From contig JBHGBE010000001.1 of assembly GCA_041946855.1 (NCBI GenBank), positions 69,346 through 133,345 of the forward strand: DNA of 64,000 bases. The letters run 5' to 3'. Source of the DNA: Phycisphaerae bacterium (lineage in GTDB: Bacteria > Planctomycetota > Phycisphaerae > SM23-33). This document shows positions 1 through 64,000 of this stretch, one piece after another (position 1 is the first letter of the stretch; each line of letters starts with the position of its first letter). Below the pieces are notes generated by a model that ran no database searches, was not told the DNA's origin, and saw only the letters and a program-made list of their open reading frames with translations. The translations under genes were made by a program, and so were the position numbers.

Positions 1-119
1 AAGGCAGGATTGCCGCGTCAGGCCCGGCCGGCGAAATCCTCGGCGACGTGGGATTGCTGGCCGGCCACGGCCTCGCATGAGCCATGACCGGCCGTGGCGC
101 GCATCGCGGGGCCGCTCGC

Positions 120-1208
120 TCAGCTTACCTCGACCAGCTTGTACTCAGGCTGCCCCAGCCCGACCTTGCGGCACTCGTCGATCTGGATGTACGGGTCCTT
201 GCCGTGAATCTGCTGGAACAGGTGTCCCTTGCCGCTGCGGTTGAGCGGCGACGGCAGTGAGCCTTCGATGTAGTTCTCGGCCTTGATGAGGTCCAGCGCG
301 GCCGTCTCGGTCGCCACGATGTCGTCGCCGGCCACGATGCCGATGTCGGGCACGAGGCTGGCCGTCGTGAACCCCCAGCAGTCGCAGAACGGCGTGATCT
401 GTAGCAGCGCCGTGATGAACAGCACCCGCCCCTTCTCGAAGCCCTTGAGCACCTCGCGCGTCGCCAGGGCCATGCCGTGCTGGAACCAGCGGTAACCGGA
501 CTGGTCGATGGTGATCGCGTGCCTCGGGCAGGAAAGCTGGCAGTGCATGCAGTACTTGCAGGCGTGGTCGGAGATGATGATCTTGCCGTCCTTGAACTCG
601 ATGGCCTCGTTGGGGCAGTTGTCCTTGCACATGAGGCAGCCGGTGCATTTGGACTTGTCCCACTCGAACGCGGCCGACATGAGGCGGTGGATCTTGCTCC
701 GCGTGCCGCCGTCGACGCAGCCCATCGCCAGGTTCTTGATCGCCCCGCCGAATCCGCTGTGGCCGTGGCCCTTGCCGTGCGAGAGGACGATCATCGCGCC
801 GGAATCGACGACCTCGCCGGCGACCTCCACCGTCTTCATCGTGCGGAAGTTGACCCGCCGCGACTGGACGTACTTGTCGCTGGCCCCCGCCACCGGCAGG
901 AGCTGGCAGCCGAGCGTCTCGGCCGTATAGCCGCGGTCCTTGGCGGAGGCGACCGCCCAGGGCGAGTCGGTGATGAACGGCCGGCCGCCGGCGTCCTTGA
1001 CCGCCTTGACCACCCGCGCCACCAGCAGCGGGTGGATCGTCGAGAACCCAAGCCCGCCGCCAAGATGCATCTTGATGGCGACGCGCTTGTCCTTGAACCG
1101 CTTCTTGAAGTCCCACTTGCCGAGCATCCGGTCGAGCATGGCCGGCAGCGTGGCGTCGGCCTTCAGGGCCTTGGGGCGGGCGGAAACGAACGTCACTCTC
1201 GCAGGCAT
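120..1208 (-). CDS. DUF362-family iron-sulfur protein with 2x[4Fe-4S] ferredoxin domain
   Basis: 362 aa; VAIKMHLG, HGKGH..GFGGAIKNLAMGC; CTGCLMCKDNCP and CKYCMHCQLSCP dicluster motifs. Confidence 0.85.
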   Translation of the reverse strand: MPARVTFVSARPKALKADATLPAMLDRMLGKWDFKKRFKDKRVAIKMHLGGGLGFSTIHPLLVARVVKAVKDAGGRPFITDSPWAVASAKDRGYTAETLGCQLLPVAGASDKYVQSRRVNFRTMKTVEVAGEVVDSGAMIVLSHGKGHGHSGFGGAIKNLAMGCVDGGTRSKIHRLMSAAFEWDKSKCTGCLMCKDNCPNEAIEFKDGKIIISDHACKYCMHCQLSCPRHAITIDQSGYRWFQHGMALATREVLKGFEKGRVLFITALLQITPFCDCWGFTTASLVPDIGIVAGDDIVATETAALDLIKAENYIEGSLPSPLNRSGKGHLFQQIHGKDPYIQIDECRKVGLGQPEYKLVEVS

Positions 1209-1314
1209 CGTGTTCCTTTCAGAAAGACATCAACGCAGAGCACGCAGAGATTGCAGATTGTAGTCTGAGGGTCGCGGATTGGAAGGACCAGCCTTGCTCC
1301 GGCCGCCAGTTCAG

Positions 1315-2016
1315 CTACGGGTTGTTGAACCAGGGCATTTTTCCCCAGTTCTCATTGCCGGCCAGGCCGTAGTAGTCCGGCACCTGCGGGGGCCGCCGGG
1401 CCTCCACGTGCTGGTCGAAGAAGCCGATGTTGCCCCGGCCCAGATGCCGGAAGACGGCGTTGGTCTGGGTGCTGGCCCGCCAGTACCAGGAGTAGTTCCC
1501 CGGCGGCGTCTCGCCATCCAGGAACATCGACTGCGGCGCCTTCACTTCCGTCATGCGGCAGAAGACGTAGCTGGACCCGAGCACGGCGATGAAAGAACCA
1601 GGAGTGCCCATTGTCATCGGATAGTTCATCGCGTAGCAGCCCCGGCTGTTGGCGTTGCCCGGCGGCGGCACCGTGGGACAGATGAACGCATTCTTGTTTA
1701 TGTACTGTCTGGGCGGGCGCCAGCCGTAGGTGTTCGGGCCGTAGTCTGCCAGGCAGTGGTTCCACGTGTCCCAGTAGTGCAGCCCGTCGTTGGGGTAGCA
1801 CTCGGTGGGCATCCAGCCGTTCCAGTCCTCGGCGTAGAGCGTCAGGGCTGCGTGGATGTTCCTCAGGTTCGTCATGCACACGGTCGAGCGCGACATCTCC
1901 CGCGCAGTCTGGAGCGACGGCACGAGAATCGACAGCAGAAGCGCGATGATGGCTATCACCACGAGCAGTTCAATCAGGGTGAAGCCGCGAATTCTCGGAT
2001 CGCCGGCAAATCGCAT
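1315..2016 (-). CDS. Prepilin-type N-terminal cleavage/methylation protein (DUF1559-like, planctomycete type)
   Basis: [26 protein letters not shown]-terminus; C-terminal [17 protein letters not shown] (H-X9-DG-like motif, G replaced by Q). Confidence 0.85.
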
Positions 2017-2182
2017 GTTCGACTTGGCCTCTCCATTCGGTTCGTCAGACTATCGGTTCCTCCTTGTATTGTACACCGAAAATCCGCCGCCTGACAGCGC
2101 AATCCGGCGCCCGCCGCACAAGTCTGTCGATTTTTCCTGGCAGGCGTGATATCCTCCCCTATGCACCATGAGGAGACAATGA

Positions 2183-3187
2183 ATGAAGGAAATCCGTCTG
2201 GCGATCATCGGCTGCGGCGGTTTCTGCCGCTACCACGTCAAGACCATCGTCGAGAAACTGCCGCAGATCGAGGTCGTCGGCCTGTGCGACATCGCCCGCG
2301 ACCACGCCGAGAAGATGCGCGAGGAGTACTTCGCGAAGTCCGATCCGCCGATCTTCCTCGACTATCGCGACATGCTCAACGATGTCAAGCCCCAGGCCGT
2401 CCATGTCTCCACGCCGCACACGCTGCACTTCCGGCACGCCTACGACTCCCTGTCGGCCGGGGCGCACGTGATGGTCGACAAGCCCATGGTCACCGACTCC
2501 CGCCAGGCCCGCCAGCTCGTCCGCAAGGCGCAGGCGAAGAAGAAGTTGCTGTCGGTGGCCGTGCAGGGGATTCACACCGACACGTTCGCCTACGCCCGCA
2601 AGCTCATCGAGGATGGCACGATGGGGCCGCTCCAGCTCGTGACGGCCTACTTCGGCCAGAACTGGATGAAGGGCACCGTCGGCCTCTGGCGGCAGGACCC
2701 CAAGCTCTCCGGCGGCGGGCAGCTCTACGATAGCTGCTACCACGTCAACTCCACGATGATGTACCTGGTCAATTCGCAGGTGAAGGAGGTCTTCTGCTGG
2801 GCCGACTACAAGGGCTGCAAGGTTGACATAAACGCCGTAGTCGTCATCAAGTTCGCCAACGGCTGCATGGCCACGGTCACCAGCGGCGGCAACACGGCCG
2901 GGTGGAAGAGCCACCTGCACATCCAAGGCGAGAACGCCATGATGGAGATCAGCCCCCACGGCGGCGATTTCAAGGTGTACGCCCAGAAGTGGAAGGAGCC
3001 GATCACGGCGCCGCCGCCGGCCTTCGTCAAGAAGAACCCGAAGGTCTCGCCGATCGAGAACTTCGCCCAGGCCATCGCGGGCAAGGCCAAGCTTCGTTGT
3101 ACCGGCCACGTCGGCATACTCGTGGCCGACCTGATGGACGCCATCTACGCATCAGTCAGGAGCGGAAAGCCGGTGAAGGTAAGGTGA
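2183..3187 (+). CDS. Gfo/Idh/MocA family oxidoreductase
   Basis: IAIIGCGG Rossmann motif, STPHTLH, HVMVDKPM, GGGQLYDSCYH. Confidence 0.9.
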   Translation: MKEIRLAIIGCGGFCRYHVKTIVEKLPQIEVVGLCDIARDHAEKMREEYFAKSDPPIFLDYRDMLNDVKPQAVHVSTPHTLHFRHAYDSLSAGAHVMVDKPMVTDSRQARQLVRKAQAKKKLLSVAVQGIHTDTFAYARKLIEDGTMGPLQLVTAYFGQNWMKGTVGLWRQDPKLSGGGQLYDSCYHVNSTMMYLVNSQVKEVFCWADYKGCKVDINAVVVIKFANGCMATVTSGGNTAGWKSHLHIQGENAMMEISPHGGDFKVYAQKWKEPITAPPPAFVKKNPKVSPIENFAQAIAGKAKLRCTGHVGILVADLMDAIYASVRSGKPVKVR

Positions 3188-3225
3188 GACTGACGATTGG
3201 CGATTTGGGATTGACGGTGGAAGAA

Positions 3226-3293
3226 ACAGCGCCTCACGGCAAGCCAGATTGAACGCCGGCCGATCAGAGTGAGGGCTTGCCGTGAGGCGCTGT
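3226..3293. repeat. 20-bp perfect inverted repeat (REP-like or bidirectional terminator)
   Basis: ACAGCGCCTCACGGCAAGCC (3226-3245) and GGCTTGCCGTGAGGCGCTGT (3274-3293) between convergent genes. Confidence 0.8.
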
Positions 3294-3302
3294 TGTTTAC
3301 GC

Positions 3303-4013
3303 CTATGTCCGCCCAACGTGAAGGGCACGGCGTAGGATCCGGACCGCCTCGTCCTCGGTGACGTCCCGCCAGTTACGGTAGGCATCGGCCACGGCGAAAC
3401 AGTCTGCCGAGCGTATGTTGGCGCACCAGATCAAATCGACGAGGCCGGCCAGACGCGCCAAGGCGTCTAGGTGGGCAGTCGGAACAGCCACGGACAGGGC
3501 CGCCGGGCTAAGCCTCTTCACGGCCGTCGCGGCTACCATCACGGTGAAGCCCGATGCCAGCCCATCATCCACCAGCACGGCCTCGCGGCCCGCAAGGTCC
3601 GGCCAAGGACGTTCGCCGCGGAAGAGCCGAACGCGCCGGCGGACCTTGGCAAGCGTTGCCTCGATGCCCTGGCGGACTTCATCTTCCGACAGGCCCAGCG
3701 CGGCGACCAGGGAGTCGTTGAGCCGCACGCTGCCGTCGAACGCGACAGCACCGTAACCGACCTCACTGTTGCCCGGCGGGGTGATCTTGCTGACAGGCGC
3801 AACATCCAGCGGCGCGCCCAGCGCCATCGCCATCGCGGCGGTCACAGGCACTCCTCCGGCCGGCACCGCCAGGATGATCCGCTCGCGCTCCCCCGGGGCG
3901 GCCGTCAGCATCCGCGCGAGCACTTCGCCCGCCTCCGCACGGTCCTTGAAGATGTGAGTCTTCCCCCGCATCGCGGGCAAGTCGGTGACGTTGCCAGGAA
4001 TATCGCCTCTCAT
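3303..4013 (-). CDS. Phosphoribosyltransferase family protein
   Basis: FKDRAEAGEVLA, LAVPAGGVPV, PRPP loop VLVDDGLASGFT, AVPTA; start chosen at 4013 is uncertain. Confidence 0.85.
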   Translation of the reverse strand: MRGDIPGNVTDLPAMRGKTHIFKDRAEAGEVLARMLTAAPGERERIILAVPAGGVPVTAAMAMALGAPLDVAPVSKITPPGNSEVGYGAVAFDGSVRLNDSLVAALGLSEDEVRQGIEATLAKVRRRVRLFRGERPWPDLAGREAVLVDDGLASGFTVMVAATAVKRLSPAALSVAVPTAHLDALARLAGLVDLIWCANIRSADCFAVADAYRNWRDVTEDEAVRILRRALHVGRT

Positions 4014-4134
4014 GCGGCCCTCGCTCAATTCTACAAGTGGGCCGCCCGTGAAGTCGGGACGCCGACTGGCCGATGAAACGGGTATGACGCAAGCTTACGT
4101 CGCCCGGTCTAGCGAGTTACACGTGCTGGCAGCC

Positions 4135-5940
4135 ATGTCCTCGCGCGCTCGCACGGCCGTGGGCGTATTGGCGCTGGCGGGACTGGCGGTCCTTGTATAC
4201 CTGCCAGTCTTTAACGCGGGCTTCATCTGGGACGACGGCGTCTACGTCAAGGACCTCGCCGCCCTCAAGAGCCCCGGCGGGCTGGGGCGGATTTGGACCG
4301 ACTTCGCCGCAACGCCTCAATACTACCCGGTCGTCTTCACCAGCTTCTGGATCGAGTATCGCCTGTGGGGGCTGAACCCGGCCGGCTATCACACGGTGAA
4401 CATACTGCTGCACGCCGCTTGCGCCGCGCTGCTGTGGATTCTCCTGCGGCGGCTGGGCGTGCGCGGAGCGTGGCTCATCGCGGCCGTGTTTGCCTGCCAT
4501 CCTCTGAACGTGGAATCGGTCGCCTGGATCACGGAGCGAAAGAACGTCTTGTCGATGCTGTTCGCGCTCCTCGCAGCGATGGCGTATTTGCGGAAAATAG
4601 GGACGCACCCCATTTTCTCACGGTCTTGGGCTGGGCGGGCCGGCGTGGTCATGGAGAAAATGGGGTGCGTCCCTATTTTCCTGTTCGCATTGGCCTTGCT
4701 GAGCAAGACGGCCGTTTGCGGGTTGCCTCTGGCGTTGCTTGCGATTGTGTGGTGGAAGCGCGGGCGGCTCGGGTGGCGCGACCTGGCGGCCGTGACGCCC
4801 ATGCTTCTGCTGGCGGCGTGCGGCGCGGTCCTCACGGCGTGGATTGAGTCGAGCTTCTACGGCGACGCCCGGCCGCCAGTCGGGGCGGCCCTTGGGCTGG
4901 CCGATCGCGTAATCGTCGCCGGACGTGCCCTGTGGTTCTACGTTGGCAAGGTGCTCTGCCCCGCCCCTCTGACGGCCGTATACACCAGGTGGGAAGTAAG
5001 CGCCGGAACGTGGTGGCAGTGGCTGTTCCCTCTGTCGGCGATGGCTACCGTCGCGGGCCTGGCGATTGCGCGGAGGCGCATCGGCCGAGGTCCGCTGGCG
5101 GCGGCCATGGTATTCATTGTCATGCTCGCTCCCGCGCTGGGCTTCTTTCAGATCGCCTATCACACGATCTACAGCTACGTGGCGGACCACTTCGCCTACT
5201 TCGCCGTGCCGGCGGCCGTCGCCCTGGCCGTCGAAGCAGGCGCGAAGCTGCTCGACCGCGCCGGTCCGCGTTCCAGGCCCATCGGCATCGTGGCGTCGAC
5301 GGCCGTCCTCATCGCCCTGTCCGCGCTGGCCTGGCGGCACGCGAACGTCTTCAAGGACAACCTGACGCTCTGGCAGGATGCGGCCGCTAAGAACCCCACG
5401 TGCATGATCGCCCACGACCAGCTCGGAATGAGGTGGGTGCAGGCCGGCCAGATGAGCAAGGCCGTCGAGGAGTTCAGCAAGGTGGTCGAGCTGGCCCCGC
5501 GTTTCGCCGAGGGATACGCCAATCGCGGCGGGGTGTACCTCCAGTGCGGCCGGTTCCAGCAGGCCCTGGCCGACTTCGATGCGGCCGTCGCGCTCGACGG
5601 GCAGTTCGCCTCGGCGTGGTGCAGCCGGGGCAGCGCCAACTGCGGGCTCGGCCGTCACGAACAGGCCGACGCGGACTTCACAAAGGCGATCGAGCTTGAC
5701 CCGACAATGGCGGCCGCGTGGAGCAACCGGGCGATCTGCCGGTTCCATCAGCGGCGGTACGCCGAAGCGATGGCGGATGTGCGGAAGTTCCAGCAGCTAG
5801 GCGGCCAGGCGCCGCCCGAGTTCATCCAGGCCCTCGACGGCGCCATTCGGAGCCGCGTCAATCCTCCGGCGTCGGAAAAGCCGGGATGTCCTGCATCGGC
5901 GGAGGCTCCTGCGGCGCCGCGACAAGCGGCTGGGTCGTGA
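4135..5940 (+). CDS. TMTC-like GT-C membrane glycosyltransferase with C-terminal TPR repeats
   Basis: FIWDD, NPAGYHTVNILLH, HPLNVESVAWITERKNVLS, multiple TM helices, TPR repeats; start at 4135 inferred. Confidence 0.8.
   Translation: MSSRARTAVGVLALAGLAVLVYLPVFNAGFIWDDGVYVKDLAALKSPGGLGRIWTDFAATPQYYPVVFTSFWIEYRLWGLNPAGYHTVNILLHAACAALLWILLRRLGVRGAWLIAAVFACHPLNVESVAWITERKNVLSMLFALLAAMAYLRKIGTHPIFSRSWAGRAGVVMEKMGCVPIFLFALALLSKTAVCGLPLALLAIVWWKRGRLGWRDLAAVTPMLLLAACGAVLTAWIESSFYGDARPPVGAALGLADRVIVAGRALWFYVGKVLCPAPLTAVYTRWEVSAGTWWQWLFPLSAMATVAGLAIARRRIGRGPLAAAMVFIVMLAPALGFFQIAYHTIYSYVADHFAYFAVPAAVALAVEAGAKLLDRAGPRSRPIGIVASTAVLIALSALAWRHANVFKDNLTLWQDAAAKNPTCMIAHDQLGMRWVQAGQMSKAVEEFSKVVELAPRFAEGYANRGGVYLQCGRFQQALADFDAAVALDGQFASAWCSRGSANCGLGRHEQADADFTKAIELDPTMAAAWSNRAICRFHQRRYAEAMADVRKFQQLGGQAPPEFIQALDGAIRSRVNPPASEKPGCPASAEAPAAPRQAAGS
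4592..4681. repeat. In-frame palindromic element, 28-bp perfect arms, 90 bp total
   Basis: GGAAAATAGGGACGCACCCCATTTTCTC (4592-4619) and its exact reverse complement (4654-4681). Confidence 0.9.
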
Positions 5941-7171
5941 CGGCCGGCAGCGTGCTGGTCAGCTTGCCATTGGGCAGGCGGAAGTACTTGCTGATGATCT
6001 CCATCGCGGGCTTGTCCTTGGGGCAGTAGCCGCTGTCTTCGTCGGGGCCTGTCCGCTGGCCCTCGTAGTTGCGCCATTCCCACACGAGGTAGCCCGCGAC
6101 GGCCGGCTCCCCGGCCCAGGTCTTGAAGAACGCCTCGAAGCACCGCTTCTGGAGCTGGGGGTCCTTCTTGTCCATCGAGCGGTAGTAGTCCCACGGGAAC
6201 TGCGCGGCCGTCACCTGGTTGGGCCAGGCGGCCTCGGTGAACAAGATCGGCCTGCCGACCGTCGCCTGCCAGGCCAGCACGTCCTTCTTGATGCCCGCCC
6301 ACGTCTCCATCAGCACGTCGAGCGTCGGCTCCTTCGACCCGCACAGGTCGTGGTAGGTCGTCATGCCGACGATGTCTAGCTTGTCCCAGAACCTGGGCCC
6401 CCCCTGGTCGGCCTTGAAGTGGTCCCAGTTGGCCGAGTAGCTCAGGTAGCCGCTGAAGTGCTCGCGGACCTGCTTGATGAGCCTGTCCCACCTGTCGTCC
6501 TGCTGCTCCAGGCTGATAAGCTCGCTGCCGACCATGAAGATCTCGACCTTGGCCTCCTGGGCGATGTCGGCGCAGTGGAGGATGTAGTCGCCGTAGCTCT
6601 TCCACCAGTCATCCCAGGTGTTGCGGTCCTTGGTGGGGTCGATCTTGCCGCGCCACTCGCCCTCGCGGGGGCTGTCCAGCAGGACGATGGGCATGAGTAT
6701 CACGCGCATCCCCTGCTCGTGGGCGAGGCCGACAAGCTCCTTGAGCCGCTTCTTGGAGGGGGCCTTGCGGGCGTCGAAGAAGATGCTCGACGATCCGCAG
6801 TTCTGCTGGAACGCCGCCACGCTCATGCAGACCGTGTTGGCCCCGGTGGCGGCTATCTCCTTGATGTACTTGTCGTAGGGGTTGCTATCGTCCCCGTTGA
6901 ACTGAATGCTGATGCCGCGTATCTGGGCGAAGTCCGTCGGCTTGAACACGTTTGGGGGCGGATCGGCCGGCTTGCCCGGCTTGGTCGTCGTCGGCGGCAC
7001 GGCCCCGACGTGCCGGATGACTTGGAGGGCGACTATCCCCGCAAGCGCCAGCGCGATGGCCGTCAGCACGAGGGCCTTGTCGCGGCCCGACAGCAGGCTG
7101 TCACCGGCCCCGGTCGTCTGGGCCGCGGTTCGCTGGTTCGCATTATCCTTGGCGGTCGCTGAATGTCCCAT
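5858..7171 (-). CDS. Membrane-anchored glycoside hydrolase, GH113-like TIM barrel
   Basis: N-terminal TM segment; WRGKIDP, VGSEL, YSANWD, ILFTEAAWP motifs. Confidence 0.75.
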   Translation of the reverse strand: MGHSATAKDNANQRTAAQTTGAGDSLLSGRDKALVLTAIALALAGIVALQVIRHVGAVPPTTTKPGKPADPPPNVFKPTDFAQIRGISIQFNGDDSNPYDKYIKEIAATGANTVCMSVAAFQQNCGSSSIFFDARKAPSKKRLKELVGLAHEQGMRVILMPIVLLDSPREGEWRGKIDPTKDRNTWDDWWKSYGDYILHCADIAQEAKVEIFMVGSELISLEQQDDRWDRLIKQVREHFSGYLSYSANWDHFKADQGGPRFWDKLDIVGMTTYHDLCGSKEPTLDVLMETWAGIKKDVLAWQATVGRPILFTEAAWPNQVTAAQFPWDYYRSMDKKDPQLQKRCFEAFFKTWAGEPAVAGYLVWEWRNYEGQRTGPDEDSGYCPKDKPAMEIISKYFRLPNGKLTSTLPAVTTQPLVAAPQEPPPMQDIPAFPTPED

Positions 7172-7222
7172 CTAGGTTTCCCGAAAAATCTATTCCGGCG
7201 GCCATATCCCGCAACCTGCGGG

Positions 7223-7250
7223 TTGACCCCGGGCCGGCTGGCGATATAAT
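7223..7250 (+). promoter_or_regulatory. Sigma70-type promoter
   Basis: TTGACC-16 bp-TATAAT upstream of the 7302 ORF. Confidence 0.6.
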
Positions 7251-7301
7251 AGCAGCCCGGCCATATCCGATCTTAACCAATTTCATAGGTGGAGTGAAAC
7301 A

Positions 7302-7676
7302 ATGTCCGAGGACATTCTCAGCAGCCCGGATGAGGAGCCCATCTCCCTGGTAGGCGAGCCCGAGGTCGCCGAGGGCCCGGCGCCGGCCGGCGGCGTCGGC
7401 ATCAAGCCCAAGGCCGTCCGCACGTTCGGCACCGGCGCGGCCAAGCTCGACCAGAAGCTGGAGCACAAGCGCCAGGTCAACGTCACCGGCGCCGGCGCGA
7501 CGCGATGCCGCGTGTTCTACTCGAAGATCGCCGTGGCGCCGCTCCAGCACCTGGAGCACCAGATCAACGAGTGGCTCGATGCGACCAACTTCGAGGTCAA
7601 GCACATCGCACAGACCATCGGCGTGATGGAAGGCAAGACGCCTGAGCCGAACCTGATCGTCACAGTCTGGTATTGA
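7302..7676 (+). CDS. Hypothetical protein (124 aa)
   Basis: GGAG RBS, upstream promoter, host-like codon usage; C-terminal LEHQINEWLD..EVKH..TIG..EP.LIVTVWY domain. Confidence 0.75.
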   Translation: MSEDILSSPDEEPISLVGEPEVAEGPAPAGGVGIKPKAVRTFGTGAAKLDQKLEHKRQVNVTGAGATRCRVFYSKIAVAPLQHLEHQINEWLDATNFEVKHIAQTIGVMEGKTPEPNLIVTVWY

Positions 7677-7783
7677 CAACTGCGTGTGGTGTGGTCCTCT
7701 GCTGGCCTTCCACGCTTCCAGCACTTCCCATGATTCGCATGGTAAGTATGAGAAGTATGATCCGCGACTCGCAATTCGCGATT

Positions 7784-9376
7784 CTACTCTGCCTCCCCGG
7801 CCACCTTCGGCTCGGCGGGGATGGCCAGCGTGAACGTCGCCCCGTGGCCCACCTCGCTCTTGACCGTCAGCCGCGCCCCGATCAGCGCGGTGAGCTCCTT
7901 TGAGATCGACAGCCCAAGCCCCGCGCCGGATGACTCGCGCGTCAGCCCCTGGTCCAGGCGGTGGAATTTCTCGAAGATGTGCTGCTGGTCGGCCTCGGCG
8001 ATGCCAGGCCCCGTGTCGGCCACCGCCACCGAAACCTCGTCGATCCGGCGCCCGTCGCGCTGGATGGCCTCCCGCGAAGTCCTCACCCATACCCTGCCGC
8101 CCGGCGGGGTGAACTTGATCGCGTTGGACAGCAGGTTGTAGAGGATCTGCTGGACCTTCCCGCCGTCGGTGATGATGATCGGCACGTCGCCCGCCAGCTC
8201 GGCCGTGAGCGACTGCTTCTTTTTGTCCGCCAGCGGCGTCATCAGCGCCACCAGTGTCTGGACCGTGTCGGTCACGTTGACCTTGTCGAACCGCACCTCC
8301 GCCTTGCCGGCCTCGATCCGCGCCAGGTCGAGGATGTCGTTTATCATGTTCAGCAGGCTCTTGGCCGATGACGCGATGTTCTGTCCGTAGCGGCTGATCT
8401 TCTCGTCGGGGTTCTCGGCAACCAGGTCCGCGAAGCCCAGGATGCTGTTGAGCGGCGTCCGCAGTTCGTGCGAGACGTTGGCCAGGAACTCCGACTTCAC
8501 CTGGTTGGCCTTGAAGAGCGTGACGTTGGCCTCGGCCAGCTCGCTTAGCTTCAGGTCCAGCGCGCGGTTGGCCGAGCGGAGCTTCTCGTGCTGGTCGTTG
8601 ATAGCCGTCAGCATCTCGTTGAAGCTGTCGCCCAGGCGCTGGAGCTCGTCGCCTGTCTTGACCTGGCTGCGGACCGACATGTCGCCCTCGGCCACCTTGT
8701 CGGAAAGCTCCCTCAGCCGGCGGATCGGCCGCAGTATGAGCCGCTGCGTGATGAACGCGAACAGCACCAGCGCCAGTACGGACCCGAGCACCCCGCCGAT
8801 GATGAACGACGCCCGGGTCATCCACACCAGCGCCCCCGAGGCCGTCGAGCCGGGCATGGTCACCTCGACCATGCCGGCTAGCTGGCCCTCGGTGAATGGC
8901 CGGTGCGACGTGCTGTCGTGGCAGGCGAGGCACGAATTCTCCGCCCGTATGGCCCGGTACGACCGGTAGATCGGCTTGCCGGAGCCGTCCTCCGACTTGA
9001 TGTTCTTGACCTCCCTCTCCGCGTTGCGCTCGAACGAGGCCTTGGCCAGCTCATCGTCCCTGGTCAGGGCGCCGCCAATGGCGATGAAGGTGGGCCCTTC
9101 CGGCCCCTCGCCGCCCTTCTCGCCGGCGTTCAGGGCAGCTATCTGGCTTGTCGCCTCACGGCCGCGGATGACTCCCTGCTTGGAGTGCTCGCGGATGAAC
9201 TCGTTGCAGGCCAGGCGCGTCAGCGCTTCGGCCGGACGCAGCGACCCCTGGTCCGCAAGCTGCTCCATGAAGTACCACGGAACCAGCAGCGCGGCCGCGA
9301 TGATGCCCACCAGCGCCCAGCCGAACACCAGCCGCAGCTTGGTCGCCAGCGATATCTTGACGAACTTCCTGGCCAT
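7784..9376 (-). CDS. Sensor histidine kinase (2 TM, HAMP, HisKA, HATPase), no adjacent response regulator
   Basis: FLANVSHELRTPL H-box, NLLSNAIKFT N-box, DTGPGI, GAGLGLSI, GATF. Confidence 0.92.
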   Translation of the reverse strand: MARKFVKISLATKLRLVFGWALVGIIAAALLVPWYFMEQLADQGSLRPAEALTRLACNEFIREHSKQGVIRGREATSQIAALNAGEKGGEGPEGPTFIAIGGALTRDDELAKASFERNAEREVKNIKSEDGSGKPIYRSYRAIRAENSCLACHDSTSHRPFTEGQLAGMVEVTMPGSTASGALVWMTRASFIIGGVLGSVLALVLFAFITQRLILRPIRRLRELSDKVAEGDMSVRSQVKTGDELQRLGDSFNEMLTAINDQHEKLRSANRALDLKLSELAEANVTLFKANQVKSEFLANVSHELRTPLNSILGFADLVAENPDEKISRYGQNIASSAKSLLNMINDILDLARIEAGKAEVRFDKVNVTDTVQTLVALMTPLADKKKQSLTAELAGDVPIIITDGGKVQQILYNLLSNAIKFTPPGGRVWVRTSREAIQRDGRRIDEVSVAVADTGPGIAEADQQHIFEKFHRLDQGLTRESSGAGLGLSISKELTALIGARLTVKSEVGHGATFTLAIPAEPKVAGEAE

Positions 9377-9668
9377 TATGCCTACACTCTACGTCTTCAT
9401 CGGCCAACGAGCAAACAGGCCGTTAGGCACAACGCCGGGCGCGCCCGCCGGAATGGGTCGCGTGCCGCCAGGGCTGAAAGAAGGGAATGTGGAATTTCCG
9501 CTTCCGCCCGCCGCTAACCGCTTTAGGCGGCAAAGCTTACCCATCTTCACATTTTCCGATTCCGGCGACATTTCTTGCTAAAGTCGCCTCTTTGGGCCTT
9601 CGCGCCGGCGAGGGGCGCGATATCATGGAGCAATCAGAAGCGACGCGATTGCCCCAAGAGGTGATCAG

Positions 9669-9743
9669 ATGTCCCGCGAGAATTGGCATCGTAAGCTGAA
9701 GATGGTGTTCCTCATCGTGCTGAGCTTCGCGGCCATGTGCTGA
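9669..9743 (+). CDS. Putative 24-aa small membrane peptide MSRENWHRKLKMVFLIVLSFAAMC
   Basis: GAGGTGA Shine-Dalgarno 4 nt before ATG; basic N-terminus, hydrophobic C-terminus; intrinsic terminator follows. Confidence 0.55.
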   Translation: MSRENWHRKLKMVFLIVLSFAAMC

Positions 9744-9775
9744 CGGCCGGCTCACGAGTCTGGTGTTCGCTCAAT

Positions 9776-9805
9776 GCGGCCTGCGCCTTGCGCGGCCGCT
9801 TTTTT
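9776..9805 (+). terminator. Intrinsic terminator
   Basis: GCGGCC-T-GCGC-CTT-GCGC-GGCCGC hairpin followed by T6. Confidence 0.75.
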
Positions 9806-9985
9806 GTACCCGCATGGGCCGGACGAGGGGATAATAGATGCGCGTAGGCCCGCACCGTCGGCGGGCGATGGACGGCAAAGGAGACGGCCATGCCGGTCAA
9901 TCGGGCGATTTCCAATCCTGCTCTGACTGCGTTTCGGGGCGGCGTGCTACTGCCGGGCGTCGCATGTTGGAGAGGTGGATTGACG

Positions 9986-11636
9986 ATGCCGTTGCTTATC
10001 GTGTTTGCAGCCATCGCGCTGTTCGCGGGCATAGCCCGTGCGGCTGTGCCGGAGCTGCCGCGCGAGTTCCTGGACAGCTCCTACGTCCCGCCCACAGGCA
10101 ACACGATTAACGTGCCGGCCGGCGGCAATTTGCAGACGGCGCTTAACTCGGCCCAGCCCGGCGACGAGATCGTGCTGGCGGCCGGCGCGACCTTCAGCGG
10201 AAACTACACGCTGCCCAAGAAGACCGGCACAGGCTGGATCACCATCCGCACCAGCGCCGACTGGGGCCGGCTGCCGGCCGAGGGATTCCGCATCGACCCG
10301 TCGTACTCCACCGAGATGCCGAAGATTCAGGCCTCCGGCGGCACGATCATCACGGCCGCGCCGGGGGCGCACAACTTTCGCTTCGTCGGCGTCGAGATCA
10401 GGCCGACGCCCAACACGTTCATCACGAACCTCGTGGAGCTGGGGGACTCGGGCACGACGGAGCGGCCGCATGCATCATCTTCGACCGCTCGTTCCTTCAC
10501 GGCGACGAGCGCCAGGGCGCGAGGCGCGGCATCGCCCTGAACGGCAACCGCATCTCCGTGGTTGACAGCTACTTCTCCGACTTCAAGCAGGTGGGCTACG
10601 ACACGCAGGCCCTCGGCCGCTGGAACGGCGACGGGCCGTACAAGATCAACAACAACTACCTTGAGGCCGCGGGCGAGAACGTCATGTTCGGCGGGGCCGA
10701 CCCGGCCGTCAGCGGGCGGATCCCCTCCGACATCGAGATGCGGTACAACAGCTTCATCAAGCCCCGCGCATGGAAGGCCGGAGACCCGCGGTACAGGGGG
10801 ACCGCCTGGTCCGTCAAGAACCTGCTGGAGCTCAAAATCGCCAGGCGCGCCCTCATCGAGGGCAACGTCATCGAGCAGAACTGGCCGATGGCGCAGAACG
10901 GGTTCGGAGTGCTCTTCACCGTGCGCGACCAGAACAACACGGCCCCCTGGTCGACCATCGAGGACATCACCTTCCAGAAGAACCTGGTGCAGCACACAGC
11001 CCGTACAAGAACGCGGGGACTGACGGCCTGGACGTGGGCATCGCCGACTACGACGCGTTCCTGGCGGCCATCGCCAAGCCGCAGGCCGAAATGGCGGTCG
11101 TCCGCTCGCTGGTCGGGGGCAGCCACACAATCGAGACGCGGGGCATGGATTTCGGCCTGTCAACCGATGGCTTCATCGAGAACCGGGCGCTCGACACGCT
11201 GATCCTCCAAAGCGGGGCAAGCCTGCGCCTGATCGACCTGGAGCACAACGGCAACCGCGGCGGCGCGGGCGGCAGCGCGGAGGCACTGTACGCACGGAAC
11301 ATCTTCTTTGGCCCCGGGGCATCCGTCGACCTCAACGGCCTGCGCCTCTACTACCAGAACGGCGGGACGACCAAGCAGCTCTACATGGGCGACGCGACGC
11401 TCGACGGCATCGTGGACATGAAGGACTACACGACCTGGTTCGCGAACTACGGCCGTACGGCCGGCGCGGACTGGTACGCGGGCGACTTCAACGGCGACGG
11501 CATCGTTGACATGCACGACTACGTGACGTGGTTCAACAACTTCGGCGAGGGCAGCCTGTCCGTTCCCGAGCCGGGAACGCTGGCCCTGCTGGCGCTGGGC
11601 GCGCCGCTGCTATACAGACGAGCGCGGAAGAGATGA
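9986..11636 (+). pseudogene. Disrupted secreted right-handed beta-helix protein with dockerin-like and PEP-CTERM tail
   Basis: Signal peptide, GNLQTALNSAQPGD; frame break at ~10472 (PH|IIFDR); second break at ~11000 (QHTA|PYKNAGTDG); GDATLDGIVD/GDFNGDGIVD repeats; VPEPGTLALLALG..RRARKR end. Confidence 0.75.
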
Positions 11637-11637
11637 T

Positions 11638-13002
11638 TCACTTCTCCGGCTCTATGGTCAGCGTCCGCGCCTGGGCGGTGATCGTCACGCGCGGTATGGT
11701 CAAAAGGCCCACCTCATCGGGCCTGGCCTTGCCTGACTGAAGTACCTTGTCACCCTCGGCCACGCGCCATGCGTAGGACTTTCCCGCCTCGACCTTGAAC
11801 TTCTGTAGCCGCCTCGGCGTGATGTCGGCCGTCGAGGATTCCGGGATACTTACGGGCCGCGTCGTCACCTTGCTGTCGGCCAGCCACAGGTCCATCTGAA
11901 ACTTCGCCGGCTCATCGGTGACGGCCTTCCAGCGGAAGTAGACGTTGATCTGCCCGTGCTGGTCGCCTTCCTTGTTGTTCAGGCCGGGATACTTCTGGTC
12001 GCTGGTGGCATCGGTGAAGACTGGATACGCCTGGTCCTTGCGGATCGAGAGCCACGGATAGGCCAGGGCTATCGGGTTGGCCGTCTCATAATTCTGCGTG
12101 TGGCCGAAGGGCGCCCAGCAGAAAACGAGGAGGTGCCTCCCGTCGTGGCATGCCTGGATGAAGTTCTCCTGGTTGTTGGCCCACCCATCGGTTTGTGAGG
12201 AGAAGTTGATGACCGGCGGGGCATCCGGCAGGCCGATGCCGCTGATACGCCGCAGGTAGTCCGGGCCTGGGACCATCTGCGAGGTCGAGCCGACTGCCCT
12301 GCCGCTGGTGGGCTGTGTGGTTCGCGGCCGGGCCAGCAGCGGCGGGAAGCCCATCCGCATCCACACGTGGTCCACGCCGGCCGGCACGCCCGCCCAGATC
12401 GCCGCGAAGATGTCGCCCCGCGCCATGCCAAGGCCCAGCGTCCCGCTTCCGCCCATCGAGTGTCCCCAGAGATAGATGCGGTTGCGGTCGATGCCGTACT
12501 TGCGAACGACCCACTCGATCTCGGCCAGGTATCGCTGCTCGGGCGGCGCGAGCGTCGTGGCGTACTTCTGGCGGTCGTTCTGCGCCCAGAAAAGGCCGTA
12601 CCAGCCCTCGGGGCCCTTGGGGCCTTCGCAGTCAAGCGAAAGCGAGACGAACTCCGGGCCGAAGCCGTACATCTTGGTCGGCAGCGATGTGTACGCCTTG
12701 CCGCCCGCGCCGTGAAGGTAGACGATCATCGGCGGATGTTCGGCCTTCTCGTTGGGCAGGCACACGACGAACGGCTTCTTTGGCGAGCCATCCGGGTAGC
12801 CCCAGTCCTTGAGCATCTCGTGCTCGTACTTGATGACCTTCCACGTGCTGGCGCGCGTTTCCTCGACGACCGTGGAATCGAAGTCAGCCACGATCGCCGG
12901 ACGCGAGGCCGGCGCGGAGTCGGCCAGCACGGGGAAACTGAGGAAGAAGACGACGGCGGGGACAGCAAGCGGCGATATGGCCTTGCGCATTCGTGACCTC
13001 AT
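11638..13002 (-). CDS. Secreted alpha/beta-hydrolase (esterase-like)
   Basis: Signal peptide; VYLHGAGG; nucleophile elbow GHSMG. Confidence 0.75.
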   Translation of the reverse strand: MRSRMRKAISPLAVPAVVFFLSFPVLADSAPASRPAIVADFDSTVVEETRASTWKVIKYEHEMLKDWGYPDGSPKKPFVVCLPNEKAEHPPMIVYLHGAGGKAYTSLPTKMYGFGPEFVSLSLDCEGPKGPEGWYGLFWAQNDRQKYATTLAPPEQRYLAEIEWVVRKYGIDRNRIYLWGHSMGGSGTLGLGMARGDIFAAIWAGVPAGVDHVWMRMGFPPLLARPRTTQPTSGRAVGSTSQMVPGPDYLRRISGIGLPDAPPVINFSSQTDGWANNQENFIQACHDGRHLLVFCWAPFGHTQNYETANPIALAYPWLSIRKDQAYPVFTDATSDQKYPGLNNKEGDQHGQINVYFRWKAVTDEPAKFQMDLWLADSKVTTRPVSIPESSTADITPRRLQKFKVEAGKSYAWRVAEGDKVLQSGKARPDEVGLLTIPRVTITAQARTLTIEPEK

Positions 13003-13107
13003 GGTTTCACGCCTTCTTCGCCGGCCGGCAAACGATGTTGCCTCGGCCGGCGCCGCATGGAGTGTAACGGGGCCAAGCCGTTTACGCCCATGCATAGTCC
13101 CGAAAAG

Positions 13108-13416
13108 TCAAGGCTGACCCGAAGCGATGCCTCCCGGCTTCGCAGGCTGCGACGCTGGTTGAGTGGTAGGAACCAGGACGATCCTTACGAGCATGGCCCT
13201 ATGCCGCAGGTCCAAGTCATAGGTCAAGTTCATATCCTTGTCGTTGAATTCACGCGCCCTAATGCCCCACTCCGGCGGCAACTGGCTCGTGTCGATGTTG
13301 AACTGCGGACGATACAGGAATCCTCCATCGTGGATCGTCAGCTTCGTTTCGTAGGCCCGGTCGCATCCGGCCAGGAGCGCAAGGCCCACCGCCGCACACA
13401 ATGCCGCTCGAATCAT
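13108..13416 (-). CDS. Hypothetical lipoprotein
   Basis: MIRAALCAAVGLALLAGC lipobox; GAGAGGA RBS. Confidence 0.65.
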   Translation of the reverse strand: MIRAALCAAVGLALLAGCDRAYETKLTIHDGGFLYRPQFNIDTSQLPPEWGIRAREFNDKDMNLTYDLDLRHRAMLVRIVLVPTTQPASQPAKPGGIASGQP

Positions 13417-13536
13417 GTTGGTCCTCTCAATCTGAGAATGGTTCAAGAGGTACTATCCCTCCCATGCGTTCGTGCGCAACACAAAATGCCTGAGCGGTCT
13501 TGACCCCAGGAATCCCTTGCATCCCCTGCATCCCTG

Positions 13537-16034
<2,498 letters not shown>

Positions 16035-16119
16035 TCGTGTCTCCGGGGTCACGTGAATCTAGACCGGACGAACGGCGGGGTCAAGTACAGAGCCGGCGTC
16101 CTCCCGCGTATCGTGAGAG

Positions 16120-16217
16120 GGGAAGACAGGAGGACGGGATGAGGGGAGGAAGGACACGCTGGCGATGGCTTGTCCCTCTGTCCTCCCGTCCTCCCGTCCT
16201 CCAGTCTTCCCGTCCCA
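16120..16217. repeat. Inverted array of 8-mer repeats (GGGAGGAC)n / (GTCCTCCC)n
   Basis: About 4 forward units at 16120-16151 and 5-6 reverse units at 16172-16217. Confidence 0.8.
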
Positions 16218-16223
16218 ATGCAC

Positions 16224-17339
16224 TTACCGATTTCCAACGCTGCAGAAGACGTCTTTGAACACGCGAACATAGTCCCGGAACTGGCCGAGCGAGCAGCTCG
16301 GCGGGATGCGATGGTCGGGTATCGGGATGAACCCGCCCTCGGCCGCCAGCGGCGCCAGCGGCTCAAGTTCCGCGCGGATGGCCGCCTCGCCAAGCGGGAT
16401 GACGTGCTTGTTCACGCCGCCGAGCATCCGCAGGGCCTTGCCGTACTTGCGGCGGACGGCAACCGGGCTGGCCCGCCACGTGCCGACCTCGATCGGGAAC
16501 AGGATGTCGAAGCCCGATTCCATCCAGCACCGGATCAGCGGCTCGACCATGCCGTCGCTGTCGATCAGTATATGCGGCACGCCGGCGGAGCGGTAGAAGT
16601 CGATCAACCGCTTGTAGTGCCGGTGGTAGTATCGCCTGTACGTGTCAGGCGAGAAGAGCGGCCCGCTCCGCCCGCAGCAGTCCTCGAAGAAGTACGCGAA
16701 CTCAAAGCGGACCTTCTTGAGCGCCGGGCGGTGGATTTCGATGAAGAAGTCCGCGATGGTCGCGATGATGTCCTCGTACAGGGCGGGGTCGTCGTAGGAC
16801 AGGTACGAAATCTGCTCAACGCCCAGCCATTCGCGCGGCCAGCCGAAGAGGCTGCCGCCCAGGAAGCACGTTGCGTGCGTCCGCTTGTCCAGTTCTTCCG
16901 CGGCCCGATCCCATCCGGCCGGGCGACGCGACGGGTCCGCCGGGTCGAGCATCTTCCTGAACTCGTTCCAAGAGGCACGGGTGGGCTTGAGGGCCTCCTC
17001 CAGGTGCTGCGGGATGCACTCGCCGATCCTGTTGACCTTGAGGACCGCGCCCATGGCCGTGCGGACAATCCTGTGCTCCGGCGTTTCTTCCAGGACTTCT
17101 TCCGCACGGGGCGGGATGGGGCGATTGTTGACCAGGCCGTGGCAGCCCCACATGCCCTCTTCCCAGTCGACGTCCATGCCGGTCTCGGCGGGGATCGCTT
17201 CTGGACTGCTGAGGCCCTCGTCGAGCCACCGCTTCTGCGTCTGGCCCCACGTGCCGAAGAACCACACCGGCAGCCGGTCGAACGGCCGGTAGTCCATGAT
17301 GGCCGCGAACCTCCGCCGGCCGGTCATCTCGTCGCTCAC
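16224..17339 (-). CDS. Uroporphyrinogen decarboxylase-like / methyltransferase (MtaA/CmuA fold) protein
   Basis: FFEDCCGRSGPLFSP, IDSDG, FPIEVGT, GGVNKH, GGFIPIPDHRIPP. Confidence 0.8.
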   Translation of the reverse strand: MSDEMTGRRRFAAIMDYRPFDRLPVWFFGTWGQTQKRWLDEGLSSPEAIPAETGMDVDWEEGMWGCHGLVNNRPIPPRAEEVLEETPEHRIVRTAMGAVLKVNRIGECIPQHLEEALKPTRASWNEFRKMLDPADPSRRPAGWDRAAEELDKRTHATCFLGGSLFGWPREWLGVEQISYLSYDDPALYEDIIATIADFFIEIHRPALKKVRFEFAYFFEDCCGRSGPLFSPDTYRRYYHRHYKRLIDFYRSAGVPHILIDSDGMVEPLIRCWMESGFDILFPIEVGTWRASPVAVRRKYGKALRMLGGVNKHVIPLGEAAIRAELEPLAPLAAEGGFIPIPDHRIPPSCSLGQFRDYVRVFKDVFCSVGNR

Positions 17340-17444
17340 GCTCGATTCCTCTGTTCGCCCGCCGCGGCGGCGAACTCGCCAGGCGGATTATGCGGTCCCG
17401 GCGCGCGGTTGGCCAGCGATTCCTCGGGCGCTTGACAATTGCGC

Positions 17445-17473
17445 TTGACGCGGCCGGGGGCGCAAGCTAATAT
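17445..17473 (+). promoter_or_regulatory. Sigma70-type promoter of the tRNA
   Basis: TTGACG-17 bp-TAATAT. Confidence 0.55.
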
Positions 17474-17552
17474 GCCGTGCATCCAGGAAGCGCCGCCCGG
17501 CGGCGCATCCAGGCCAGGCTGCACCGAAGAGAACGTAGCGCTGCCGCAAAAT

Positions 17553-17625
17553 GCCCCTATCGTCTAGTGGCCTAGGATATCAGGTTCTCATCCTGGAGAC
17601 AGCGGTTCAAATCCGCTTAGGGGTA
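17553..17625 (+). tRNA. tRNA-Glu(CTC)
   Basis: Acceptor GCCCCTA/TAGGGGT, D-loop AGTGG, anticodon arm TCAGG-TTCTCAT-CCTGG, T-arm AGCGG-TTCAAAT-CCGCT; CCA not encoded. Confidence 0.95.
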
Positions 17626-17628
17626 TCC

Positions 17629-17660
17629 AGAAGGCCCGCTTCTGCGGGCCTTCTCTGTTT
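17629..17660 (+). terminator. Hairpin terminator after tRNA
   Basis: AGAAGGCCCGC-TTCT-GCGGGCCTTCT followed by CTGTTT. Confidence 0.75.
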
Positions 17661-17756
17661 GAACGGGCAACAGCCGGAAGTATTATTGCCATCTGTCGTT
17701 CTCTCGGCTAGTTTGCACTCCGACCGCAAACTGGCCGACAAGGAGCAATCAGTCAA

Positions 17757-19862
17757 ATGCCCCCTACCGCGAATCGTTACCCGCAGATGGTCCAGGAGTA
17801 TTACGTTAACCGCTTCCGCCAGGTACATGAAGACCGGCTGCGCCGCCGCGCGAAGCTCAGGACGCGAAAGGACGTGCTGAAGCTCCAGGCCGACCTGCGG
17901 GCCAAGGTCCGCGAGTGCTTCGGGCCGATGCCCGAGCGCACACCGCTGAACGCCCGCGTGACCGGCGCGCTGGATCTGCCGGCGTTCAGGATCGAAAAGG
18001 TGATCTTCGAGAGCCGGCCGGGCTTCATGGTGACGGCCAACCTCTACCTGCCCAAGGCCCCGCCCGGCAAGGGCGGCAAGTACCCGTGCGTCCTGGGCAC
18101 GTGCGGCCACAGCGAGGACGGCAAGGCCAACGAGCCTTACCAGTCCTACGCGCAGGGCCTTGCGATGCGCGGGTTCGTGGTCCTCGTGTTCGACCCCATC
18201 AGCCAGGGCGAGCGCGTGCAGTATCCCAACGCCGAGGGCAAGTGTACGCAGGGCCTGTGCAGCGAGCACACGACGATGGGCGTCCAGCAGGCGCTGCTTG
18301 GCGAGTTCTTCGGCGCCTGGCGGGCGTGGGACGGCATCCGCGCCCTGGACTACCTGCTGAGCCGGCCGGAGGCCGATCCATCTCGGGTGGGCGTCACAGG
18401 CAACTCCGGCGGCGGCACGATGACAACCTGGCTGGCCGGGCTGGACGAGCGCTTCACGATGGCCGCGCCGGGCTGCTTCGTCACGACCAACCTGCACAAC
18501 ATGGAGAACGAGCTGGCGGCCGACGCCGAGCAGATGATCCCGAACCTGCTGGCCAGCGGCATGGACCAGTACGAGCTGTTCATCCCGTTCGCGCCCCGCC
18601 CGCTGATCCTGCTGACGGCCGCCAACGACTTCTTCGACCAGCGCGGCAGCCAGGAGGCATTCCGCGAGCTGCGCAGGACCTACAAGCTGCTTGGAGCCGA
18701 GGACAATGTGCGGATCTTCACAGGCCCCGGCACGCACGGCTTCGCCCGCGAGCTTCGCGAGGCGATGTACGCTTTCTTCACCAGGCACGCGGGCGTGAAG
18801 GCACCCGCCGCCGAGGAGGGGCTTGCGATTCAGAAGCCCGCGGACCTTTTCGCGACGCCCACCGGCTCGACGCTCAAGGAAGGCTCGCGGCGGGTGTTCG
18901 ACTTCACGAGCGATGCGGCGCTGGCCGTCACAAAGCAGCGCAAGCCGGTGCCGGCCGGCAAGCTCGCGGATAAGCTGCGCAGGATGCTCGCACTGCCACA
19001 GCGGCATGCCGTGGCGCATCACCGCGTGCCGATCTTCTGGAGCCAGCAGGGCTGGCGAAGGCAGACCTACGGCCTGGAGACAGAGCCGGGCATCATGGCC
19101 ATCGTCACGTTGCCTCTGCCGGAGGGCACCGCATTCCAGCCGCCGCGGGGCGAGGATTGCACGCTGCTGGTGGCCCACAACGGCGGCTACGACGATCTCG
19201 CGCCGGGCGTCATCCGCCCGGAGCTCCTCAACGGCCACGGCCGGCTGTTCGCCGTCGATGTACGTGGCCTGGGCGAGTCGGCCTCCAACTCCTGCGGAGG
19301 GTCGCTCGCCGATACGCACTCGTGCGATTACTTCTTCGACTCCAATTCGCTGATGCTGGGCCAGCCGTACCTGGGCGGGCGCGTACACGACGTGCTTTGC
19401 ACGCTGGACTGGCTGGCCTCCTACGGATACCGGCGGATTCACCTCGTGGGGCGCGGGCACGGGGCGATACCGGCTCTGATGGCGGCCGTCGTATATGAGC
19501 ACACGGGAAGTCCCATCCTCTCCTCCTCACGTTCTCCTGTCCTCCCGTCCTCCAGCCGGAAGGGGAGAAAGCCAGGACAGGAGGACGGGAGGAAAGTAGT
19601 GCGGGCGAAGCTGAGGGTAACGATCCTCAACGGCCTGATGAGCTACCTGGAGATCACGCAGGAGCCGATCTTCTCCTGGCCAAGCGCCGCGCTGCTTCGC
19701 GCCGCGCTCGTGGAGTTCGACCTGCCCGACTGCTATCGCGCCTTGGCCGGCCGGGTGGCCATCGAGAAGCCCTGGGACGGCATGATGAAGGAGATCACGC
19801 CCGACCAGGCCCGGCAGCGGGCGCGAGAGCTTGGCATAGACCCGGGCGTCATTGCCGGCTAG
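17757..19862 (+). CDS. Two-domain alpha/beta-hydrolase (acetylxylan esterase-like)
   Basis: VIFESRPG..VTANLYLP, CGHS, FDPISQGER, DGIRALDYLLSRPE, GNSGGG elbow. Confidence 0.8.
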   Translation: MPPTANRYPQMVQEYYVNRFRQVHEDRLRRRAKLRTRKDVLKLQADLRAKVRECFGPMPERTPLNARVTGALDLPAFRIEKVIFESRPGFMVTANLYLPKAPPGKGGKYPCVLGTCGHSEDGKANEPYQSYAQGLAMRGFVVLVFDPISQGERVQYPNAEGKCTQGLCSEHTTMGVQQALLGEFFGAWRAWDGIRALDYLLSRPEADPSRVGVTGNSGGGTMTTWLAGLDERFTMAAPGCFVTTNLHNMENELAADAEQMIPNLLASGMDQYELFIPFAPRPLILLTAANDFFDQRGSQEAFRELRRTYKLLGAEDNVRIFTGPGTHGFARELREAMYAFFTRHAGVKAPAAEEGLAIQKPADLFATPTGSTLKEGSRRVFDFTSDAALAVTKQRKPVPAGKLADKLRRMLALPQRHAVAHHRVPIFWSQQGWRRQTYGLETEPGIMAIVTLPLPEGTAFQPPRGEDCTLLVAHNGGYDDLAPGVIRPELLNGHGRLFAVDVRGLGESASNSCGGSLADTHSCDYFFDSNSLMLGQPYLGGRVHDVLCTLDWLASYGYRRIHLVGRGHGAIPALMAAVVYEHTGSPILSSSRSPVLPSSSRKGRKPGQEDGRKVVRAKLRVTILNGLMSYLEITQEPIFSWPSAALLRAALVEFDLPDCYRALAGRVAIEKPWDGMMKEITPDQARQRARELGIDPGVIAG

Positions 19863-19976
19863 GACTTCGCGGGCCAGTCGGGATACGCGGGCCGATCCGC
19901 AGTGTTGAAAGAACATGCGGCGGTTCGCACGTCGCTGTGGACATCTTGGCGAGATGGCCTGAATAGGGAACATGAA

Positions 19977-22900
19977 ATGCTGACAAAGACTGTGCTGCAT
20001 GCATTTGTCTTGTTTGCGGCCGTTGGCCTGCTTGTCTCCAGGGCGCCGGCCCAGGGCACGGGAGCGGGCGAAGCGAACAAGGAAGAGATAATCCTCGACT
20101 TCGAGCAGGGCGGCAAAGTCGCCTTCGATGGCGCGGACAAGCTCGAATACGTCGCCGACCACGCCACGCAGGGCAAGACGGCCGGCAAGATCACGGTGGC
20201 CAAGGACAAGCCCTTCGCCATGTTCTGCGACCTGAGGAACGGCCGGAACCTGGGCGACAAGTGGGGCAAGTTCGACCGCTTCATCATGGATGTGTTCGTG
20301 GAAGGCGGGCCGGTGAAGGTCTACGCCTTCATCCGCGACACGCAAGGCAACGATTGGGACAACCGCTACAACCAGGAATTCGTGGTCCAGCCCGGCAAGC
20401 GGCAGGTCGAGATCGCCATGGGCGCGATCATCCGCCAGAAGAACCAGAAGCCCATGGACCTGGCCAACCTGACCTCCCTGAGCTTCAGCTTCAAGCCCGC
20501 CGACGACACGAAGCCCGCCACGATCTACCTCGACAACGCCCGCCTGGTCAAGGGCGCGGGCTCGTTCGAGGTCAAGGTGCTGTACAGCTTCGAGGGCGAC
20601 GACAAGGGCAAGTACGTCCTTGAGGACTGGCCCGAGGAGTTCAAGGGCAAGTCGAAGGTCTCGGTCGTCGAGGAACACGCGACGGCAGGCAAGAAGGCCC
20701 TGAAGCTTGAGAGCAACGCGCCGGCCGGCAACGTGCAGTTCACGCCGGATGTCCAGGACTGGAGCGGCTACGACACGCTGGCCTTCGACGTGTTCAACGC
20801 ATCCGACAAGCCGCTGCCCGTCGGCGGGTGGCTCAAGGCCAAGGCCGCCGACGCATACAACGATCGCAGCGACTGGCAGCGCGTCCTCCGCCCCGGCGCC
20901 AACGTGCTCAAGCTCCCCGTCGGCGGGCTCGTGGACAACAAGCGCAAGCCGTTCGCCGTCTCGCACATCGAGATGTTCAACATCTCCGTGCCCAACGCGA
21001 CGGTATTCATCGACAACATCCGCCTGGTCAAGGGCGTCGAGGAAATCGCGGTCGAGGGCATCAGGAAGTTCGACTTCGGCCCGGCGGGCGGGGCCGTCAT
21101 GCCAGGCTTCACGTGCGTTTCCAGGGACAGCGCCTACGACAAGACCAAGGGCTTCGGCTGGCTGGCTGGCGGAGACTTCTTCCGCGACTTCGACATCCGC
21201 GAGGTGCTCAACCGCCACCGCCCGTTCGACAACCTCGTCCGCGACTTCGGCAACCCGATCAAGGCGACGTTCGCCGTCGACGTGCCCAACGGCGAGTATA
21301 AGGGGTGGCTGATGCTCGCGCCGCCGGGCGCGGGCGTGTGGCACAGCACGTTCAGGCATCGCACGGTCAGCGCCCAGGGCAAGGTCATCCACGACCAGGA
21401 GTACAACGCCGAGTCGTTCAAGAAGTGGGAGTTTCAGTGGCAGGACACGGAGGACATGCCCGGCGACGACCTGTGGGAGCGGTACGTCAACCCGTCCTTC
21501 CGGCCGGTGCTGTTCGACGCGGCCGTCACCGACGGGCAGATCAAGCTGGACTTCGACGGCCACGGCGAGGCGTGGTCCGTGATGGTCTGCGGCCTGGTTA
21601 TCTGGCCCAAGGCCTCCGACGCGCAGGCGCAGAAGTGGCTGGCGAACCTCAACGACCTCCGCAAGGAGCAGTACCTGGCGATGCACGTCGAGGCGGCCCC
21701 ACCGGCCTCCGCCCCGCTCAAGGAGATCGCCGACGCACAGAAGGCCAACGGATTCGTCCGGTTCATCCACTCGCCCGACCGCGGCATCGAGTACAACTCT
21801 GCCCCGACGGCCGACGAGGTGGCCGCCGCCGGCATAGAACTGTCCGCGGCGCCGGGCGAGTACCAGGATGGGTGCTTCGGCATCTACCCGCTGAAGGACC
21901 GTGGCTCGCCGACGGCCACCGTCGGCAAGTTGACGGCCTACATCGGTGATCTCGCCGGACCAGGCGGCGCGAAGATAGCCGCCGCGAACCTGGACCTTCA
22001 GATCGTGCGCTACAAGGCAATGAACCACGACGCCACCTACACGGTGCAGCCCAAGTACATGGACAAGCTGCCGGCCGACGGCGTCGCGATCAATACGAAC
22101 GTCACGCGGTCGTTCTGGCTCATCGCCCACGTGCCGGCCGACGCGGCGCCAGGCAAGTACACCGGCAACATCACGATAGAGGTCATGGCATCCGACAAGT
22201 CGAGCCCGGTGAAGGACATCATCCCCGTCACGCTGACCGTCTGGCCCATCAAGCTGGCCGAGATCGACATGCCCATGGGCATGTACATGGTCCATCCCCC
22301 CTACTCGTACCTGGGGCTGGAGACCTCGCAGGAGAGCTACTGGAAGGAATGGAAGAACATTATCGAGGACTGCCGCGCCCACGGCATGACCAGCTTCGAC
22401 CCGGCCATCGGCATGCCGCTGAAGGAGATCAAGGACGGCAAGGCCGTCATCGACTTTGCGAACATGGACAAGTGGATGGAGCTGGCGAAGGCGGCCGGCT
22501 TCACCAAGGAGATCCACGCCTACGCGGTCGGCACGGGCTTCTCTCTGCGCCCGGCCGGGTTCGACGACCCCAAGACGCTGGGCGGCGCCGCGCGCTTCGG
22601 CCTGGCGAGCTACGGCGAGCTGGTCAAGCTCTACTTCGAGGCGTACAAGGAGCACGCCAAGGCCAAGGGCTATCTGCCGATGAACTTCTGCGACGATGAT
22701 GAGTACCTCATCCACGCCGGCAACGGCCCGGAGTACCTGGCCAGGTACGCCCAGGTGCTCAAGGACAATGCCCCGGGCATCAGCTTCGTCCCCGTCGATT
22801 CGATGTATCCCGACGAGAAGCCCGAGATGGTCCCCGTTTGGGAGAAGATGCTCAAGTCCATGGATTCCTGGGGCGCCGGCCTGCACTCGCCCAAGCTGGC

Positions 22901-23423
22901 GGAAATGGTCAAGAAGGCCGGCTGCCGGCTCATTCTCTACAACACCGGCCTGGACCGCTTCACGTTCGGCACGTACATGTTCTACGCCGAAAAGAAGTAC
23001 GACGTAAAGGGCTTCTGGCAGTGGATATACCACAGCGGCGGGACCATGACGGACTTCGACCTGGCCTCGCACCGCGAGTCGTGGTACGGCGTGGTCTACC
23101 CGTCAAGCCGCGGGATCCGGACCACGCCCGTGTGGGAACGAATCCGCGCCGGGTGCAACGACCATCGCTACCTCCAGACGGCCTGGGAACTCATCGCCGC
23201 CGCCAAGGCGTCGGGCAAGAACGTCGAGGCAGCCAAGGCACTGGAAACACTGATCGAAGGCACCTTCGCCAAGCTGAAGTTCGGCAAGGGCCGGGTCGAT
23301 CCAGCCGCGGCCGAGGGCAAGGCCGACAACCCGATGGCCCCCGCGCAGCAGGAGGCGTTCCGCAGGGCGCTGGCCGAGGGAATAATGAAGCTCACGGAGC
23401 GTACAAGTCCACCTCCGCGATGA
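19977..23423 (+). CDS. Large secreted multi-domain glycoside hydrolase-like protein (tandem CBM-like domains, GH123/DUF4091-like C-terminus)
   Basis: Signal peptide; two repeats ending YLDNARLVKG and FIDNIRLVKG; KFDFGP..AYDKTKGFGW; LSAAPGEY; WERIRAGCNDHRYL. Confidence 0.6.
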   Translation: MLTKTVLHAFVLFAAVGLLVSRAPAQGTGAGEANKEEIILDFEQGGKVAFDGADKLEYVADHATQGKTAGKITVAKDKPFAMFCDLRNGRNLGDKWGKFDRFIMDVFVEGGPVKVYAFIRDTQGNDWDNRYNQEFVVQPGKRQVEIAMGAIIRQKNQKPMDLANLTSLSFSFKPADDTKPATIYLDNARLVKGAGSFEVKVLYSFEGDDKGKYVLEDWPEEFKGKSKVSVVEEHATAGKKALKLESNAPAGNVQFTPDVQDWSGYDTLAFDVFNASDKPLPVGGWLKAKAADAYNDRSDWQRVLRPGANVLKLPVGGLVDNKRKPFAVSHIEMFNISVPNATVFIDNIRLVKGVEEIAVEGIRKFDFGPAGGAVMPGFTCVSRDSAYDKTKGFGWLAGGDFFRDFDIREVLNRHRPFDNLVRDFGNPIKATFAVDVPNGEYKGWLMLAPPGAGVWHSTFRHRTVSAQGKVIHDQEYNAESFKKWEFQWQDTEDMPGDDLWERYVNPSFRPVLFDAAVTDGQIKLDFDGHGEAWSVMVCGLVIWPKASDAQAQKWLANLNDLRKEQYLAMHVEAAPPASAPLKEIADAQKANGFVRFIHSPDRGIEYNSAPTADEVAAAGIELSAAPGEYQDGCFGIYPLKDRGSPTATVGKLTAYIGDLAGPGGAKIAAANLDLQIVRYKAMNHDATYTVQPKYMDKLPADGVAINTNVTRSFWLIAHVPADAAPGKYTGNITIEVMASDKSSPVKDIIPVTLTVWPIKLAEIDMPMGMYMVHPPYSYLGLETSQESYWKEWKNIIEDCRAHGMTSFDPAIGMPLKEIKDGKAVIDFANMDKWMELAKAAGFTKEIHAYAVGTGFSLRPAGFDDPKTLGGAARFGLASYGELVKLYFEAYKEHAKAKGYLPMNFCDDDEYLIHAGNGPEYLARYAQVLKDNAPGISFVPVDSMYPDEKPEMVPVWEKMLKSMDSWGAGLHSPKLAEMVKKAGCRLILYNTGLDRFTFGTYMFYAEKKYDVKGFWQWIYHSGGTMTDFDLASHRESWYGVVYPSSRGIRTTPVWERIRAGCNDHRYLQTAWELIAAAKASGKNVEAAKALETLIEGTFAKLKFGKGRVDPAAAEGKADNPMAPAQQEAFRRALAEGIMKLTERTSPPPR

Positions 23424-23946
23424 CGGACAGCATGCGGAAGCTGTGGACAGTGAAGCGCAGATGGCGGGCGATGAAGCTCAGGCGGGTGTCCTCTCCTGAG
23501 GCCGACCGTAGAATGTCGTCCGCCTTGCCCAGCGCCACCTGAAGGCGGTCGGCGTCATAGGTGGGGATCTGGTTGGCGAGGTCTCCCTGGATGCGGATGC
23601 GGTAAATCTTCCCCTGGAACGCGTAGTAGCTGACATCGCGCCCCATGTGGACGACGTCCTGCGGCCGCTCCGGCACCGACTGCGCGCTCACGGCCGCGGT
23701 GTTGGGAATCTTGTCGGCGGCATCGCCCAACTTGACTCCGTAGACGGTCAGCTCGCCGGCCTTCGCCGCGGGCGAGACAACCGCCGCAGGGTTCTTGGTA
23801 AGTTCAAGTTCCGCGGCCTTGTCGAGGGTCCCCAAACGCGATTCATCGCGTTTGGGGGCCCCCCCGCCCTCGCTGCCGCCCGCGGCCGGCAGCATGCAGT
23901 ACAAGGCCACAATCGCCACGATCACGACCGCCGCTGAAGTCCTCAT
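23392..23946 (-). CDS. Hypothetical secreted protein
   Basis: Signal peptide, host-like codon usage; overlaps the convergent gene by 32 bp. Confidence 0.65.
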   Translation of the reverse strand: MRTSAAVVIVAIVALYCMLPAAGGSEGGGAPKRDESRLGTLDKAAELELTKNPAAVVSPAAKAGELTVYGVKLGDAADKIPNTAAVSAQSVPERPQDVVHMGRDVSYYAFQGKIYRIRIQGDLANQIPTYDADRLQVALGKADDILRSASGEDTRLSFIARHLRFTVHSFRMLSVIAEVDLYAP

Positions 23947-24085
23947 GCCCTGTCCTTTCTGAATGGGACGCGTCTCATCTGTGCCGACACGCTCGGATCA
24001 TTCTAGTTAGGGCCGGCGGCGGCGCGGGAAATGTTGTTGCCGCTGTTGCGGGCTTCCATAGAATACGCTCACGCAAAGCGCGGCC

Positions 24086-25744
24086 ATGGCGATATTGACC
24101 GACTATCTTGAGCCGCGGACGCTCCAGCAGATGCAGGATGCGTTCGCGGCCGTGACGAACCTGCCCATTCGGTATTGCCGGCCCGACGGCAAGCCGCTGA
24201 CCAGGCCGTCGAGCGTCTCGGCCGGACTCTTCCGGAAGGACTCCGGCAGGTCCGAGGCCGCACACAAGACCGCCAAGCCCGCCGCGGCGATCAAGCCCGT
24301 CCGCTACGACGTGCCGATCGTGATGGCAGAGGAGGTCGTCGGCCGGATCATCCTGGAGACCGCCGACCCTCAAATGGACGTCGCCGGCCCGCGCGGCACG
24401 GAGGAAAAGTCCACGCGGATGCTCAGGCTCCTGGGCCTGATGGCCGGCATGATCTCCCGCCTGTGCGACCGCGAGAAGCAGCTCCGCGCCCGCGTGGACC
24501 AGTTGGCGGCCCTGTACAAGCTGACGGCCGAGTTCACCAGCCGCCGCGACCTCTATGGCGAAAAGAGCCTGCTGAACCTGGTCGCCGCCACGGTGGTAGA
24601 CGTGCTCAAGGCCAAGGCCTGCTCCATCCGCCTGCTGAGCGACGACCACAAGGAGCTGGTCATAAAGGCCGTCGCCAACCTATCGCCGGAGTACCTGAAC
24701 AAGGGGCCGATCCTCGTCTCGCGGAGCCTGATCGACAAAGAGGTGCTCGAGACGCTCAAGCCGGTGTACATCGCCGACGAGCGCAACGACCCGCGCGTGC
24801 TGTATCCGGCCGAGGCCAGGCGCGAGGGCATCGTCAGCGGCCTGGTCGCGCCGCTTATGTACAAGGGCCATCCAGAGGGCGTCATCCGCGTCTACATGGG
24901 GCGGAAATACAAGTTCGACTGGTTCGAGTCGTCGCTGCTGCTGGCAATTGCCGGCGAGGCGGCGGCCGCCATCGTCAACGCCCGCCTCTACGAGGAGGCG
25001 GTACACTCGGCCCACATGCGGCGGGCGCTCCAGACGGCCGCGGAAGTCCAGCGGAGGATGATCCCCTCGGCGCCGCCGTCCGTGCCGGGCTTCGAGATCG
25101 GCGCGCTCTACGTGCCCAGCTACGAGCTCGGCGGCGACTTCTACGACTTCATCCCCCTGCCGCCGGACAACGTGGGCATCGCGGTCTGCGACGTGGTGGG
25201 CAAGGGCGTGAGGGCGTCGCTGCTGATGGCCTCCATCCGCGCGTCGCTGCGGGCGCACGCGGCCAGCATCTACCAGATGTCGGAGGTGATGGCACGCGTC
25301 AACCGCGACCTGTGCGAGGACGTGCTGACCAGCGACTTCGCGACGCTCTTCTACGCCGTGCTCGACTACAAGACCCGGCGCTTCACCTACTGCAACGCGG
25401 GGCACCCGCAGCCGCTGCTGTTCCGGCCGGGACAGGCGCCGGTGAGCCTGTCGCTGGGCGGGCTCGTGATCGGCGTCGATTCGCAGGCGCGATATGACTG
25501 CGAGTCGTTCATCCTCGGCCCCGGCGACGTGGTCCTGGCGTACACGGACGGCATAGTCGAGGCGGCGAACTTCGCGGAGGAGCCGTTCGGCCGCAAGCGC
25601 CTTGAGACGGCCGCCACCGCCGCCATCCAGAAGGGCCAGTCCGCCGAGGCCCTCCTGCGGCACGTGCTCTGGGAGATGCGCCGCTTCGCCGGTCTGGGAA
25701 CTCGATTTGATGACTTGACTTTGCTGGCGATTCGGGTTCTATAG
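24086..25744 (+). CDS. PocR-like/GAF/SpoIIE (RsbU-type) PP2C phosphatase
   Basis: LQQMQDAFAAVT (PocR-like), GAF, GGDFYDF, DVVGKG, NAGHP, YTDG, DDLTLL. Confidence 0.88.
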   Translation: MAILTDYLEPRTLQQMQDAFAAVTNLPIRYCRPDGKPLTRPSSVSAGLFRKDSGRSEAAHKTAKPAAAIKPVRYDVPIVMAEEVVGRIILETADPQMDVAGPRGTEEKSTRMLRLLGLMAGMISRLCDREKQLRARVDQLAALYKLTAEFTSRRDLYGEKSLLNLVAATVVDVLKAKACSIRLLSDDHKELVIKAVANLSPEYLNKGPILVSRSLIDKEVLETLKPVYIADERNDPRVLYPAEARREGIVSGLVAPLMYKGHPEGVIRVYMGRKYKFDWFESSLLLAIAGEAAAAIVNARLYEEAVHSAHMRRALQTAAEVQRRMIPSAPPSVPGFEIGALYVPSYELGGDFYDFIPLPPDNVGIAVCDVVGKGVRASLLMASIRASLRAHAASIYQMSEVMARVNRDLCEDVLTSDFATLFYAVLDYKTRRFTYCNAGHPQPLLFRPGQAPVSLSLGGLVIGVDSQARYDCESFILGPGDVVLAYTDGIVEAANFAEEPFGRKRLETAATAAIQKGQSAEALLRHVLWEMRRFAGLGTRFDDLTLLAIRVL

Positions 25745-25767
25745 AGGGGCCATATTATGGAAGGAAC

Positions 25768-26832
25768 ATGAGCCACTTCTGTCTGCTCGCAAATCCGGAC
25801 AAGTACGTTGCGCAGGATTGGGACCTTCTGGCGGACGCCGCGGCGCGGGAACGATGGCTGGGGTTGTTCGAGACGCACTTCGGGGAGACGCTCAAGCACG
25901 CCGCCACGCAGTACGGCCGGAACGCCGGCAAGCAGATCGCCACCGCCCGCCAGCAGTTCGCGCAGGTCCTGGCGGGACTGCGGGCCAACCCCGCCAGCCT
26001 GCCGTCGGGCAAGCTCAACGTCCTGGAGCTCTGCCGCGCGCGGGAGAAGGTCCTTCGCGACAACCGGCTGAACGACCCGTTCGCGCACATCAAGACGCGA
26101 GAGAACGCGCTTGCCGCCAAGCTGTACCCGCAGGCGGTCCGCAAGCTGCACGCGATGAGAGGCGCGGACAAGTGGCTGCACCTGATCGAGTGCGTCTTCG
26201 CGGGCAACATATTCGACCTGGGCGCGACGGCCACGATGCACCTGGCGGAGAAGCCGACGGATTTCCTTGCCGCCGTTGAGAGCACCAAGCCGCGGCCGTG
26301 GGCCGTTGACGACTTCGACCGCCTGGCCAGGGACCTGCCCGACCGCCCGCCGACGAAGTGGTCCAAGGTCATCTTCTTCATCGACAACGCGGGCAGCGAC
26401 TTCATCCTCGGCGTCATGCCGCTGGCCCGCGAGCTGGCGATGTACGGCACGAAGGTGGTGCTGGCCGCCAACGAGCTTCCCAGCCTCAACGACATGACCG
26501 CGGATGAGACGGTCGCGGTGGTCGAGCGCCTGGCGGCGGCCGACCCGGACCTGGCGGCGCTCGTGCAGGCCGGCATGTTCGAGGTCGTGTCCACCGGCAA
26601 CGACACGCCGCTGATCGACCTGTCCAGCGTCTCCGACGAGCTGAACGCGGCCGCCGCGGACGCCGAACTGGTGGTTCTGGAGGGCATGGGCCGCGCCGTC
26701 GAGAGCAACCTGAACGCCGAGTTCAAGTGCGATACGCTGTGGCTGGCCCTGCTGAAGGACCCGGTCGTCGCGGCCAGGATCGGGGGAGAGATCTACGATT
26801 GTGTGTGCAAGTACCGGCCGGCACAGAGCTGA
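25768..26832 (+). CDS. DUF89/ARMT1-like damage-control phosphatase
   Basis: AGNIFDLG, FIDNAGSDFILG, AANELPSLND, LEGMGRAVESN. Confidence 0.85.
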   Translation: MSHFCLLANPDKYVAQDWDLLADAAARERWLGLFETHFGETLKHAATQYGRNAGKQIATARQQFAQVLAGLRANPASLPSGKLNVLELCRAREKVLRDNRLNDPFAHIKTRENALAAKLYPQAVRKLHAMRGADKWLHLIECVFAGNIFDLGATATMHLAEKPTDFLAAVESTKPRPWAVDDFDRLARDLPDRPPTKWSKVIFFIDNAGSDFILGVMPLARELAMYGTKVVLAANELPSLNDMTADETVAVVERLAAADPDLAALVQAGMFEVVSTGNDTPLIDLSSVSDELNAAAADAELVVLEGMGRAVESNLNAEFKCDTLWLALLKDPVVAARIGGEIYDCVCKYRPAQS

Positions 26833-26894
26833 TATGAACTGCCCGCGTGCGCGGGTACAATGTGGCATTGGCGATGCCGATTCCGGAGCGCAGC

Positions 26895-27113
26895 ATGAGG
26901 ACCTTCACAGCTTACGTTGAGTTTGACCCGGCGACGAAGCTCTACGTCGGTATCGTGCCGACAGTGCCAGGCGCACATACGCAGGCCGCGTCCTTGGACG
27001 AACTGAAGGCCAATCTCCGGGAGGTGCTGGGGCTGTGTCTTGAGGAGCTCGATACTCCCGAGGAGGAGATGCCTCAGTTTGCGGGCGTGCAGCAGATTGA
27101 GGTCGAGGGATGA
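26895..27113 (+). CDS. hicB: HicB-family antitoxin (short)
   Basis: YVGIVPTVPGAHTQAASLDELKANLREVLGLCLE. Confidence 0.85.
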   Translation: MRTFTAYVEFDPATKLYVGIVPTVPGAHTQAASLDELKANLREVLGLCLEELDTPEEEMPQFAGVQQIEVEG

Positions 27114-27334
27114 CCTCCATTCCGGCCCTGAACTTCAGGACTCTGGACAGGGCGCTGCGAGGTATGGGGTTCGTTCCCGTGCCGCAGAGAGGCAGCCACG
27201 TCTTCTACCGTCATGCCGATGGGAGGACCACTACTGCCCCGAACCATCGTGGCAGAGACATTGCCAAGCCTTTGTTGCGGGAGATCCTTCGGGAGATTCG
27301 TGTCTCGCCGGAGGAGTCCCTCGCCCATTTGTAG
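27110..27334 (+). CDS. hicA: HicA-family toxin
   Basis: GFVPVPQRGSHVFYRHADGRTTTAPNH..DI..PLLREIL; ATGA overlap with hicB. Confidence 0.88.
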   Translation: MTSIPALNFRTLDRALRGMGFVPVPQRGSHVFYRHADGRTTTAPNHRGRDIAKPLLREILREIRVSPEESLAHL

Positions 27335-27342
27335 CGGAAACA

Positions 27343-28179
27343 GTGAAGTACAAACTCCTAGCCCTGGACGTTGACGGCACGCTGCTCGACGAGCGGCAGC
27401 GAATCCCGCCCCAGACCATCGAGGCCATCGCCGAGGCCGACGCCGCGGGCCTGCGCGTCTGCATCGCCACCGGCCGCAGCTACATCGAGACGATCCCCGT
27501 CTGGCGGCAGTTGCGCCTGGCCGCGCCCTACGAGCCGATGGTCCTCATCGGCGGCGCCCTGGTGTCCGAGCCGGACACGGGGCGGACGCTTTACCAGCGG
27601 ACCATCTCGCGCGACCTGGCCCGCGAGTACGGCGACGCCCTGATGAGCGCGGGCTATTCCGCGATGGCGATCGTGGACGCCTGGCGGCACGGCGTGGATT
27701 ACTACCTGGCCGAGGGGCCGGACGCCGAGCGGGTGCAGCGGATGTGGTTTGACAAGATGAACGTCAACATCCGCCGCGTGCCGCGCCTGATGGCCGACGG
27801 CGAGCCGCCTGTGCTGCGGATCAACGCCGTCGCCCCGCCGGATGATGCGGCCATACTGTCATCCGAGCTTGCCCGGCGCTTCGCCGGACGGCTTCACGTC
27901 CACAGCATCTATGCGCCCAACTACGAGGTGACAGTTGTTGAGGCATTCGCCGCGACGGCCAGCAAGTGGAACGCGATACTCTACGTCGCCCAGGCGATGC
28001 GGATCGGGCCGGGCCAGATCGCGGCCGTCGGGGACGATGTCAACGACCTGCCGATGATTCGCGAGGCCGGCCTTGGCGCGGCCATGCCATCCGCGCCTCC
28101 GGCCGTCAAGGCGGCCGCCAAGCGGGTGGTCGAGCCCAGCCTGGCGCACTTCATCCGCGGGATCGTCGCCGAGGCGTGA
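27343..28179 (+). CDS. Cof-type HAD hydrolase
   Basis: DVDGTLL, ATGR, SKWNA, VGDDVNDLPM; GTG start inferred. Confidence 0.88.
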   Translation: MKYKLLALDVDGTLLDERQRIPPQTIEAIAEADAAGLRVCIATGRSYIETIPVWRQLRLAAPYEPMVLIGGALVSEPDTGRTLYQRTISRDLAREYGDALMSAGYSAMAIVDAWRHGVDYYLAEGPDAERVQRMWFDKMNVNIRRVPRLMADGEPPVLRINAVAPPDDAAILSSELARRFAGRLHVHSIYAPNYEVTVVEAFAATASKWNAILYVAQAMRIGPGQIAAVGDDVNDLPMIREAGLGAAMPSAPPAVKAAAKRVVEPSLAHFIRGIVAEA

Positions 28180-28198
28180 GCCTTCCGCGCGTTCGTAG

Positions 28199-28705
28199 TC
28201 AAGACGTAAGCCGACGTTTTCGCGCCGCCTTTGATGCCACATTGGCCGGCTTGCCCCAGCTCGCATCCGGCGTGTCATCCTTCGAGATCAGCCGCATCGC
28301 CTCGATGGACTCAAAGCCGAACTTCTCGTAGAGCCCCTTGGCGTCCATCGTTGAAAGCCATATCCGCAGCCCCTTTACCTCAGGCATCTCCAGGGCGCAG
28401 CGGATGAGAAACTTGCCCAGGCCCTTGCCGCGGTATTCCTTGTCTATGACAACATCCGTCAGCCATGCGAACACGGCCCAGTCGCTGATCCAGCGGGCGA
28501 AGCCGATCTGCCGCTTGCCGTCCAGCAAGCTGATGCACTTGGAGTGCTTCAGCGAGGCGAGGAAACACTCCATCGACCGGTGCGAAGCCCAGTATGTCGT
28601 GTGCAGCATCCTCAGGGCCGCGTCGGCGTCGATGGCCTTGGGATCGGTCGTCGCCAGGTAGCGGCCTTTGCGCCAGGTGAGGTGCGACGGCTGCTTCGAT
28701 TTCAC
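28199..28705 (-). CDS. GNAT acetyltransferase
   Basis: QIGFARWISD, LTDVVIDKEYRGKGLGK, AKGLYEKFGF. Confidence 0.88.
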   Translation of the reverse strand: MKSKQPSHLTWRKGRYLATTDPKAIDADAALRMLHTTYWASHRSMECFLASLKHSKCISLLDGKRQIGFARWISDWAVFAWLTDVVIDKEYRGKGLGKFLIRCALEMPEVKGLRIWLSTMDAKGLYEKFGFESIEAMRLISKDDTPDASWGKPANVASKAARKRRLTS

Positions 28706-28773
28706 TCTTCACTACTCCCATCGATGACACGCGGCGAAGGCCCACCACCGGGCTTGTCCCGGTGATGACGTTC

Positions 28774-29919
28774 CTACATGTCCAGTTGCCCCTCGACCAG
28801 CCCCATGGGCAGCGCCGCAGGCTGCTTGCACGTGCTGGCGAGCGTGATGTGCTTGCCCTGGTCGCTGGAGTCGTGGAAGGCGTGCATGATGTCCAGTACG
28901 TGGAACGCGAGCTCGCCGCTGGCGCGGTGCGGCCGGCCGGTCGTCAGGCCGCAGGCCATGTCCGCCACGCCGATGCCGCGGCTGTTCTCCGCGTAGATGT
29001 GCGTCAGTGGGACCTCCTTCCATTCCTTGTCGCCCGCGCGGCGGATGCGGACCGGCCCGCCGAAGCCGTTGGGGTCCGGGACGCTCAGCGTGCCGGCCGT
29101 CCCGTATATCTCGATCCGCGGCAGTTCGGCCGCCCACACGTCGAAGCTGGTGATGATCGTGCCCACCGCCCCGCACTGGAAGTCCAGCAGACCCGCCACG
29201 TGCGTCGGCACGTCGACCTTGATGACCGTGCCGTTCTTCGGCTGGCTGGTGATGAGCCGCGTGGGGAACGATACCTTCGTCGCGCCGGCGACGCGGCGGA
29301 CCGGGCCCATCAGGTTGACCAGCGCCGTCAGGTAGTACGGCCCCATGTCGAACATCGGGCCCCCGCCCACCTTGTAGTAGAACTCCGGGTCCGGGTGCCA
29401 GCTCTCGTGGCCGTGGCACATCATGAAGGCCGTGGCGGCGACGGGCTGGCCGATCCAGCCGTCGTCGATGAGCTTGCGGCAGGTCTGGATTCCGCCGCCC
29501 ATGAAGGTGTCGGGCGCGCCGCCGACACGAACGCCCTTGGACGCGGCCAGCTCCAGCATCTTGCGGCCGTCCTCGCGCGTGATGGCGAGCGGCTTCTCGT
29601 TGTGGACGCTCTTGCCGGCGTTCAGTGCGGCAAGGGCGACCGACGCGTGCGCCTTGGGGATCGTCAGGTTGACGACGATCTTGATCTCGGGATCGGCCAG
29701 AAGGTCTTCGACGCTGACGGCCTTGACTCCGAACTCCTCGCCCTTGGCCTTGGCGCGTTCGGGGATAATGTCCGCGCACGCGGCCACGTCGAGGATCCCG
29801 AACGCCTTGCACCGCTTGAAGTAGATCGCGCAGATATTGCCGCAGCCGATGATGCCGATCTTCACCTTGCCGGGCTTTGCCGTGGTCGATTCCGCCTTCT
29901 TCGCTTTCGCAGCCGCCAT
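28774..29919 (-). CDS. Gfo/Idh/MocA family oxidoreductase
   Basis: [42 protein letters not shown]. Confidence 0.9.
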
Positions 29920-30044
29920 GAATGTTCTCCTTGCTGTCCGGGGCTCTCCGGTTTCGCTGATCCCCGCCAGGCGGCGGGTTGGAAGGCAGATTCTAGGATC
30001 GCCCTTACGCCGACGCCAGAGAAAAGGCCGCTCCGCAACTCGCC

Positions 30045-33000
30045 CTATTGTGCCGGCGCGGGCGCCGCGATCTGATCGCACAGGCGGGCGTAGTGGCAAA
30101 GCCGGCAGGCGGGGGTCTGGCATTTGATGAATGTCCCGGCGCGGCGGTCGGCGATCAGCCTGTGCGCCAGGTCGCCGACGGATGCTCGTGCCTCTTCCAG
30201 CACGGGCGGTGTGATCTCGATTCGCACTGCCTGGGCCGGGCGGAGGAAGTAGAGCGTCGCATCGGCCGGCGGCGCGCCGAAGTGCCTGGCGGCCGCCGCG
30301 GCGTAGAGAAGCATCTGGAGCCGATAGCGGTCCGCGTGTGCATCCGCGCCCTCGGACCCGACGCGGTCGGATTTGTAGTCAACTATGTGCCACGCGCCGG
30401 CCCCGTCCTGGTACAGCAGGTCGATCTGCCCGCGCAGCACGGCCGGCGAAGAATCCATCACGAAATCAAGCTCGCGGAAGACCTGCCGCGCGCCGGCCAG
30501 CGACGCGGAGAGCGGATGGGCCGCAAACGTAACGAGCATCGCCTTAAAGTCCTCGGCCACGGCCGCCAGGTCTATATCCTCACTCAGCCCCATCTCGCCC
30601 GCCTGACGCCTGACCAGCGAAGCGGCCATGGCCGCCGGCCCATCATAATTACGGATTGCGGATTGCGGATTGCGGATTTCCGCTTCATTGGTCCGGGCCA
30701 AGGAACCGAGGTCGAGATGCTCCATGCAGCCGTGATAGAGCGTGCCCAGGGTCGCCGCGTCGAGTGGAAAAGGGGACATTCTGCTTCTTCCTGCCTCAAT
30801 TGCGGCAGGACTTGGTTCGCGCCCGGGCGCCGGACCAGGCAGTTCGCCGGCAGCGGGGGGGAAAAGTTGAATGTCCCCTTTTCCTGGCAACATGCACTCC
30901 GGCACTCGAAGCTCGTATCGCCAGCGATACAGCCTCGGGCACCGCGAGTACTCGCTGAGGGCCGTTACCGCGATCTCGACCTTGCCACGCGTCGGCGGCA
31001 GAGGGCCGACCAGTCCGGCCATCTCAGCCGCCGGCTTACCCGTCTTTGCCGGCGCCGGCCCAGCCGACTTCAGTATGCCTGCCGTGACATCTTCCGCGCA
31101 CTTGGCCGCGGCGAGTATCGTCTGACCGATGGGCTTCCTCCCGCGCGCCGGCCTGGGCGGCTTTGGCGTGACGGCCTTCACCGATGCCTTGAGCCGCTTG
31201 TTCCCGTATGAGATACTCTCCCGGTCGTTGTCGATCGCGCTCGCAATGCCCAACACGCTGTCCAGGTCGCCCAGGTAGCATCCAGCCTTGAACGGCTCGC
31301 CGTCCTTCCGCGAGTTCGCGCCGACGAGGACGAGATGGTCCTCGTGCCGCGTGACGGCCACGTAGAACTTGCGGATGTCCTCGCGGCGCTGGTCGTCATC
31401 CTCCATCGCGGCTGCAAGCCGGTACGACAGCGGCGCATCCGGCCCTGGGGCCTCTTCATCCGCGGATTCCGGAGATTGCGCCGATTCGTTAGCGCCGCTC
31501 GAAGGGCACTTGTACGTCAGGCCCCAGTCGGAGCGGTTCAGCAGCGCCGGCCGCCCGCCGCGCCGGGCAAAGTTCAGGTCCGGCAGCACGACCACCGGGA
31601 ACTCCAGCCCCTTGGCCTTGTGGATGGTCATAATGCGGACCACGTCCTCGCCCTCCCCCGCCACGGCCGCCTGCTCGAACCGCGACTGGTCGATCACCCG
31701 CTCGCCCATCTCGCCGATGAAGCCCGCCAGCGACGCCGGCCCGGCGGTCGCCGCGCGGGCGTGCTCGATCAGCATTCGCACGTTGCCCAGCATCCGCCTT
31801 CCCTCGAACTGGCTCAGCAGCGTCGCCTCGTATCCGGTCGCCGCGAGCACCCGCTCGATGAGCTGGTCGATGCCGACGGCGTCCTTGATGCCGTGCAGGC
31901 CCCACAACAGTTCCACGGCCGTGCGCAGCGATTCCTGCTGCGGTGCGGTCAGCGCGGGCACGGACGTGGCGACAAGCTTGGGCATGTACGGTGGCCTGAA
32001 GGCCGCCGCTATGTGCATAAGCGCGTTATCGTCCAGCCCGAACAGGCTGCTTCGCAGCACGCCGAAGAACGAGACATCGTCGAACGGGTTGTCGATCACA
32101 CGCAGCGCGTTGAGGACGTCGAAGACCTCCTGCTGGTTGAAGAAACCAGTCCCGGCCACGACGTAGTACGGCACCTCGCGCCGCGCCAGCTCGCGCTCGT
32201 AATCGAGGCTCGCGGTCATGCGCGAGAAGAGGATCGCGATGTCGCGCGGCCGGACGGCCCGCCAGGCGTTGGCGGCCTGGTCCCAGACGAGCTTCTCGCC
32301 GTCGTCGAGCATCTGGCGGATGCGCTGCGCGACGGCCGCGGCCTGGGCGGCCGTCGATTCATCCGCGCGCCTGGGCCGCTCGCCCTCGGCCGTGTTGGCG
32401 ACGATGATCTCGACCGAAGGCCCGCGCTGCGGCGACCCGGCGAACGGACGTCTGGCCTTGATAGGCTCGTAGTCGTCGCCCATCAGCGGCCCGAAGAGGT
32501 GATTGACGAACGCCGCGCCCGCCTCGTGGGTGCGGAAGGACAGGTCAAGCCACTCCTGTTTCCTGGGCCCCAGGCGGCGGCAGAGGTTCTGGAACACCTC
32601 CACCTGCGCGCCGCGGAAGCGATAGATGCTCTGCTTGGCGTCGCCGACGAGGAAGAGCCGGCCGTCGGGCAACTTCGCCTGTGGCGCCCCCAAGCCGCCG
32701 TCTCGCCTGGAGGTGTCACTCATAGCCAGCTCCTGCCAGGACTCATCGGGGAAGATCGCCATCATCAGCAGCGCCGCCTGGAATGAGTCCGTGTCCTGGC
32801 ACTCATCAATGAGAAGCTGGTCGATCTGCTTGCGGACCGACTGGCGGATATCCTCGTTGTCCTCAAGCAGCCGGTGTGCGTAGTAGAGCAGGTCAGTGAA
32901 ATCCAGCATGCCGGCCGCACGCTTCTCGGCGGTGAAGATGGTATTGGCCCGCTGGGCAAGCGATGTGATCGCCGCCAGGGCCTTGGCGGATGGGGCGTCC

Positions 33001-33935
33001 AACTCGCCGAGTTCCTCACCGTACAGAGCGTACTTCCGCGCGGCTTCGAACAGCTCAACCAGGATGTGCCGCATCGCCACGGCAGGCTTTGACATGCCGC
33101 CGATCCGGCCGAGTTTGTCGGGCAATTCCGCAAGCGCGGCCGCACGCGCCGGCGTCGGCTCGCGGAGAAGCGATTCGATCAGGCCGAGCGCCTGACTCCG
33201 GATCGCCAGCAGGTCCTCCTTGACGCCGTCAGTAATCGCGTTCTTCGCGCCGGCCAGCAGCGACGCGATCCTGTCGTCGCGGGCCAGCCTCGCCCACGCG
33301 GCGGCGCGGGCGTACTCGACCATCGTTTTCCACCGGGCCAGCGTCCTGTCCGCATCCGCGTAGTCTTCGGGCCGCCACATCGTGCGGTCGCGCACGAGCT
33401 GCCGGACCAGGTCGACCATCTCGTCGAACGAGACATGCTGGAGCACCTCCGCGACATCCTCCTGCGCCGACTCGACGGCCGTGAGCACCGCCTTGTCGGC
33501 CGCCTCCGCGATCATCCGGCCGACGGTCAGTTCATCGGAGCATACGGCGAAGTTCGGGTCGATGCCCGCCTGCACCGCGTGCGAGCGGAGCAGCGTCGAG
33601 CAGAAGCTGTGGATTGTGGAGATCCGCGCGTCGTCCACTTCCTCCAGCCAGCCGAGGATTCGCTCGCGGCTCTCGCCCTTGGCCCTGGCCGCCAGTTCCG
33701 CGAGCATCGAGCGCACGCGCTGCGACATCTCCAGCGCAGCCTTGTCGGTGAATGTCAGCGCCACGAACCGCCGCAATGGATTCTCATCGCCGGCGGCCAT
33801 GAGCAGCTCGGTGAACCGCCGCGCGAGCACGAACGTCTTGCCACAGCCGGCCCCGCTGCGAAGGGCGAGGTTCTCCCCGATCCGCGTCCGCGCCGCGGCA
33901 TCCTGGGCCGGCGTGAGCTTGGGGGCCTGGCTCAT
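30045..33935 (-). CDS. addA: AddA/AdnB-type UvrD helicase with RecB nuclease
   Basis: [71 protein letters not shown]. Confidence 0.88.
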
Positions 33936-36900
33936 GTCGTGCCCTCCGGCGCTTCTTCATCCGCGGCGCGCAGTTCCTGGCGAGCAGGCGAGAACTGGCA
34001 GACCTGCCGGAAGGGGCAGTAGGCGGGGCAACTCCGCCCGGTGGGCAGCAGGTCGAAATGCCCGCGCCGCATCCCCTCGACGAACCGGCCGACACACGCC
34101 ATTGCTTCCCTGCGGGCGTCGGGGAACTTGCCATCCTCGACGAAGACGCCATCCTCGAGCTTCACGGCCGCGAAGTATCGCTCGAACGGACCGTCATCCT
34201 CCGCAACGCGGTGGACTACCCCGCCAAGGCATTCCTTCGCCAGCAGTTCGCCCGCGGCCGCCTGGTAGAGAGGAAGCTGAAGGCTGCGGCCCTCGACGAT
34301 GTCCCTGGCGCTTGGGAGTCGGCCGGTCTTGTAGTCGATAACGAGGATGGCCGGCCGCCCTTCGATGTCGAGGAGGTCCACGCGGTCGATCTTGCCGGCC
34401 AGGTGTATCTTGCCGGCCGATGTGTCGATGGCGACGCTCGTGGGCGTGCTGGCGGGGTCAACATCCTCGGCGTCGCGGATGTCGCGCCCGAAGGAGAGCT
34501 CAAAGTGGATGCCTCCGCCGGCCGCGTCGCCACGCGCGCGAATCGTCGCGGCGTAGTGCCGGAGCCGCCGAGTCAGCTCGGCAAGCTGGAGCCGCCAGAG
34601 CAGCGGATACGGCGGGCGCCGCGCCTCCACGCGCGATGCCTCGGCCGATATCGCCTCATCCAGCGCCGCCATCGCATCCGCCTCCGCGATTCCGTTCAGG
34701 CGCACGGGCAGCCCGTGGCGGCCGGCCAGCAGACGCATCCAGCCGAAGAGCACTTCGTGGCAGAATATCCCGGCCGCGACCGCCTCAAGCTCCCGCTGCG
34801 GCTCCTCCAGCGGCGCCAGGCCCAGCACGTGCGTCGCGAAGAACTGCCAGGGGCACTGGCCGTATGTGTTGAACTGGCTGGCCGAAAAGACCGCCTGTTC
34901 GCCGCCGAACCGCCTGCCCAGCGCATCCATCAGCCGCTCATCTGTCAGCCGGCCGTCGAACTCATTGCACGGCCCGCGCTGCCATCGCCTGTGCCTGGCC
35001 CAGATGCCCATCGCGGCGCGGGCAATCTGCCGCGGCGCGGCCGATGCGGCCCACGCCAAAGCGCTCGCGTCAGGGCCGGCGCCCGCGTCGAACAGGCCGG
35101 CGATAGCCGCGTTGAACGCATCGCGCACAGAGGAAATCTCGTCTGCGGGCGGGACAAACTGCCCTTGAGGGATGCGGTGGACAATGCCGCCAGCCTGCGC
35201 CTTGGCCAATCCGCCGGCCGGGCCGACCAACGAAAGGAGGAAGTTGCTCGCGGCCCCCGGCTTGCCGGATGCATCCGACTCCAGGAAGCTGACGGTCAGC
35301 CCCGCATCCGCCCGCGAGACGGCCAGGTAGAACAGGAGCATCTCCCGGGCCAGCAGGTCGCCGCGGCTGTCGAGGCGGATGTCCCTGGCGGCCCAGGCGG
35401 CGCGTTCGGCCTCCCCCACCAGCGGGCTATCGGTGAAGCGCCGCGGGAACTGGCCCTCGCTCACGCCCAGCAGGAACACGTGGTCGTAGCGGATCGCGCG
35501 GGCGTCCAGCACGTCCAGCACGTCGACCATCGCCTCGCCACGCGGGCCGGGGCACGATATCGCCGCCAGCGCCTCGCGAATGTCGGCCAGCGGCGGGCTG
35601 GCGGCACTACCAGAGGAGTCCTCGCGCATTGCGGCCAACGCATCCTGCAAGGCAGCCAGCGCCCGCAGGTCGCGCGCCACGATGACCGGATCGCCCCCGG
35701 CAAGCGCGGCCGTCCGAAGGTCGAGCGCCTCGACCAGTCCGGCCAGGTCGCATCGCTCGCAGACATCGAAGAGCTTCTCCAGCATCTGCGCCGCGGCCGT
35801 CAGTTCATCGCCCGTGGCCACGAGCGGCCCCAGCGCGATGCCCTTGGCCTCCTCGTCATCCTCTGCGGCCGCGGCACGCTGCGCCTCCAGCCGCCGCGCC
35901 AGACGCTTGACCGCATCCGCATAGGCCTGCCGACCGGACAGGACGTTGCCCTCACGGATGAGCATCTCGGCGGCCGCGACGGTTGATGCATCGAACGGCC
36001 CCAGCGCCTGCGGCCGGAAGTAGCTGTTCTTGATGACGCGAAGCACGTCGCCGAAGGCCAGCTCCGGCGATATCGTCGCCGCGTCGAGTGCGAACCGCAC
36101 GAGCGGCACATCCGTGAGCATCGTCGGCCCGGCCGCGACGGGAATGTCGTGCGCCGCGAAGATTCGCTCGATGGCCGGCCGGTATTCATCCATCGAGCGG
36201 GCCAGCACGGCGATCCGCACGGGCTTGCCCTCCGCGACGAGCATCGCCTTGATGCGCCTCGCGACGGCCGACACCTCCGCCTCAACACCCGCGGCCGCGA
36301 TGATGTTGAAGCCACCAGGGAACGCCTCCGCACGGGCGTCGATGTCGAAGACCTCCTTCCACAAGCTGCTCAGCGGGACGCCCAGGTTGTCGTCGGCGGG
36401 TGTATGCGGCAGGCAGTGTATCTCTGTCAAGTCCTGGCCGAAGGCCCTGCGGATGTTCGCCAGCGTCCTTCCCGTCCAGTGCCAGAGCCGCTTCCGGCCA
36501 TCATCCGCGTGGGCCAGCGTGATGAGCAACTTCTCCATGCGCGGGGCCAGCAGCGCGAGTATCTCAAGCTGCGTCGGGGTGAAGTCCGTGAAGCCGTCCA
36601 CCGCCATCGCGGCGACATCCTCCAGCCCGACGGCCGCATTGGGCTGTGACTGCGCGGCCGCGAGGCAATCGCGGGCCTGCCACATTTGGCCCTCCAGGTC
36701 ATACGCGCCGTCGGCTTGAAGGCGGGCCTGATATGCCTGGTAGACCTCCAGGAGGTCCCGCGACTTGTCGGGGCGTGCCGCCTTGGCCGTCGGCCCCAAC
36801 GCCCTTGCCAAGTCCTCAGGATCGACGGCCGCCCGCTTCAGTTCCGCGATCGCCCGGTCGAGCGCCACGATGATCCCCGGCGTATCGGCGACGGCCGCCA

Positions 36901-37285
36901 TCGCCGGCAGCTTCCCCGCCCCGGCCAACTCGCCGACGATCCTCCGCAACAGCAGCCACCGCCGGAACGCCGGCAGTTGCCGCGCCGGATGCCGGCACGC
37001 CGCCAGTATCCTGTCGGCCAGCGCCGCGAACGTCAGCACCTTCGGCGCTATGACCACGCCCCCGGCCGACGCCGCGAGCAGTTGACGCTTGAGGTCCGCG
37101 ACGGCCGGCGAGTTGGGCGCTACGACCATGCACCGCGACGAGCCATCCGCCCCGGCGAAATGCCCGTACATGCCCAGCACGGCCGTCGTCTTGCCCGACG
37201 CCGCCGGCCCGCGCAGCACCACCGCTCGCGACTTGCTGGCGAGAATCTGACCGAAGAGTTCGCTCTTGCCCGGCTCTACCGACAT
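33932..37285 (-). CDS. addB: AddB/AdnA-type partner with PD-(D/E)XK nuclease
   Basis: GPAASGKT, VDGFTDFT, FSASQFNTYGQCP, GKIDRVD..IDYKTG, CPAYCPFRQVC; ATGA overlap with addA. Confidence 0.82.
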   Translation of the reverse strand: MSVEPGKSELFGQILASKSRAVVLRGPAASGKTTAVLGMYGHFAGADGSSRCMVVAPNSPAVADLKRQLLAASAGGVVIAPKVLTFAALADRILAACRHPARQLPAFRRWLLLRRIVGELAGAGKLPAMAAVADTPGIIVALDRAIAELKRAAVDPEDLARALGPTAKAARPDKSRDLLEVYQAYQARLQADGAYDLEGQMWQARDCLAAAQSQPNAAVGLEDVAAMAVDGFTDFTPTQLEILALLAPRMEKLLITLAHADDGRKRLWHWTGRTLANIRRAFGQDLTEIHCLPHTPADDNLGVPLSSLWKEVFDIDARAEAFPGGFNIIAAAGVEAEVSAVARRIKAMLVAEGKPVRIAVLARSMDEYRPAIERIFAAHDIPVAAGPTMLTDVPLVRFALDAATISPELAFGDVLRVIKNSYFRPQALGPFDASTVAAAEMLIREGNVLSGRQAYADAVKRLARRLEAQRAAAAEDDEEAKGIALGPLVATGDELTAAAQMLEKLFDVCERCDLAGLVEALDLRTAALAGGDPVIVARDLRALAALQDALAAMREDSSGSAASPPLADIREALAAISCPGPRGEAMVDVLDVLDARAIRYDHVFLLGVSEGQFPRRFTDSPLVGEAERAAWAARDIRLDSRGDLLAREMLLFYLAVSRADAGLTVSFLESDASGKPGAASNFLLSLVGPAGGLAKAQAGGIVHRIPQGQFVPPADEISSVRDAFNAAIAGLFDAGAGPDASALAWAASAAPRQIARAAMGIWARHRRWQRGPCNEFDGRLTDERLMDALGRRFGGEQAVFSASQFNTYGQCPWQFFATHVLGLAPLEEPQRELEAVAAGIFCHEVLFGWMRLLAGRHGLPVRLNGIAEADAMAALDEAISAEASRVEARRPPYPLLWRLQLAELTRRLRHYAATIRARGDAAGGGIHFELSFGRDIRDAEDVDPASTPTSVAIDTSAGKIHLAGKIDRVDLLDIEGRPAILVIDYKTGRLPSARDIVEGRSLQLPLYQAAAGELLAKECLGGVVHRVAEDDGPFERYFAAVKLEDGVFVEDGKFPDARREAMACVGRFVEGMRRGHFDLLPTGRSCPAYCPFRQVCQFSPARQELRAADEEAPEGTT

Positions 37286-37426
37286 GCCGCCCATTCTGAC
37301 AAGGGACCTCTGCTTTGTCGATTGCCTGGTCTGGAAGCTCCGATTCCTCGGTTGCACCGGTTGCGTTGGCGCGATATGCAAGATAGTCTGCTCGGCGTGT
37401 AGTCCTTACTGCGGGAACAGAGCGGA

Positions 37427-37684
37427 ATGCGAGTCCGTTGGCCGGAATGGTGGGATTAGGAGATCGAGCTGGACTTGCGCATCCTCCGCAGGATGACGAA
37501 GAGGCGTTTCAGCGAGACGGACTTACGGACCATGCTTGCCGACGCGCACAAATATGAGAGGAACGTAGTCCCGGGACGATGGTCGATAACAACGAATTGG
37601 CACGGTAAGCAGTGGCGTATCATCGTTGAGCCAGATGAAGCCGCCAGGAAGCTTGTCGTTATCACGGCTTACGTGATAGGATGA
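37427..37684 (+). pseudogene. DUF4258-like putative toxin with in-frame TAG
   Basis: MRVRWPEWWD*EIELDLRILRRMTKRRFSETDLRTML; TAG at 37457-37459; PGRW..W.IIVEPD..LVVITAY. Confidence 0.65.
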
Positions 37685-37688
37685 TTAT

Positions 37689-37961
37689 ATGACTATCGGG
37701 CAATCACTTGAAGTGAGCGATCGGCATGGCAAGGCACTCGCTGCCTACCTCCATCTTCCCAGCAAGAGCGATGATTACGCGGCGACATCGCGGGAAGCCG
37801 GCCCGGGCCTTGTCGTCGATTTCGCCGCCGACGGTCGGCCCATCGGCATCGAGATTGTCTCCCCGAGCATCGTTACTCTCGACGCGGTCAACCAGGTGCT
37901 AGCCAGTCTCAACCAGCAAACTATCGGCGAAGAGGAACTCGCCCCGCTACTGGCCGGATGA
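37689..37961 (+). CDS. DUF2283-like putative antitoxin
   Basis: AAYLHLP, GLVVDFAADGRPIGIEI. Confidence 0.78.
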   Translation: MTIGQSLEVSDRHGKALAAYLHLPSKSDDYAATSREAGPGLVVDFAADGRPIGIEIVSPSIVTLDAVNQVLASLNQQTIGEEELAPLLAG

Positions 37962-38025
37962 CCCCCTGGGTGCGCCCACGTCTTTCATTTTGTTTCCCGC
38001 TTTCTCGTGATATGCTCTTGCCCCG

Positions 38026-39099
38026 ATGAACGACTACCGCGTCAACCTCGACGTCTACAACGGCCCGCTGGACCTGCTTCTCTACCTCATCCGGCGGGAT
38101 GAGCTGGACATCTACGACATCCCCATCGCCCGCGTCACCGAGCAGTACGTCCGCTACGTCGATCTGCTCCAGCAGGTGGACCCGAACCTCGCCGGGGAGT
38201 TCCTGGTGATGGCGGCCGCGCTGCTGGAAATCAAGACGCGGATGCTCCTGCCGGCCGCGCCGGAGGACCAGGCCGCCGAACAGGGCGTCGGCATCGACCC
38301 TCGGGCCGAACTCGTCCGCCAGCTACTCCAATACAAGGCCTTCAAGGACGCCGCGGGCGACCTGGCCGCCGCCGCACAGCTCCAGGCGATGAAGTTCCCG
38401 CGCCGTCCCGTCACGCCCGGCCAGGACCAGCTTGAGTACGACCTGGAGGACGCGCAGGTCTGGGACCTGCTGGACGCCTTCAGCAAGCTCTTGGCCGCCA
38501 TCGGCCAGCAGAAGCGGGCGCACGATGTCATCTACGACGACACGCCCGTCGAGCTTCACGCGGCCGACATCATGGACCGCCTGTCGCGCGAGGGGGCCAT
38601 GACCTTCGCCCGCGTCTTCGAGGGCCGCACACTGCGGAGCGAGATCATCGGCCTGTTCATCGCTCTGTTGGAGCTGGTCCGCCAGAAGAAGGTCCTGGTG
38701 GTGCAGGACGCCAACTTCGGCCAGATCAGCATCGCCGCCAATCCCGACGCCCCCGCCGACGGGACGTCGGACTACGTCGCGGCGTTCGCGGACAAGGCCG
38801 GCGGCGACGATTCCGCCCAGCCCGCGACCGTCGGCGCGGGCGTCGGGCCGGGCCAAGCGGGCGCCGGGCAGGCGCCGCGGGAAGGCCAGGCATTTCAGAC
38901 CACCGAGGGCGGCGACTTGGGCTCGATGCCCGATGAACCACCTGCCGATGCCGCGATGGACGACAAAGACAAGGCCGACGCCGGCCAGTATGTCTCGGAC
39001 ACGCCGGAAACCCGGGATGAGCCGGGCGAATCAGCCGAATTCCACGACGAGGGCCAAGGCGATGGCGATACTGGAGAGAATCAGGGAATTGGGTCTTGA
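38026..39099 (+). CDS. scpA: Segregation and condensation protein A with long acidic tail
   Basis: YNGPLDLLLYLIRRDELDIYDIPIARVTEQY, GEFLVMAAALLEIKTRMLLP, FIALLELV. Confidence 0.92.
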   Translation: MNDYRVNLDVYNGPLDLLLYLIRRDELDIYDIPIARVTEQYVRYVDLLQQVDPNLAGEFLVMAAALLEIKTRMLLPAAPEDQAAEQGVGIDPRAELVRQLLQYKAFKDAAGDLAAAAQLQAMKFPRRPVTPGQDQLEYDLEDAQVWDLLDAFSKLLAAIGQQKRAHDVIYDDTPVELHAADIMDRLSREGAMTFARVFEGRTLRSEIIGLFIALLELVRQKKVLVVQDANFGQISIAANPDAPADGTSDYVAAFADKAGGDDSAQPATVGAGVGPGQAGAGQAPREGQAFQTTEGGDLGSMPDEPPADAAMDDKDKADAGQYVSDTPETRDEPGESAEFHDEGQGDGDTGENQGIGS

Positions 39100-39586
39100 G
39101 TTGCCCGCGACGGCCGCCCCGCTTGGCGCGTATGTGCCGGCCGTGCGGACGGGCAACCTGGTCTTCACATCCGGCCAACTGCCCATTCAGGCAGGCACGC
39201 TGATCGCGACGGGCAAGGTCCCCGCCCAGGTTTCGCTGGAGACCGCGCAGGCCTGCGCTCGCCAGGCGGCGCTCAATGCGCTGGCGGCCGCCGCGTCCGT
39301 TACCGGCGGTGGCGCGGGCGGTTCCCACGCCGGCGCCTCCGCCGCCAGCGCGTCTGGCGTCGGCGCGACTAGCGGCATAGAGAAGATCGCCCGCATCATC
39401 CGCCTGAACGTGTTCGTGAACTCCTCACCAGGCTTCACCGACCAGGCCAAGGTCGCCAACGGCGCGAGCGAACTGCTGGTCAAGGTCTTCGGCGACGCCG
39501 GCCGTCACACACGCTGCGCCATCGGCGCCAGCGACCTGCCGCTGAACGCGCCCCTGGAGCTGGACCTGGTCGTCGAGGTGGCGTAG
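39062..39586 (+). CDS. RidA/YjgF family protein
   Basis: GAYVPAVRTGNLVFTSGQLP, FTDQAKVANGASELL..FGDAGRHTRCAIG..LPLNAPLE. Confidence 0.88.
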   Translation: MAILERIRELGLELPATAAPLGAYVPAVRTGNLVFTSGQLPIQAGTLIATGKVPAQVSLETAQACARQAALNALAAAASVTGGGAGGSHAGASAASASGVGATSGIEKIARIIRLNVFVNSSPGFTDQAKVANGASELLVKVFGDAGRHTRCAIGASDLPLNAPLELDLVVEVA

Positions 39587-39635
39587 GCGCGGGCGCGATA
39601 GCGGAGCAATTTCGTAGTCTGTCCCTGTGCCTCTC

Positions 39636-40571
39636 TTACGGCTGTGTGCTTGGGCGGCTCGTAGTGACCTCGCCTTCCAAGCCGATGACGTGCGGGCTGG
39701 CTGGGATGTTCGGCTCTGTGCCGGCCGGGCGGCCGCGTGATGGGTCCGGCTTGTCGGGGATGTTGAACTTGATTTCCGTGGACTTGCCGTCGGCGGCCTT
39801 CACCGTCCCAGATGACGCCTTCAAGGTCCCGTCGGCCGCGATGCGGGCGGTCAGCTCCGGGTAATACTCGCGGTCGATCTTCTTCCAGGCGTCGGGGTCG
39901 ATCCGCTCGCGCTGGAGCACCCGCTCCTGGTTTGGTAAGCGCTCCCACCCGCCGTGCTGGTACTCGAAGTACCAGAGCTCCACCCGCCATACTATCTTGC
40001 CGGCCGATGAGTAGAACTCCCGCGTCCGCATCAGCTCGATGAGCATGGTCGCGCGCGGGCCATGCGGCTGGATGTACAGAACGCGCCGCTGCTCCATGAA
40101 GTCCTCGAGTTTCGTCACGTAGTTCATCAGCGCATCGACGTCCTGCTGGCCGAACTCGTGCGGCTCCTCGGGCGGCAGGCCGAGGTCCTTCCGCCGCTGG
40201 GCCGCCAGGGCGAGTAGCCGTGAGTCGGCGAAGTCCAGGTCGATGCCCTCTATCTGCCGGCCGTCGCTGGTGTTGATGACGATGTCGTACGCGGCGTCGC
40301 CGGGCATGTTCTTGAACGTGAACTTGCCCGTGGCCTTGTCGAAGCTGGCCGGCGTGTACGTCTTGCCCGTAACCCTTGAGACGGCCGTAACGCTGTTTGC
40401 CGAGACCTTGCCGGCCGGGGCGATCGTGCCGGTTATGTCGCCGTCCTTGGGCTTGGCCACAAGTGGCGGGTCCTCGGCCAGCTTGTCGGCGGCCAGGCAC
40501 GGGGCGAGGATGGCCGCCAGAAGAAGTGGAACGGCCGGGCCGCGCAAAAATGAATTTGCTTGTACTGTCAT
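39636..40571 (-). CDS. Hypothetical secreted protein
   Basis: Signal peptide, beta-rich N-terminus, host-like codon usage. Confidence 0.7.
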   Translation of the reverse strand: MTVQANSFLRGPAVPLLLAAILAPCLAADKLAEDPPLVAKPKDGDITGTIAPAGKVSANSVTAVSRVTGKTYTPASFDKATGKFTFKNMPGDAAYDIVINTSDGRQIEGIDLDFADSRLLALAAQRRKDLGLPPEEPHEFGQQDVDALMNYVTKLEDFMEQRRVLYIQPHGPRATMLIELMRTREFYSSAGKIVWRVELWYFEYQHGGWERLPNQERVLQRERIDPDAWKKIDREYYPELTARIAADGTLKASSGTVKAADGKSTEIKFNIPDKPDPSRGRPAGTEPNIPASPHVIGLEGEVTTSRPSTQP

Positions 40572-40633
40572 CCGCGTGGATTATACTGAAGGTTCCGCCG
40601 CACGTCCAAGCGGCGCTTGGTAGAAGGAACGCG

Positions 40634-43057
40634 ATGAAGTTTCGCCTCTTGCCGTACACATCAGCGCGTCTGCTCAAGGCCGCGGCCGGCTTATTGTGCC
40701 TGCTTGCCATCACGGGTGCGCTTGCGGCGCAGGATGAAGGCCCGACCGTCAAGCTCGTCAGCCGTGTTGGCGGCCCGTTCAGCACCTACGCCATTGAGGG
40801 CACGTGGATCGAGCGGACCGTAACGCTGGCCAACGAGACGAAGGAAGAAGCGCTCATCAAGTTCATGTACCTGTCCGGGGACGAGACGTACTCGCGCATC
40901 GTGGCCATCCCCGCCGGGGCGGAGCGCAGGTTCGACTTCGCCGTACACTTCGGCCCGCTCGACCTGACCGGCCGTCCGCCCGTCGCGGAAGCGGGGCTGC
41001 GGCAGGCCGAGGAGAAGTCGCAGATATGGGACGCCCGCGCCGGGAGGATGATCAAGCAGGACGCCTCCCCCATCAACATGGTACCGTCCGATGTAACGCC
41101 CATCTGCGGCATCGGCGGCCTCCAGTCGGACAGCCCCAGCAACAGGGCCATCGAGGCGATGTTCCGGCGGGTGTTCACCAACGACGACAGGCTCGGCAAG
41201 TTCCAGAACATTCAGGCCGTCGCCAACACGCCCGACAGGTGGTACGGCTACTCGATGATGCCTGTGGTGCTGCTCGGCCAGACGCGGATCGACAAGTTCC
41301 GGGCCTCGCAGACCGAGGCGCTGCTGGACTGGGTGCGGCGCGGCGGCCAGTTGATCATCATCGCCAGCGACGACCTGGCCGACACGCTCGACGGGCCCAT
41401 CGGCCAGGCTGCGGGCGTGACGGCCGTGGGCGTCCATCGTGCGATGGCGCTCGACGTGACGAAGGCCGACGGGCAGAAGGTGGCGACAGTGCCCTACGCC
41501 GCGCCGATGATCATGGCCGAGCTGTGCCCGGACACGGCCGACGTGCTCTTCTACGCCAACGGCCTTCCGCTGCTGACCAGGCGCGCGGTTGGCGGCGGAC
41601 AGGTCTTCACGCTCGCCACGCCGCTGTTGGGCGTGTCTGACAAGGCCCTCGCTCCCGTGCTGCTTGAGACGCGGAACATCAAGTCAATCCAGCCGGCCAT
41701 CAACGAGAACGGTTTTGATGAACCCGCGCGGAAGCAGCTCAACGAGATCGCCGGGCGCAAAGGCCCCCCGCGGCTCTGGCCGACGATGCTGATCCTTGGG
41801 GCGGCCGCGCTGTCGGTGCTTGGCGGGCTTTTCGCGCGGAGGGCGGGCAGGGGCGAGCTTGTGTGGCTGGGGCTGGTGCCGGCGGCGGTACTGGCCGGCG
41901 TGGGCATGTTCGTCTACGGCCGTCTCCAGAGCGATCCGCAGCGGCTGAGCTATATCGGCCTGGCCGTCGGCACCGGCGACGGCACGGCGCGCGTGCAGGA
42001 GATGTTCGCCTACGGCTCCGGCGACCGGTCGCAGAAGCTCGCGTTCTGCACCGGCGGATACCGCGGCGTGATACGCGACCTGAAGCAGCCGGGCATCATC
42101 CGCGGCATCATCGACGTGCGGACCGGCGCGCGGATGTGCCTGCCGGACCAGGCGGTCAACCCCGGCGGGCGGGCCGCGTTCGCGCTGGATGAGATGGTCC
42201 AGATCGCCGGGCCATCCGGCAGGTTGACCTTCGGCGAGGGCGGCCTGACGGGCAAGCTGACCAGCGGCCTCAAGTCCCCGCTGGAGGACGCGGTCGTCTA
42301 CGTGGGCCGGCGCTCGTACCGCCTGGGGCGGATCGCCGCGGGCGGCGAGGCCGGCCTCTCAATCGGCCCCAAGGACATGCTGGGCATTGGGGAATTCACC
42401 GGCGCTTCCGTCCGCGACATCGCCGACACGCTCCGCGAGGACCTGCTGGGCGCCATCGCGACCAAGCCGGACCTGACCAGGCGGATTTCGCAATCGCCCG
42501 TTTTAGTCGGGTACATCTCGCAAAGCCCGCTCAATCCGGTGGACACGCCGGTCGCGCAGCACAACGGCTGGTGCGTGATGCTCTGGCCGCTGGAGGTCGT
42601 GCCGCCGGCCGCGGGAGCCAAGGTGCTCGTGCCGGCCGGGTTCGTCACGATCCAGGGCAAGCACGCCCGCACGCCGGCGTGGTCGTTCAAGAGCGAGTGG
42701 GACGACGTCGGCAACCGCGCCATCGACATCCGAGCCGCCCTGCCGCCGCAGGTGAAGGAATTGTCGGACGCCGTCGCGCACATTCAGATCAGGGCGCGGG
42801 CGGCGAACTACAGGATGACCGTGTCCGGCCTCAGGCCGGGGACAACTGAACCAGCGCCTGAGGACAAGCTTGCCAGTTTCGACGGGCCCGCCGGACAACA
42901 GCCCGAGATAATCGTGCCGCGGGCCGAGCGCTTCCGCGCCGCCGACGGCAGCTACCAGTTCAACATCGCGATGGAGGTCGTCAGCGGACCCAGCGACACG
43001 ACGGCGCAGTGGCGTCTGGAGAGCGTGGACGTCTCTCTTGAAGGAACCAGCAGGTGA
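40634..43057 (+). CDS. Large exported/membrane accessory protein of ABC operon
   Basis: Signal peptide; WYGY..VVLL..Q.EALLDWVRRGGQLII (GATase-like fold); two central TM helices; GTGA coupling to ATPase. Confidence 0.7.
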   Translation: MKFRLLPYTSARLLKAAAGLLCLLAITGALAAQDEGPTVKLVSRVGGPFSTYAIEGTWIERTVTLANETKEEALIKFMYLSGDETYSRIVAIPAGAERRFDFAVHFGPLDLTGRPPVAEAGLRQAEEKSQIWDARAGRMIKQDASPINMVPSDVTPICGIGGLQSDSPSNRAIEAMFRRVFTNDDRLGKFQNIQAVANTPDRWYGYSMMPVVLLGQTRIDKFRASQTEALLDWVRRGGQLIIIASDDLADTLDGPIGQAAGVTAVGVHRAMALDVTKADGQKVATVPYAAPMIMAELCPDTADVLFYANGLPLLTRRAVGGGQVFTLATPLLGVSDKALAPVLLETRNIKSIQPAINENGFDEPARKQLNEIAGRKGPPRLWPTMLILGAAALSVLGGLFARRAGRGELVWLGLVPAAVLAGVGMFVYGRLQSDPQRLSYIGLAVGTGDGTARVQEMFAYGSGDRSQKLAFCTGGYRGVIRDLKQPGIIRGIIDVRTGARMCLPDQAVNPGGRAAFALDEMVQIAGPSGRLTFGEGGLTGKLTSGLKSPLEDAVVYVGRRSYRLGRIAAGGEAGLSIGPKDMLGIGEFTGASVRDIADTLREDLLGAIATKPDLTRRISQSPVLVGYISQSPLNPVDTPVAQHNGWCVMLWPLEVVPPAAGAKVLVPAGFVTIQGKHARTPAWSFKSEWDDVGNRAIDIRAALPPQVKELSDAVAHIQIRARAANYRMTVSGLRPGTTEPAPEDKLASFDGPAGQQPEIIVPRAERFRAADGSYQFNIAMEVVSGPSDTTAQWRLESVDVSLEGTSR

Positions 43058-44094
43058 ACGGCGGCAACAACGACATCATCGTGAAGTGCGAGGGCCTGAC
43101 CAAGATCTACAGCGAGATCACGGCCTTGGACAACCTCGACCTGGAAATCCGCCGAGGGCACATCTTCGGCTACATCGGCCACAACGGCGCGGGCAAGACG
43201 ACGACCATCCGCATCCTCGCGGGCCTGCTGACGTCCAGCCGCGGGCGGGCGACCATTGCCGGCGTCGACGTCTCAAGCGGGCGCGACGCGATCAAGTCGC
43301 TGGTGGGCTACATGCCCGACAGCTTCGGCGTCTACGAGCAGATGCGCGTGTGGGAGTATCTCGACTTCTTCGGGGCGGCCTTCAAGATCCCGCGGGCCAA
43401 GAGGCTGGACCGCATGGACTACGTGCTGGAGACCACCGGCGGCGAATACATGCGCGACAGGTTCGTCGACACGCTCTCGCACGGCATGAAGCAGCGGATC
43501 GGCATCGCCCGCACGCTGATGCACGACCCGGAGGTGCTCCTGCTGGACGAGCCGGCCAACGGCCTGGACCCGCAGGCCCGCGTCGAGATGCGAAAGCTCC
43601 TCCGCCGCCTGGCGGACTCGGGCAAGACGCTGCTGGTCAGCTCGCACATACTGCCGGAGCTGGCGGCCGTCTGCGACGAGGTCGGCATCATCCACCAGGG
43701 CCGGCTCAAGGCCGCCGGGCCGATAAAGGAGGTGCTCGGCCGGATCCACCGCGACAGGCTCATGGAGCTCAAGGCCGCCTCCAATCTCGACGGGGCCGTG
43801 GCCTTCCTGTCCAAGGACAGCCGGTGCAGCCACGTCGATGGCACGATGACCGCCGAGGGGATCGTCCGCTTCAACTTCAGCGGCGATGACGCGGCGCTGG
43901 CGGGCCTGCTCCAGTCCCTCGTGGCGGCGAAGGTACCGACGGTGACGTTCCGCGAAATCCCGCTGAGCCTCGAGGACGCCTATCTCGCCATATCCGGCGT
44001 CGTTCCCGGCGCTGAGGAGGATGAGCTGCCGCCCGCCGGCCCGCCCCCGACTATGTTGCCGTCCGCGGCGCCGCCAAGCGGAGGCCAAGCGTGA
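43054..44094 (+). CDS. ABC transporter ATP-binding protein (ABC-2 exporter type)
   Basis: GHNGAGKTT, LSHGMKQR, LLDEPANGLDP, SSHIL. Confidence 0.93.
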   Translation: MNGGNNDIIVKCEGLTKIYSEITALDNLDLEIRRGHIFGYIGHNGAGKTTTIRILAGLLTSSRGRATIAGVDVSSGRDAIKSLVGYMPDSFGVYEQMRVWEYLDFFGAAFKIPRAKRLDRMDYVLETTGGEYMRDRFVDTLSHGMKQRIGIARTLMHDPEVLLLDEPANGLDPQARVEMRKLLRRLADSGKTLLVSSHILPELAAVCDEVGIIHQGRLKAAGPIKEVLGRIHRDRLMELKAASNLDGAVAFLSKDSRCSHVDGTMTAEGIVRFNFSGDDAALAGLLQSLVAAKVPTVTFREIPLSLEDAYLAISGVVPGAEEDELPPAGPPPTMLPSAAPPSGGQA

Positions 44095-45881
44095 CCGCCA
44101 GCCTTACCACCACATTCAGCGGGCGCGAAAGCCTGGTGCAGAAGGTCGGCTTCCTTCGCGCCCTCGTCACCAATCCGATCATCCGCAAGGAAGTGCTGAT
44201 GTCGTTGCGGACCCGCAAGGCGATCGCCATGCAGGTGCTCTTCCTTGTGATCCAGGCGGGCCTGCTGTGGCTCTACTGGCCGGCCACGGGAATGCAGGAC
44301 GCCGAGGGCGTCAAGGCCCGCGAAATCCTCAGCATCCTTGCCATCGGCGAGATGGCGATGGTCGCGCTGTTCGCGCCGGCATTCACCGCCGCCTCGCTGA
44401 CGGTGGAGAAGGAGCGCAAAACTCTCGAAAGCCTCTTCGCCACGGCGCTCCGCCCGTGGGAGATCGCCTACGGCAAGATCGTCGGGTCGCTTGCGTTCCT
44501 GGTGCTCGTGGTCGCAAGCGGCGCAATCGGCCTGGCGGCCCCCCTCATGCTCGGCGACGTGAGGCTGGCGCAGGTGCTGGCCGTCATGGGCCTGCTGCTC
44601 CTGACGGCCGTGTTCCTGGGCGCGATTGGCCTGTTCATCAGCACCTTCATGCACCGCAGCTACCGCTCGATCATCCTGACCTACGCCGTGCTTCTGGTGA
44701 TCTGCTTCTTCCTGGCGACGCCGGCCTGGCCCATCACCGGCAACCTCATCACCCGCTGCGGCCCGGTCTGGCAGGGAATCCTGCACGTCCTGTCCTCCTT
44801 CAGCCCTCTTGAGGCGATGATCTCTGTGGTGCTGCCGGACAGCGGCTACGCCACCGGCGCGGCGGCCTGGCCGCCTTTCTGGCAGGTCTATGTCGTGCTG
44901 GCGAGCGTCTGCATCGTCGCCCTCGCGGCCGCCTGCATCGCCAAGCTCAGCCGGCCTGTCGCGCCGCCCCGCCCGCGCGAGGAGCTCAAGGTCATCGAGC
45001 GCGACGGCAAGTTCACCGCGCGGTCCGTCATGTTCCTGGTCGATCCCCGCAAGCGAAAGCGGGCGATCCGCTGGTGGCAGAACCCCGTGCTCATCAAGGA
45101 GTTCCGCACCCGGCCGATGCTCCAGTCGCACTGGCTCGTGCGGGCGTCGCTGACTTGCCTGATCTCCGCCATCGTGCTGATGGTGGTCGTCAACATCGCC
45201 GTCAAGAACTTCGTCGAGGAGGCGGGAACCAAGGTAGTGGCCGGCACCGACATGGAGCAGGTGGCGATGATACCGGCCATTGCGACGTCCGCCGCCGTGC
45301 TGATGGTCGTCATGATCATCCTCATCGGCCCCGCCATGGCCTCGGGCGCGATCAGCTCCGACCGCGAGACCGGCGTGTGGGAGCTGCTGCGCACGACGCG
45401 GATGTCGAGTTGGCGGATAGCCAGCGGGAAGTTCCAGGCGTCGATAATCCCGCTGCTGCTGATTACCGGCGCGGTCGTCCCGGCGCTGGCCATACTCATC
45501 TTCGTCGACACGACCATCTGGATCAACGTGCTGCGCATGCTGGCGGTGGCGGGCTCGACGGTCTTCTTCGTGTCCTCGGCCGGGATGTTCTTCTCGAGCC
45601 TCTTCCCGCGGACCTCGACCGCCACCGCGTGGACGTACGGGCTTGTGATAACGCTTGGGCTGCTGACGCTGCTGACGCTGCTGGGCGACAAGGCGTTCTC
45701 GGGCCAGTTCGTCCGGTGGGTCCTGCTGGCCAACCCCGTGGCGGCCGTCATGGAGGCCGGCGGCAGCGTGCTCCAGGGGCACACACTGTTCGCCGACCAC
45801 CTGAAGATCATGCTGACGGCCGGCGCGGCGATGTTCGTCGTGACGGTCATCCGCGTGTTCCAGTTGCGCCGGCCGGACTAG
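44091..45881 (+). CDS. ABC-2 type permease, duplicated domain
   Basis: Two NPIIRKE/NPVLIKE..TM modules with EKERKTLESL and DRETGVWELL motifs. Confidence 0.85.
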   Translation: MTASLTTTFSGRESLVQKVGFLRALVTNPIIRKEVLMSLRTRKAIAMQVLFLVIQAGLLWLYWPATGMQDAEGVKAREILSILAIGEMAMVALFAPAFTAASLTVEKERKTLESLFATALRPWEIAYGKIVGSLAFLVLVVASGAIGLAAPLMLGDVRLAQVLAVMGLLLLTAVFLGAIGLFISTFMHRSYRSIILTYAVLLVICFFLATPAWPITGNLITRCGPVWQGILHVLSSFSPLEAMISVVLPDSGYATGAAAWPPFWQVYVVLASVCIVALAAACIAKLSRPVAPPRPREELKVIERDGKFTARSVMFLVDPRKRKRAIRWWQNPVLIKEFRTRPMLQSHWLVRASLTCLISAIVLMVVVNIAVKNFVEEAGTKVVAGTDMEQVAMIPAIATSAAVLMVVMIILIGPAMASGAISSDRETGVWELLRTTRMSSWRIASGKFQASIIPLLLITGAVVPALAILIFVDTTIWINVLRMLAVAGSTVFFVSSAGMFFSSLFPRTSTATAWTYGLVITLGLLTLLTLLGDKAFSGQFVRWVLLANPVAAVMEAGGSVLQGHTLFADHLKIMLTAGAAMFVVTVIRVFQLRRPD

Positions 45882-45912
45882 GGAATTGTGAATTGCGAAT
45901 TGCGGATTGGAC

Positions 45913-47961
45913 ATGACTCAACGAACCGAACACTCTCTCTTCCCTCCTCCTTCCTCCCTCTTCGGTTTGCACCCCTGGAGAGCATTGCTCGTGGTCCTGC
46001 TCTCCGGGGCAATCTGCATGGCCCAGAGCAAGCCGGCCGCCGAAACTCAGCCCTCCGAGCCGACGTGGGTGCCCGTCAAGAGCTACCGCAACGACGGCTA
46101 CTCGTCGTATCAGCTCAAGGAGTACTTCGGGGACGCGGCGAACATCAAGCTGCTGGGCGACATGGCCAAGGACCCCGACGCGCTGGCCCGCGAGCAGGCG
46201 GTCCGCGACCTGGGCCAGACGCACAACGTCGCGGCCGCGCCGCTCATCCAGGCGGCGATGAAGGACGCCGATCCGAACGTCCGCGCCGCCGCGGCCGGTG
46301 CCGCCTACGAACTGTCACTGGGCGGATACGAGCGGACGATACTGGACGCCCTGGCCGACGCCGACGGCCGGGTCGTCATGACCGCCCTGCGCATGGTCCG
46401 CAATCTAAAGCTGTCTACGGCCGCCAAGGACATTGCCCCCCTGCTGGCCGGCGGCAACGCGCCCATTCAGGCCGACGCGCTGGCGACGTTGACAGACGTC
46501 GGCCAGCCGGCGGCGACCGACGCCCTTACGGCCCTCTTCAGGAGCCCATCCCCGGCCGTGCGCCTCCGGGCTGCGGAGAATGCCGCGCTGGTGGACAAGG
46601 CCAAGGCCGCCGACGTGACAGGCGCGCTGGCCGAACTTGCCGCAAAGGATGCGCCGGCCGTGCGCGGCGCGGCGCTGGCGGCGCTTGGGACACTCGCATT
46701 CGACTCATCGCGGGCCGCCATAGACGCTTCCGCCAAGGACGCCGACCCGCAGGTGCGGCGCGGGGCGCTGGCGGCGCTGCAAAACGCGGGCAAGCGAGAT
46801 CGCATCAAGCCGTTCCTGGATGATCCATCCGCCATGGTCCGCCTGGCGGCGATCCGCGCCGCGGGACAGCTCAGGTGCGAGGATTGCACCGGAAGGCTGT
46901 TCGAACTGATGCAGGCCGTCGAGGATGATTTGGCCCACTTCGCCGCACGGCAGAGCCTCCGCCAGATCGGCACGCCGCAGGTCAATGCCCAGGCCGGCGC
47001 GGTGGTGCAGGAGGCCAACAAGAGCCTTGCGCCCTTACAGAAGGCGCTCGACGATGTCGGCAAGATCGCCTCGGACCTCAATGCCAAGCTGGCCCCCTAC
47101 GAGAGGACGCTCTCGGACCTGAAGGCGTCGCGCGCCGCCCAGCAGCGGATAGACGTCGCCCAGGCGGAACTCGACAAGGCGATGGTCCCCTTCGATGCGC
47201 AGCAGGTGCTAGTCGACGCCGCCCGCGCGAAGTTCAACCGCGCCATGCGGAACCTGCGGTCGGCCTGCTGGCTGCTTGGCGAGCTCAAGGGCGCCGAGGA
47301 GTTCGACACGCGCATGGCGATCGTCTCCGGCTCGGTCGCCGCGAAGGATACGGACGTCATCAAGATCGACTCCGACGTGCTGATCGAGACGGTCTTCTCG
47401 CTCGGGCGGCTGGGCCGTCCGGAGGCGGCCGGGCCGATCAACGCCGTCCTCGCCAAGTCCGCCGCGATGGCGCCCGGCTTTTTCTCCGACCATCCGCCGC
47501 CGGGCTCGCGATACAACGGCCGTGTGGTCATCTCCTGCGTCGAGGCGCTGGCCGCCCTCCACAACAGCGACGGCCTGGATTCGATGCGGGCGATCAAGGA
47601 AGTGCGGATCAAGATGGCCGGCAGGCTCAACGAGGAATCCGAGGCCATCATGCGGTCGCTGCCGATGCTGACGACGCCCGCCAACCGCGCGACCATCGAA
47701 AAGGAGTTCATCGACAAGGCCATCGACGACCCGACGTTCCTTCTGCCCGTGCGCTTCGAGGCGATCAAGTCCGCCGGCAAGCTCAAGCTCGAGGGCCAGA
47801 CGACCGTCAGGCTCATCAAGAAGGTGCTGCTGGAGGAGCGCCCGGACCGCAACATGATGCGGGTGTCCGCCTGGGCCATCAAGCGGATCACGAACGAGAC
47901 GCTGCCCATCTCCGACCCCGTCGTCTACCAGGGCGACTGGATCATCCGCAAGCGCGAGTAG
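45913..47961 (+). CDS. Exported HEAT-repeat protein with coiled-coil insertion
   Basis: Repeated DxDxxVRxxAxxAL units; signal-like N-terminus. Confidence 0.75.
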   Translation: MTQRTEHSLFPPPSSLFGLHPWRALLVVLLSGAICMAQSKPAAETQPSEPTWVPVKSYRNDGYSSYQLKEYFGDAANIKLLGDMAKDPDALAREQAVRDLGQTHNVAAAPLIQAAMKDADPNVRAAAAGAAYELSLGGYERTILDALADADGRVVMTALRMVRNLKLSTAAKDIAPLLAGGNAPIQADALATLTDVGQPAATDALTALFRSPSPAVRLRAAENAALVDKAKAADVTGALAELAAKDAPAVRGAALAALGTLAFDSSRAAIDASAKDADPQVRRGALAALQNAGKRDRIKPFLDDPSAMVRLAAIRAAGQLRCEDCTGRLFELMQAVEDDLAHFAARQSLRQIGTPQVNAQAGAVVQEANKSLAPLQKALDDVGKIASDLNAKLAPYERTLSDLKASRAAQQRIDVAQAELDKAMVPFDAQQVLVDAARAKFNRAMRNLRSACWLLGELKGAEEFDTRMAIVSGSVAAKDTDVIKIDSDVLIETVFSLGRLGRPEAAGPINAVLAKSAAMAPGFFSDHPPPGSRYNGRVVISCVEALAALHNSDGLDSMRAIKEVRIKMAGRLNEESEAIMRSLPMLTTPANRATIEKEFIDKAIDDPTFLLPVRFEAIKSAGKLKLEGQTTVRLIKKVLLEERPDRNMMRVSAWAIKRITNETLPISDPVVYQGDWIIRKRE

Positions 47962-47970
47962 CGCCGCCCG

Positions 47971-48960
47971 TCAGGCCGGGGGACTCGCGCCCGTCGGGGC
48001 CCGCCCCGCCCCGCCCTCGCCCTTTGGCTTCCTGAACTTCCGCCAGATTGCCCCCACCGGCCCCGACAGGGCGTACACCAGCGTGACGACTGCCGCCGTC
48101 ACGAACAGATCGATCAGCCAGCACGCAAGGCCGATCACGATGAGCTTGACCAGGTAGGAGAACGGCCGCTTCCCGCGGATGTACTGGTTGATCACGTGCG
48201 CGTAGCGGAACCGCGAGACCATCAGCAGCGCCGCCAGCAGCGTCGCGACGGGCAGGGCGACGCTCACTGCCGCCAGCGCCGCCGGCCCCGCCATCCAGTC
48301 CTTCAGCAGCCACGAGCCGTTCAGCTTGGCGAACAGGAGCGACAGCGACGCGACGACGGCGGCCGCGCCAGGCGAGGGCAGGCCCTTGAAGTTCATGTGC
48401 GCGGATTCATCGGGCTCGTTCTCCACGTTGAACCGGGCCAGCCGCAGTATCGCGCACGCCATGTACAGCGCCGCCACGCACCAGATCCCGCGCTCCAGCA
48501 GCAGGAAATTCGGCTGGAAATCGTCGCCTTCGCGGTGCCACCCGATGGTCGTGACGGTGGCCCGCAGCATCAGCACGCCCGGCGCAAGGCCGAAGCTGAC
48601 CGCGTCGCAAAGGCTGTCGAGCTGGGCCCCGAAATCGCTGGTGCGCCTGGCCCACCGGGCGAGCCGGCCGTCGAGCATGTCGAAGAGCATCGCGCCGAAG
48701 ATCAGCCACGCGGAATACTCGAAGTAGCGATAATGAACATTATCGAGATCGCCGAACCTGTCTTTGCAGGCCCAGTGGATGGCCGCGAACCCGCACAGGC
48801 CGTTGAGGAGCGTGCAGAGGGCCGGCAGGACGGCCGTGCCGCGGAGGATCAGCGACTTGCGCCTGGCGGCGCGGCGGTGCCGGTGCACCGACCGCGTTTC
48901 CTCCGCGGCCCGGCGATGGGCCGGCGCGATTGGGTCGTCTGTCTTCGATGGCTCACTCAC
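47971..48960 (-). CDS. pssA: CDP-diacylglycerol--serine O-phosphatidyltransferase
   Basis: DMLDGRLAR..SDFGAQLDSLCDAVSFG, RLARFN, FKGLPSP. Confidence 0.92.
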   Translation of the reverse strand: MSEPSKTDDPIAPAHRRAAEETRSVHRHRRAARRKSLILRGTAVLPALCTLLNGLCGFAAIHWACKDRFGDLDNVHYRYFEYSAWLIFGAMLFDMLDGRLARWARRTSDFGAQLDSLCDAVSFGLAPGVLMLRATVTTIGWHREGDDFQPNFLLLERGIWCVAALYMACAILRLARFNVENEPDESAHMNFKGLPSPGAAAVVASLSLLFAKLNGSWLLKDWMAGPAALAAVSVALPVATLLAALLMVSRFRYAHVINQYIRGKRPFSYLVKLIVIGLACWLIDLFVTAAVVTLVYALSGPVGAIWRKFRKPKGEGGAGRAPTGASPPA

Positions 48961-49646
48961 GTACTGGCCTCCGCCGCCCTGGCCAGCACCGTCAGGCCGG
49001 CCTTGACATTCTGGCCGACCTGGACGAGGACCTCGCCGGCCAACTCCCGCGGGAGTAGCAACTCCAGCCGCGAGCCAAGCTTTATCATGCCGATGCGCTG
49101 GCCGCGCCTGATCGACTGCCCGGCGGCAAGGTCGGTGACGATCCGCCGCGCCAGGAGGCCCGCCACCTGGCGGACGACCAGGGGATACTGCTGCCCGCGG
49201 CGCTCGTGCGTGAGGAAGATCGTGGCCGATTCGTTTCGCTCGCCGGCCGCCGCGTCGCGGGCGTCGAGGAACGAGCCGGCCTTGTGCTCCACCGACCGCA
49301 CCACCGCGTCGGCCGGGCTGCGGTTGACGTGGACGCTGAATATGCTCATGAAGATGCCGATCTGCGTCCCCTCGCGGCCCAGCACGCTCCGCGGGCCTAT
49401 CGGCGTGATGTCCGTCACGGCGCCGTCGGCGGGGCTGACGATCAACCCGTCACCCGACGGCGCGTCGCGCCGCGGGTCGCGGAAGAACCACAACAGCCAC
49501 GCCCATACAACCACCGGCACGGCCGCGACGCCGACCGCCAGCACAACCGGCAACTTCCAGAACGCCAGCGAGCAAAGGACGGCCGCCAGGGCCGTGGCCG
49601 CCGCGACTTCCTTAAGGCAGTATTTGGCCAGCCCGCAACATCCCAT
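48957..49646 (-). CDS. psd: Phosphatidylserine decarboxylase proenzyme
   Basis: FFRDP, SPADG, IFMSIFSVHVNRSP, KLGSRLE cleavage site; start uncertain. Confidence 0.9.
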   Translation of the reverse strand: MGCCGLAKYCLKEVAAATALAAVLCSLAFWKLPVVLAVGVAAVPVVVWAWLLWFFRDPRRDAPSGDGLIVSPADGAVTDITPIGPRSVLGREGTQIGIFMSIFSVHVNRSPADAVVRSVEHKAGSFLDARDAAAGERNESATIFLTHERRGQQYPLVVRQVAGLLARRIVTDLAAGQSIRRGQRIGMIKLGSRLELLLPRELAGEVLVQVGQNVKAGLTVLARAAEAST

Positions 49647-49720
49647 GCCCGATAGCTTACCGCAGCGAGTTCCCTTCCACCACAACCATCCGGCCGCCCA
49701 TCCTTGCCGCCCCACCAGTG

Positions 49721-49768
49721 CCGGCGAGTCGGAGACTCGCCGGAAGCGGCAGGTCGGAGACCCGCCGC
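49721..49768. repeat. REP-like hairpin doublet
   Basis: CCGGCGAGTC-GGA-GACTCGCCGG and GCGGCAGGTC-GGA-GACCCGCCGC; related copy at 56555-56577. Confidence 0.7.
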
Positions 49769-49807
49769 CAGTCAGGTTCGACGTAATTCACACGCCTAAG
49801 ATTAGTT

Positions 49808-51796
49808 ATGAAGGTCAGTGTCGGCATAATCCTGCGCTACCAGTATCCGGTGTTGTTGCTCTTCCTGGCTACGGGGCTTGTTTCGTGGGTGTTTGACTCG
49901 GCACTGGACGCCTTTGTCCTCAATCGCGGGGCCTTCGCCGAACGGCTGCTCCTGCCCTCCGCGCATGAAATATACATGCGGTCAATCATCATCGCCTGCT
50001 TCCTGGCCCTCGGGTTTTTCGTCGCCAATCTCATGGAGCGGCGGAAGCTGTCGGCCGACAAGACCGCGCACCTCAAGGTCGTGCTCGACGGCATCCGCAA
50101 GGTCGAGCAGGACGTGGCCCGCGGCGGCACGCACCAGGAGATGATTGACCGCGTGTGCGACGACCTGGTCCGCAGCGGGGCCTACAGGAGCGTCTGGATC
50201 GCCCTGATACACGAGCCCGACGGCAGGAAGCTCTGGGCCCAGGCGGGCATGGACGGGCGCTTCGAGCCGGTGGCCGAGTCGATCCAGCACGAGCACTACC
50301 CCAAGTGCATGGCCGCCGCCCTCAATCAGGAGCAGGTCCTCGTGCTGGAGGGCCCGAGCCACAAGTGCCCCGGCTGTCCGCTGGCGCCCATCTACCGCGG
50401 CAACGGGTCGCTGAGCATCCGCCTGGAGCGCGGCGAGACGGTCTACGGCGTGATGACCGCCTCACTGCCGGCGCACCTCGCGATTGAGGGCGAGGAGCAG
50501 GCGATGTTCGGCGAGGTCGCCGCCGATGTCGCCACGGCGCTGCACTACCTGACGGTCGACCAGGCAAGCCGAAAGGCCGAGTCCGCCCTGGCCCAGGCCC
50601 ACAGGCGCGAGGCCGAGACAGGCTTCAGGATCCAGCAGATGCTCCTCTTCCAGCGCCCGCCGGAGGACATCCCCAACGCGGCCATCGCCGCCATCACGAT
50701 CCCCTCGCAGCAGGTGGACGGCGATTTCTACGACTTCTTCAAGCATAACGACCAGTGCTTCGACGTGATCATCGCCGACGTCATGGGCAAGGGCACGCAC
50801 GCCGCCCTTCTGGGCGCGGCCACCAAGAGCAACTTCCTGCGGGCGATAGGCACGCTCATGTCCTCATCGCTGGGCTCGCACCTGCCCCAGCCGCGGGACA
50901 TCGTCGCCTACGTCCACCGCGAGATGACCCAGCGCCTCATCGAGCTTGAGAGCTTCGTGACGGCCTACTACGCCAGGTTCGACCTGTCGCAGGGGCGCAT
51001 GACCTACGTCGATTGCGGGCACCCGCGCCCGATCATCTTTCGCGGCGCCACCGGCGAGTGCGAACTGGTGGAGGGCCGCAACCTGTTCCTCGGGGCCGAC
51101 GAGCAAGAGGTCTACGAGCAGACGACCGTCAAGGTCGGCCCCGGCGATATGATCCTGTTCTACTCGGACGGCGTGATCGAGGCGTCCACCAGGCAGCGCG
51201 AGTTCTACGGCATGAACCGCCTGACGGAGCTGGTGCGGGCCAACGGCCCCCTGGAGCCGGTGCAGATCATCGACAAGATCGTGATGGACATCATCTCGTT
51301 CGCGACTTCCGAGGGCCCGACCGACGACCTGACGTGCGTGGCCGTCAAGGTCAAGGCGCTGACCCCCTCGCCGCCGCTGGCCCGCGTGGAGCTGGACCTT
51401 ACCAGCGACCCGGCCGAACTGGCGCGGATACGCGGGTTCGTGCTGGGCCTGTCGCGCAGGCTCCCGGTGGTGATCGTGGACGAGCAGGACATCAGCCGCC
51501 TGGAGCTGGCGGTCAACGAGGCCGCCACCAACATCATGCGCCACGCCTACGGCGGCCGGCCGGACAAGCGCATCCGCCTGGAGGCCGACATCCACGCCGA
51601 CCGCCTGGTGATCCGCCTGTATCACTGGGGCGTCCCCTACGACCCGAAGAAGGCCCCGCCCGACAAGAAGCCCGAGATGCAGACCAGCGGCTTCGGCCTG
51701 TCTATCATTGCGCAGTGCGTGGACGAGGTGCGGTACCTGACCGGGCGCAACGGGAGCCACTGCGTCGAACTGACGAAGTTCATCGTGAAGAGCTGA
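49808..51796 (+). CDS. TM-GAF-SpoIIE phosphatase fused to RsbW-type anti-sigma kinase
   Basis: DGDFYDF, ADVMGKG, DCGHP, YSDG, DDLTCV, then ELAVNEAATNIMRHAY and GFGL. Confidence 0.88.
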   Translation: MKVSVGIILRYQYPVLLLFLATGLVSWVFDSALDAFVLNRGAFAERLLLPSAHEIYMRSIIIACFLALGFFVANLMERRKLSADKTAHLKVVLDGIRKVEQDVARGGTHQEMIDRVCDDLVRSGAYRSVWIALIHEPDGRKLWAQAGMDGRFEPVAESIQHEHYPKCMAAALNQEQVLVLEGPSHKCPGCPLAPIYRGNGSLSIRLERGETVYGVMTASLPAHLAIEGEEQAMFGEVAADVATALHYLTVDQASRKAESALAQAHRREAETGFRIQQMLLFQRPPEDIPNAAIAAITIPSQQVDGDFYDFFKHNDQCFDVIIADVMGKGTHAALLGAATKSNFLRAIGTLMSSSLGSHLPQPRDIVAYVHREMTQRLIELESFVTAYYARFDLSQGRMTYVDCGHPRPIIFRGATGECELVEGRNLFLGADEQEVYEQTTVKVGPGDMILFYSDGVIEASTRQREFYGMNRLTELVRANGPLEPVQIIDKIVMDIISFATSEGPTDDLTCVAVKVKALTPSPPLARVELDLTSDPAELARIRGFVLGLSRRLPVVIVDEQDISRLELAVNEAATNIMRHAYGGRPDKRIRLEADIHADRLVIRLYHWGVPYDPKKAPPDKKPEMQTSGFGLSIIAQCVDEVRYLTGRNGSHCVELTKFIVKS

Positions 51797-51808
51797 AGGA
51801 GAGCGATC

Positions 51809-52153
51809 ATGGAAATGGCCGTGGAAAGGGTCGGCGACGTGGCGATCATCGTCCCGCGGGCCGAGTTCCTGGACGCCAGCAACTACCAGGAGTTCAAGCG
51901 CGACATCGAGCCGTCGCTTGAGACCTCCCGCAAGGTCATCCTCGACATCAGCCAGTTGCGGTTCGTGGACAGCTCCGGACTGGGCGCGATCCTGTCGTGC
52001 CTGCGGAAGCTCGTCTCGAACGGGGGCGACCTGAAGCTGCTGTGCGACAAGTGCAAGCCCGTCCGCATGTTCTTCGAGCTGGTGCGGATGAACCGCGTGA
52101 TCGACCTGTTCAACACGCGCGAAGAGGCGATCAGCGCGTTTGTCAAGGACTGA
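51809..52153 (+). CDS. STAS anti-sigma factor antagonist (RsbV/SpoIIAA-like)
   Basis: LDISQLRFVDSSGLGAIL phospho-Ser motif. Confidence 0.92.
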   Translation: MEMAVERVGDVAIIVPRAEFLDASNYQEFKRDIEPSLETSRKVILDISQLRFVDSSGLGAILSCLRKLVSNGGDLKLLCDKCKPVRMFFELVRMNRVIDLFNTREEAISAFVKD

Positions 52154-52236
52154 CGGAAGGCCGCTTGGAGCAGGGACGCGCGTCGCCGTCGGGTCCGAGG
52201 GCCTGGACGCCGGCGCGCGTCCTTGTTTGTTGCGCT

Positions 52237-52902
52237 TTACAGTTTCCCCGAGGAGACCGGAGTCGGCGAGGGCCTGCTGATGGTGGCCGTGCCGACGCCG
52301 GATGGCGCCTTGGTGGGTCCGGCCTTCGCGGCCAGGGCCTTCTCGGCCGGCGCCTTCGCCAACGTCCCCTTATCCGCCGGGGCTTTTGCCAACGCCTTGT
52401 CTGGCGCGACCTTTGCCAATGCGGCCTTGTCCGCGGGGGCCTTGGCAAGCGTCGCCTTGTCCGACGGCGCCTTGCCTGGCGTTGACGGGGCCGCCGAGGA
52501 TTTGGCGAGCGCGGACTTCGCCGGCGCCTTCGCTGCCGCAGACTTCGACACCGGGGCCATCGCGTGTACCTTTGCCGCCGTCGTCCCCGAGTGGCGCCTG
52601 GCCACCCGGCCCTTGACGTGCCTCGTGGTGGCGACATGGCGCTTGCCGTGCTTCGTGGCGGCCACGTGCGAACGCGTCTTGTGGGCGGCCAGCCCCGGCG
52701 ACTTCTTCGTGGACTTGGACAGCGACTTGTGCTTGTGCTTCCTGTGATGCCTGTGCGTGAACTTCCTAGCGGACTTCTTCGTGACTTTCCTGACGGCCGT
52801 CTTCGAGTCGGCGGCCGGCGCGCCGACCCTCTCGAACGCGAGCGCCAGTGAGCCTGAGACAGAGATGATCGCGGCCATCAGCAAGGTCAGCAACGTGCGC
52901 AT
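52237..52902 (-). CDS. Secreted Lys/Ala/His-rich histone H1-like repeat protein
   Basis: Signal peptide MRTLLTLLMAAIISVSGSLALA; HRHHRKHKHK; tandem LAKAPADKA-like repeats. Confidence 0.7.
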   Translation of the reverse strand: MRTLLTLLMAAIISVSGSLALAFERVGAPAADSKTAVRKVTKKSARKFTHRHHRKHKHKSLSKSTKKSPGLAAHKTRSHVAATKHGKRHVATTRHVKGRVARRHSGTTAAKVHAMAPVSKSAAAKAPAKSALAKSSAAPSTPGKAPSDKATLAKAPADKAALAKVAPDKALAKAPADKGTLAKAPAEKALAAKAGPTKAPSGVGTATISRPSPTPVSSGKL

Positions 52903-53039
52903 GTTCGTCTCCCTACGAAAAGATTCGCCGTGTCCTTGGCGGGCACATGGGCCATCAGGACCCGTGTCCTGATATCGTCGCCACCAAACTACCCCCGTGC
53001 CGCTTCCGCTGTCAAGCTTCCGCGTCGAAATCTTCGCAA

Positions 53040-55112
53040 TCACGCGCCCAGCCGGCCCCCCGCCTCCGGCAGCACGCGGATGGGCAGCATCATGAACGGT
53101 ATGCCCTTGTGGTAAAGCCGCCTCTGGAGCGCGAACGTGATGTTGTTGTGCAGCAGGCGGCGGATGAACGAATCATCCGGGAACAACAGTTGCCCCGCGA
53201 AGAACGTCGCCTCCGGGTACTTCTGCACGATGGCGTCGGCAAGCTTCTCGATCTCGTCCACGATGTCGGCACCCACGGCCGTGGACGCCTCCGCGTAGTA
53301 TCCCTGCCGCTGGACGAAGTCCACGTACTTCTGCGTCTCATCCTTGACGTGCTCGCCGAGCTTCTCGACCTCGGCCGCCCCCTTGAAGCTCTCGGTGTCC
53401 ACCAGCCCCACCTGCACGAACACGAAGTTCTTGAACGTGTCGCCGAAGAACCGGAATATGTTCATCAGCGCGTGGATGCCGAGGCCGTTGAAGCCGTTGA
53501 CCAGCAGCACGGCCGTCTTCGCGCTGGGGTCGGGCTGGAGGGCCTTGGGGTGCGCCCCGCCCGCGGGGGCCATGCGGATGGCCGCCATCGCCAGCCCGTC
53601 GAGCTGGTCCACGATCCGCCGGCTCCTGCTGTAGTGCCGCTTGACCATGGACGCGATCAGGATCAGCACGCCAGTCACCAGCAGCGTCGCCCAGCCGCCC
53701 CTCGTGAATTTCAGCACCACCACCGCCAGCAGGATGAACGCCGTCAGCACCAGGCCCACGCCGTTGATGAACATCTTCTTCAGCCAGCCCGCATGCCGCC
53801 GCCGCGATATCCACCAGTGGCGCACCATGCCCGTCTGCGAAAGCGTGAACGTGATGAACACGTTGATGCTGTACACGGTCACCAGCAGGTCCACCGAGCC
53901 CCGCGTGAGCAGCATCGTCACCAGCGCTGCCGCGCTCATCAGGACGATGCCGTTGTGCGTCACCAGGCGGTCCGAGAGCATCGACAGGCGCGACGGGAAC
54001 CAGCGGTCAAGCGCCATGTTCGCCAGCACCCGCGGCCCGCCCAGGAAGCCCGTCTGGGCGGCCACGAACAGCAGCGCCGCCTCCGATACCAGCGTGATCA
54101 GGATGAACATCCGCCCGCCCCAGGGCCACCCGTCGCACATCTCGTGTAGCAGCGTGCCGTTGACCGTCCACGACGCCTCGGCCGCCGAGCGGGGCAGTAC
54201 TTCCGCCTGGCCCGTCGAAGGCGAGAACTCATATTTGTAGTGCCCCGCCACGTTGAAGATCAGGTACGCCAGCATCAGCCCCACCACCGTCACCGACAGC
54301 GAGATCCACATGTACGTCATCGTCCGCTTGGCCGTCTGCACGCGGGGCTCGCGGAGGATCGCCATGCCGTTGCTGACCGCCTCGATGCCCGTGTACGTGC
54401 CCGCCCCCATGCTGTAGGCCCGCAGCACCAGCAGCAGCCCCGCCATGAACGTCAGCGGCGCGATCGGCTCGCTCGAGGGCGCCGGCTGCCACAGCGACGG
54501 CCGCCCCGGGGTCACCACGTGATAAACAATCGCGTAGACGATGATGAACGCGTGAGTCAGTATGAACACCATGAATATCGGCACCAGCGGCCCGACCGAC
54601 TCCCGGACCCCGCGCATGTTCATCAGCATCAGCACCAGCACCACCGCGACGCCGAACGCCAGCTTGTACTTCAGCCAATGCGGCGGCGCCAGCGCGAAGA
54701 TCGCGTCCGCTCCGGCCGCCACCGACACCGAGATCGTCAGCACGTAGTCGACCATCAGCGCGCAGCCGGCCACCATCCCCGCCTTCGGCGACAGGAGCTT
54801 GCTGGCCACGACGTAACCGCCCCCGCCGGAGGGGAACACCTCGATGATCTGCGTGTAGCTGGAGGCTATCACGAAGATCGTCAGCGCGGACATCGCCGCC
54901 ACCACCAGCGCCAGGTACGGGTGCTCGATCACCGTCTTGAACGCCTCAGGCGGGCCGTAGCACGATGACGACAGGCCGTCCCCGCCCAGCCCGATCCACG
55001 CGAAGAACGCGATCAGCGAGAGCTTGTGGAAGATGCCCGGCTCATGCGGGTTGCGGGCCCCGCCGATCACCACTTCCTTTATCCTACGGCCTAGTTGGTC
55101 CAGCTCCGCCAT
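53040..55112 (-). CDS. APC-family permease (KimA-like)
   Basis: GGDGLSSSCYGP, YTQII..FPSGGGGYVVA, TGIEAVSNG, C-terminal soluble domain. Confidence 0.82.
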   Translation of the reverse strand: MAELDQLGRRIKEVVIGGARNPHEPGIFHKLSLIAFFAWIGLGGDGLSSSCYGPPEAFKTVIEHPYLALVVAAMSALTIFVIASSYTQIIEVFPSGGGGYVVASKLLSPKAGMVAGCALMVDYVLTISVSVAAGADAIFALAPPHWLKYKLAFGVAVVLVLMLMNMRGVRESVGPLVPIFMVFILTHAFIIVYAIVYHVVTPGRPSLWQPAPSSEPIAPLTFMAGLLLVLRAYSMGAGTYTGIEAVSNGMAILREPRVQTAKRTMTYMWISLSVTVVGLMLAYLIFNVAGHYKYEFSPSTGQAEVLPRSAAEASWTVNGTLLHEMCDGWPWGGRMFILITLVSEAALLFVAAQTGFLGGPRVLANMALDRWFPSRLSMLSDRLVTHNGIVLMSAAALVTMLLTRGSVDLLVTVYSINVFITFTLSQTGMVRHWWISRRRHAGWLKKMFINGVGLVLTAFILLAVVVLKFTRGGWATLLVTGVLILIASMVKRHYSRSRRIVDQLDGLAMAAIRMAPAGGAHPKALQPDPSAKTAVLLVNGFNGLGIHALMNIFRFFGDTFKNFVFVQVGLVDTESFKGAAEVEKLGEHVKDETQKYVDFVQRQGYYAEASTAVGADIVDEIEKLADAIVQKYPEATFFAGQLLFPDDSFIRRLLHNNITFALQRRLYHKGIPFMMLPIRVLPEAGGRLGA

Positions 55113-55142
55113 GTCGGGCCTTCAACCGCTCAACGCATGAAT

Positions 55143-55208
55143 CGCGGAGGGCGCAGAGTAAGCACATTCCTCTCTATGTCTCTCTGCGTCCTCTGCGCCC
55201 TCTGCGTT
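55143..55208. repeat. 9-mer repeat hairpin (CTCTGCGNN)x3 with inverted GCGCAGAG arm
   Basis: CTCTGCGTC CTCTGCGCC CTCTGCGTT at 55182-55208; same family at 1232-1249. Confidence 0.7.
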
Positions 55209-55262
55209 GAACTCTTCATCGGCGAGGATTCTCCCCAATCGGCCCCCGAAATGGAACTGTAA

Positions 55263-56057
55263 TTACCACTGCTCGTTGCGTGAGCCGTCGTGGTTGAACC
55301 AGCAGCCGGTGTCCTCCGGCCGCAGCGACGCGGCCACCTTGACGATGCCCTCGGCCGACTCCTGGGCCGACAGCGGCGCATTCGGCCCGCCCATGTCCGT
55401 GCGGACCCAGCCCGGCGAGACCGCCGCCACGATGATCCCGTGCCGCTTCAGGTCCCAGGCCATCGAACGCGTCATGTAGTTCAGCGCCGCCTTCGACGTG
55501 CCGTAGGCCAGGCTCTCGCACGAGCGGCAGCCCGACACGCTCCCCAGCCCTGAGCTTATGTTCACCACTCGCGGCCGGCCGCCCGCACCGGCACGCGCCT
55601 TGAGAAGCCCCAGCATCGCCTGCGTCACGCGGGCAGGGCCAAGCGTGTTGATGTTCAGCAGGTCCAGCGTCGCCTCCAGGTCCAGGCCCTCAAGCTCCCC
55701 ATCCTTCACGCCGCCATAGCCGGCGTTGTTGATGAGTATGTCCAGGCCCTTGGCCTTTCCGGCGACGGCCGCCGCCGCGGCGCGGCACGATTCGCCGTCG
55801 CGGACATCCAGCGGGATGATCTCCAGCACACCGCCACGCCCTTCAGCACGCCCGCCCGGGCCCGCATTCCCGTCCGCGCCCCCGGCCGCCAGTTCCCGCA
55901 GCGCCGCCGCCTCGCCCGGCCGGCGGCAGGCCGCAAACACCTTGTTCGCACCGCCAGCGCCGCCCGCCCCGCAAACCTCACCCGCCTCCAGATACGCGCG
56001 CACCAGCGCCAGGCCAATGCCACGATTCGCTCCTGTTATCAGGACTGTCGCCATCAT
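55263..56057 (-). CDS. SDR family oxidoreductase (CsgA-like)
   Basis: TGANRGIG, NNAG, NISSGLGS, YGTSK, SPGWVRTDMGG. Confidence 0.9.
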   Translation of the reverse strand: MMATVLITGANRGIGLALVRAYLEAGEVCGAGGAGGANKVFAACRRPGEAAALRELAAGGADGNAGPGGRAEGRGGVLEIIPLDVRDGESCRAAAAAVAGKAKGLDILINNAGYGGVKDGELEGLDLEATLDLLNINTLGPARVTQAMLGLLKARAGAGGRPRVVNISSGLGSVSGCRSCESLAYGTSKAALNYMTRSMAWDLKRHGIIVAAVSPGWVRTDMGGPNAPLSAQESAEGIVKVAASLRPEDTGCWFNHDGSRNEQW

Positions 56058-56171
56058 GTTCCTTCCTTTGGGCTTCCTGCCGCACGCCACGCCCGGCAAT
56101 TCTAACCGCCGCCGCGCCGGATTGCACACCACGCTCACCGTGGCTGCAAACGGCGCAGCCAGGCCATCCGC

Positions 56172-56402
56172 CTATCCTGACTTGTCAGACAGGTCCGACT
56201 CGTCTGACCTGTCCGACACTTCCGACTTGTCCGACCCAGCGCCAGACCGGCCAGCCCTCGCCTCCACCCGCTTGCGGTACAGGTTCTCCGTGAAACCGCC
56301 TTCCCGCGTGAACTCGTAGCCGCGAAGCTTCCGATAGCCGCCGTGAGGCAGGATTGGAGTGCCTTCAATGTTCGTGAGCTCCCTCGCCGGCATCGCGGCC
56401 AT
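56172..56402 (-). pseudogene. Internally deleted four-helix-bundle suffix-domain gene remnant
   Basis: HGGYRKLRGY joined directly to EFTREGGFTENLYRKRVEAR, then SDK/SDL repeats encoded by 9-mer DNA repeats; start uncertain. Confidence 0.6.
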
Positions 56403-56747
56403 GCTCGACGGCGGCACGTCTGGCGCCGGCAGTCGCGACCGGCGCTCGCCTGCCCGTCCCGCTCCTGCCAGCCCTCCAAGCCGCGCATTATCCGGTGGAA
56501 CAATCCTTCTGCAAGCCCTTTCCCGGCCTGGCGGCATTTCCCCCGACCTGACTGGCGGCAGGTCCCTGACCTGCCGCTCCCGTCGCCCGTTCTTGCTCCG
56601 CGTGCAGGCGGATAACGACGAGCCGCTTGTGGCGAACCGGCGGCACGCTCTACAATCCGGGTCAGTTTTGCGCGCTGGCGGCCGCCGGTATGCTTGGCCT
56701 GTTCGGCGCGACATTGTCGGCGATACAGCTACCGGCTCAAAGCGCGC

Positions 56748-56775
56748 TTGACAGCGGCGGCGCTCAGGCTATCCT
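56748..56775 (+). promoter_or_regulatory. Possible sigma70 promoter of mod
   Basis: TTGACA-16 bp-TATCCT. Confidence 0.45.
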
Positions 56776-56834
56776 TGTTGCCGCGGCAGGGCGGGATTCG
56801 GCTGACCGCCAGGACGCATTCACCACACGGAGCC

Positions 56835-58460
56835 ATGGCGACGAGAAACTACGGAGACCTGAGCAAGGATGAACTAGTCCGCCTCCTGGAGGCCCGCGAC
56901 CGGCGCGAGGCGACGCGCTTCGGCCTTGTCTGGGAGGCCAACGAGATCGAGCGAGACAAGGCGCTGAACAAGGACTTCGTCGCCCTCGAACTGGACCGCC
57001 CGCTGTGCTGTGGAGCGGGGCCGTGGCGCAACCTGATCATCGAGGGCGACAACTTCGACGCCCTCCGCTACCTCCGCATGACGTTCGCCGGCCGGGTCAA
57101 GTGCATCTACATCGACCCGCCCTACAACACCGGAAACAGGGACTTCATCTACAACGACCGCTTCGTCGACAAGGAAGATCTCTGGCGACACTCCAAATGG
57201 TGCGAGTTCATGTACCAGCGGCTCACCCTGGCCAAGGACTTGCTGCGACAGGACGGTATCATCTTCATCTCCATTGACGACAACGAGGCATTTCATCTCG
57301 GCCTATTGATGAACCGGATTTTCGGCGAAGGGAACTTTCTCGCATCAATTGCGTGGGAGAAGCGGTACACACGAAGCAACAACGCGAAGCTCTTCTACTC
57401 GGTGAAGGACACCGTACTCGCCTATAGGAACAGCCCTCTGGTGGCGTTTTTGCGAGAACAGCGAACAGAGAAGTCGGACGCGATCTACAAGAATCCCGAC
57501 AATGATCCTCGGGGTGTCTGGACCAGCGCATCTTATGTGAATCCGGCAACCAAACAGCAGAGACCGAATCTGGTTTACCCAATTCTGAACCCGCACACCG
57601 GCAAGACCGTAACTCACCCAACGCACGCATGGAAGTTTGAGCGCGAGAGTCACGAGCAGCACGTCAAAGACGGGCTGTTGTGGTGGGGCAGGGATGGCAA
57701 AGCGAAGTACCCACGTCTGAAGGTCTTTCCAAAGACGGAGAATGGCGGGCTTGTTCCGCTGGATATCTGGAAGCATGAGGACACTGGCACAACGGACGAG
57801 GGCGGGCAGGAGCTGAAAACCATTTTCGGTCACGCGGCGTTCACGAATCCCAAGCCAACCCGCCTGATCGAACGGATGCTCAGGCTATGCACTGGGCCAA
57901 ACGACTTGGTTCTCGACTTCTTCGCCGGCAGCGGGACGACGGCGCACGCCGTCCACAAGCTGAACAAGGAGGACGGCGGGAATCGCCGCGTCATCCTCGT
58001 TTCCAGCACGGAGGCCACGGAGGATGAACCCGAAAAGAACCTCTGCCGCGACGTGTGCGCAACGCGCGTCCGCCGCGTGATCGAGGGATATGGCGATACG
58101 CCGGGGCTTGGCGGCGACTTCGCTTACTTGCGCTGCCGGCGGATCGACCCCGGCCGTCTGACGGAGATCGACCACGCGCAGGTCTGGACCGCGCTTCAGT
58201 TGATCCACTGCGATGCCCTGGCCGAGTACAAGCCCGCGGCGTTGCTGACGGTCGGCGATGACGAACAGTTGCTTGTCTACTTGCCGCGCCTTGGCCGGGC
58301 CGTCGCGCCGGCCCTTAGGAAGGCGGTCCGGAGTGCGCGGGCGGCGATCGTCTATTCCTGGCAGCCGGAGCTGGCCCGCCAGTTCCTTCGCGGCCATGAG
58401 CAGGTCCAGATCGAGGCCGTGCCCGAGGTCCTGGCCCGGCGATTCGGAATGAAAGTTTAG
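56835..58460 (+). CDS. mod: Type III R-M DNA methyltransferase (Mod)
   Basis: IEGDNFDAL, YIDPPYNTG, ISIDDNE, central TRD, NPKPTRLI, LDFFAGSGTTAHAV (beta-class order). Confidence 0.9.
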   Translation: MATRNYGDLSKDELVRLLEARDRREATRFGLVWEANEIERDKALNKDFVALELDRPLCCGAGPWRNLIIEGDNFDALRYLRMTFAGRVKCIYIDPPYNTGNRDFIYNDRFVDKEDLWRHSKWCEFMYQRLTLAKDLLRQDGIIFISIDDNEAFHLGLLMNRIFGEGNFLASIAWEKRYTRSNNAKLFYSVKDTVLAYRNSPLVAFLREQRTEKSDAIYKNPDNDPRGVWTSASYVNPATKQQRPNLVYPILNPHTGKTVTHPTHAWKFERESHEQHVKDGLLWWGRDGKAKYPRLKVFPKTENGGLVPLDIWKHEDTGTTDEGGQELKTIFGHAAFTNPKPTRLIERMLRLCTGPNDLVLDFFAGSGTTAHAVHKLNKEDGGNRRVILVSSTEATEDEPEKNLCRDVCATRVRRVIEGYGDTPGLGGDFAYLRCRRIDPGRLTEIDHAQVWTALQLIHCDALAEYKPAALLTVGDDEQLLVYLPRLGRAVAPALRKAVRSARAAIVYSWQPELARQFLRGHEQVQIEAVPEVLARRFGMKV

Positions 58461-58463
58461 CAC

Positions 58464-58575
58464 CGTAGGTGCGTCTTGGATGCGGTGCGCCCAAGGCGCC
58501 CCTCCGGGGCTTTTTCGGCGTAGAGGCCGGTATTCCCCTGGGTGCCCCCAGGGGCTGGACAAGACGCCGCTTACG
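58464..58575. repeat. GTAG-type REP/REPIN-like composite between mod and res
   Basis: CGTAGGTGCGTCTTG ... CAAGACGCCGCTTACG outer imperfect IR; inner GCCCCTCCGGGGC and CCCCTGGG/CCCAGGGG hairpins. Confidence 0.55.
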
Positions 58576-58607
58576 CGGCTGGACATGATGAAGGCGAGCA
58601 GCCTCCT

Positions 58608-61028
58608 ATGGCCATCAAGACCCTAAAGGCGTTTCAGTCGGCCGCTATCGATAGCGCGATGGCGGTCTTCGGCTACGCCAAGGAGATGCTTGACGCGGCC
58701 GGCGGCGACGCGGCCGGGCGGGCGGCGGCCATCCACGACAACGGCTACCTCCTGATAGAGGCCCCGACCGGCTCGGGCAAGACTCTCATGGCCGGCCACA
58801 TCGTCGAGCGGATGTCGGCGCTTGACCAGGTGGTGTGGTTCTGGTTCGCCCCGTTCAAGGGCGTGGTGGACCAGACGGCCGCGGCGCTGCGCGAGCAGTT
58901 CGCGGGGCTGCGGCTGCGGACGCTGGCTGAGGATCGCGCACCGGAGGGAACGCGCGCCGGCGACGTGTTCGTGACTACCTGGCAGCTCGTGGCCACGCGG
59001 GTCAAGGACCGCCGCAGCGTCCGCAAGACCGGCGAGACCAACCCCAGCGTGGACGAGATGGCGGCGGCCCTGCGGGCGCAGGGCCTGCGTATCGGCGTTG
59101 TCGTCGATGAGGCGCACCATGGCTTCCACGGCGAGACCCAGGCCGCGGATTTCTTCCGGGGCGTACTGGCCCCGGAGTACACGATCCTTGTGACGGCCAC
59201 GCCCGACGACGCGGACCTTGCCGACCTCGAGCGAAGGATGCAGGCGGGGCGAGTCCAGCGGATAAGCGTGAGCCGGGCCGACGCGGTCTCGGCCGGGCTC
59301 ATCAAGGACGGCATCAAGTGCGTCTCCTGGCAGGCCGAGCCGGGTAGCGCGGCCCTTATCGACTTCGAGGCCACCGCCCTTCGCGAAGGCGCGGCACTTC
59401 ACCAACTGCTCAAGGCCGAATTGGCGCGGGCGGGCGTGTCGCTTGTTCCGCTGATGCTGGTGCAGGTGGATTCCACAGACAGAAGCGTCGAGCGGGCCAG
59501 GGAGCGATTGCTCGCCCTGGGATTTCGCGAAGCGCAGATTGCGGTCCACACGGCCGACGAGCCGGACGCGGGCCTGCTGGCCCTGGCCAACGACGAGACG
59601 CGCGAGGTGCTGGTGTTCAAGATGGCGGTGGCGCTGGGGTTCGACGCGCCGCGGGCTTGGACGCTTGTCTCGATGCGGGCCGCCCGCGACGCCGACTTCG
59701 GCGTCCAGCTCGTGGGGCGGATACTGCGGGTCCACCGGCGATTGCAGGGCCGGGCCGTCCCGGAGGCGCTGAAGTTCGGCTATGTGCTGCTGGCGGATGC
59801 GGAGGCGCAGACCGGGATCGACGCGGCCGGGCAGCGGATCAACGCCCTGCACACCGAGTACGCCAGACTCACACGGACGACGGTAGTGGTGCGGGTCGGC
59901 AACTTGGATACCGTGCAAGTGCTCGGCGCCGACGGGCAGGCGAGTTTCTGGCCGGTGCCGCCGGAAGGGGCGATATGGACGCCACCGCCCGCCGAGGCCG
60001 TGCCGTCGCCCGCCGCCGGCCTGTTCCCGCCGGCCGTGGCGACGGCACCGGGAGTTGCCCCGCCGTGGATCATTGCCGTGCCCGGCGGGCGGGCCCCCAG
60101 GTTCTCCTATCCGCTCCGGAGCGATGTGCCCCGCCGCTTCAAGACCCAGGATCTGCCCGAGGAATTCGACGTCACCGAGGAAGACTGCGCCGCGCGGTTC
60201 GTGCTATCGGCCGAGACGCTCCTTGACGTGCTGCTCAAGCACGACAAGGTGAAGGTCAGTAAGCGGACGATTGAGATATTCACGCAGGCGATTCAGATGG
60301 AGCTGGCATTCGCGCTGCCCTCGCCTGAGCAGATGCGGCACCTTGCCCAGCGGGCGCTGCTCAGGGGCGGCGTATTCGACCCCAAGGCCTTGCGCGCCGC
60401 CTTGCTCACGCGTCTGCACACGGTGCTGATCGAGAAGGGCGTGGAGGATTCCGACGACCCCAACACGTTAAACGAGTACCTGGACGTCCTGCTGGCGACG
60501 CATGGGGAACTGCTGTCCGAGGCCCAGCGGGCCGCCTTGGTCAGGGCGGCGGTTATCCAGGAGGCCGAGCCCCTCCCGGCGGAATTGGCGGCCGAAGCGC
60601 CATTGCCGCCATCGGCGCGAAATGTGTACCGCGCCGTCCCGCCGGACCTGAATAGCTGGGAGCGGGAGTTCGGCGAGTTGCTGGACCGCGACACGACCGG
60701 CACGGTCCTTTGGTGGCACCGTAATCCCGTGAGCAAGCCGTGGTCAGTGCGGGTGCTGCTGGTGGATGGAAGGGGATTCTTCCCCGACTTCCTGGTTGGC
60801 ATACGCGAGCGCAAAACGGAAGACGGTGGCCTTCTGGCCGACACGAAATTCGCGTATGACACGAACCAGGAGATGCCCAAGATTCTCGCCGAACACGCCA
60901 GCTACGGGCGCGTGCTGATCCTGTCGAAGAACCAGAGCCACCAGTGGGCGATTGCCAGAATCGAGGACGGCAGCGGAAGACCGCTCCTGGGAAGGACGTT
61001 CAGCCTTTCGGATGCGGCCGCCTACTGA
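58608..61028 (+). CDS. res: Type III R-M restriction subunit (SF2 helicase with PD-(D/E)XK nuclease)
   Basis: APTGSGKT, DEAHH, TATP, QLVGRILR, FFPDFLV..ADTK. Confidence 0.82.
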   Translation: MAIKTLKAFQSAAIDSAMAVFGYAKEMLDAAGGDAAGRAAAIHDNGYLLIEAPTGSGKTLMAGHIVERMSALDQVVWFWFAPFKGVVDQTAAALREQFAGLRLRTLAEDRAPEGTRAGDVFVTTWQLVATRVKDRRSVRKTGETNPSVDEMAAALRAQGLRIGVVVDEAHHGFHGETQAADFFRGVLAPEYTILVTATPDDADLADLERRMQAGRVQRISVSRADAVSAGLIKDGIKCVSWQAEPGSAALIDFEATALREGAALHQLLKAELARAGVSLVPLMLVQVDSTDRSVERARERLLALGFREAQIAVHTADEPDAGLLALANDETREVLVFKMAVALGFDAPRAWTLVSMRAARDADFGVQLVGRILRVHRRLQGRAVPEALKFGYVLLADAEAQTGIDAAGQRINALHTEYARLTRTTVVVRVGNLDTVQVLGADGQASFWPVPPEGAIWTPPPAEAVPSPAAGLFPPAVATAPGVAPPWIIAVPGGRAPRFSYPLRSDVPRRFKTQDLPEEFDVTEEDCAARFVLSAETLLDVLLKHDKVKVSKRTIEIFTQAIQMELAFALPSPEQMRHLAQRALLRGGVFDPKALRAALLTRLHTVLIEKGVEDSDDPNTLNEYLDVLLATHGELLSEAQRAALVRAAVIQEAEPLPAELAAEAPLPPSARNVYRAVPPDLNSWEREFGELLDRDTTGTVLWWHRNPVSKPWSVRVLLVDGRGFFPDFLVGIRERKTEDGGLLADTKFAYDTNQEMPKILAEHASYGRVLILSKNQSHQWAIARIEDGSGRPLLGRTFSLSDAAAY

Positions 61029-61560
61029 GTGCTGCCCAGAGCGAAGTGCATGCACCACGCGGGTGAGCCTCTTAACCGCCCTGACGATGCGCCCCCCACG
61101 GATCGACGCCTCGGCCCGCTGCACTGACGCCGGCCGGACAAGCTCCATCGCCACGCGATACTGATCATCACGCTTGGAGAGGATTCTCAACTCTCCAATC
61201 CCTAATCCGAGTCCGGCCTCCACGGTCCGCTGTCCCGGCCGTGCGGCTCGTAACGTGCTCGTAAATTGCACAAACTGGATAATCCAGGCAAAGGTAAAAG
61301 GCGTTGACAAGAGAGTATGCGAAGGCTACGCAGCATGGGCAATGTGTTAGTCTGGGGGATTTAGCCCTTTCGCGCTTGTGATGTAGCATCAGTATTGACA
61401 ATATGTTAGGTACGATTCCCGGATCGCCCGAGACCGCCCCGCGCCAATAGACGTCGTTTTGCAGAACAAACCCATTTTTCACAAATCCGCTCGCCCGCCT
61501 GCCGCCGAACCAGCTCCCGGCAGCGGCCCCGACGGGCATGAATGTCCCGCGCCGCCCGCT

Positions 61561-61602
61561 CCCTACTCCCCACACCCTACTCCCCACACCCTACTCCCCA
61601 CA
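61561..61602 (+). repeat. Tandem 14-mer (CCCTACTCCCCACA)x3
   Basis: Three exact copies. Confidence 0.9.
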
Positions 61603-61743
61603 TCCAACTCCTCACACCAGGCGCCCCTACAGAAATGCCATGGGTCTCTCAGTTTCTCCGTGTTGTAACCTAGTTCTATCATCAGCATCCGCAATATCTT
61701 AAAGCGGCAAGCCCGAGAATCACGAGAAAGCCCCGGAATTTTA

Positions 61744-61779
61744 TTGACGGTTTCCGTTCGTACCTGATATAATACGAAC
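61744..61779 (+). promoter_or_regulatory. Strong sigma70 promoter with overlapping palindrome
   Basis: TTGACG-18 bp-TATAAT with extended TG; GTTCGTA-N10-TACGAAC at 61756-61779. Confidence 0.65.
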
Positions 61780-62182
61780 AATGTTGGGCCTCCGCACTGT
61801 GCCGGCCCACGGCAGGAGCGTGCTGGGAATGCGGATACGCAGGATGATCACGACTCAACCACGCAGGGTCTTGTCTGCGCCGCGGCCGGTTTGGGGCCCA
61901 CTTGACGCCGCGGAGCGAGGGTCAAGATTACCAAACGAAGCCAAAGTTGCCGGAAATCAACATCAACCTGCCAACGGCCAGGCCCGTGGAAAGGAAAATT
62001 CCGGAACGAACCCGAACTTATATGCGGCTGGGTAATCTGGGTAAACCCGAACCCCACGATCGCGGCCTTCGGGGTAGCGGCCAATCCCATGTGAAACACC
62101 GGCCGCTGAACGCTGAACCAAAGAGGTCGTTTTGCAGCACGAATCCAATTTTCGCAACTCGCCGGGCCTCGGCGCCGCCGGT

Positions 62183-62974
62183 TCAGCCGGCCTGGAGCTC
62201 CTTCTGCCGGCTGTCGAGCTGGCGGTGGAGGCGCTCCAGGATGGCCGAGTGCATCTGGCTGACGCGGCTCTCGGACAGGGCCAGCGTCTCGCCGATCTCC
62301 TTCATGGTCATCTCCTCGAAGTAGTACAGGAGTATGATCAGCCGCTCGGCGCGGCTCAGGCCGCGAGTGACAAGCTCCTTCACGTCGCGCCTCTGGGCGG
62401 CGCGGAACGGGTCGTCCGAGCGCTTGTCCTCCAGCACGTCGATCTCGCGGACGTCCTTGTGCGAGTCGGTCTCGTACCACTTGCGGTTGAGCGAGACGAC
62501 GCCGGTGGCGTGGGCGTCGCGCTTGAGCTTGTGGAACTCCTTCATCGGCAGGCCCATCTCCGCGGCAAGCTCCTTCTCGTTGGGCTTGCGGCCGAGGTGC
62601 GCCTCCAGCATCCGCATCGCCTCGCTGAGCTTGTGGGCCCGGCTGCGGACCAGGCGCGGGACCCAGTCCATCGATCGCAACTCGTCGAGGATGGCCCCGC
62701 GTATCCGCGGCGCGCAGTAGGTCTCGAACTTGACGCCGCGCTGGTGGTCGAAGGCGTTTACCGCGTCCATGAGGCCGAAGATGCCGGCGGACATCAGGTC
62801 GTCGACCTCGACCTCATCAGGCAGCTTGGTGTGAAGCCGCTCGGCCGTGTACTTGACGATGGGAAGATAGTGCTCGAGCAACTGGTTCCTGGCCGCCTCG
62901 CTCCTGGTGCGGCGAAACTCCTTCCACCACTGGGCGACCTGGTCGGATGGGGCCTTGGTCTGCGTTGCCTTCAT
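62183..62974 (-). CDS. fliA: RNA polymerase sigma-28 (FliA/WhiG)
   Basis: GIFGLMDAVNAFD..RGVKFETY..RIRGAILDELRSMDWVPR, TMKEIG..L.LSESRVSQMH. Confidence 0.95.
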   Translation of the reverse strand: MKATQTKAPSDQVAQWWKEFRRTRSEAARNQLLEHYLPIVKYTAERLHTKLPDEVEVDDLMSAGIFGLMDAVNAFDHQRGVKFETYCAPRIRGAILDELRSMDWVPRLVRSRAHKLSEAMRMLEAHLGRKPNEKELAAEMGLPMKEFHKLKRDAHATGVVSLNRKWYETDSHKDVREIDVLEDKRSDDPFRAAQRRDVKELVTRGLSRAERLIILLYYFEEMTMKEIGETLALSESRVSQMHSAILERLHRQLDSRQKELQAG

Positions 62975-63095
62975 GCTTGTTCTCCTTGTTCAGGCTGCGG
63001 CCTGGCGATGTGCAGTGGATACCTCTTGACCCGGAGGGTGTCGAGCGAGCTGTGTTCATCCAGTAGATTATCCATTTTTACTATGATGTCCAGCT

Positions 63096-63124
63096 TTTCT
63101 ATCTTTCGCATCTTATCTTGTCAA
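63096..63124 (-). promoter_or_regulatory. Possible sigma70 promoter of fliA
   Basis: Minus strand TTGACA-17 bp-TAGAAA in an AT-rich interval. Confidence 0.45.
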
Positions 63125-63209
63125 GCTATTTTTCGCACATTCTCCATTTTTTCTTGTCGGTCAACCGGACATGGCCAGGCAGGCAAGTCCGATCCAGCAT
63201 TTAACTTCT

Positions 63210-64000
63210 TTATCCAAGCCAACTTGCAACCTTTCTGAAGAAGCCATTCTTATGGTCGACCAGCGCGGCCCCGGCCGACAACCGCGTTGCCAGCGCCGCC
63301 AGACACTTGCTGGCGGGACACTTGGGATATGCCAGGACGAACGGCTGCCGCTGCCGGATGGCCTCCCTAACTTTTGAGTCTGTAAGGACATACCCCGCAT
63401 CCAGCACCTTGACGCTCAGGAACTGCCTTGCGACGTTGCTTATCCGCTGGTATGTGAGCCGGGCTTCCTGGCGGTCTGTGGCGAAGTTCACCAGAAGGCT
63501 GATCTGTCCCGTAAACCCCCGCTGCGTAAGCACTTTGACGAAGGCGTATCCATCCGTCACGGCCGTCGGCTCGGGGGTGGTGACCACGATTACGCTGTCG
63601 GAGGCCGCCGCCAGGTGCAGGACGTCGGGGCCGATGCCCGCGCCGGTGTCTATGACGATGATGTCGTTGCTCGCCTCCAGAGCGGCCAGTTCCTGGAGCA
63701 GTTGGGCCCGCTGGAACTCGCTGAGGTGGGCCATCCTGGCCAGGCCGCTTGCGCCCGGCACGAACTGCACCCCGCAGGGCAGGTCAATGATGATCTCGTC
63801 CAGACGCTTGGCCCCGGCGATGACGTGGGCCAGGTTCCTGCGGGCGTTGACGTCGATCAGGACATCCAGGTTCGCCAAGCCCAGGTCGGCGTCCACAAGC
63901 GCCACGCGGTTTCCCGCGGCCGACAGGAGGATGGATAAGTTGAGCGCCACGTTGGACTTACCGACGCCGCCCTTGCCTGACGAGATCGCAATCGTCCGCG
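63210..64000 (-). CDS. flhG: FlhG/MinD-family ATPase (5' end outside window)
   Basis: IAISSGKGGVGKSN, DADLGLAN, DTGAGIG, TTPEPTAVTDGY; upstream of fliA. Confidence 0.85.
   Translation of the reverse strand, partial: RTIAISSGKGGVGKSNVALNLSILLSAAGNRVALVDADLGLANLDVLIDVNARRNLAHVIAGAKRLDEIIIDLPCGVQFVPGASGLARMAHLSEFQRAQLLQELAALEASNDIIVIDTGAGIGPDVLHLAAASDSVIVVTTPEPTAVTDGYAFVKVLTQRGFTGQISLLVNFATDRQEARLTYQRISNVARQFLSVKVLDAGYVLTDSKVREAIRQRQPFVLAYPKCPASKCLAALATRLSAGAALVDHKNGFFRKVASWLG

Follow-up and report, generated by a model that had tools for sequence, protein, structure and literature searches.

A REP-type hairpin doublet in frame within a membrane protein gene of a Phycisphaerae bacterium

The palindrome and its host gene

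The window analyzed here is a stretch of 64,000 nucleotides from a 5.2-Mb MAG with 178 contigs and a G+C content of 65.6%. Early in the window lies a gene for a multi-pass membrane protein (Table 1). Its ORF is open from 3985 to 5940 on the plus strand, and the source annotation starts at the ATG at 4135. Within this ORF two 28-nt arms (4592-4619 and 4654-4681) are 100% complementary to each other and 34 nt apart, and the 90 bp that they delimit are exactly 30 codons of the frame, read as RKIGTHPIFS-RSWAGRAGVVM-EKMGCVPIF. A first-pass annotation had described the element in these terms, and the coordinates and the complementarity of the arms bear it out. No arm matches were obtained in 100 shuffles of the window sequence. 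Folding of the palindrome region as RNA gives a single long hairpin with a free energy of -69.3 kcal/mol and a z-score of -8.25 relative to shuffles. An independent second assembly, Logan contig SRR29307520_399170, is identical to the window over the 6863 nt compared, palindrome included, making an assembly chimera unlikely. The 3' end of the host gene overlaps a convergent GH113-family gene (5858..7171, minus strand) by 83 nt (5858-5940), and the same overlap recurs in the gene calls of the Logan contig.

Table 1. Host gene and component parts of the palindromic element, in window coordinates.
Feature	Position	Strand	Description
Host gene	4135..5940	+	601 aa; multi-pass membrane protein; IWDDG motif near the start, TPR repeats at the C terminus
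Whole 90-bp palindrome	4592..4681	.	Long-form REP doublet (REPIN-like); 30 in-frame codons, residues 153-182
Left 25-nt REP unit	4593..4617	+	GAAAATAGGGACGCACCCCATTTTC; loop ACGCA, T19C variant; read (R)KIGTHPIF
GC-rich spacer between units, 38 nt	4618..4655	.	Unique in the genome; encodes disordered loop SRSWAGRAGVVME
Right REP unit	4656..4680	-	Reverse complement of the left unit, also T19C; read EKMGCVPIF; predicted start of the next helix
Predicted junction peptides of the insert			For example AYLRKIGTHPIFSR and EKMGCVPIFLFALALLSK

The host ORF is continuous, with coding signal in one frame on either side of the palindrome. Every residue that is invariant in the family alignment is retained in the host, including those of the early IWDDG motif, so the host protein looks intact and is probably still functional. 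The label of a TMTC-like glycosyltransferase that it received in the first-pass annotation is an architectural guess, which the overall architecture and the IWDDG motif fit. The membrane domain returned only a below-threshold Pfam hit (PF07086, Jagunal, E = 0.015) and no sequence hit in the PDB, and a fold search against the PDB returned TPR proteins only. Some of the homologues carry a precomputed PF13231 assignment and the JGI name protein O-mannosyl-transferase.

Searches of 30 related genomes and 5.8 billion proteins yielded neither a close orthologue nor an empty site, the best matches having 52% and 45% identity. The closest homologues, at 45-52% identity, are too distant for the site before insertion to be rebuilt, and we infer insertion at the window gene. 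The spacing of conserved anchors around the element is informative in this respect. ERKNVLS and LLSKT are 47 aa apart in the host and 38-55 aa apart (mode 41) in 109 homologues, which makes the host loop approximately 6 aa longer than theirs. Removal of the 30 element codons would leave 17 aa between the anchors, far below the range of the homologues. This near-normal spacing argues that the element stands in for about 21-24 native codons and is not a pure addition of 30 codons, and it points to an insertion accompanied by a compensating deletion.

An AlphaFold model of the host (pLDDT 85.9, pTM 0.83) is confident outside the loop. In this model the first arm covers the last part of helix 132-154 and leads into a disordered loop, in which residues 158-170 have pLDDT below 50; the second arm falls within helices 169-176 and 179-190. 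The alignment places EKMGCVPIF where the homologues have RWxFYxLxLL, in agreement with the modeled helix. The earlier placement of the element between two transmembrane helices is thus roughly correct, but the element itself starts as helix 132-154 ends and reaches into helices 169-176 and 179-190. Likewise, the suggestion that it is tolerated in a loop fits the disordered segment, but does not cover the second arm, which is predicted to be helical, or the 21-24 or so native codons that appear to have been replaced.

A family of paired hairpins and the transposase gene that it flanks

A 25-nt unit, GAAAATAGGG-ACGCA-CCCTATTTTC, lies within each arm of the palindrome and forms a small hairpin of its own, in which a 10-bp stem closes a 5-nt loop. 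Genome-wide, this unit has 71 matches at up to 5 mismatches, and five scrambled versions of it have none. The matches resolve into 31 doublets (62 units), always in the order of a unit followed by its reverse complement. Most doublets (26 of 31) are short, with a total length of 64-65 nt and a spacer of 14-15 nt, while the remaining five are long forms of 88, 108, 110, 118, and 122 nt with spacers of 38-72 nt. The window copy is the 88-nt long form, extended to 90 nt by flanking complementary bases; the outermost 2-3 nt at either end of its spacer also prolong the palindrome. The repeated unit is therefore a self-complementary REP hairpin of 25 nt, of which the 90-bp palindrome in the window is an inverted doublet. 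Both window arms fit the unit at 24 of 25 positions. They share the rare T19C variant, which weakens each small hairpin and leaves the long hairpin perfect. The presence of 62 units in the genome, with none in scrambled controls or shuffles, upholds the initial view that so long a perfect inverted repeat is unlikely to come from protein selection, and the 31 doublets settle the question of whether the arm is multi-copy.

Across the 62 units, positions 3-18 never vary except for one substitution at position 5. The tag sequence ATAG lies inside the stem in 61 of the 62 units, the last having GTAG, and a conserved unpaired GTAG (or CGTC) tag at the hairpin end was not found in this unit family. 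Covariation of the terminal stem (GA..TC versus AT..AT) is partial, occurring in 28 of 62 units, and was not taken as evidence. The spacers are variable and unrelated in sequence among doublets. When the long-form spacers were compared by BLAST with the genome and with each other, just short chance matches were returned, with the exception of a 9-mer, GCTCTGGTC, common to the spacers at C79:70918-70977 and C134:13611-13678 at an offset of 17-25 from the left unit. This 9-mer may be a remnant of a common ancestry of the long forms.

No consistent target-site duplication accompanies the doublets: a direct repeat of at least 4 nt was found at the borders of 3 of 31, in line with the absence of an obvious duplication noted at first for the window copy. 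The degenerate half-copy that had been suspected at 23962-23980 of the window did not hold up. It matches the unit at 13 of 25 positions, as do 155 other places in the window equally well, and shares with it just AAT and GGGACGC, the latter alone occurring 12 times in the window; we regard the likeness as chance.

Arm mismatches are limited to 0-1 of 25 positions in all five long forms and in all four copies that lie within genes. The same is true of 7 of the 27 non-intragenic copies (Fisher p of about 0.01, a post hoc comparison), and the short intergenic copies mostly have 3-5 mismatches. The near-identical arms of the intragenic copies hint at one of two things: a young age and short life of these copies, or maintenance of the long hairpin.

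A scan with Pfam profiles detected seven Y1_Tnp hits in the genome, only one of which (C95:25388-25711) is bracketed by this repeat family, with doublets at 25004-25067 and 25787-25850. A Y1 transposase gene flanked by arm-type repeats, as had been anticipated when the palindrome was first noticed, is thus present. The corresponding ORF encodes 228 aa with the HUH motif SNHFHLV. It matches the NCBIfam model NF047646 REP_Tyr_transpos (REP-associated tyrosine transposase, RAYT) with E = 2e-21 and 76.4 bits, which is just below the cut-off of 80. Its sole PDB match is 4ER8, the E. coli TnpA-REP (E = 0.0045), with the HUH and Y..Y..NPV segments aligned. RAYTs are Y1/HUH enzymes of the IS200/IS605 superfamily.

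Among 24 other genera belonging to the same family, 3 carry the unit or variants of it with the loops ACGTA or ACGGA. In G014, a RAYT orthologue with 61% identity (C170:9557-10225) sits between units at 9527 and 10277, and in G011 the orthologue (about 59-61% identical) is 87 nt from a unit. The loop variants beside RAYT orthologues of 59-61% identity suggest that hairpin loop and transposase diverged together. Across the related genera, units with the loops ACGCA, ACGTA, and ACGGA are located at C170:8899-10297 in G014, at C27:25392-26161 in G011, and on several contigs in G008. A similar flanking hairpin was not found at ten loci of distant RAYT homologues (at most 54% identity) from other phyla. 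REP/REPIN-RAYT systems are characterized by just such a co-inheritance of a hairpin family and one Y1 transposase gene that it flanks (PMC3116915, PMC3337134).

The genome also contains a second hairpin family with a GTAG head (for example AAAGTAGTGCCTGTCCCTATTTTC / AGTAGTGACTGTCCCGACT), at C95:39437-40260, C13:71221 and 72464, C108:41411 and 41449, and C143:23009. A second Y1 gene, C95:39568-39903, is flanked by these GTAG-headed units. Since two Y1 genes are each flanked by their own hairpin family, the genome carries at least two REP-RAYT pairs.

Copies within and between genes

To place the doublets relative to genes, all six frames on both sides of every doublet were scored by a codon-usage model trained on 1031 long ORFs, and ORFs that stay open through each element were also checked. 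Four of the 31 doublets (~13%) fall within ORFs, their two flanks showing coding signal in one shared frame, and the other 27 are extragenic. About one copy in eight thus appears to be read as protein. The in-frame survivors are read in the only frames of the unit that are free of stops, which give KIGTHPIF/KIGCVPIF or ENRDAPYF/INRVRPYL.

The three intragenic copies outside the window are clean cases in which the element is absent from homologues, a comparison that had been proposed for the window gene. In the C145 host, a PHP/CBM9-like protein, AKAGRW and GWSVE are 38 aa apart, compared to 2-6 aa in 14 homologues; on this alignment the long form of 108 nt was inserted cleanly and in full. In the C129 host, a two-domain esterase, a segment of 25 aa corresponds to one of 6 aa in five homologues, and the C124 host, a DUF4129 membrane protein, has 22 extra aa in a variable linker. 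Relative to their homologues, the three sister copies are insertions in conserved proteins, so the repeat DNA is mobile.

The neighbors of the other doublets are unidirectional genes in 12 cases, convergent genes in 4, and divergent genes in 2, with a weak flank in 9. REPs have been reported mostly between unidirectional or convergent genes, as here (PMC3733652). Five doublets with same-frame flanks (C1 57321, C95 25004, C98, C136 49515, and C139) were considered as intragenic candidates and counted as intergenic, because stops within the element block the frame. Two doublets, C91:87668-87732 and C136:33608-33672, start with ATG-AAAATAGGG at the heads of ORFs, which read MKIGTHPI(F/Y)... followed by a signal-peptide-like stretch. 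At both loci the annotated start codon and N-terminus may come from the repeat and could be false.

Origin and affinities of the element

We consider it very probable that the palindrome is a REPIN-type inverted doublet of the 25-nt REP hairpin, non-autonomous and kept together with one dedicated RAYT. This reading builds on the repeat family, on the flanked RAYT and its conservation across genera, and on the in-frame insertion in three sister cases. By analogy with characterized systems, the RAYT would recognize the hairpin as folded single-stranded DNA, cleave it, and mobilize doublets with no duplication of the target, and linkage suggests that the C95 RAYT specifically is the enzyme that mobilizes them. 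Most doublets lie between genes. The few that landed in coding sequence would have survived because they contain no stop in the frame that is read, leave the frame downstream intact, and occupy loops that tolerate them. In the window gene, the doublet would occupy the loop after helix 132-154, with the first arm and spacer forming the disordered loop and the second arm coding for the beginning of the next helix, as in the model. The loss of about 21-24 native codons, at or after insertion, would then have left a loop of normal length. A counterpoint to the REPIN reading is that the spacers differ among copies, and recent activity is not evident from them.

Several other origins were weighed against this one. 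The doublets could be cis-acting sites of the host, serving in protein binding, as mRNA stabilizers, or as terminators, with the Y1 gene incidental or domesticated and the intragenic copies as by-products. The near-invariance of unit positions 3-18 in 62 units with unrelated spacers suggests selection on the hairpin, and the majority of copies lie between unidirectional or convergent genes, as is the case for REPs thought to be RNA elements (PMC3733652). We nevertheless judge this explanation improbable: three copies are insertions in conserved proteins relative to all homologues, which implies that the DNA moves, and the unit stays beside an orthologous RAYT in three genera. A host function and mobilization of the doublets by a RAYT are also mutually compatible. 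A MITE of the classical kind, with TIRs and a TSD, descended from a DDE insertion sequence and unrelated to the Y1 transposase, would likewise be short, non-coding, multi-copy, and bounded by inverted ends. Such an origin is very unlikely, as direct repeats of at least 4 nt border only 3 of 31 copies and no TSD is consistent, each 'TIR' is itself a self-complementary hairpin at variable spacing, and the sole gene flanked by the units encodes a Y1/HUH transposase. The first-pass annotation had described a MITE/REP-type element, in frame and resembling Rickettsia palindromic elements (RPE); the REP doublet, multi-copy and accompanied by a RAYT, is supported, and a MITE of the TIR/TSD type is not.

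Chimeric reads can yield perfect palindromes, and the genome is a 178-contig MAG, so that a fold-back or chimeric join has to be considered. That the palindrome is such an artefact is most unlikely in view of the identical contig from SRR29307520, the reading frame and family homology that run on at both sides, and the thirty other doublets that share its architecture. The normal loop length for the family would be expected if the palindrome had arisen in place, by chance or protein selection, with a coincidental likeness to other loci. Arms that match a 62-copy unit at 24 of 25 positions, against none in scrambled controls and shuffles, leave this origin next to no weight, and copy number effectively refutes it.

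A more speculative reading, which we hold to be doubtful, extends the REPIN-type origin. Here the doublet, having replaced about 21-24 native codons, would also have been recruited through its second arm to build the N-terminal portion of a membrane helix, and the perfect 31-bp mRNA stem would act as a post-transcriptional brake, for example through RNase III or ribosome pausing. The post hoc pattern in which 4 of 4 intragenic copies have 0-1 arm mismatches, as opposed to 7 of 27 intergenic ones, fits this reading. If it is true, REPIN insertion followed by a compensating deletion would offer selfish hairpin DNA a way to be exapted as structural sequence of a protein.

Among in-frame repeats, RPE offer an obvious comparison: they were reportedly described by Ogata et al. 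in 2000 as lying in frame in protein genes, being translated, and falling in surface or loop regions. RPE-1 is about 100-150 bp long and is found in the reduced, AT-rich genomes of intracellular bacteria, and no transposase gene is known to be associated with it. The element described here is likewise a palindromic repeat in frame in conserved genes, where it is presumably translated, judging from the intact ORFs. Unlike RPE, it is transposase-associated and belongs to another lineage; the window copy is shorter than RPE-1, and it is probably unrelated in sequence to RPE-1 to RPE-8 of Rickettsia. It works like an RPE, but with a different lineage and an associated transposase it is not classed as one. 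ERIC/IRU, Correia/NEMIS, and cyanobacterial MITEs, the subject of reviews by Delihas, are short, hairpin-forming mobile repeats that are occasionally in frame in ORFs. They are of the TIR/TSD type or have no known mobilizer, and none is known to have a flanked Y1 transposase. The element resembles them as a short mobile hairpin in ORFs and differs from them in the flanked Y1 transposase. Small intragenic bacterial repeats are covered in a review of MITEs (PMC10969869).

The closest affinities are with REP/REPIN-RAYT systems (Nunvar 2010; Bertels & Rainey 2011, PMC3116915; Ton-Hoang 2012; 4ER8). Like these, the family consists of a 25-nt imperfect palindrome in tens of copies, mainly as inverted doublets that can each form one long hairpin. 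A Y1/HUH gene is bracketed by the repeats, target duplication is lacking, and repeat and transposase are inherited together across genera with a co-varying loop sequence. In contrast to canonical REPs, the tag is an ATAG inside the stem and not an unpaired GTAG, and unlike the near-identical REPIN populations of Pseudomonas, the spacers here are highly diverged. The population is also small for a REP/REPIN-RAYT system (31 doublets), and 13% of its copies are intragenic. REPs are recognized in part by their extragenic location, which 27 of 31 doublets share and from which the window copy and three others depart, although published REP families also include intragenic members (PMC3733652).

In their survey, Di Nocera, De Gregorio, and Rocco (2013) found REPs with GTAG/CGTC tags in more than 80 species of 8 phyla, Planctomycetes and Verrucomicrobia among them, and described both RAYT genes flanked by REPs and REPs within genes (PMC3733652). 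More than half of the intragenic REPs were dimers or groups encoding 20-30 aa; they were most frequent in Opitutus terrae and in Rickettsia conorii, where they coincide with RPE-4 and RPE-6 (PMC3733652). The copies described here agree with the intragenic REPs of Opitutus terrae, Thauera, Rickettsia conorii, and others in being in-frame dimers of 20-30 aa, represented in the PVC superphylum in both studies, and in hitting unrelated proteins, which argues for tolerance and against function (PMC3733652). They differ in belonging to another hairpin family, in occurring in an uncultured planctomycete-like lineage, and in that one copy appears to have replaced native codons and to supply the start of a helix.

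REP dimers that lie within genes and encode 20-30 aa have thus been described before (PMC3733652); the window element is a clear new example and not a new kind of element, and the current understanding of REPs is unchanged. What it adds is a well-documented REP/RAYT pair for a poorly sampled, uncultured PVC lineage, with a defined hairpin and a flanked transposase in three genera. For annotation, odd inserts of 20-36 aa in the proteins of this clade (KIGTHPIF, ENRDAPYF, INRVRPYL) are repeat-derived and not domain features. The window gene itself provides a natural test case for the load of palindromic insertion that a multi-pass membrane protein tolerates.

Follow-up and report, generated by a model that had tools for sequence, protein, structure and literature searches.

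A hairpin element lies in frame within an addA-type gene

The 64,000-nucleotide stretch analysed here (the window) comes from a draft genome of Phycisphaerae (G000 below; 5.2 Mb, 178 contigs, 94.6% complete) and carries an addA-type and an addB-type gene on its minus strand (Table 1). The addA product has Pfam matches to UvrD-helicase, UvrD_C and PDDEXK_1, as expected of AddA. Its reading frame, 30045-33935, runs without a stop through a hairpin-forming element that contributes about 40 residues, and translation reproduced the GKGDIQ...RMSPFP reading around a Pro-rich spacer that had been proposed in an initial annotation of this DNA. The perfect inverted-repeat arms described in that annotation are present as exact 16-nt sequences, GGAAAAGGGGACATTC at 30766-30781 on the plus strand and its perfect reverse complement at 30869-30884, and they reach 26 nt at 85% complementarity when mismatches are allowed (30766-30791 against 30859-30884, with 67 nt between).

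Table 1. Features of the addA locus and a related element, numbered along the window
Feature	Position	Strand	Description
addA-type gene	30045..33935	-	1296 aa; UvrD-like helicase and PD-(D/E)XK nuclease, four conserved cysteines
addB-type gene	33932..37381	-	1149 aa; ADDB_N and PDDEXK_1; directly upstream of addA, 4-nt overlap
AddA nuclease-domain linker (host site)	30747..30908	-	aa 1010-1063, RVPECMLP...LDAATL
Whole family-A element	30766..30884		119 bp from GG to CC; head-to-head REP doublet (REPIN-like)
Left arm	30766..30791	+	GGAAAAGGGGACATTC-TGC-TTCTTCC, T-type; arm HMM 30.4 bits, E = 1.4e-6
Interior of the addA copy	30792..30858		67 nt
Right arm	30859..30884	-	minus strand GGAAAAGGGGACATTC-AAC-TTTTCCC, A-type; arm HMM 35.9 bits, E = 2.7e-8
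4592 element	4592..4682		sister family-B REP doublet; GGAAAATAGGGACGCACCCCATTTTCTC and its reverse complement

If its ends are taken as GAAAAG...CTTTTC, the element measures 117 bp, or 39 codons. When a T-type arm pairs with an A-type arm, the hairpin has just one mismatch, T.T / A.A, and the tags of this copy are degenerate, reading GCAG (in the complement of the left arm) and GTTG compared with GTAG in the family. The interior contains a small hairpin, CCTGCC-TCAATTGC-GGCAGG, and subterminal motifs, CAATTGCG and GCCGGC, that are weakly common to other copies. Both strands fold far more stably than shuffled sequence, the plus-strand DNA of the element at -38.5 kcal/mol (z = -5.3) and the sense-strand RNA at -61.3 kcal/mol (z = -4.3).

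An Rfam search of positions 30650-31000, at E values up to 10, found no known RNA family, with only sub-threshold noise such as lin-4 (21.6 bits against a cut-off of 40) and naRNA4 (12.9 bits). A scan for terminators and promoters across 30000-31600 left the element unflagged. We rejected an intrinsic (rho-independent) terminator, a compact G+C-rich stem-loop with at least five T residues after it, because the element has a 67-nt loop and a tail of no more than TTTTCC.

The element belongs to a dispersed repeat family

Counting the arm sequence across the genome, a check suggested in the initial annotation, gave 14 occurrences of the exact 16-mer GGAAAAGGGGACATTC against about 0.001 expected from base composition, and 40 of the 10-mer GGGGACATTC against about 11 expected. 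The window has three matches to the 16-mer when up to three mismatches are allowed, against 0.27 expected, and 0 of 100 shuffles reach three; the 10-mer at up to one mismatch is not enriched (8 found, 4.5 expected). The same annotation had pointed to further matches at 7161 and 61540; these exist, but they are bare 9-mers, GAATGTCCC, that have no arm context, arise by chance and lie outside the family, which we call family A.

A hidden Markov model of the arm found 37 matches in G000, which resolve into paired copies of 116-125 bp; there are 16 of these, each on its own contig. The proposal that a related family of elements had entered a DNA-repair gene without breaking its frame was thus borne out, since one of these 16 copies sits in an AddA-type gene that remains intact. 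In a draft of 178 contigs one might suspect that the inverted repeat arose by chance or as an artefact of metagenome assembly, but the frequency of the 16-mer, the 16 full copies on different contigs, and the continuity of both frame and third-position GC content (GC3) of addA on either side of the element make this explanation hardly credible. A read pair would also span far more than the element, which is embedded in a contig of 163 kb.

The consensus arm is GGAAAAGGGGACATTC-TAC-TTTTTCSC, a unit of about 27-30 nt whose complement, GAAAAAGTAGAATGTCCCCTTTTCC, bears the GTAG tag; within it, GAAAAG and CTTTTC are able to pair around a GGGACATTCTA loop. Pairs of arms form inverted doublets in 30 copies across two genera. 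In an oriented alignment of 25 copies with 20-nt flanks, the element ends are conserved and the interiors poorly so, and motifs beyond the arms, CGATWGCG and GCCGGCG, are common to the copies, including that in addA. Interior length is constant at 64-73 nt in 25 copies from both genera. Complementarity beyond the arms, at positions 27-46, is no better within elements than between them (p = 0.75), so the stem ends at about 27-30 nt. No direct repeat or conserved flank that would represent a target-site duplication was seen in these 25 aligned copies and their flanks.

Similarity between the interior of the addA copy and those of other G000 copies is weak (z = 2.6 against shuffles). The second genus, represented by genome G008, has about 36 family-A arms and about 18 paired copies, which measure about 58, 83 or 120 bp, and here the interiors of some copies at different loci are clearly homologous (z = 10.8). 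A scan of genome contigs found at least 118 stretches with the arm, spread across Planctomycetota and also present, among the matches listed, in Nitrospira, Anaerolineales, Methylomirabilales and gammaproteobacteria. In other taxa 36 of 45 doublets are T/T, so we rejected the asymmetry of T-type and A-type arms as a universal functional feature; it instead marks a sub-lineage.

Judged by a GC3 and reading-frame proxy in place of annotation, 14 of the 16 G000 copies look intergenic, outside high-GC3 frames. Besides the copy in addA, a second lies in frame inside an MMPL transporter gene, between the two halves of the protein. Half of all frames through the elements are free of stops.

Family-A arms flank RAYT transposase genes in other genomes

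At four loci in other genomes (L099, from Gemmataceae, and L050, L086 and L094), inverted family-A arms about 724-739 bp apart closely bracket Y1_Tnp genes of about 220 aa, and at three more (L108, L113 and L126) an arm directly abuts a Y1_Tnp gene. No other gene type was found between pairs of family-A arms about 724-752 bp apart. The arm-flanked proteins match Pfam Y1_Tnp above its cut-off and score 66-79 bits against the NCBIfam model for REP-associated tyrosine transposases (RAYTs), NF047646, below its cut-off of 80. The stop codon of the flanked RAYT gene is the TAG within the GTAG of the arm. Because family-A arms flank RAYT genes in several genomes, the element is a head-to-head REP doublet, resembling a REPIN.

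The likeness to the element at 4592 noted in the initial annotation is real and extends to this association. Arms of both types consist of an A/T-run, a GGGAC core and a complementary A/T-run, and the two families fall within a group of RAYT-flanking REP sequences that have a GGGAC core. The family-B arm type of the 4592 element flanks a RAYT gene of G000 (contig C95, 25388-25711), a third family of 60 arms, family C, flanks another on the same contig (C95:39568), and relatives have other RAYT paralogues, each with its own GGGGACA-core REP.

No RAYT gene lies within 1.5 kb of any family-A arm in G000, an assembly whose 94.6% completeness leaves absence from the genome unproven. Inspection of seven Y1_Tnp loci with their flanks, together with tblastn searches using six RAYT_A proteins, likewise found no family-A-flanked RAYT in G000, and none is present in G008. 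The best RAYT_A-like matches in these two genomes are only 35-41% identical; in G000 the best are the RAYTs of families B and C, at 31-38% identity.

The insert occupies a variable linker of the AddA nuclease domain

The host site is a linker between the helix that bears the first Fe-S cysteine and the next helix, ahead of the nuclease core. It is 54 aa long here compared with a median of 27 aa (range 19-98) in 106 homologues. Alignment with orthologues had been expected to open a gap of about 40 aa; homologous linkers are indeed shorter, but the gap is about 27 aa. The peptides encoded by the arms are absent from all 35 aligned homologues, and the GGGGACATTC arm is absent from the linker DNA of 8 of 8 relatives. 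The residues of the nuclease motifs and the cysteines are invariant in the AddA alignment. Neither an empty-site allele nor a close relative was found among 20 relatives, the nearest AddA being 56% identical, and a scan of metagenome contigs returned nothing close to this AddA, with matches of only 27-33%; the exact protein is not on record.

An AlphaFold2 model of residues 960-1296 has a mean pLDDT of 86, and its C-terminal domain matches the folds of AdnA (6ppr), AddA (4ceh, 3u44) and Cas4. The core is modelled above 90 and the insert (model residues 59-98) at 50-76, in keeping with the disordered loop anticipated in the initial annotation. Codon composition sets the interior apart as well: its in-frame GC3 is 0.5 (12/24), foreign to a gene with 0.80-0.88 in the flanking parts of addA and to the native linkers of relatives, at about 0.7-0.95.

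Without the whole element the linker would be about 15 aa long, below the minimum of 19 aa in the 106 homologues, so either the insertion was not a plain, clean event or some native linker sequence has since disappeared. If only the arms were taken out, about 36 aa would remain, inside the natural range of 19-46, which fits an alternative origin from two independent single REP units of about 27 nt each, inverted and bracketing about 65 nt of native AddA linker, the Pro-rich spacer being original AddA sequence. As in native linkers, Pro, Ala and Gly abound in the interior peptide, and the interiors of G000 copies are barely alignable, as this origin would also allow. We nevertheless regard it as very improbable, given the tight interior length over 25 copies in two genera, the homologous interiors at different G008 loci, the CGATWGCG and GCCGGCG motifs that the addA copy has in common with the others, and an interior GC3 well below that of addA and of native linkers.

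A hairpin retained for a host function could serve in the RNA as an internal attenuator, a target of RNase or a point where ribosomes pause after the helicase module and before the nuclease module, or in the protein as a loop that modulates the AddAB nuclease. Such a role would agree with the strong sense-RNA fold (-61 kcal/mol) followed by UUUUCC, and with arms that are conserved without a cognate RAYT. The AddA linkers of relatives carry other repeats, acquired independently and unrelated to family A, in G011, G008, G009 and P0022/P0043, and Di Nocera et al. (PMC3733652) speculated that REPs in repair genes are not fortuitous. The linker inserts of different lineages, however, are unrelated to each other, which means that no common structure or peptide has been conserved; every homologue has a variable linker here, and model confidence at the site is low. 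With the terminator scan silent on the element, most family-A copies intergenic and codons unadapted to addA, a host function seems quite improbable.

The recurrence of unrelated hairpin repeats in this linker, in at least four to five lineages, could also mean that the AddA linker is a recurrent landing pad in this bacterial family and that hairpins either target end-processing repair genes or are favoured there by selection, a reading that we consider unlikely. The hairpins might modulate how active AddAB is or how strongly it is expressed, or they might insert while hairpin DNA is being processed in an AddAB-dependent way. If true, the inserts would not simply be neutral passengers that persist where the protein tolerates them. 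Family-A arms are near-invariant in two genera that lack a cognate transposase, a further observation on which this reading draws.

Proposed origin of the addA copy

We consider it highly likely that the insert is a non-autonomous, REPIN-like element of REP type, probably moved by a RAYT, of which one copy has been tolerated and read through in the addA linker. Two REP units of about 27-30 nt stand head to head around a spacer of 64-73 nt, as in a REPIN, and such elements would most likely have been moved as single-stranded hairpins by a RAYT of the HUH/Y1 type. One copy would then have inserted into addA at a naturally variable surface linker of the nuclease domain that comes after the helix with the first Fe-S cysteine. 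This copy may have survived there because its length keeps the frame, the frame is stop-free and the site tolerates extra residues. The insert would now be translated as a Pro/Gly/Ala-rich loop of about 40 aa, probably disordered and presumably neutral. The catalytic motifs and Fe-S cysteines of AddA are conserved.

Since the assembly yielded no cognate RAYT, the local copies are probably orphaned and slowly decaying, or moved in trans by the related family-C RAYT. Conservation is far higher in the arms than in the interiors, a pattern that purely neutral decay of an orphan family does not easily explain. Family A bears on the question of how orphan REPIN populations persist without a transposase.

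Comparison with known repeat systems

REP/REPIN repeats and their RAYTs (IS200/IS605-like Y1 transposases) have been described by Nunvar (2010), Bertels & Rainey (2011; PMC3116915) and Di Nocera (2013; PMC3733652). Like these, family A has a short palindromic unit with a GTAG tag, whose inverted doublets fold into one long hairpin, and tens of dispersed, mostly extragenic copies without target-site duplication. In both, the same unit flanks RAYT genes, with GTAG supplying the TAG stop of the flanking reading frame, and genomes hold several REP families and RAYT paralogues. Occasional copies lie in frame within genes, notably DNA-repair genes; Di Nocera (2013; PMC3733652) reported intragenic GTAG REPs, many of them in uvrABCD, recBCD and polymerase genes, and speculated about the REP-tagged genes of replication and global repair taken together (UvrABCD, RecBCD, DNA polymerases). 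Family A differs in its A/T-rich stem of 6-7 bp and 11-nt GGGGACATTCTA loop, where the REP stem is G+C-rich, in its long (64-73 nt) and poorly conserved spacer, and in that its cognate RAYT was not found in G000 or G008.

The behaviour of the addA element is already documented for REP repeats, and it is a clear but ordinary example, not a new kind of element. Family A, a REP family of GTAG type with the core GGGGACATTC, appears not to have been catalogued before; its 20-nt arm is conserved across Planctomycetota and recurs, along with a RAYT of its own, in several further phyla. The arm did not appear in the text of PMC3733652 or in those of its supplements that were searched, and the R. baltica families GTAG-20 and GTAG-21 given there encode peptides different from those of family A. 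The addA copy offers a clean case of a REP element apparently read through as protein in a recombination-repair enzyme, and bears on whether the published excess of REPs in DNA-repair genes exceeds what tolerance of flexible linkers would give. For annotation, the extra residues in AddA (about 40 aa) and in the MMPL transporter are repeat-derived and form no new domain.

The Rickettsia palindromic elements (RPEs; Ogata et al. 2000), as portrayed in PMC10969869 and PMC3733652, are palindromes of about 100-150 bp that lie in frame in unrelated housekeeping genes and add 30-50 aa compatible with the protein fold. Both they and the addA element are palindromic repeats inserted in frame and read as extra residues. 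RPEs are CGTC-tagged, have no known transposase according to PMC3733652, belong to a different sequence family and phylum, and are intragenic in a large fraction of cases, whereas only 2 of the 16 family-A copies are intragenic here. We rejected membership of family A in this class, as its arms are of GTAG type and have no CGTC terminus.

MITEs such as Correia/CREE, ERIC and Nezha are similarly small, non-coding and hairpin-forming, with terminal inverted repeats and possible in-frame fusions. They derive from insertion sequences with DDE transposases and make target-site duplications. Family A shows no duplication, and its arm pairs enclose only Y1 transposase genes; a MITE was rejected on both grounds.

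Heptamer repeats of the same genome form hairpins as well, and these too usually lie between genes, with an occasional copy translated in frame. Their arms are tandem units of 7-8 nt that have no link to a RAYT, whereas the family-A arm is a unique 27-nt sequence, and we rejected this class for family A. One heptamer-repeat hairpin lies at 30652-30679, in the same addA domain and about 100 nt downstream of the element.

A copy of a genome-wide repeat family lies in frame in addA

The hairpin element proposed in the initial annotation as a second in-frame insertion lies within a minus-strand ORF whose translation passes through it (40 aa). The Pfam domains of this ORF are a UvrD helicase and, at the C-terminus, a PD-(D/E)XK nuclease, and the overlapping upstream ORF is AddB-like, so the name addA is sound. 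The exact inverted repeat was borne out, and compared with shuffled controls both strands folded much better (z = -5.3 for DNA and -4.3 for the sense RNA). Two further occurrences claimed within the window proved to be bare 9-mers without arm context, and a 10-mer of the arm showed no enrichment there.

Coordinates of the features (window positions, the window being C1:69346-133345 of the source genome, unless a contig of that genome or a fetched stretch, L, is named)
Feature	Location	Description
addA ORF	30045-33935	minus strand; 1296 aa
Element in addA	30766-30884	
Exact inverted repeat	30766-30781 / 30869-30884	GGAAAAGGGGACATTC on + strand; exact reverse complement
Arms with mismatches	30766-30791 / 30859-30884	26 nt; 85% complementarity; interior 67 nt
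Bare 9-mers	7161; 61540	GAATGTCCC
Heptamer array in addA	30652-30679	(AATCCGC)x3.5; ~100 nt downstream of element
Inverted repeat around array	30609-30625 / 30680-30696	17 nt
AddA C999, C1277, C1280, C1286	~30078-30939	CPxxY ... CxxCx5C
AddA aa 402-420	32676-32732	19-aa segment
Second in-frame copy	C114:4271-4392	in MMPL-family transporter
Solo family-A arm	C2:21107	CRISPR array ends 5 nt before it
CRISPR array	C2:19546-21132	37-nt repeat GCTGTGTCAGGCCCCGAAATGCGGGGTATCAACAGGG, 24 copies; period 66
Family-B RAYT	C95:25388-25711	flanks: "4592-type" arms, AATAGGGACGCACCCTATTT
Family-C RAYT	C95:39568-39903	flanks: GAAAAAGTAGTGACTGTCCCGACTTT
Family-C RAYT gene	C95:39431-40277 (L013 1364-2210)	247 aa; REP doublets on its flanks
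G011 AddA linker	L004 2088-2324	two copies of hairpin CCCCCTGCGGAAGCAGGGGG; second hairpin pair
G008 AddA linker	L032 ~430-700	hairpin and heptad-like arrays
G009 AddA linker	L005	direct repeats

In the source genome (a 5.2-Mb draft, 65.6% G+C, 178 contigs), the exact 16-mer occurs 14 times, where base composition predicts ~0.001. A search with an HMM of the arms found 37 arms, which pair into 16 elements (116-125 bp), each on a contig of its own, with a few solo arms besides, one of them next to a CRISPR array. This genome-wide family, which we call family A, together with the stop-free in-frame translation, supports the proposal that a related element family entered addA without breaking the frame.

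Oriented alignment of the copies showed ~27-30 conserved nt per end (ggAAAAGGGGACATTCTaCTTTTtCSC ... GSGAAAAGTTGAATGTCCCCTTTTcc) and no target-site duplication. Interiors are poorly conserved but constant in length (64-73 nt), and pairing inward of the arms was no better within than between elements, indicating that complementarity ends with the arms. Each copy has one "T-type" arm (ATTC-TAC; complement GTAG) and one "A-type" arm (ATTC-AAC). Since most family-A doublets in other taxa are T/T, this asymmetry is a sub-lineage marker, and we rejected it as a functional requirement.

The element occupies a variable linker of AddA

Alignment of 35 homologues placed the element in the segment between the nuclease core and the helix bearing the first of four conserved cysteines, a linker variable in length and sequence in all of them. 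As the proposed ortholog alignment had anticipated, there is extra sequence here: the linker between fixed motifs is 54 aa, compared with a median of 27 aa (range 19-98) in 106 homologues. The arm-encoded peptides GKGDIQLF and SRMSPFP occur in none of the 35 aligned homologues, and the GGGGACATTC arm in none of eight relatives' linker DNAs. The suggested disordered loop agrees with an AlphaFold2 model of aa 960-1296 (43 aligned sequences; mean pLDDT 86), in which pLDDT is 50-76 across the insert (model residues 59-98) and exceeds 90 in the core.

The insert is also compositionally foreign, since GC3 of its 24 interior codons is 0.5, compared with 0.88 and 0.80 in the addA flanks and similarly high values in relatives' native linkers. 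Two single REPs could instead bracket native linker sequence, but this reading is disfavoured by the low interior GC3, the constant interior length and subterminal motifs common to copies. Interiors of copies at separate loci in G008, a genome from another genus of the same family, are moreover homologous (z = 10.8); those of the source genome are weakly alike (z = 2.6 for the addA copy). A caveat is that taking out the whole element would leave ~15 aa, shorter than any homologue's linker; part of the native linker was probably lost with or after insertion. No empty site was found. The closest AddA proteins, from Phycisphaerae, are at most 56% identical.

Nuclease-motif residues and the four cysteines are invariant in the alignment. 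The cysteine pattern, conserved in the clade, resembles that of AddB- and Cas4-type nucleases with an Fe-S cluster; Bacillus AddA is not known to carry the cluster. The model matches AdnA, AddA and Cas4-family nucleases, mycobacterial AdnA being the best fold match. Elsewhere in AddA, a 19-aa segment specific to this genome is missing in 75% or more of the homologues aligned, and its DNA has no obvious repeat.

Family A is linked to REP-associated transposases

Among seven Y1_Tnp (IS200-like) matches in the source genome, two are RAYT-type genes closely bracketed by REP doublets, those of families B and C. Family C has 60 arms, mostly in tail-to-tail doublets with a 3-nt loop, and shares GGGACA..TC..CTACTTTTTCG with family A; the TAG stop of its RAYT is the GTAG of the REP downstream. 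RAYT paralogues in relatives each have their own REP variant, in which complementary A/T runs surround a GGGGACA core.

When species-representative genomes were scanned with AAAGGGGACATTCWRCTTTT, family A appeared in at least 118 stretches, the matches listed including Phycisphaerae, Pirellulales, Gemmatales, Planctomycetales, Nitrospira, Anaerolineales, Methylomirabilales and gammaproteobacterial MAGs. In four stretches (L099, L050, L086, L094) two inverted arms, 724-739 bp apart, enclose a ~220-aa gene, and in three others (L108, L113, L126) one arm abuts a gene of this type. The proteins exceed the Pfam Y1_Tnp cut-off; for NCBIfam NF047646 ("REP-associated tyrosine transposase") their 66-79 bits fall just short of the required 80. 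The TAG stop of this gene (RAYT_A) is again the GTAG of the arm, and genomes bearing it also contain short doublets of 43-172 bp. These RAYT-flanking arms and short doublets mark family A as a REP family of the GTAG type that has a RAYT of its own, and the 119-bp unit in addA as a head-to-head, REPIN-like doublet.

G008 has ~36 family-A arms in size classes of ~58, 83 and 120 bp. In both G008 and the source genome, no RAYT has family-A arms on its flanks and close homologues of RAYT_A are missing (best matches, 35-41% identity); genomes with RAYT_A-like genes at ~50% identity have other REP variants. With no cognate RAYT, the local population would be either orphaned or moved in trans by a candidate enzyme such as the family-C RAYT. 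That conserved arms persist in this state is one of the only two less ordinary threads here.

In-frame copies and other repeats in genes

Rickettsia RPEs are the classic palindromic inserts read in frame, and REPINs were defined by Bertels & Rainey 2011 (PMC3116915). Di Nocera et al. 2013 (PMC3733652) described GTAG-tagged REP super-families, some in Planctomycetes, with head-to-head dimers, RAYT association and flanking ORFs that get stop codons from GTAG; they reported REPs "entirely located within ORFs", with uvrABCD, recBCD and polymerase genes hosting many of them, possibly in flexible linkers. Family A resembles these REPs in its GTAG tag, head-to-head doublet, RAYT link, TAG stop and in-gene copies, and no arm sequence in their supplement matches it. 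Within the known REP/REPIN class, the addA element represents a new family, a copy of which is in frame in this gene.

By a GC3/ORF proxy, 14 of the 16 copies are intergenic. A second in-frame copy lies between the two halves of an 807-aa MMPL-family transporter, with reading frame and orientation both different from those in addA (RKRGHSAFSP...KKLNVPFS). Because half of all element frames are stop-free, in-frame landing in a tolerant linker is no rare outcome.

Repeats unrelated to family A occupy the AddA linkers of relatives G011, G008 and G009, and the G011 hairpin has 151 matches in its genome. AddA homologues P0022 and P0043 carry a tandem decapeptide, DMGKMPMLQK, in this linker. The source addA also has a heptamer array, and this region (30609-30696) adds ~11-22 aa missing from homologues, at low AlphaFold confidence (62-76). 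The other less ordinary thread is that different repeats recurrently occupy the same AddA linker.

Follow-up and report, generated by a model that had tools for sequence, protein, structure and literature searches.

Introduction

The closest described systems to the DNA considered here are interspersed repeats of other bacteria. The BOX elements of Streptococcus pneumoniae, composed of boxA, a variable boxB, and boxC, share with the RUP and SPRITE repeats a modular build in fixed order with variable internal modules, a restriction to species, and an over-representation between convergent genes; this bias has been read as the mark of tolerated parasitic insertions, which could in principle alter the expression of neighboring genes, and BOX is transcribed into a stable stem-loop (PMC3049150). 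REP sequences and BIMEs form mosaic extragenic clusters at the 3′ ends of genes, the REPs being imperfect palindromes in alternating orientation (PMC2817692, PMC3184786). Correia elements of Neisseria and promoter-bearing MITEs are small and non-coding, have terminal inverted repeats and target-site duplications, and can bring promoters beside resident genes (PMC10969869, PMC3184786).

The present study concerns a gene-free interval of 1.15 kb in a genome of 5.2 Mb (178 contigs, 65.6% GC), located on contig C1 within a window of 64,000 nt, by which we mean the whole stretch of DNA that was analyzed and to which all unprefixed positions refer. An original prediction had listed a near-consensus promoter, a palindrome, a short tandem tract, and two similar 32-mers in this interval and had proposed a repressed non-coding transcript, a binding-site array, or a decayed element at an island edge. 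As a whole this interpretation was partly supported. On balance, we favor the reading that the interval is a composite of lineage-specific interspersed repeats resembling BIMEs or BOX, one of which is an internally deleted, promoter-led unit.

Gene content and surroundings of the interval

The interval separates the stop codon of a ResIII/DEAD gene identified by Pfam (res, 58542-61028) from that of fliA, a sigma-70-family gene on the minus strand (62183-62974, stop codon 62183-62185) in which Pfam recognized regions 2, 3, and 4. Among the neighbors Pfam also recognized an N6/N4 methylase and, beside fliA, the gene of a MinD/ParA-like ATPase, and it classed res as a type III res/helicase. The absence of a gene between res and fliA, as originally stated, was confirmed: Pfam returned zero matches at E ≤ 1 for every ORF of the interval, and ARAGORN found neither a tRNA nor a tmRNA gene within it. 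The Rfam covariance models, a comparison that had been proposed with the original prediction, gave no credible match in the interval at E ≤ 10 and nothing at E ≤ 1 at five paralogous loci. A degraded known protein gene, one part of the outcome that would have told against that prediction, was looked for with Pfam and none was found; the reading frames belong to no Pfam family and are broken by indels between copies of the repeats.

Co-directional dapF lies within 600 nt after fliA in six of the ten closest relatives and at 15 of 58 loci overall. Here the genome’s own dapF is on another contig (C102:88550-89500), and in its place a type III mod/res pair (56694-61028) faces fliA. The mod gene has 53-57% GC (57000-57800) against the genome average of 65.6%, and the pair was probably acquired. 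Since dapF is elsewhere and the mod/res pair is of low GC, the repeats described below sit at a synteny break beside a restriction-modification pair. The break fits the suggestion of an island edge, although the repeats are not themselves island-specific.

The lower-GC restriction-modification pair and the lost fliA-dapF adjacency are consistent with the interval being a decayed protein gene or the remnant of a mobile element (for example a prophage or IS) carried by an island, as is the first repeat after res, R0, one frame of which has a stop in the window and forms part of an RHS-like ORF on C168. Against this, no frame has a Pfam match, there is no likeness to phage or plasmid records, and every segment has many copies at unrelated loci that are accompanied by no protein gene, so that we regard this explanation as highly improbable.

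Repeat elements of the interval

A blastn comparison of positions 60900-62300 with the whole genome showed that most of the interval is repeated elsewhere, the repeated segments being 61082-61172 (R0, four other copies), 61236-61490 (class A), 61548-61627 (heptamer array), 61648-61829 together with 61871-62050 (class C), and 62118-62163 (the second 32-mer). The interval is certainly of repeat nature. The features originally noted are all far above chance and none is unique to the locus; what had been overlooked is that every feature of the interval belongs to a lineage-specific family of repeats with copies throughout the genome and that the arrangement is not specific to fliA.

R0 (61082..61172, plus strand) is a GC-rich dispersed repeat of ~90 nt with blastn copies on C109, C168, C17, and C126 at 80-86% identity and no Pfam match, and its frames vary between copies. 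A 25-codon frame within it (61087-61164, plus strand; M-x-P-x-R-I-D-A...S-S-I-A-T-R-Y/S) is open in the window, on C109, and on C17, and the C168 copy reads through its stop; read in the other frame, the R0 DNA on C168 encodes the C-terminus of an RHS/YD-like ORF of 168 aa.

Downstream of R0 lies an AT-rich element of ~250-290 nt, class A (61205..61492, plus strand), that ends in a module designated M8 and was delimited with nhmmer, which found 12 full copies in the genome (E 1e-37 to 1e-65). Class A carries the palindrome TGTAAC-N7-GTTACA and the conserved blocks TGCGCAAG and TGTAACAT-N12-ATGTTA (window 61382-61409). In the class A alignment the M8 block is nearly invariant and the adjoining bases diverge, and RNAalifold gave no consensus fold on either strand. 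At C109:14530-17358, the duplicate of R0 plus class A adjoins a large gene like those of restriction-modification systems, with SAM-binding DPACGSGSFL and NPPY motifs.

M8 comprises a 32-mer and its upstream context. The two 32-mers of the window (61453-61484 and 62126-62157) are indeed 27/32 identical, and their joint IUPAC pattern has two matches in the window against 0.00 expected. They had been described as flanking the tandem tract and the promoter, but they do not bracket one unit. When the surroundings of all copies were aligned, M8 proved to be the 3′ end of longer elements, and the two 32-mers terminate two separate dispersed elements with 16-17 copies in the genome (16 within 9 mismatches in a fuzzy search of the 32-mer; 17 by nhmmer). 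The first copy (61453..61484, plus strand; box CAGAACAAACCCAT at 61462-61475) closes class A, and the second (62100..62162, plus strand) stops ~20 nt short of the fliA stop codon.

The tandem tract seen originally as a 14-mer is real: TRF reports a period of 14 nt with 4.1 copies (61561-61618), and TRF and blastn together delimit four units of the heptamer pair CCCTACT CCCCACA (61555..61624, plus strand). The tract belongs to a heptamer-repeat family with ~75 blastn matches genome-wide, yet it covers only ~70 nt of the interval; a similar array lies upstream of the class C copy on C121, and no inverted partner array is found near the window tract. The remaining units are class C (61645..62046, plus strand), which consists of an upstream module, the promoter module M3, a truncated core, and the modules M5 and M6, and, beyond it, a decayed parS-like site, TCCCATGTGAAACA (62085..62098, strand unspecified), followed by the second M8.

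Module census and arrangement

M5 (61921..61963, plus strand) holds the box CCAAACGAAGCCAA followed by AGTTGCCGGAAATCAACAT, and M6 (61994..62046, plus strand) holds the box CGGAACGAACCCGA followed by ACTTATATGCGGCTGGGTAATCTGGGTAAAC. M5, M6, and M8 have a common 5′ half (GG, a run of A4 or T4, then CNRAACRAASCC) and distinct tails (TTTTTCACAAATCC in M8, AGTTGCCGGAAATCAACAT in M5, and ACTTATATGCGACTGGGTAATCTGGGTAAAC in M6); they are diverged forms of one ancestral unit of ~45-60 nt around a non-palindromic A/C-rich box. This box, CNRAACRAASCCRW, matches the genome 53 times, whereas its reversed control has no match; M5, M6, or M8 modules contain 52 of these sites. Because the box matches fall in modules, the shorter repeat cores that had been reported at 61927 and 61999, and are present as stated, can be identified as M5 and M6. 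The genome scan suggested at the time was also informative, the earlier pattern TTNCNRAACRAANCCNA having 18 matches against 0 for its reversed control, and the contention that the motif acts at the level of nucleic acid stands, since the modules that contain it are non-coding and its frame differs from one occurrence to another.

By nhmmer the genome holds 18 copies of M5 and 27 of M6, and M3 and the core of ~300 nt have 6 copies each. Over 40 loci the order of modules is invariant and confined to a single strand: M3, core, M5 (once or twice), M6. The arrangement is M3-core-M5-M6 on C133, on C101, and in the window, and M3-core-M5-M5-M6 on C113 and C121. M6 is always the last module of its unit and has a sharp 3′ boundary; M5-M6 and M6 are also found alone, class A may precede or follow M6, and M6, a variable hairpin, parS, and M8 succeed one another on C129, on C168, and in the window. 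The modules thus combine in fixed order and orientation, as in BIMEs or BOX.

Modules contain at least eight contig ends (C14, C152, C119, C178, C99, C93, C30, and C131), from which it follows that some copies are near-identical and that the counts are minimum values. The family is among the main causes of breaks in the assembly. These eight contigs begin or stop inside M5, M6, or the core, several of them at the identical base. Indels of 1, 14, and 22 nt distinguish copies.

Several other readings of the modules were rejected. A small reverse-strand peptide at M8 (MGLFCKTT...) is alignable over just 8 codons, after which lengths and frames diverge, and a bidirectional terminator before M8, suggested by an A-tract/GC/T-tract consensus, was not supported by per-copy folding, the hairpins upstream of M8 being weak and in most copies no better than shuffles. 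The tRNA T-arm, dif, DnaA box, IHF, CRP, and Ter motifs were considered and none fits. Truncation at the 5′ end, as a sign of retroposition, does not apply, as short copies start at module boundaries and not at random points.

The class C unit and its promoter

The class C element of the window was aligned with five other copies (C113, C121, C133, C101, and C99), in which the unit measures ~640 nt and consists of the promoter, a GC-rich core of ~300 nt, M5 once or twice, and M6. The promoter unit of the window is an internally deleted copy of this ~640-nt element from at least five other loci, a relationship that had escaped the original prediction. The window core (61781..61921, plus strand) retains ~50 nt of the 5′ end (61781-61832) and ~50 nt of the 3′ end (61871-61921), joined by diverged filler (61833-61870), and has lost ~200-230 nt. 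The closest pair, C113/C121, is 93% identical over the unit of ~640 nt, from CGTTCCTC... to ...CTGGGTAATCTGGGTAAAC; the ends of these two copies (CGTTCCTC... and ...GGGTAAAC) have no terminal inverted repeat, and their flanks show neither a target-site duplication nor any direct duplication. No protein gene accompanies class C at any copy, and no terminator was found after M6. At C121:31955-35260, the C121 copy adjoins a large restriction-modification-like gene with an N-terminal nuclease-like IEVKS motif.

The near-consensus promoter of the original prediction corresponds to M3 (61735..61779, plus strand), which combines TTGACG (−35, 61744-61749), an 18-nt spacer, and TATAAT (−10, 61768-61773), i.e., 11 of 12 consensus matches, with a TG extension (61765-61766); transcription is predicted to start near 61780 on the plus strand. 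The palindrome GTTCGTA-N10-TACGAAC was likewise recovered, its arms (61756-61762 and 61773-61779) flanking the −10 element, and promoter and palindrome form a genuine pair that is conserved in six genome copies. The −35, TG, and −10 elements are retained in 6/6 M3 copies, as is the inverted repeat (GTA/TAC in the window, GCA/TGC on C121, and GC/GC in three others). With its left arm upstream of the predicted start, the palindrome fits a DNA operator and not an RNA hairpin made from M3, and to judge from its position relative to the promoter the inverted repeat is most simply a DNA feature, a putative operator. The promoter of the window, aimed at the 3′ end of fliA, is probably active. A leaderless ORF at 61781 was discarded because its ATG is missing from the other copies, and a sigma-54 promoter reading because the spacing is wrong.

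M3 accounts for 6 of the 14 TTGAC[AG]-N16-18-TATAAT sites in the 5.2-Mb genome. The other eight near-consensus sigma-70 promoters are at C95:38095, C94:46328, C133:30683, C170:4726, C152:3496, C124:52467, C103:40037, and C1:39548, and Rfam detected no known RNA in the 600-700 nt downstream of them.

Conservation and RNA folding

Conservation within class C is blockwise, mean pairwise identity among the copies being 0.92 in M5, 0.84 in M6, 0.83 in M3, 0.76 in the 5′ core, 0.64 in the linker, 0.61 in the rest of the core, and 0.37 just upstream of M3. Such a pattern suggests that the blocks are under selection, something a purely parasitic reading would not call for, and it keeps two functional readings alive, a multi-copy regulated non-coding RNA and a protein-binding array.

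The first holds that class C copies are multi-copy regulated non-coding RNA genes with a structured GC-rich body and single-stranded A/C-rich M5/M6 boxes that would bind a protein or RNAs (as a sponge or a seed), the window copy being a crippled paralogue. The near-consensus promoter with its operator-like inverted repeat in every copy, the absence of coding potential, and the position of M5 and M6 as the best-conserved parts (0.84-0.92), which are predicted to be unstructured, all speak for it. So do two small hairpins of the 5′ core, which are 92% paired over six copies with 2 compensatory pairs and 6 G·U cells, the latter compatible only with the promoter strand; this covariation is not significant, 85 of 500 shuffles reaching the observed value. 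Folding of the remainder is less favorable. The core alignment has equal fold energy on both strands, the fold of a single core is not better than that of shuffles on either strand (z = −1.6 for each), the putative transcript of the window has z = +0.3, and RNAalifold on M5-M6 gave no consensus fold beyond a 4-bp hairpin (energy about −7 to −10). This explanation must also contend with M5 and M6 being far commoner without a promoter or core, with the lack of a terminator after M6 and of homologues in the other genomes searched, and with the near-identical copies that break the assembly, which suggest recent copying and not old paralogues. We consider it unlikely. As the best-conserved parts are unstructured blocks, recognition by a protein, whether of DNA or of RNA, is favored over a structured RNA.

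parS sites, binding sites, and RAYT genes

Besides one site with a single mismatch, the genome holds six perfect 16-bp parS palindromes, TGTTCCACGTGGAACA. Two perfect sites (C129:1576-1591 and C168:29490-29505) lie inside units composed of M6, hairpin, parS, and M8, and four parS are clustered on C114:17877-18040 beside a partial M8. The site in the window is not a parS palindrome, as TCCCATGTGAAACA is without the left half, and the homologous positions on C129 and C168 hold the perfect TGTTCCACGTGGAACA.

These embedded sites are among the evidence for the second functional reading, in which the boxes of the modules, together with the GTTCG/CGAAC operator, would be arrayed at gene ends as double-stranded DNA binding sites for one or more proteins, for example a recombinase, a nucleoid or partition protein, or a regulator. 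Conserved blocks without RNA structure, the operator arm upstream of the start site, the CGAAC/GAAC words present in both operator and boxes, and the class A palindrome would suit such an array. The boxes, however, are non-palindromic and strictly on one strand within each locus, no candidate protein was found, restriction to a single lineage is unusual for a host regulatory system, and an ECF/AlgU-like promoter reading of M6 (GAACTT-N16-TCTGG) was abandoned when it gave no regulon outside the repeats. The array accordingly appears quite unlikely.

Candidates for a mobilizing enzyme were sought among the seven Y1_Tnp (IS200/RAYT-type) matches in the genome. RAYT-like genes with their own inverted hairpin flanks, a REPtron layout, are found at C106:~67-530 (minus strand), C95:39495-40242 (plus strand), and C95:~25060-25760 (minus strand), and the variable hairpins within the M6...M8 units of C129 and C168 come from one of the C95 hairpin families, the GGGACAGTCCC type. 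M5, M6, and M8 were not found at the borders of any RAYT gene. In the C106 RAYT gene, the stretch GGGGCGTCTTGGAGAACGAAC that separates the 5′ hairpin from the start codon resembles GGGTCGTYTTGCAGAACGAAC of M8 (nhmmer E = 0.026 in 25 kb); the hairpins around this gene are of another small family, the rest of which is without the box, and the resemblance is a lead, not a link.

Two further IS200-related observations were made. A truncated IS200 copy (C94:23058-23219) lies ~300 nt from an M6 module, and an ORF of ~1126 codons on C6 (around C6:2136-2345, minus strand) is valyl-tRNA-synthetase-like with an in-frame Y1_Tnp IS200/RAYT-like insert and has repeated peptides of the GTGILPVSPAGILPA type before the insert and near the C-terminus.

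Distribution across genomes and among intergenic gaps

The repeat family is confined to one Phycisphaerae lineage. BLAST searches of 92 genomes of the family returned nothing for class A or the core, and the M6 pattern, with up to 3 mismatches allowed, matched 19 times in its own genome and 0 times in 400 other genomes of the class. The exact M5 and M6 patterns were absent from 185,579 species genomes, the exact core motif from a metagenome contig collection, and exact M6 and M8 from IMG/VR, and neither plasmid nor phage records matched the full C113 class C copy. Metagenomic loci that encode FliA relatives (80 loci, 62-81% identity) were free of modules, and an exact-protein look-up of FliA returned no match.

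The modules accumulate between convergent genes. The 27 classifiable loci comprise 12 convergent, 12 tandem, and 3 divergent gaps, against a background of 363 convergent, 1680 tandem, and 368 divergent gaps (363/2411, or 15%, convergent), which amounts to a three-fold enrichment in convergent gaps (binomial p = 2.5e-4). An apparent aim of the elements at the stop codon of the opposed gene is mostly a consequence of the preference for convergent gaps; in tandem gaps their orientation is about 7 to 5.

Discussion

On the composite-repeat reading, the interval is not a single device but would have arisen by accretion of at least five repeat units in the non-essential space that separates res from fliA at their 3′ ends: R0; class A with its M8; the heptamer array; the deleted class C; and the M6-linked spacer with the decayed parS and the second M8. 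The units would have spread as DNA, by copy-and-paste or recombination, and persisted at sites where they are least harmful. Propagation as selfish or neutral DNA would be the mechanism with the best support, and the units may be mobile. M3 would be a working sigma-70 promoter under the control of a repressor, and in the window could drive a non-coding transcript of ~400 nt into the antisense strand of the 3′ end of fliA, which would be a by-product of the element and not a dedicated regulator of fliA. Against the composite-repeat reading stand the want of terminal inverted repeats or target duplications at the class C ends and of a mobilizing enzyme, for which the C106 RAYT is the sole lead, the blockwise conservation described above, and the weak RNA-level constraint on the promoter strand seen in the 2 compensatory pairs and 6 G·U cells.

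A more novel interpretation, which we hold to be very doubtful, is that class C is a new self-propagating or host-domesticated transcription unit in which an operator-controlled promoter drives a non-coding RNA and the boxes of M5, M6, and M8 are recognized by a protein. That protein might be a mobilizing enzyme with no need of hairpins or inverted repeats, or an RNA- or DNA-binding regulator. Were this true, the cell would use these units to set switchable promoters for antisense transcription against the 3′ ends of selected genes, including fliA.

For the composite-repeat reading, the consequences are of several kinds. The interval would be neither a dedicated control region of fliA nor a unique RNA gene but repeat DNA of a sort present at ~40 loci. 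The repeat family is undescribed, breaks the assembly at no fewer than eight contig ends, and supplies 6 of the 14 near-consensus promoters of the genome, and spurious ORFs of 60-200 codons overlap its modules in annotation. If the promoters fire, at least five genes, the flagellar sigma factor among them, would receive antisense transcription from a common and probably repressible source.

In comparison with known systems, the modules are most like BOX, RUP, and SPRITE (PMC3049150), with which they share the modular build in fixed order, variable internal modules (here M5 once or twice), a narrow distribution (species-restricted there, lineage-restricted here), the same convergent bias, and the potential to alter the expression of neighbors. 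Unlike BOX with its stable stem-loop, however, they are without a conserved fold and have a common non-palindromic A/C-rich box, and one member has a sigma-70 promoter, an operator-like repeat, and a ~300-nt core. As with REP/BIME (PMC2817692, PMC3184786), they form mosaic extragenic clusters at gene 3′ ends in a genome that holds RAYT-type genes, but whereas REPs, as imperfect palindromes, alternate in orientation, M5, M6, and M8 are not built on hairpins and keep to one direction per locus. With Correia elements and promoter-bearing MITEs (PMC10969869, PMC3184786), class C shares a small non-coding build that can bring a promoter beside resident genes, and it differs from them in having neither of their two hallmarks, terminal inverted repeats and target-site duplications.
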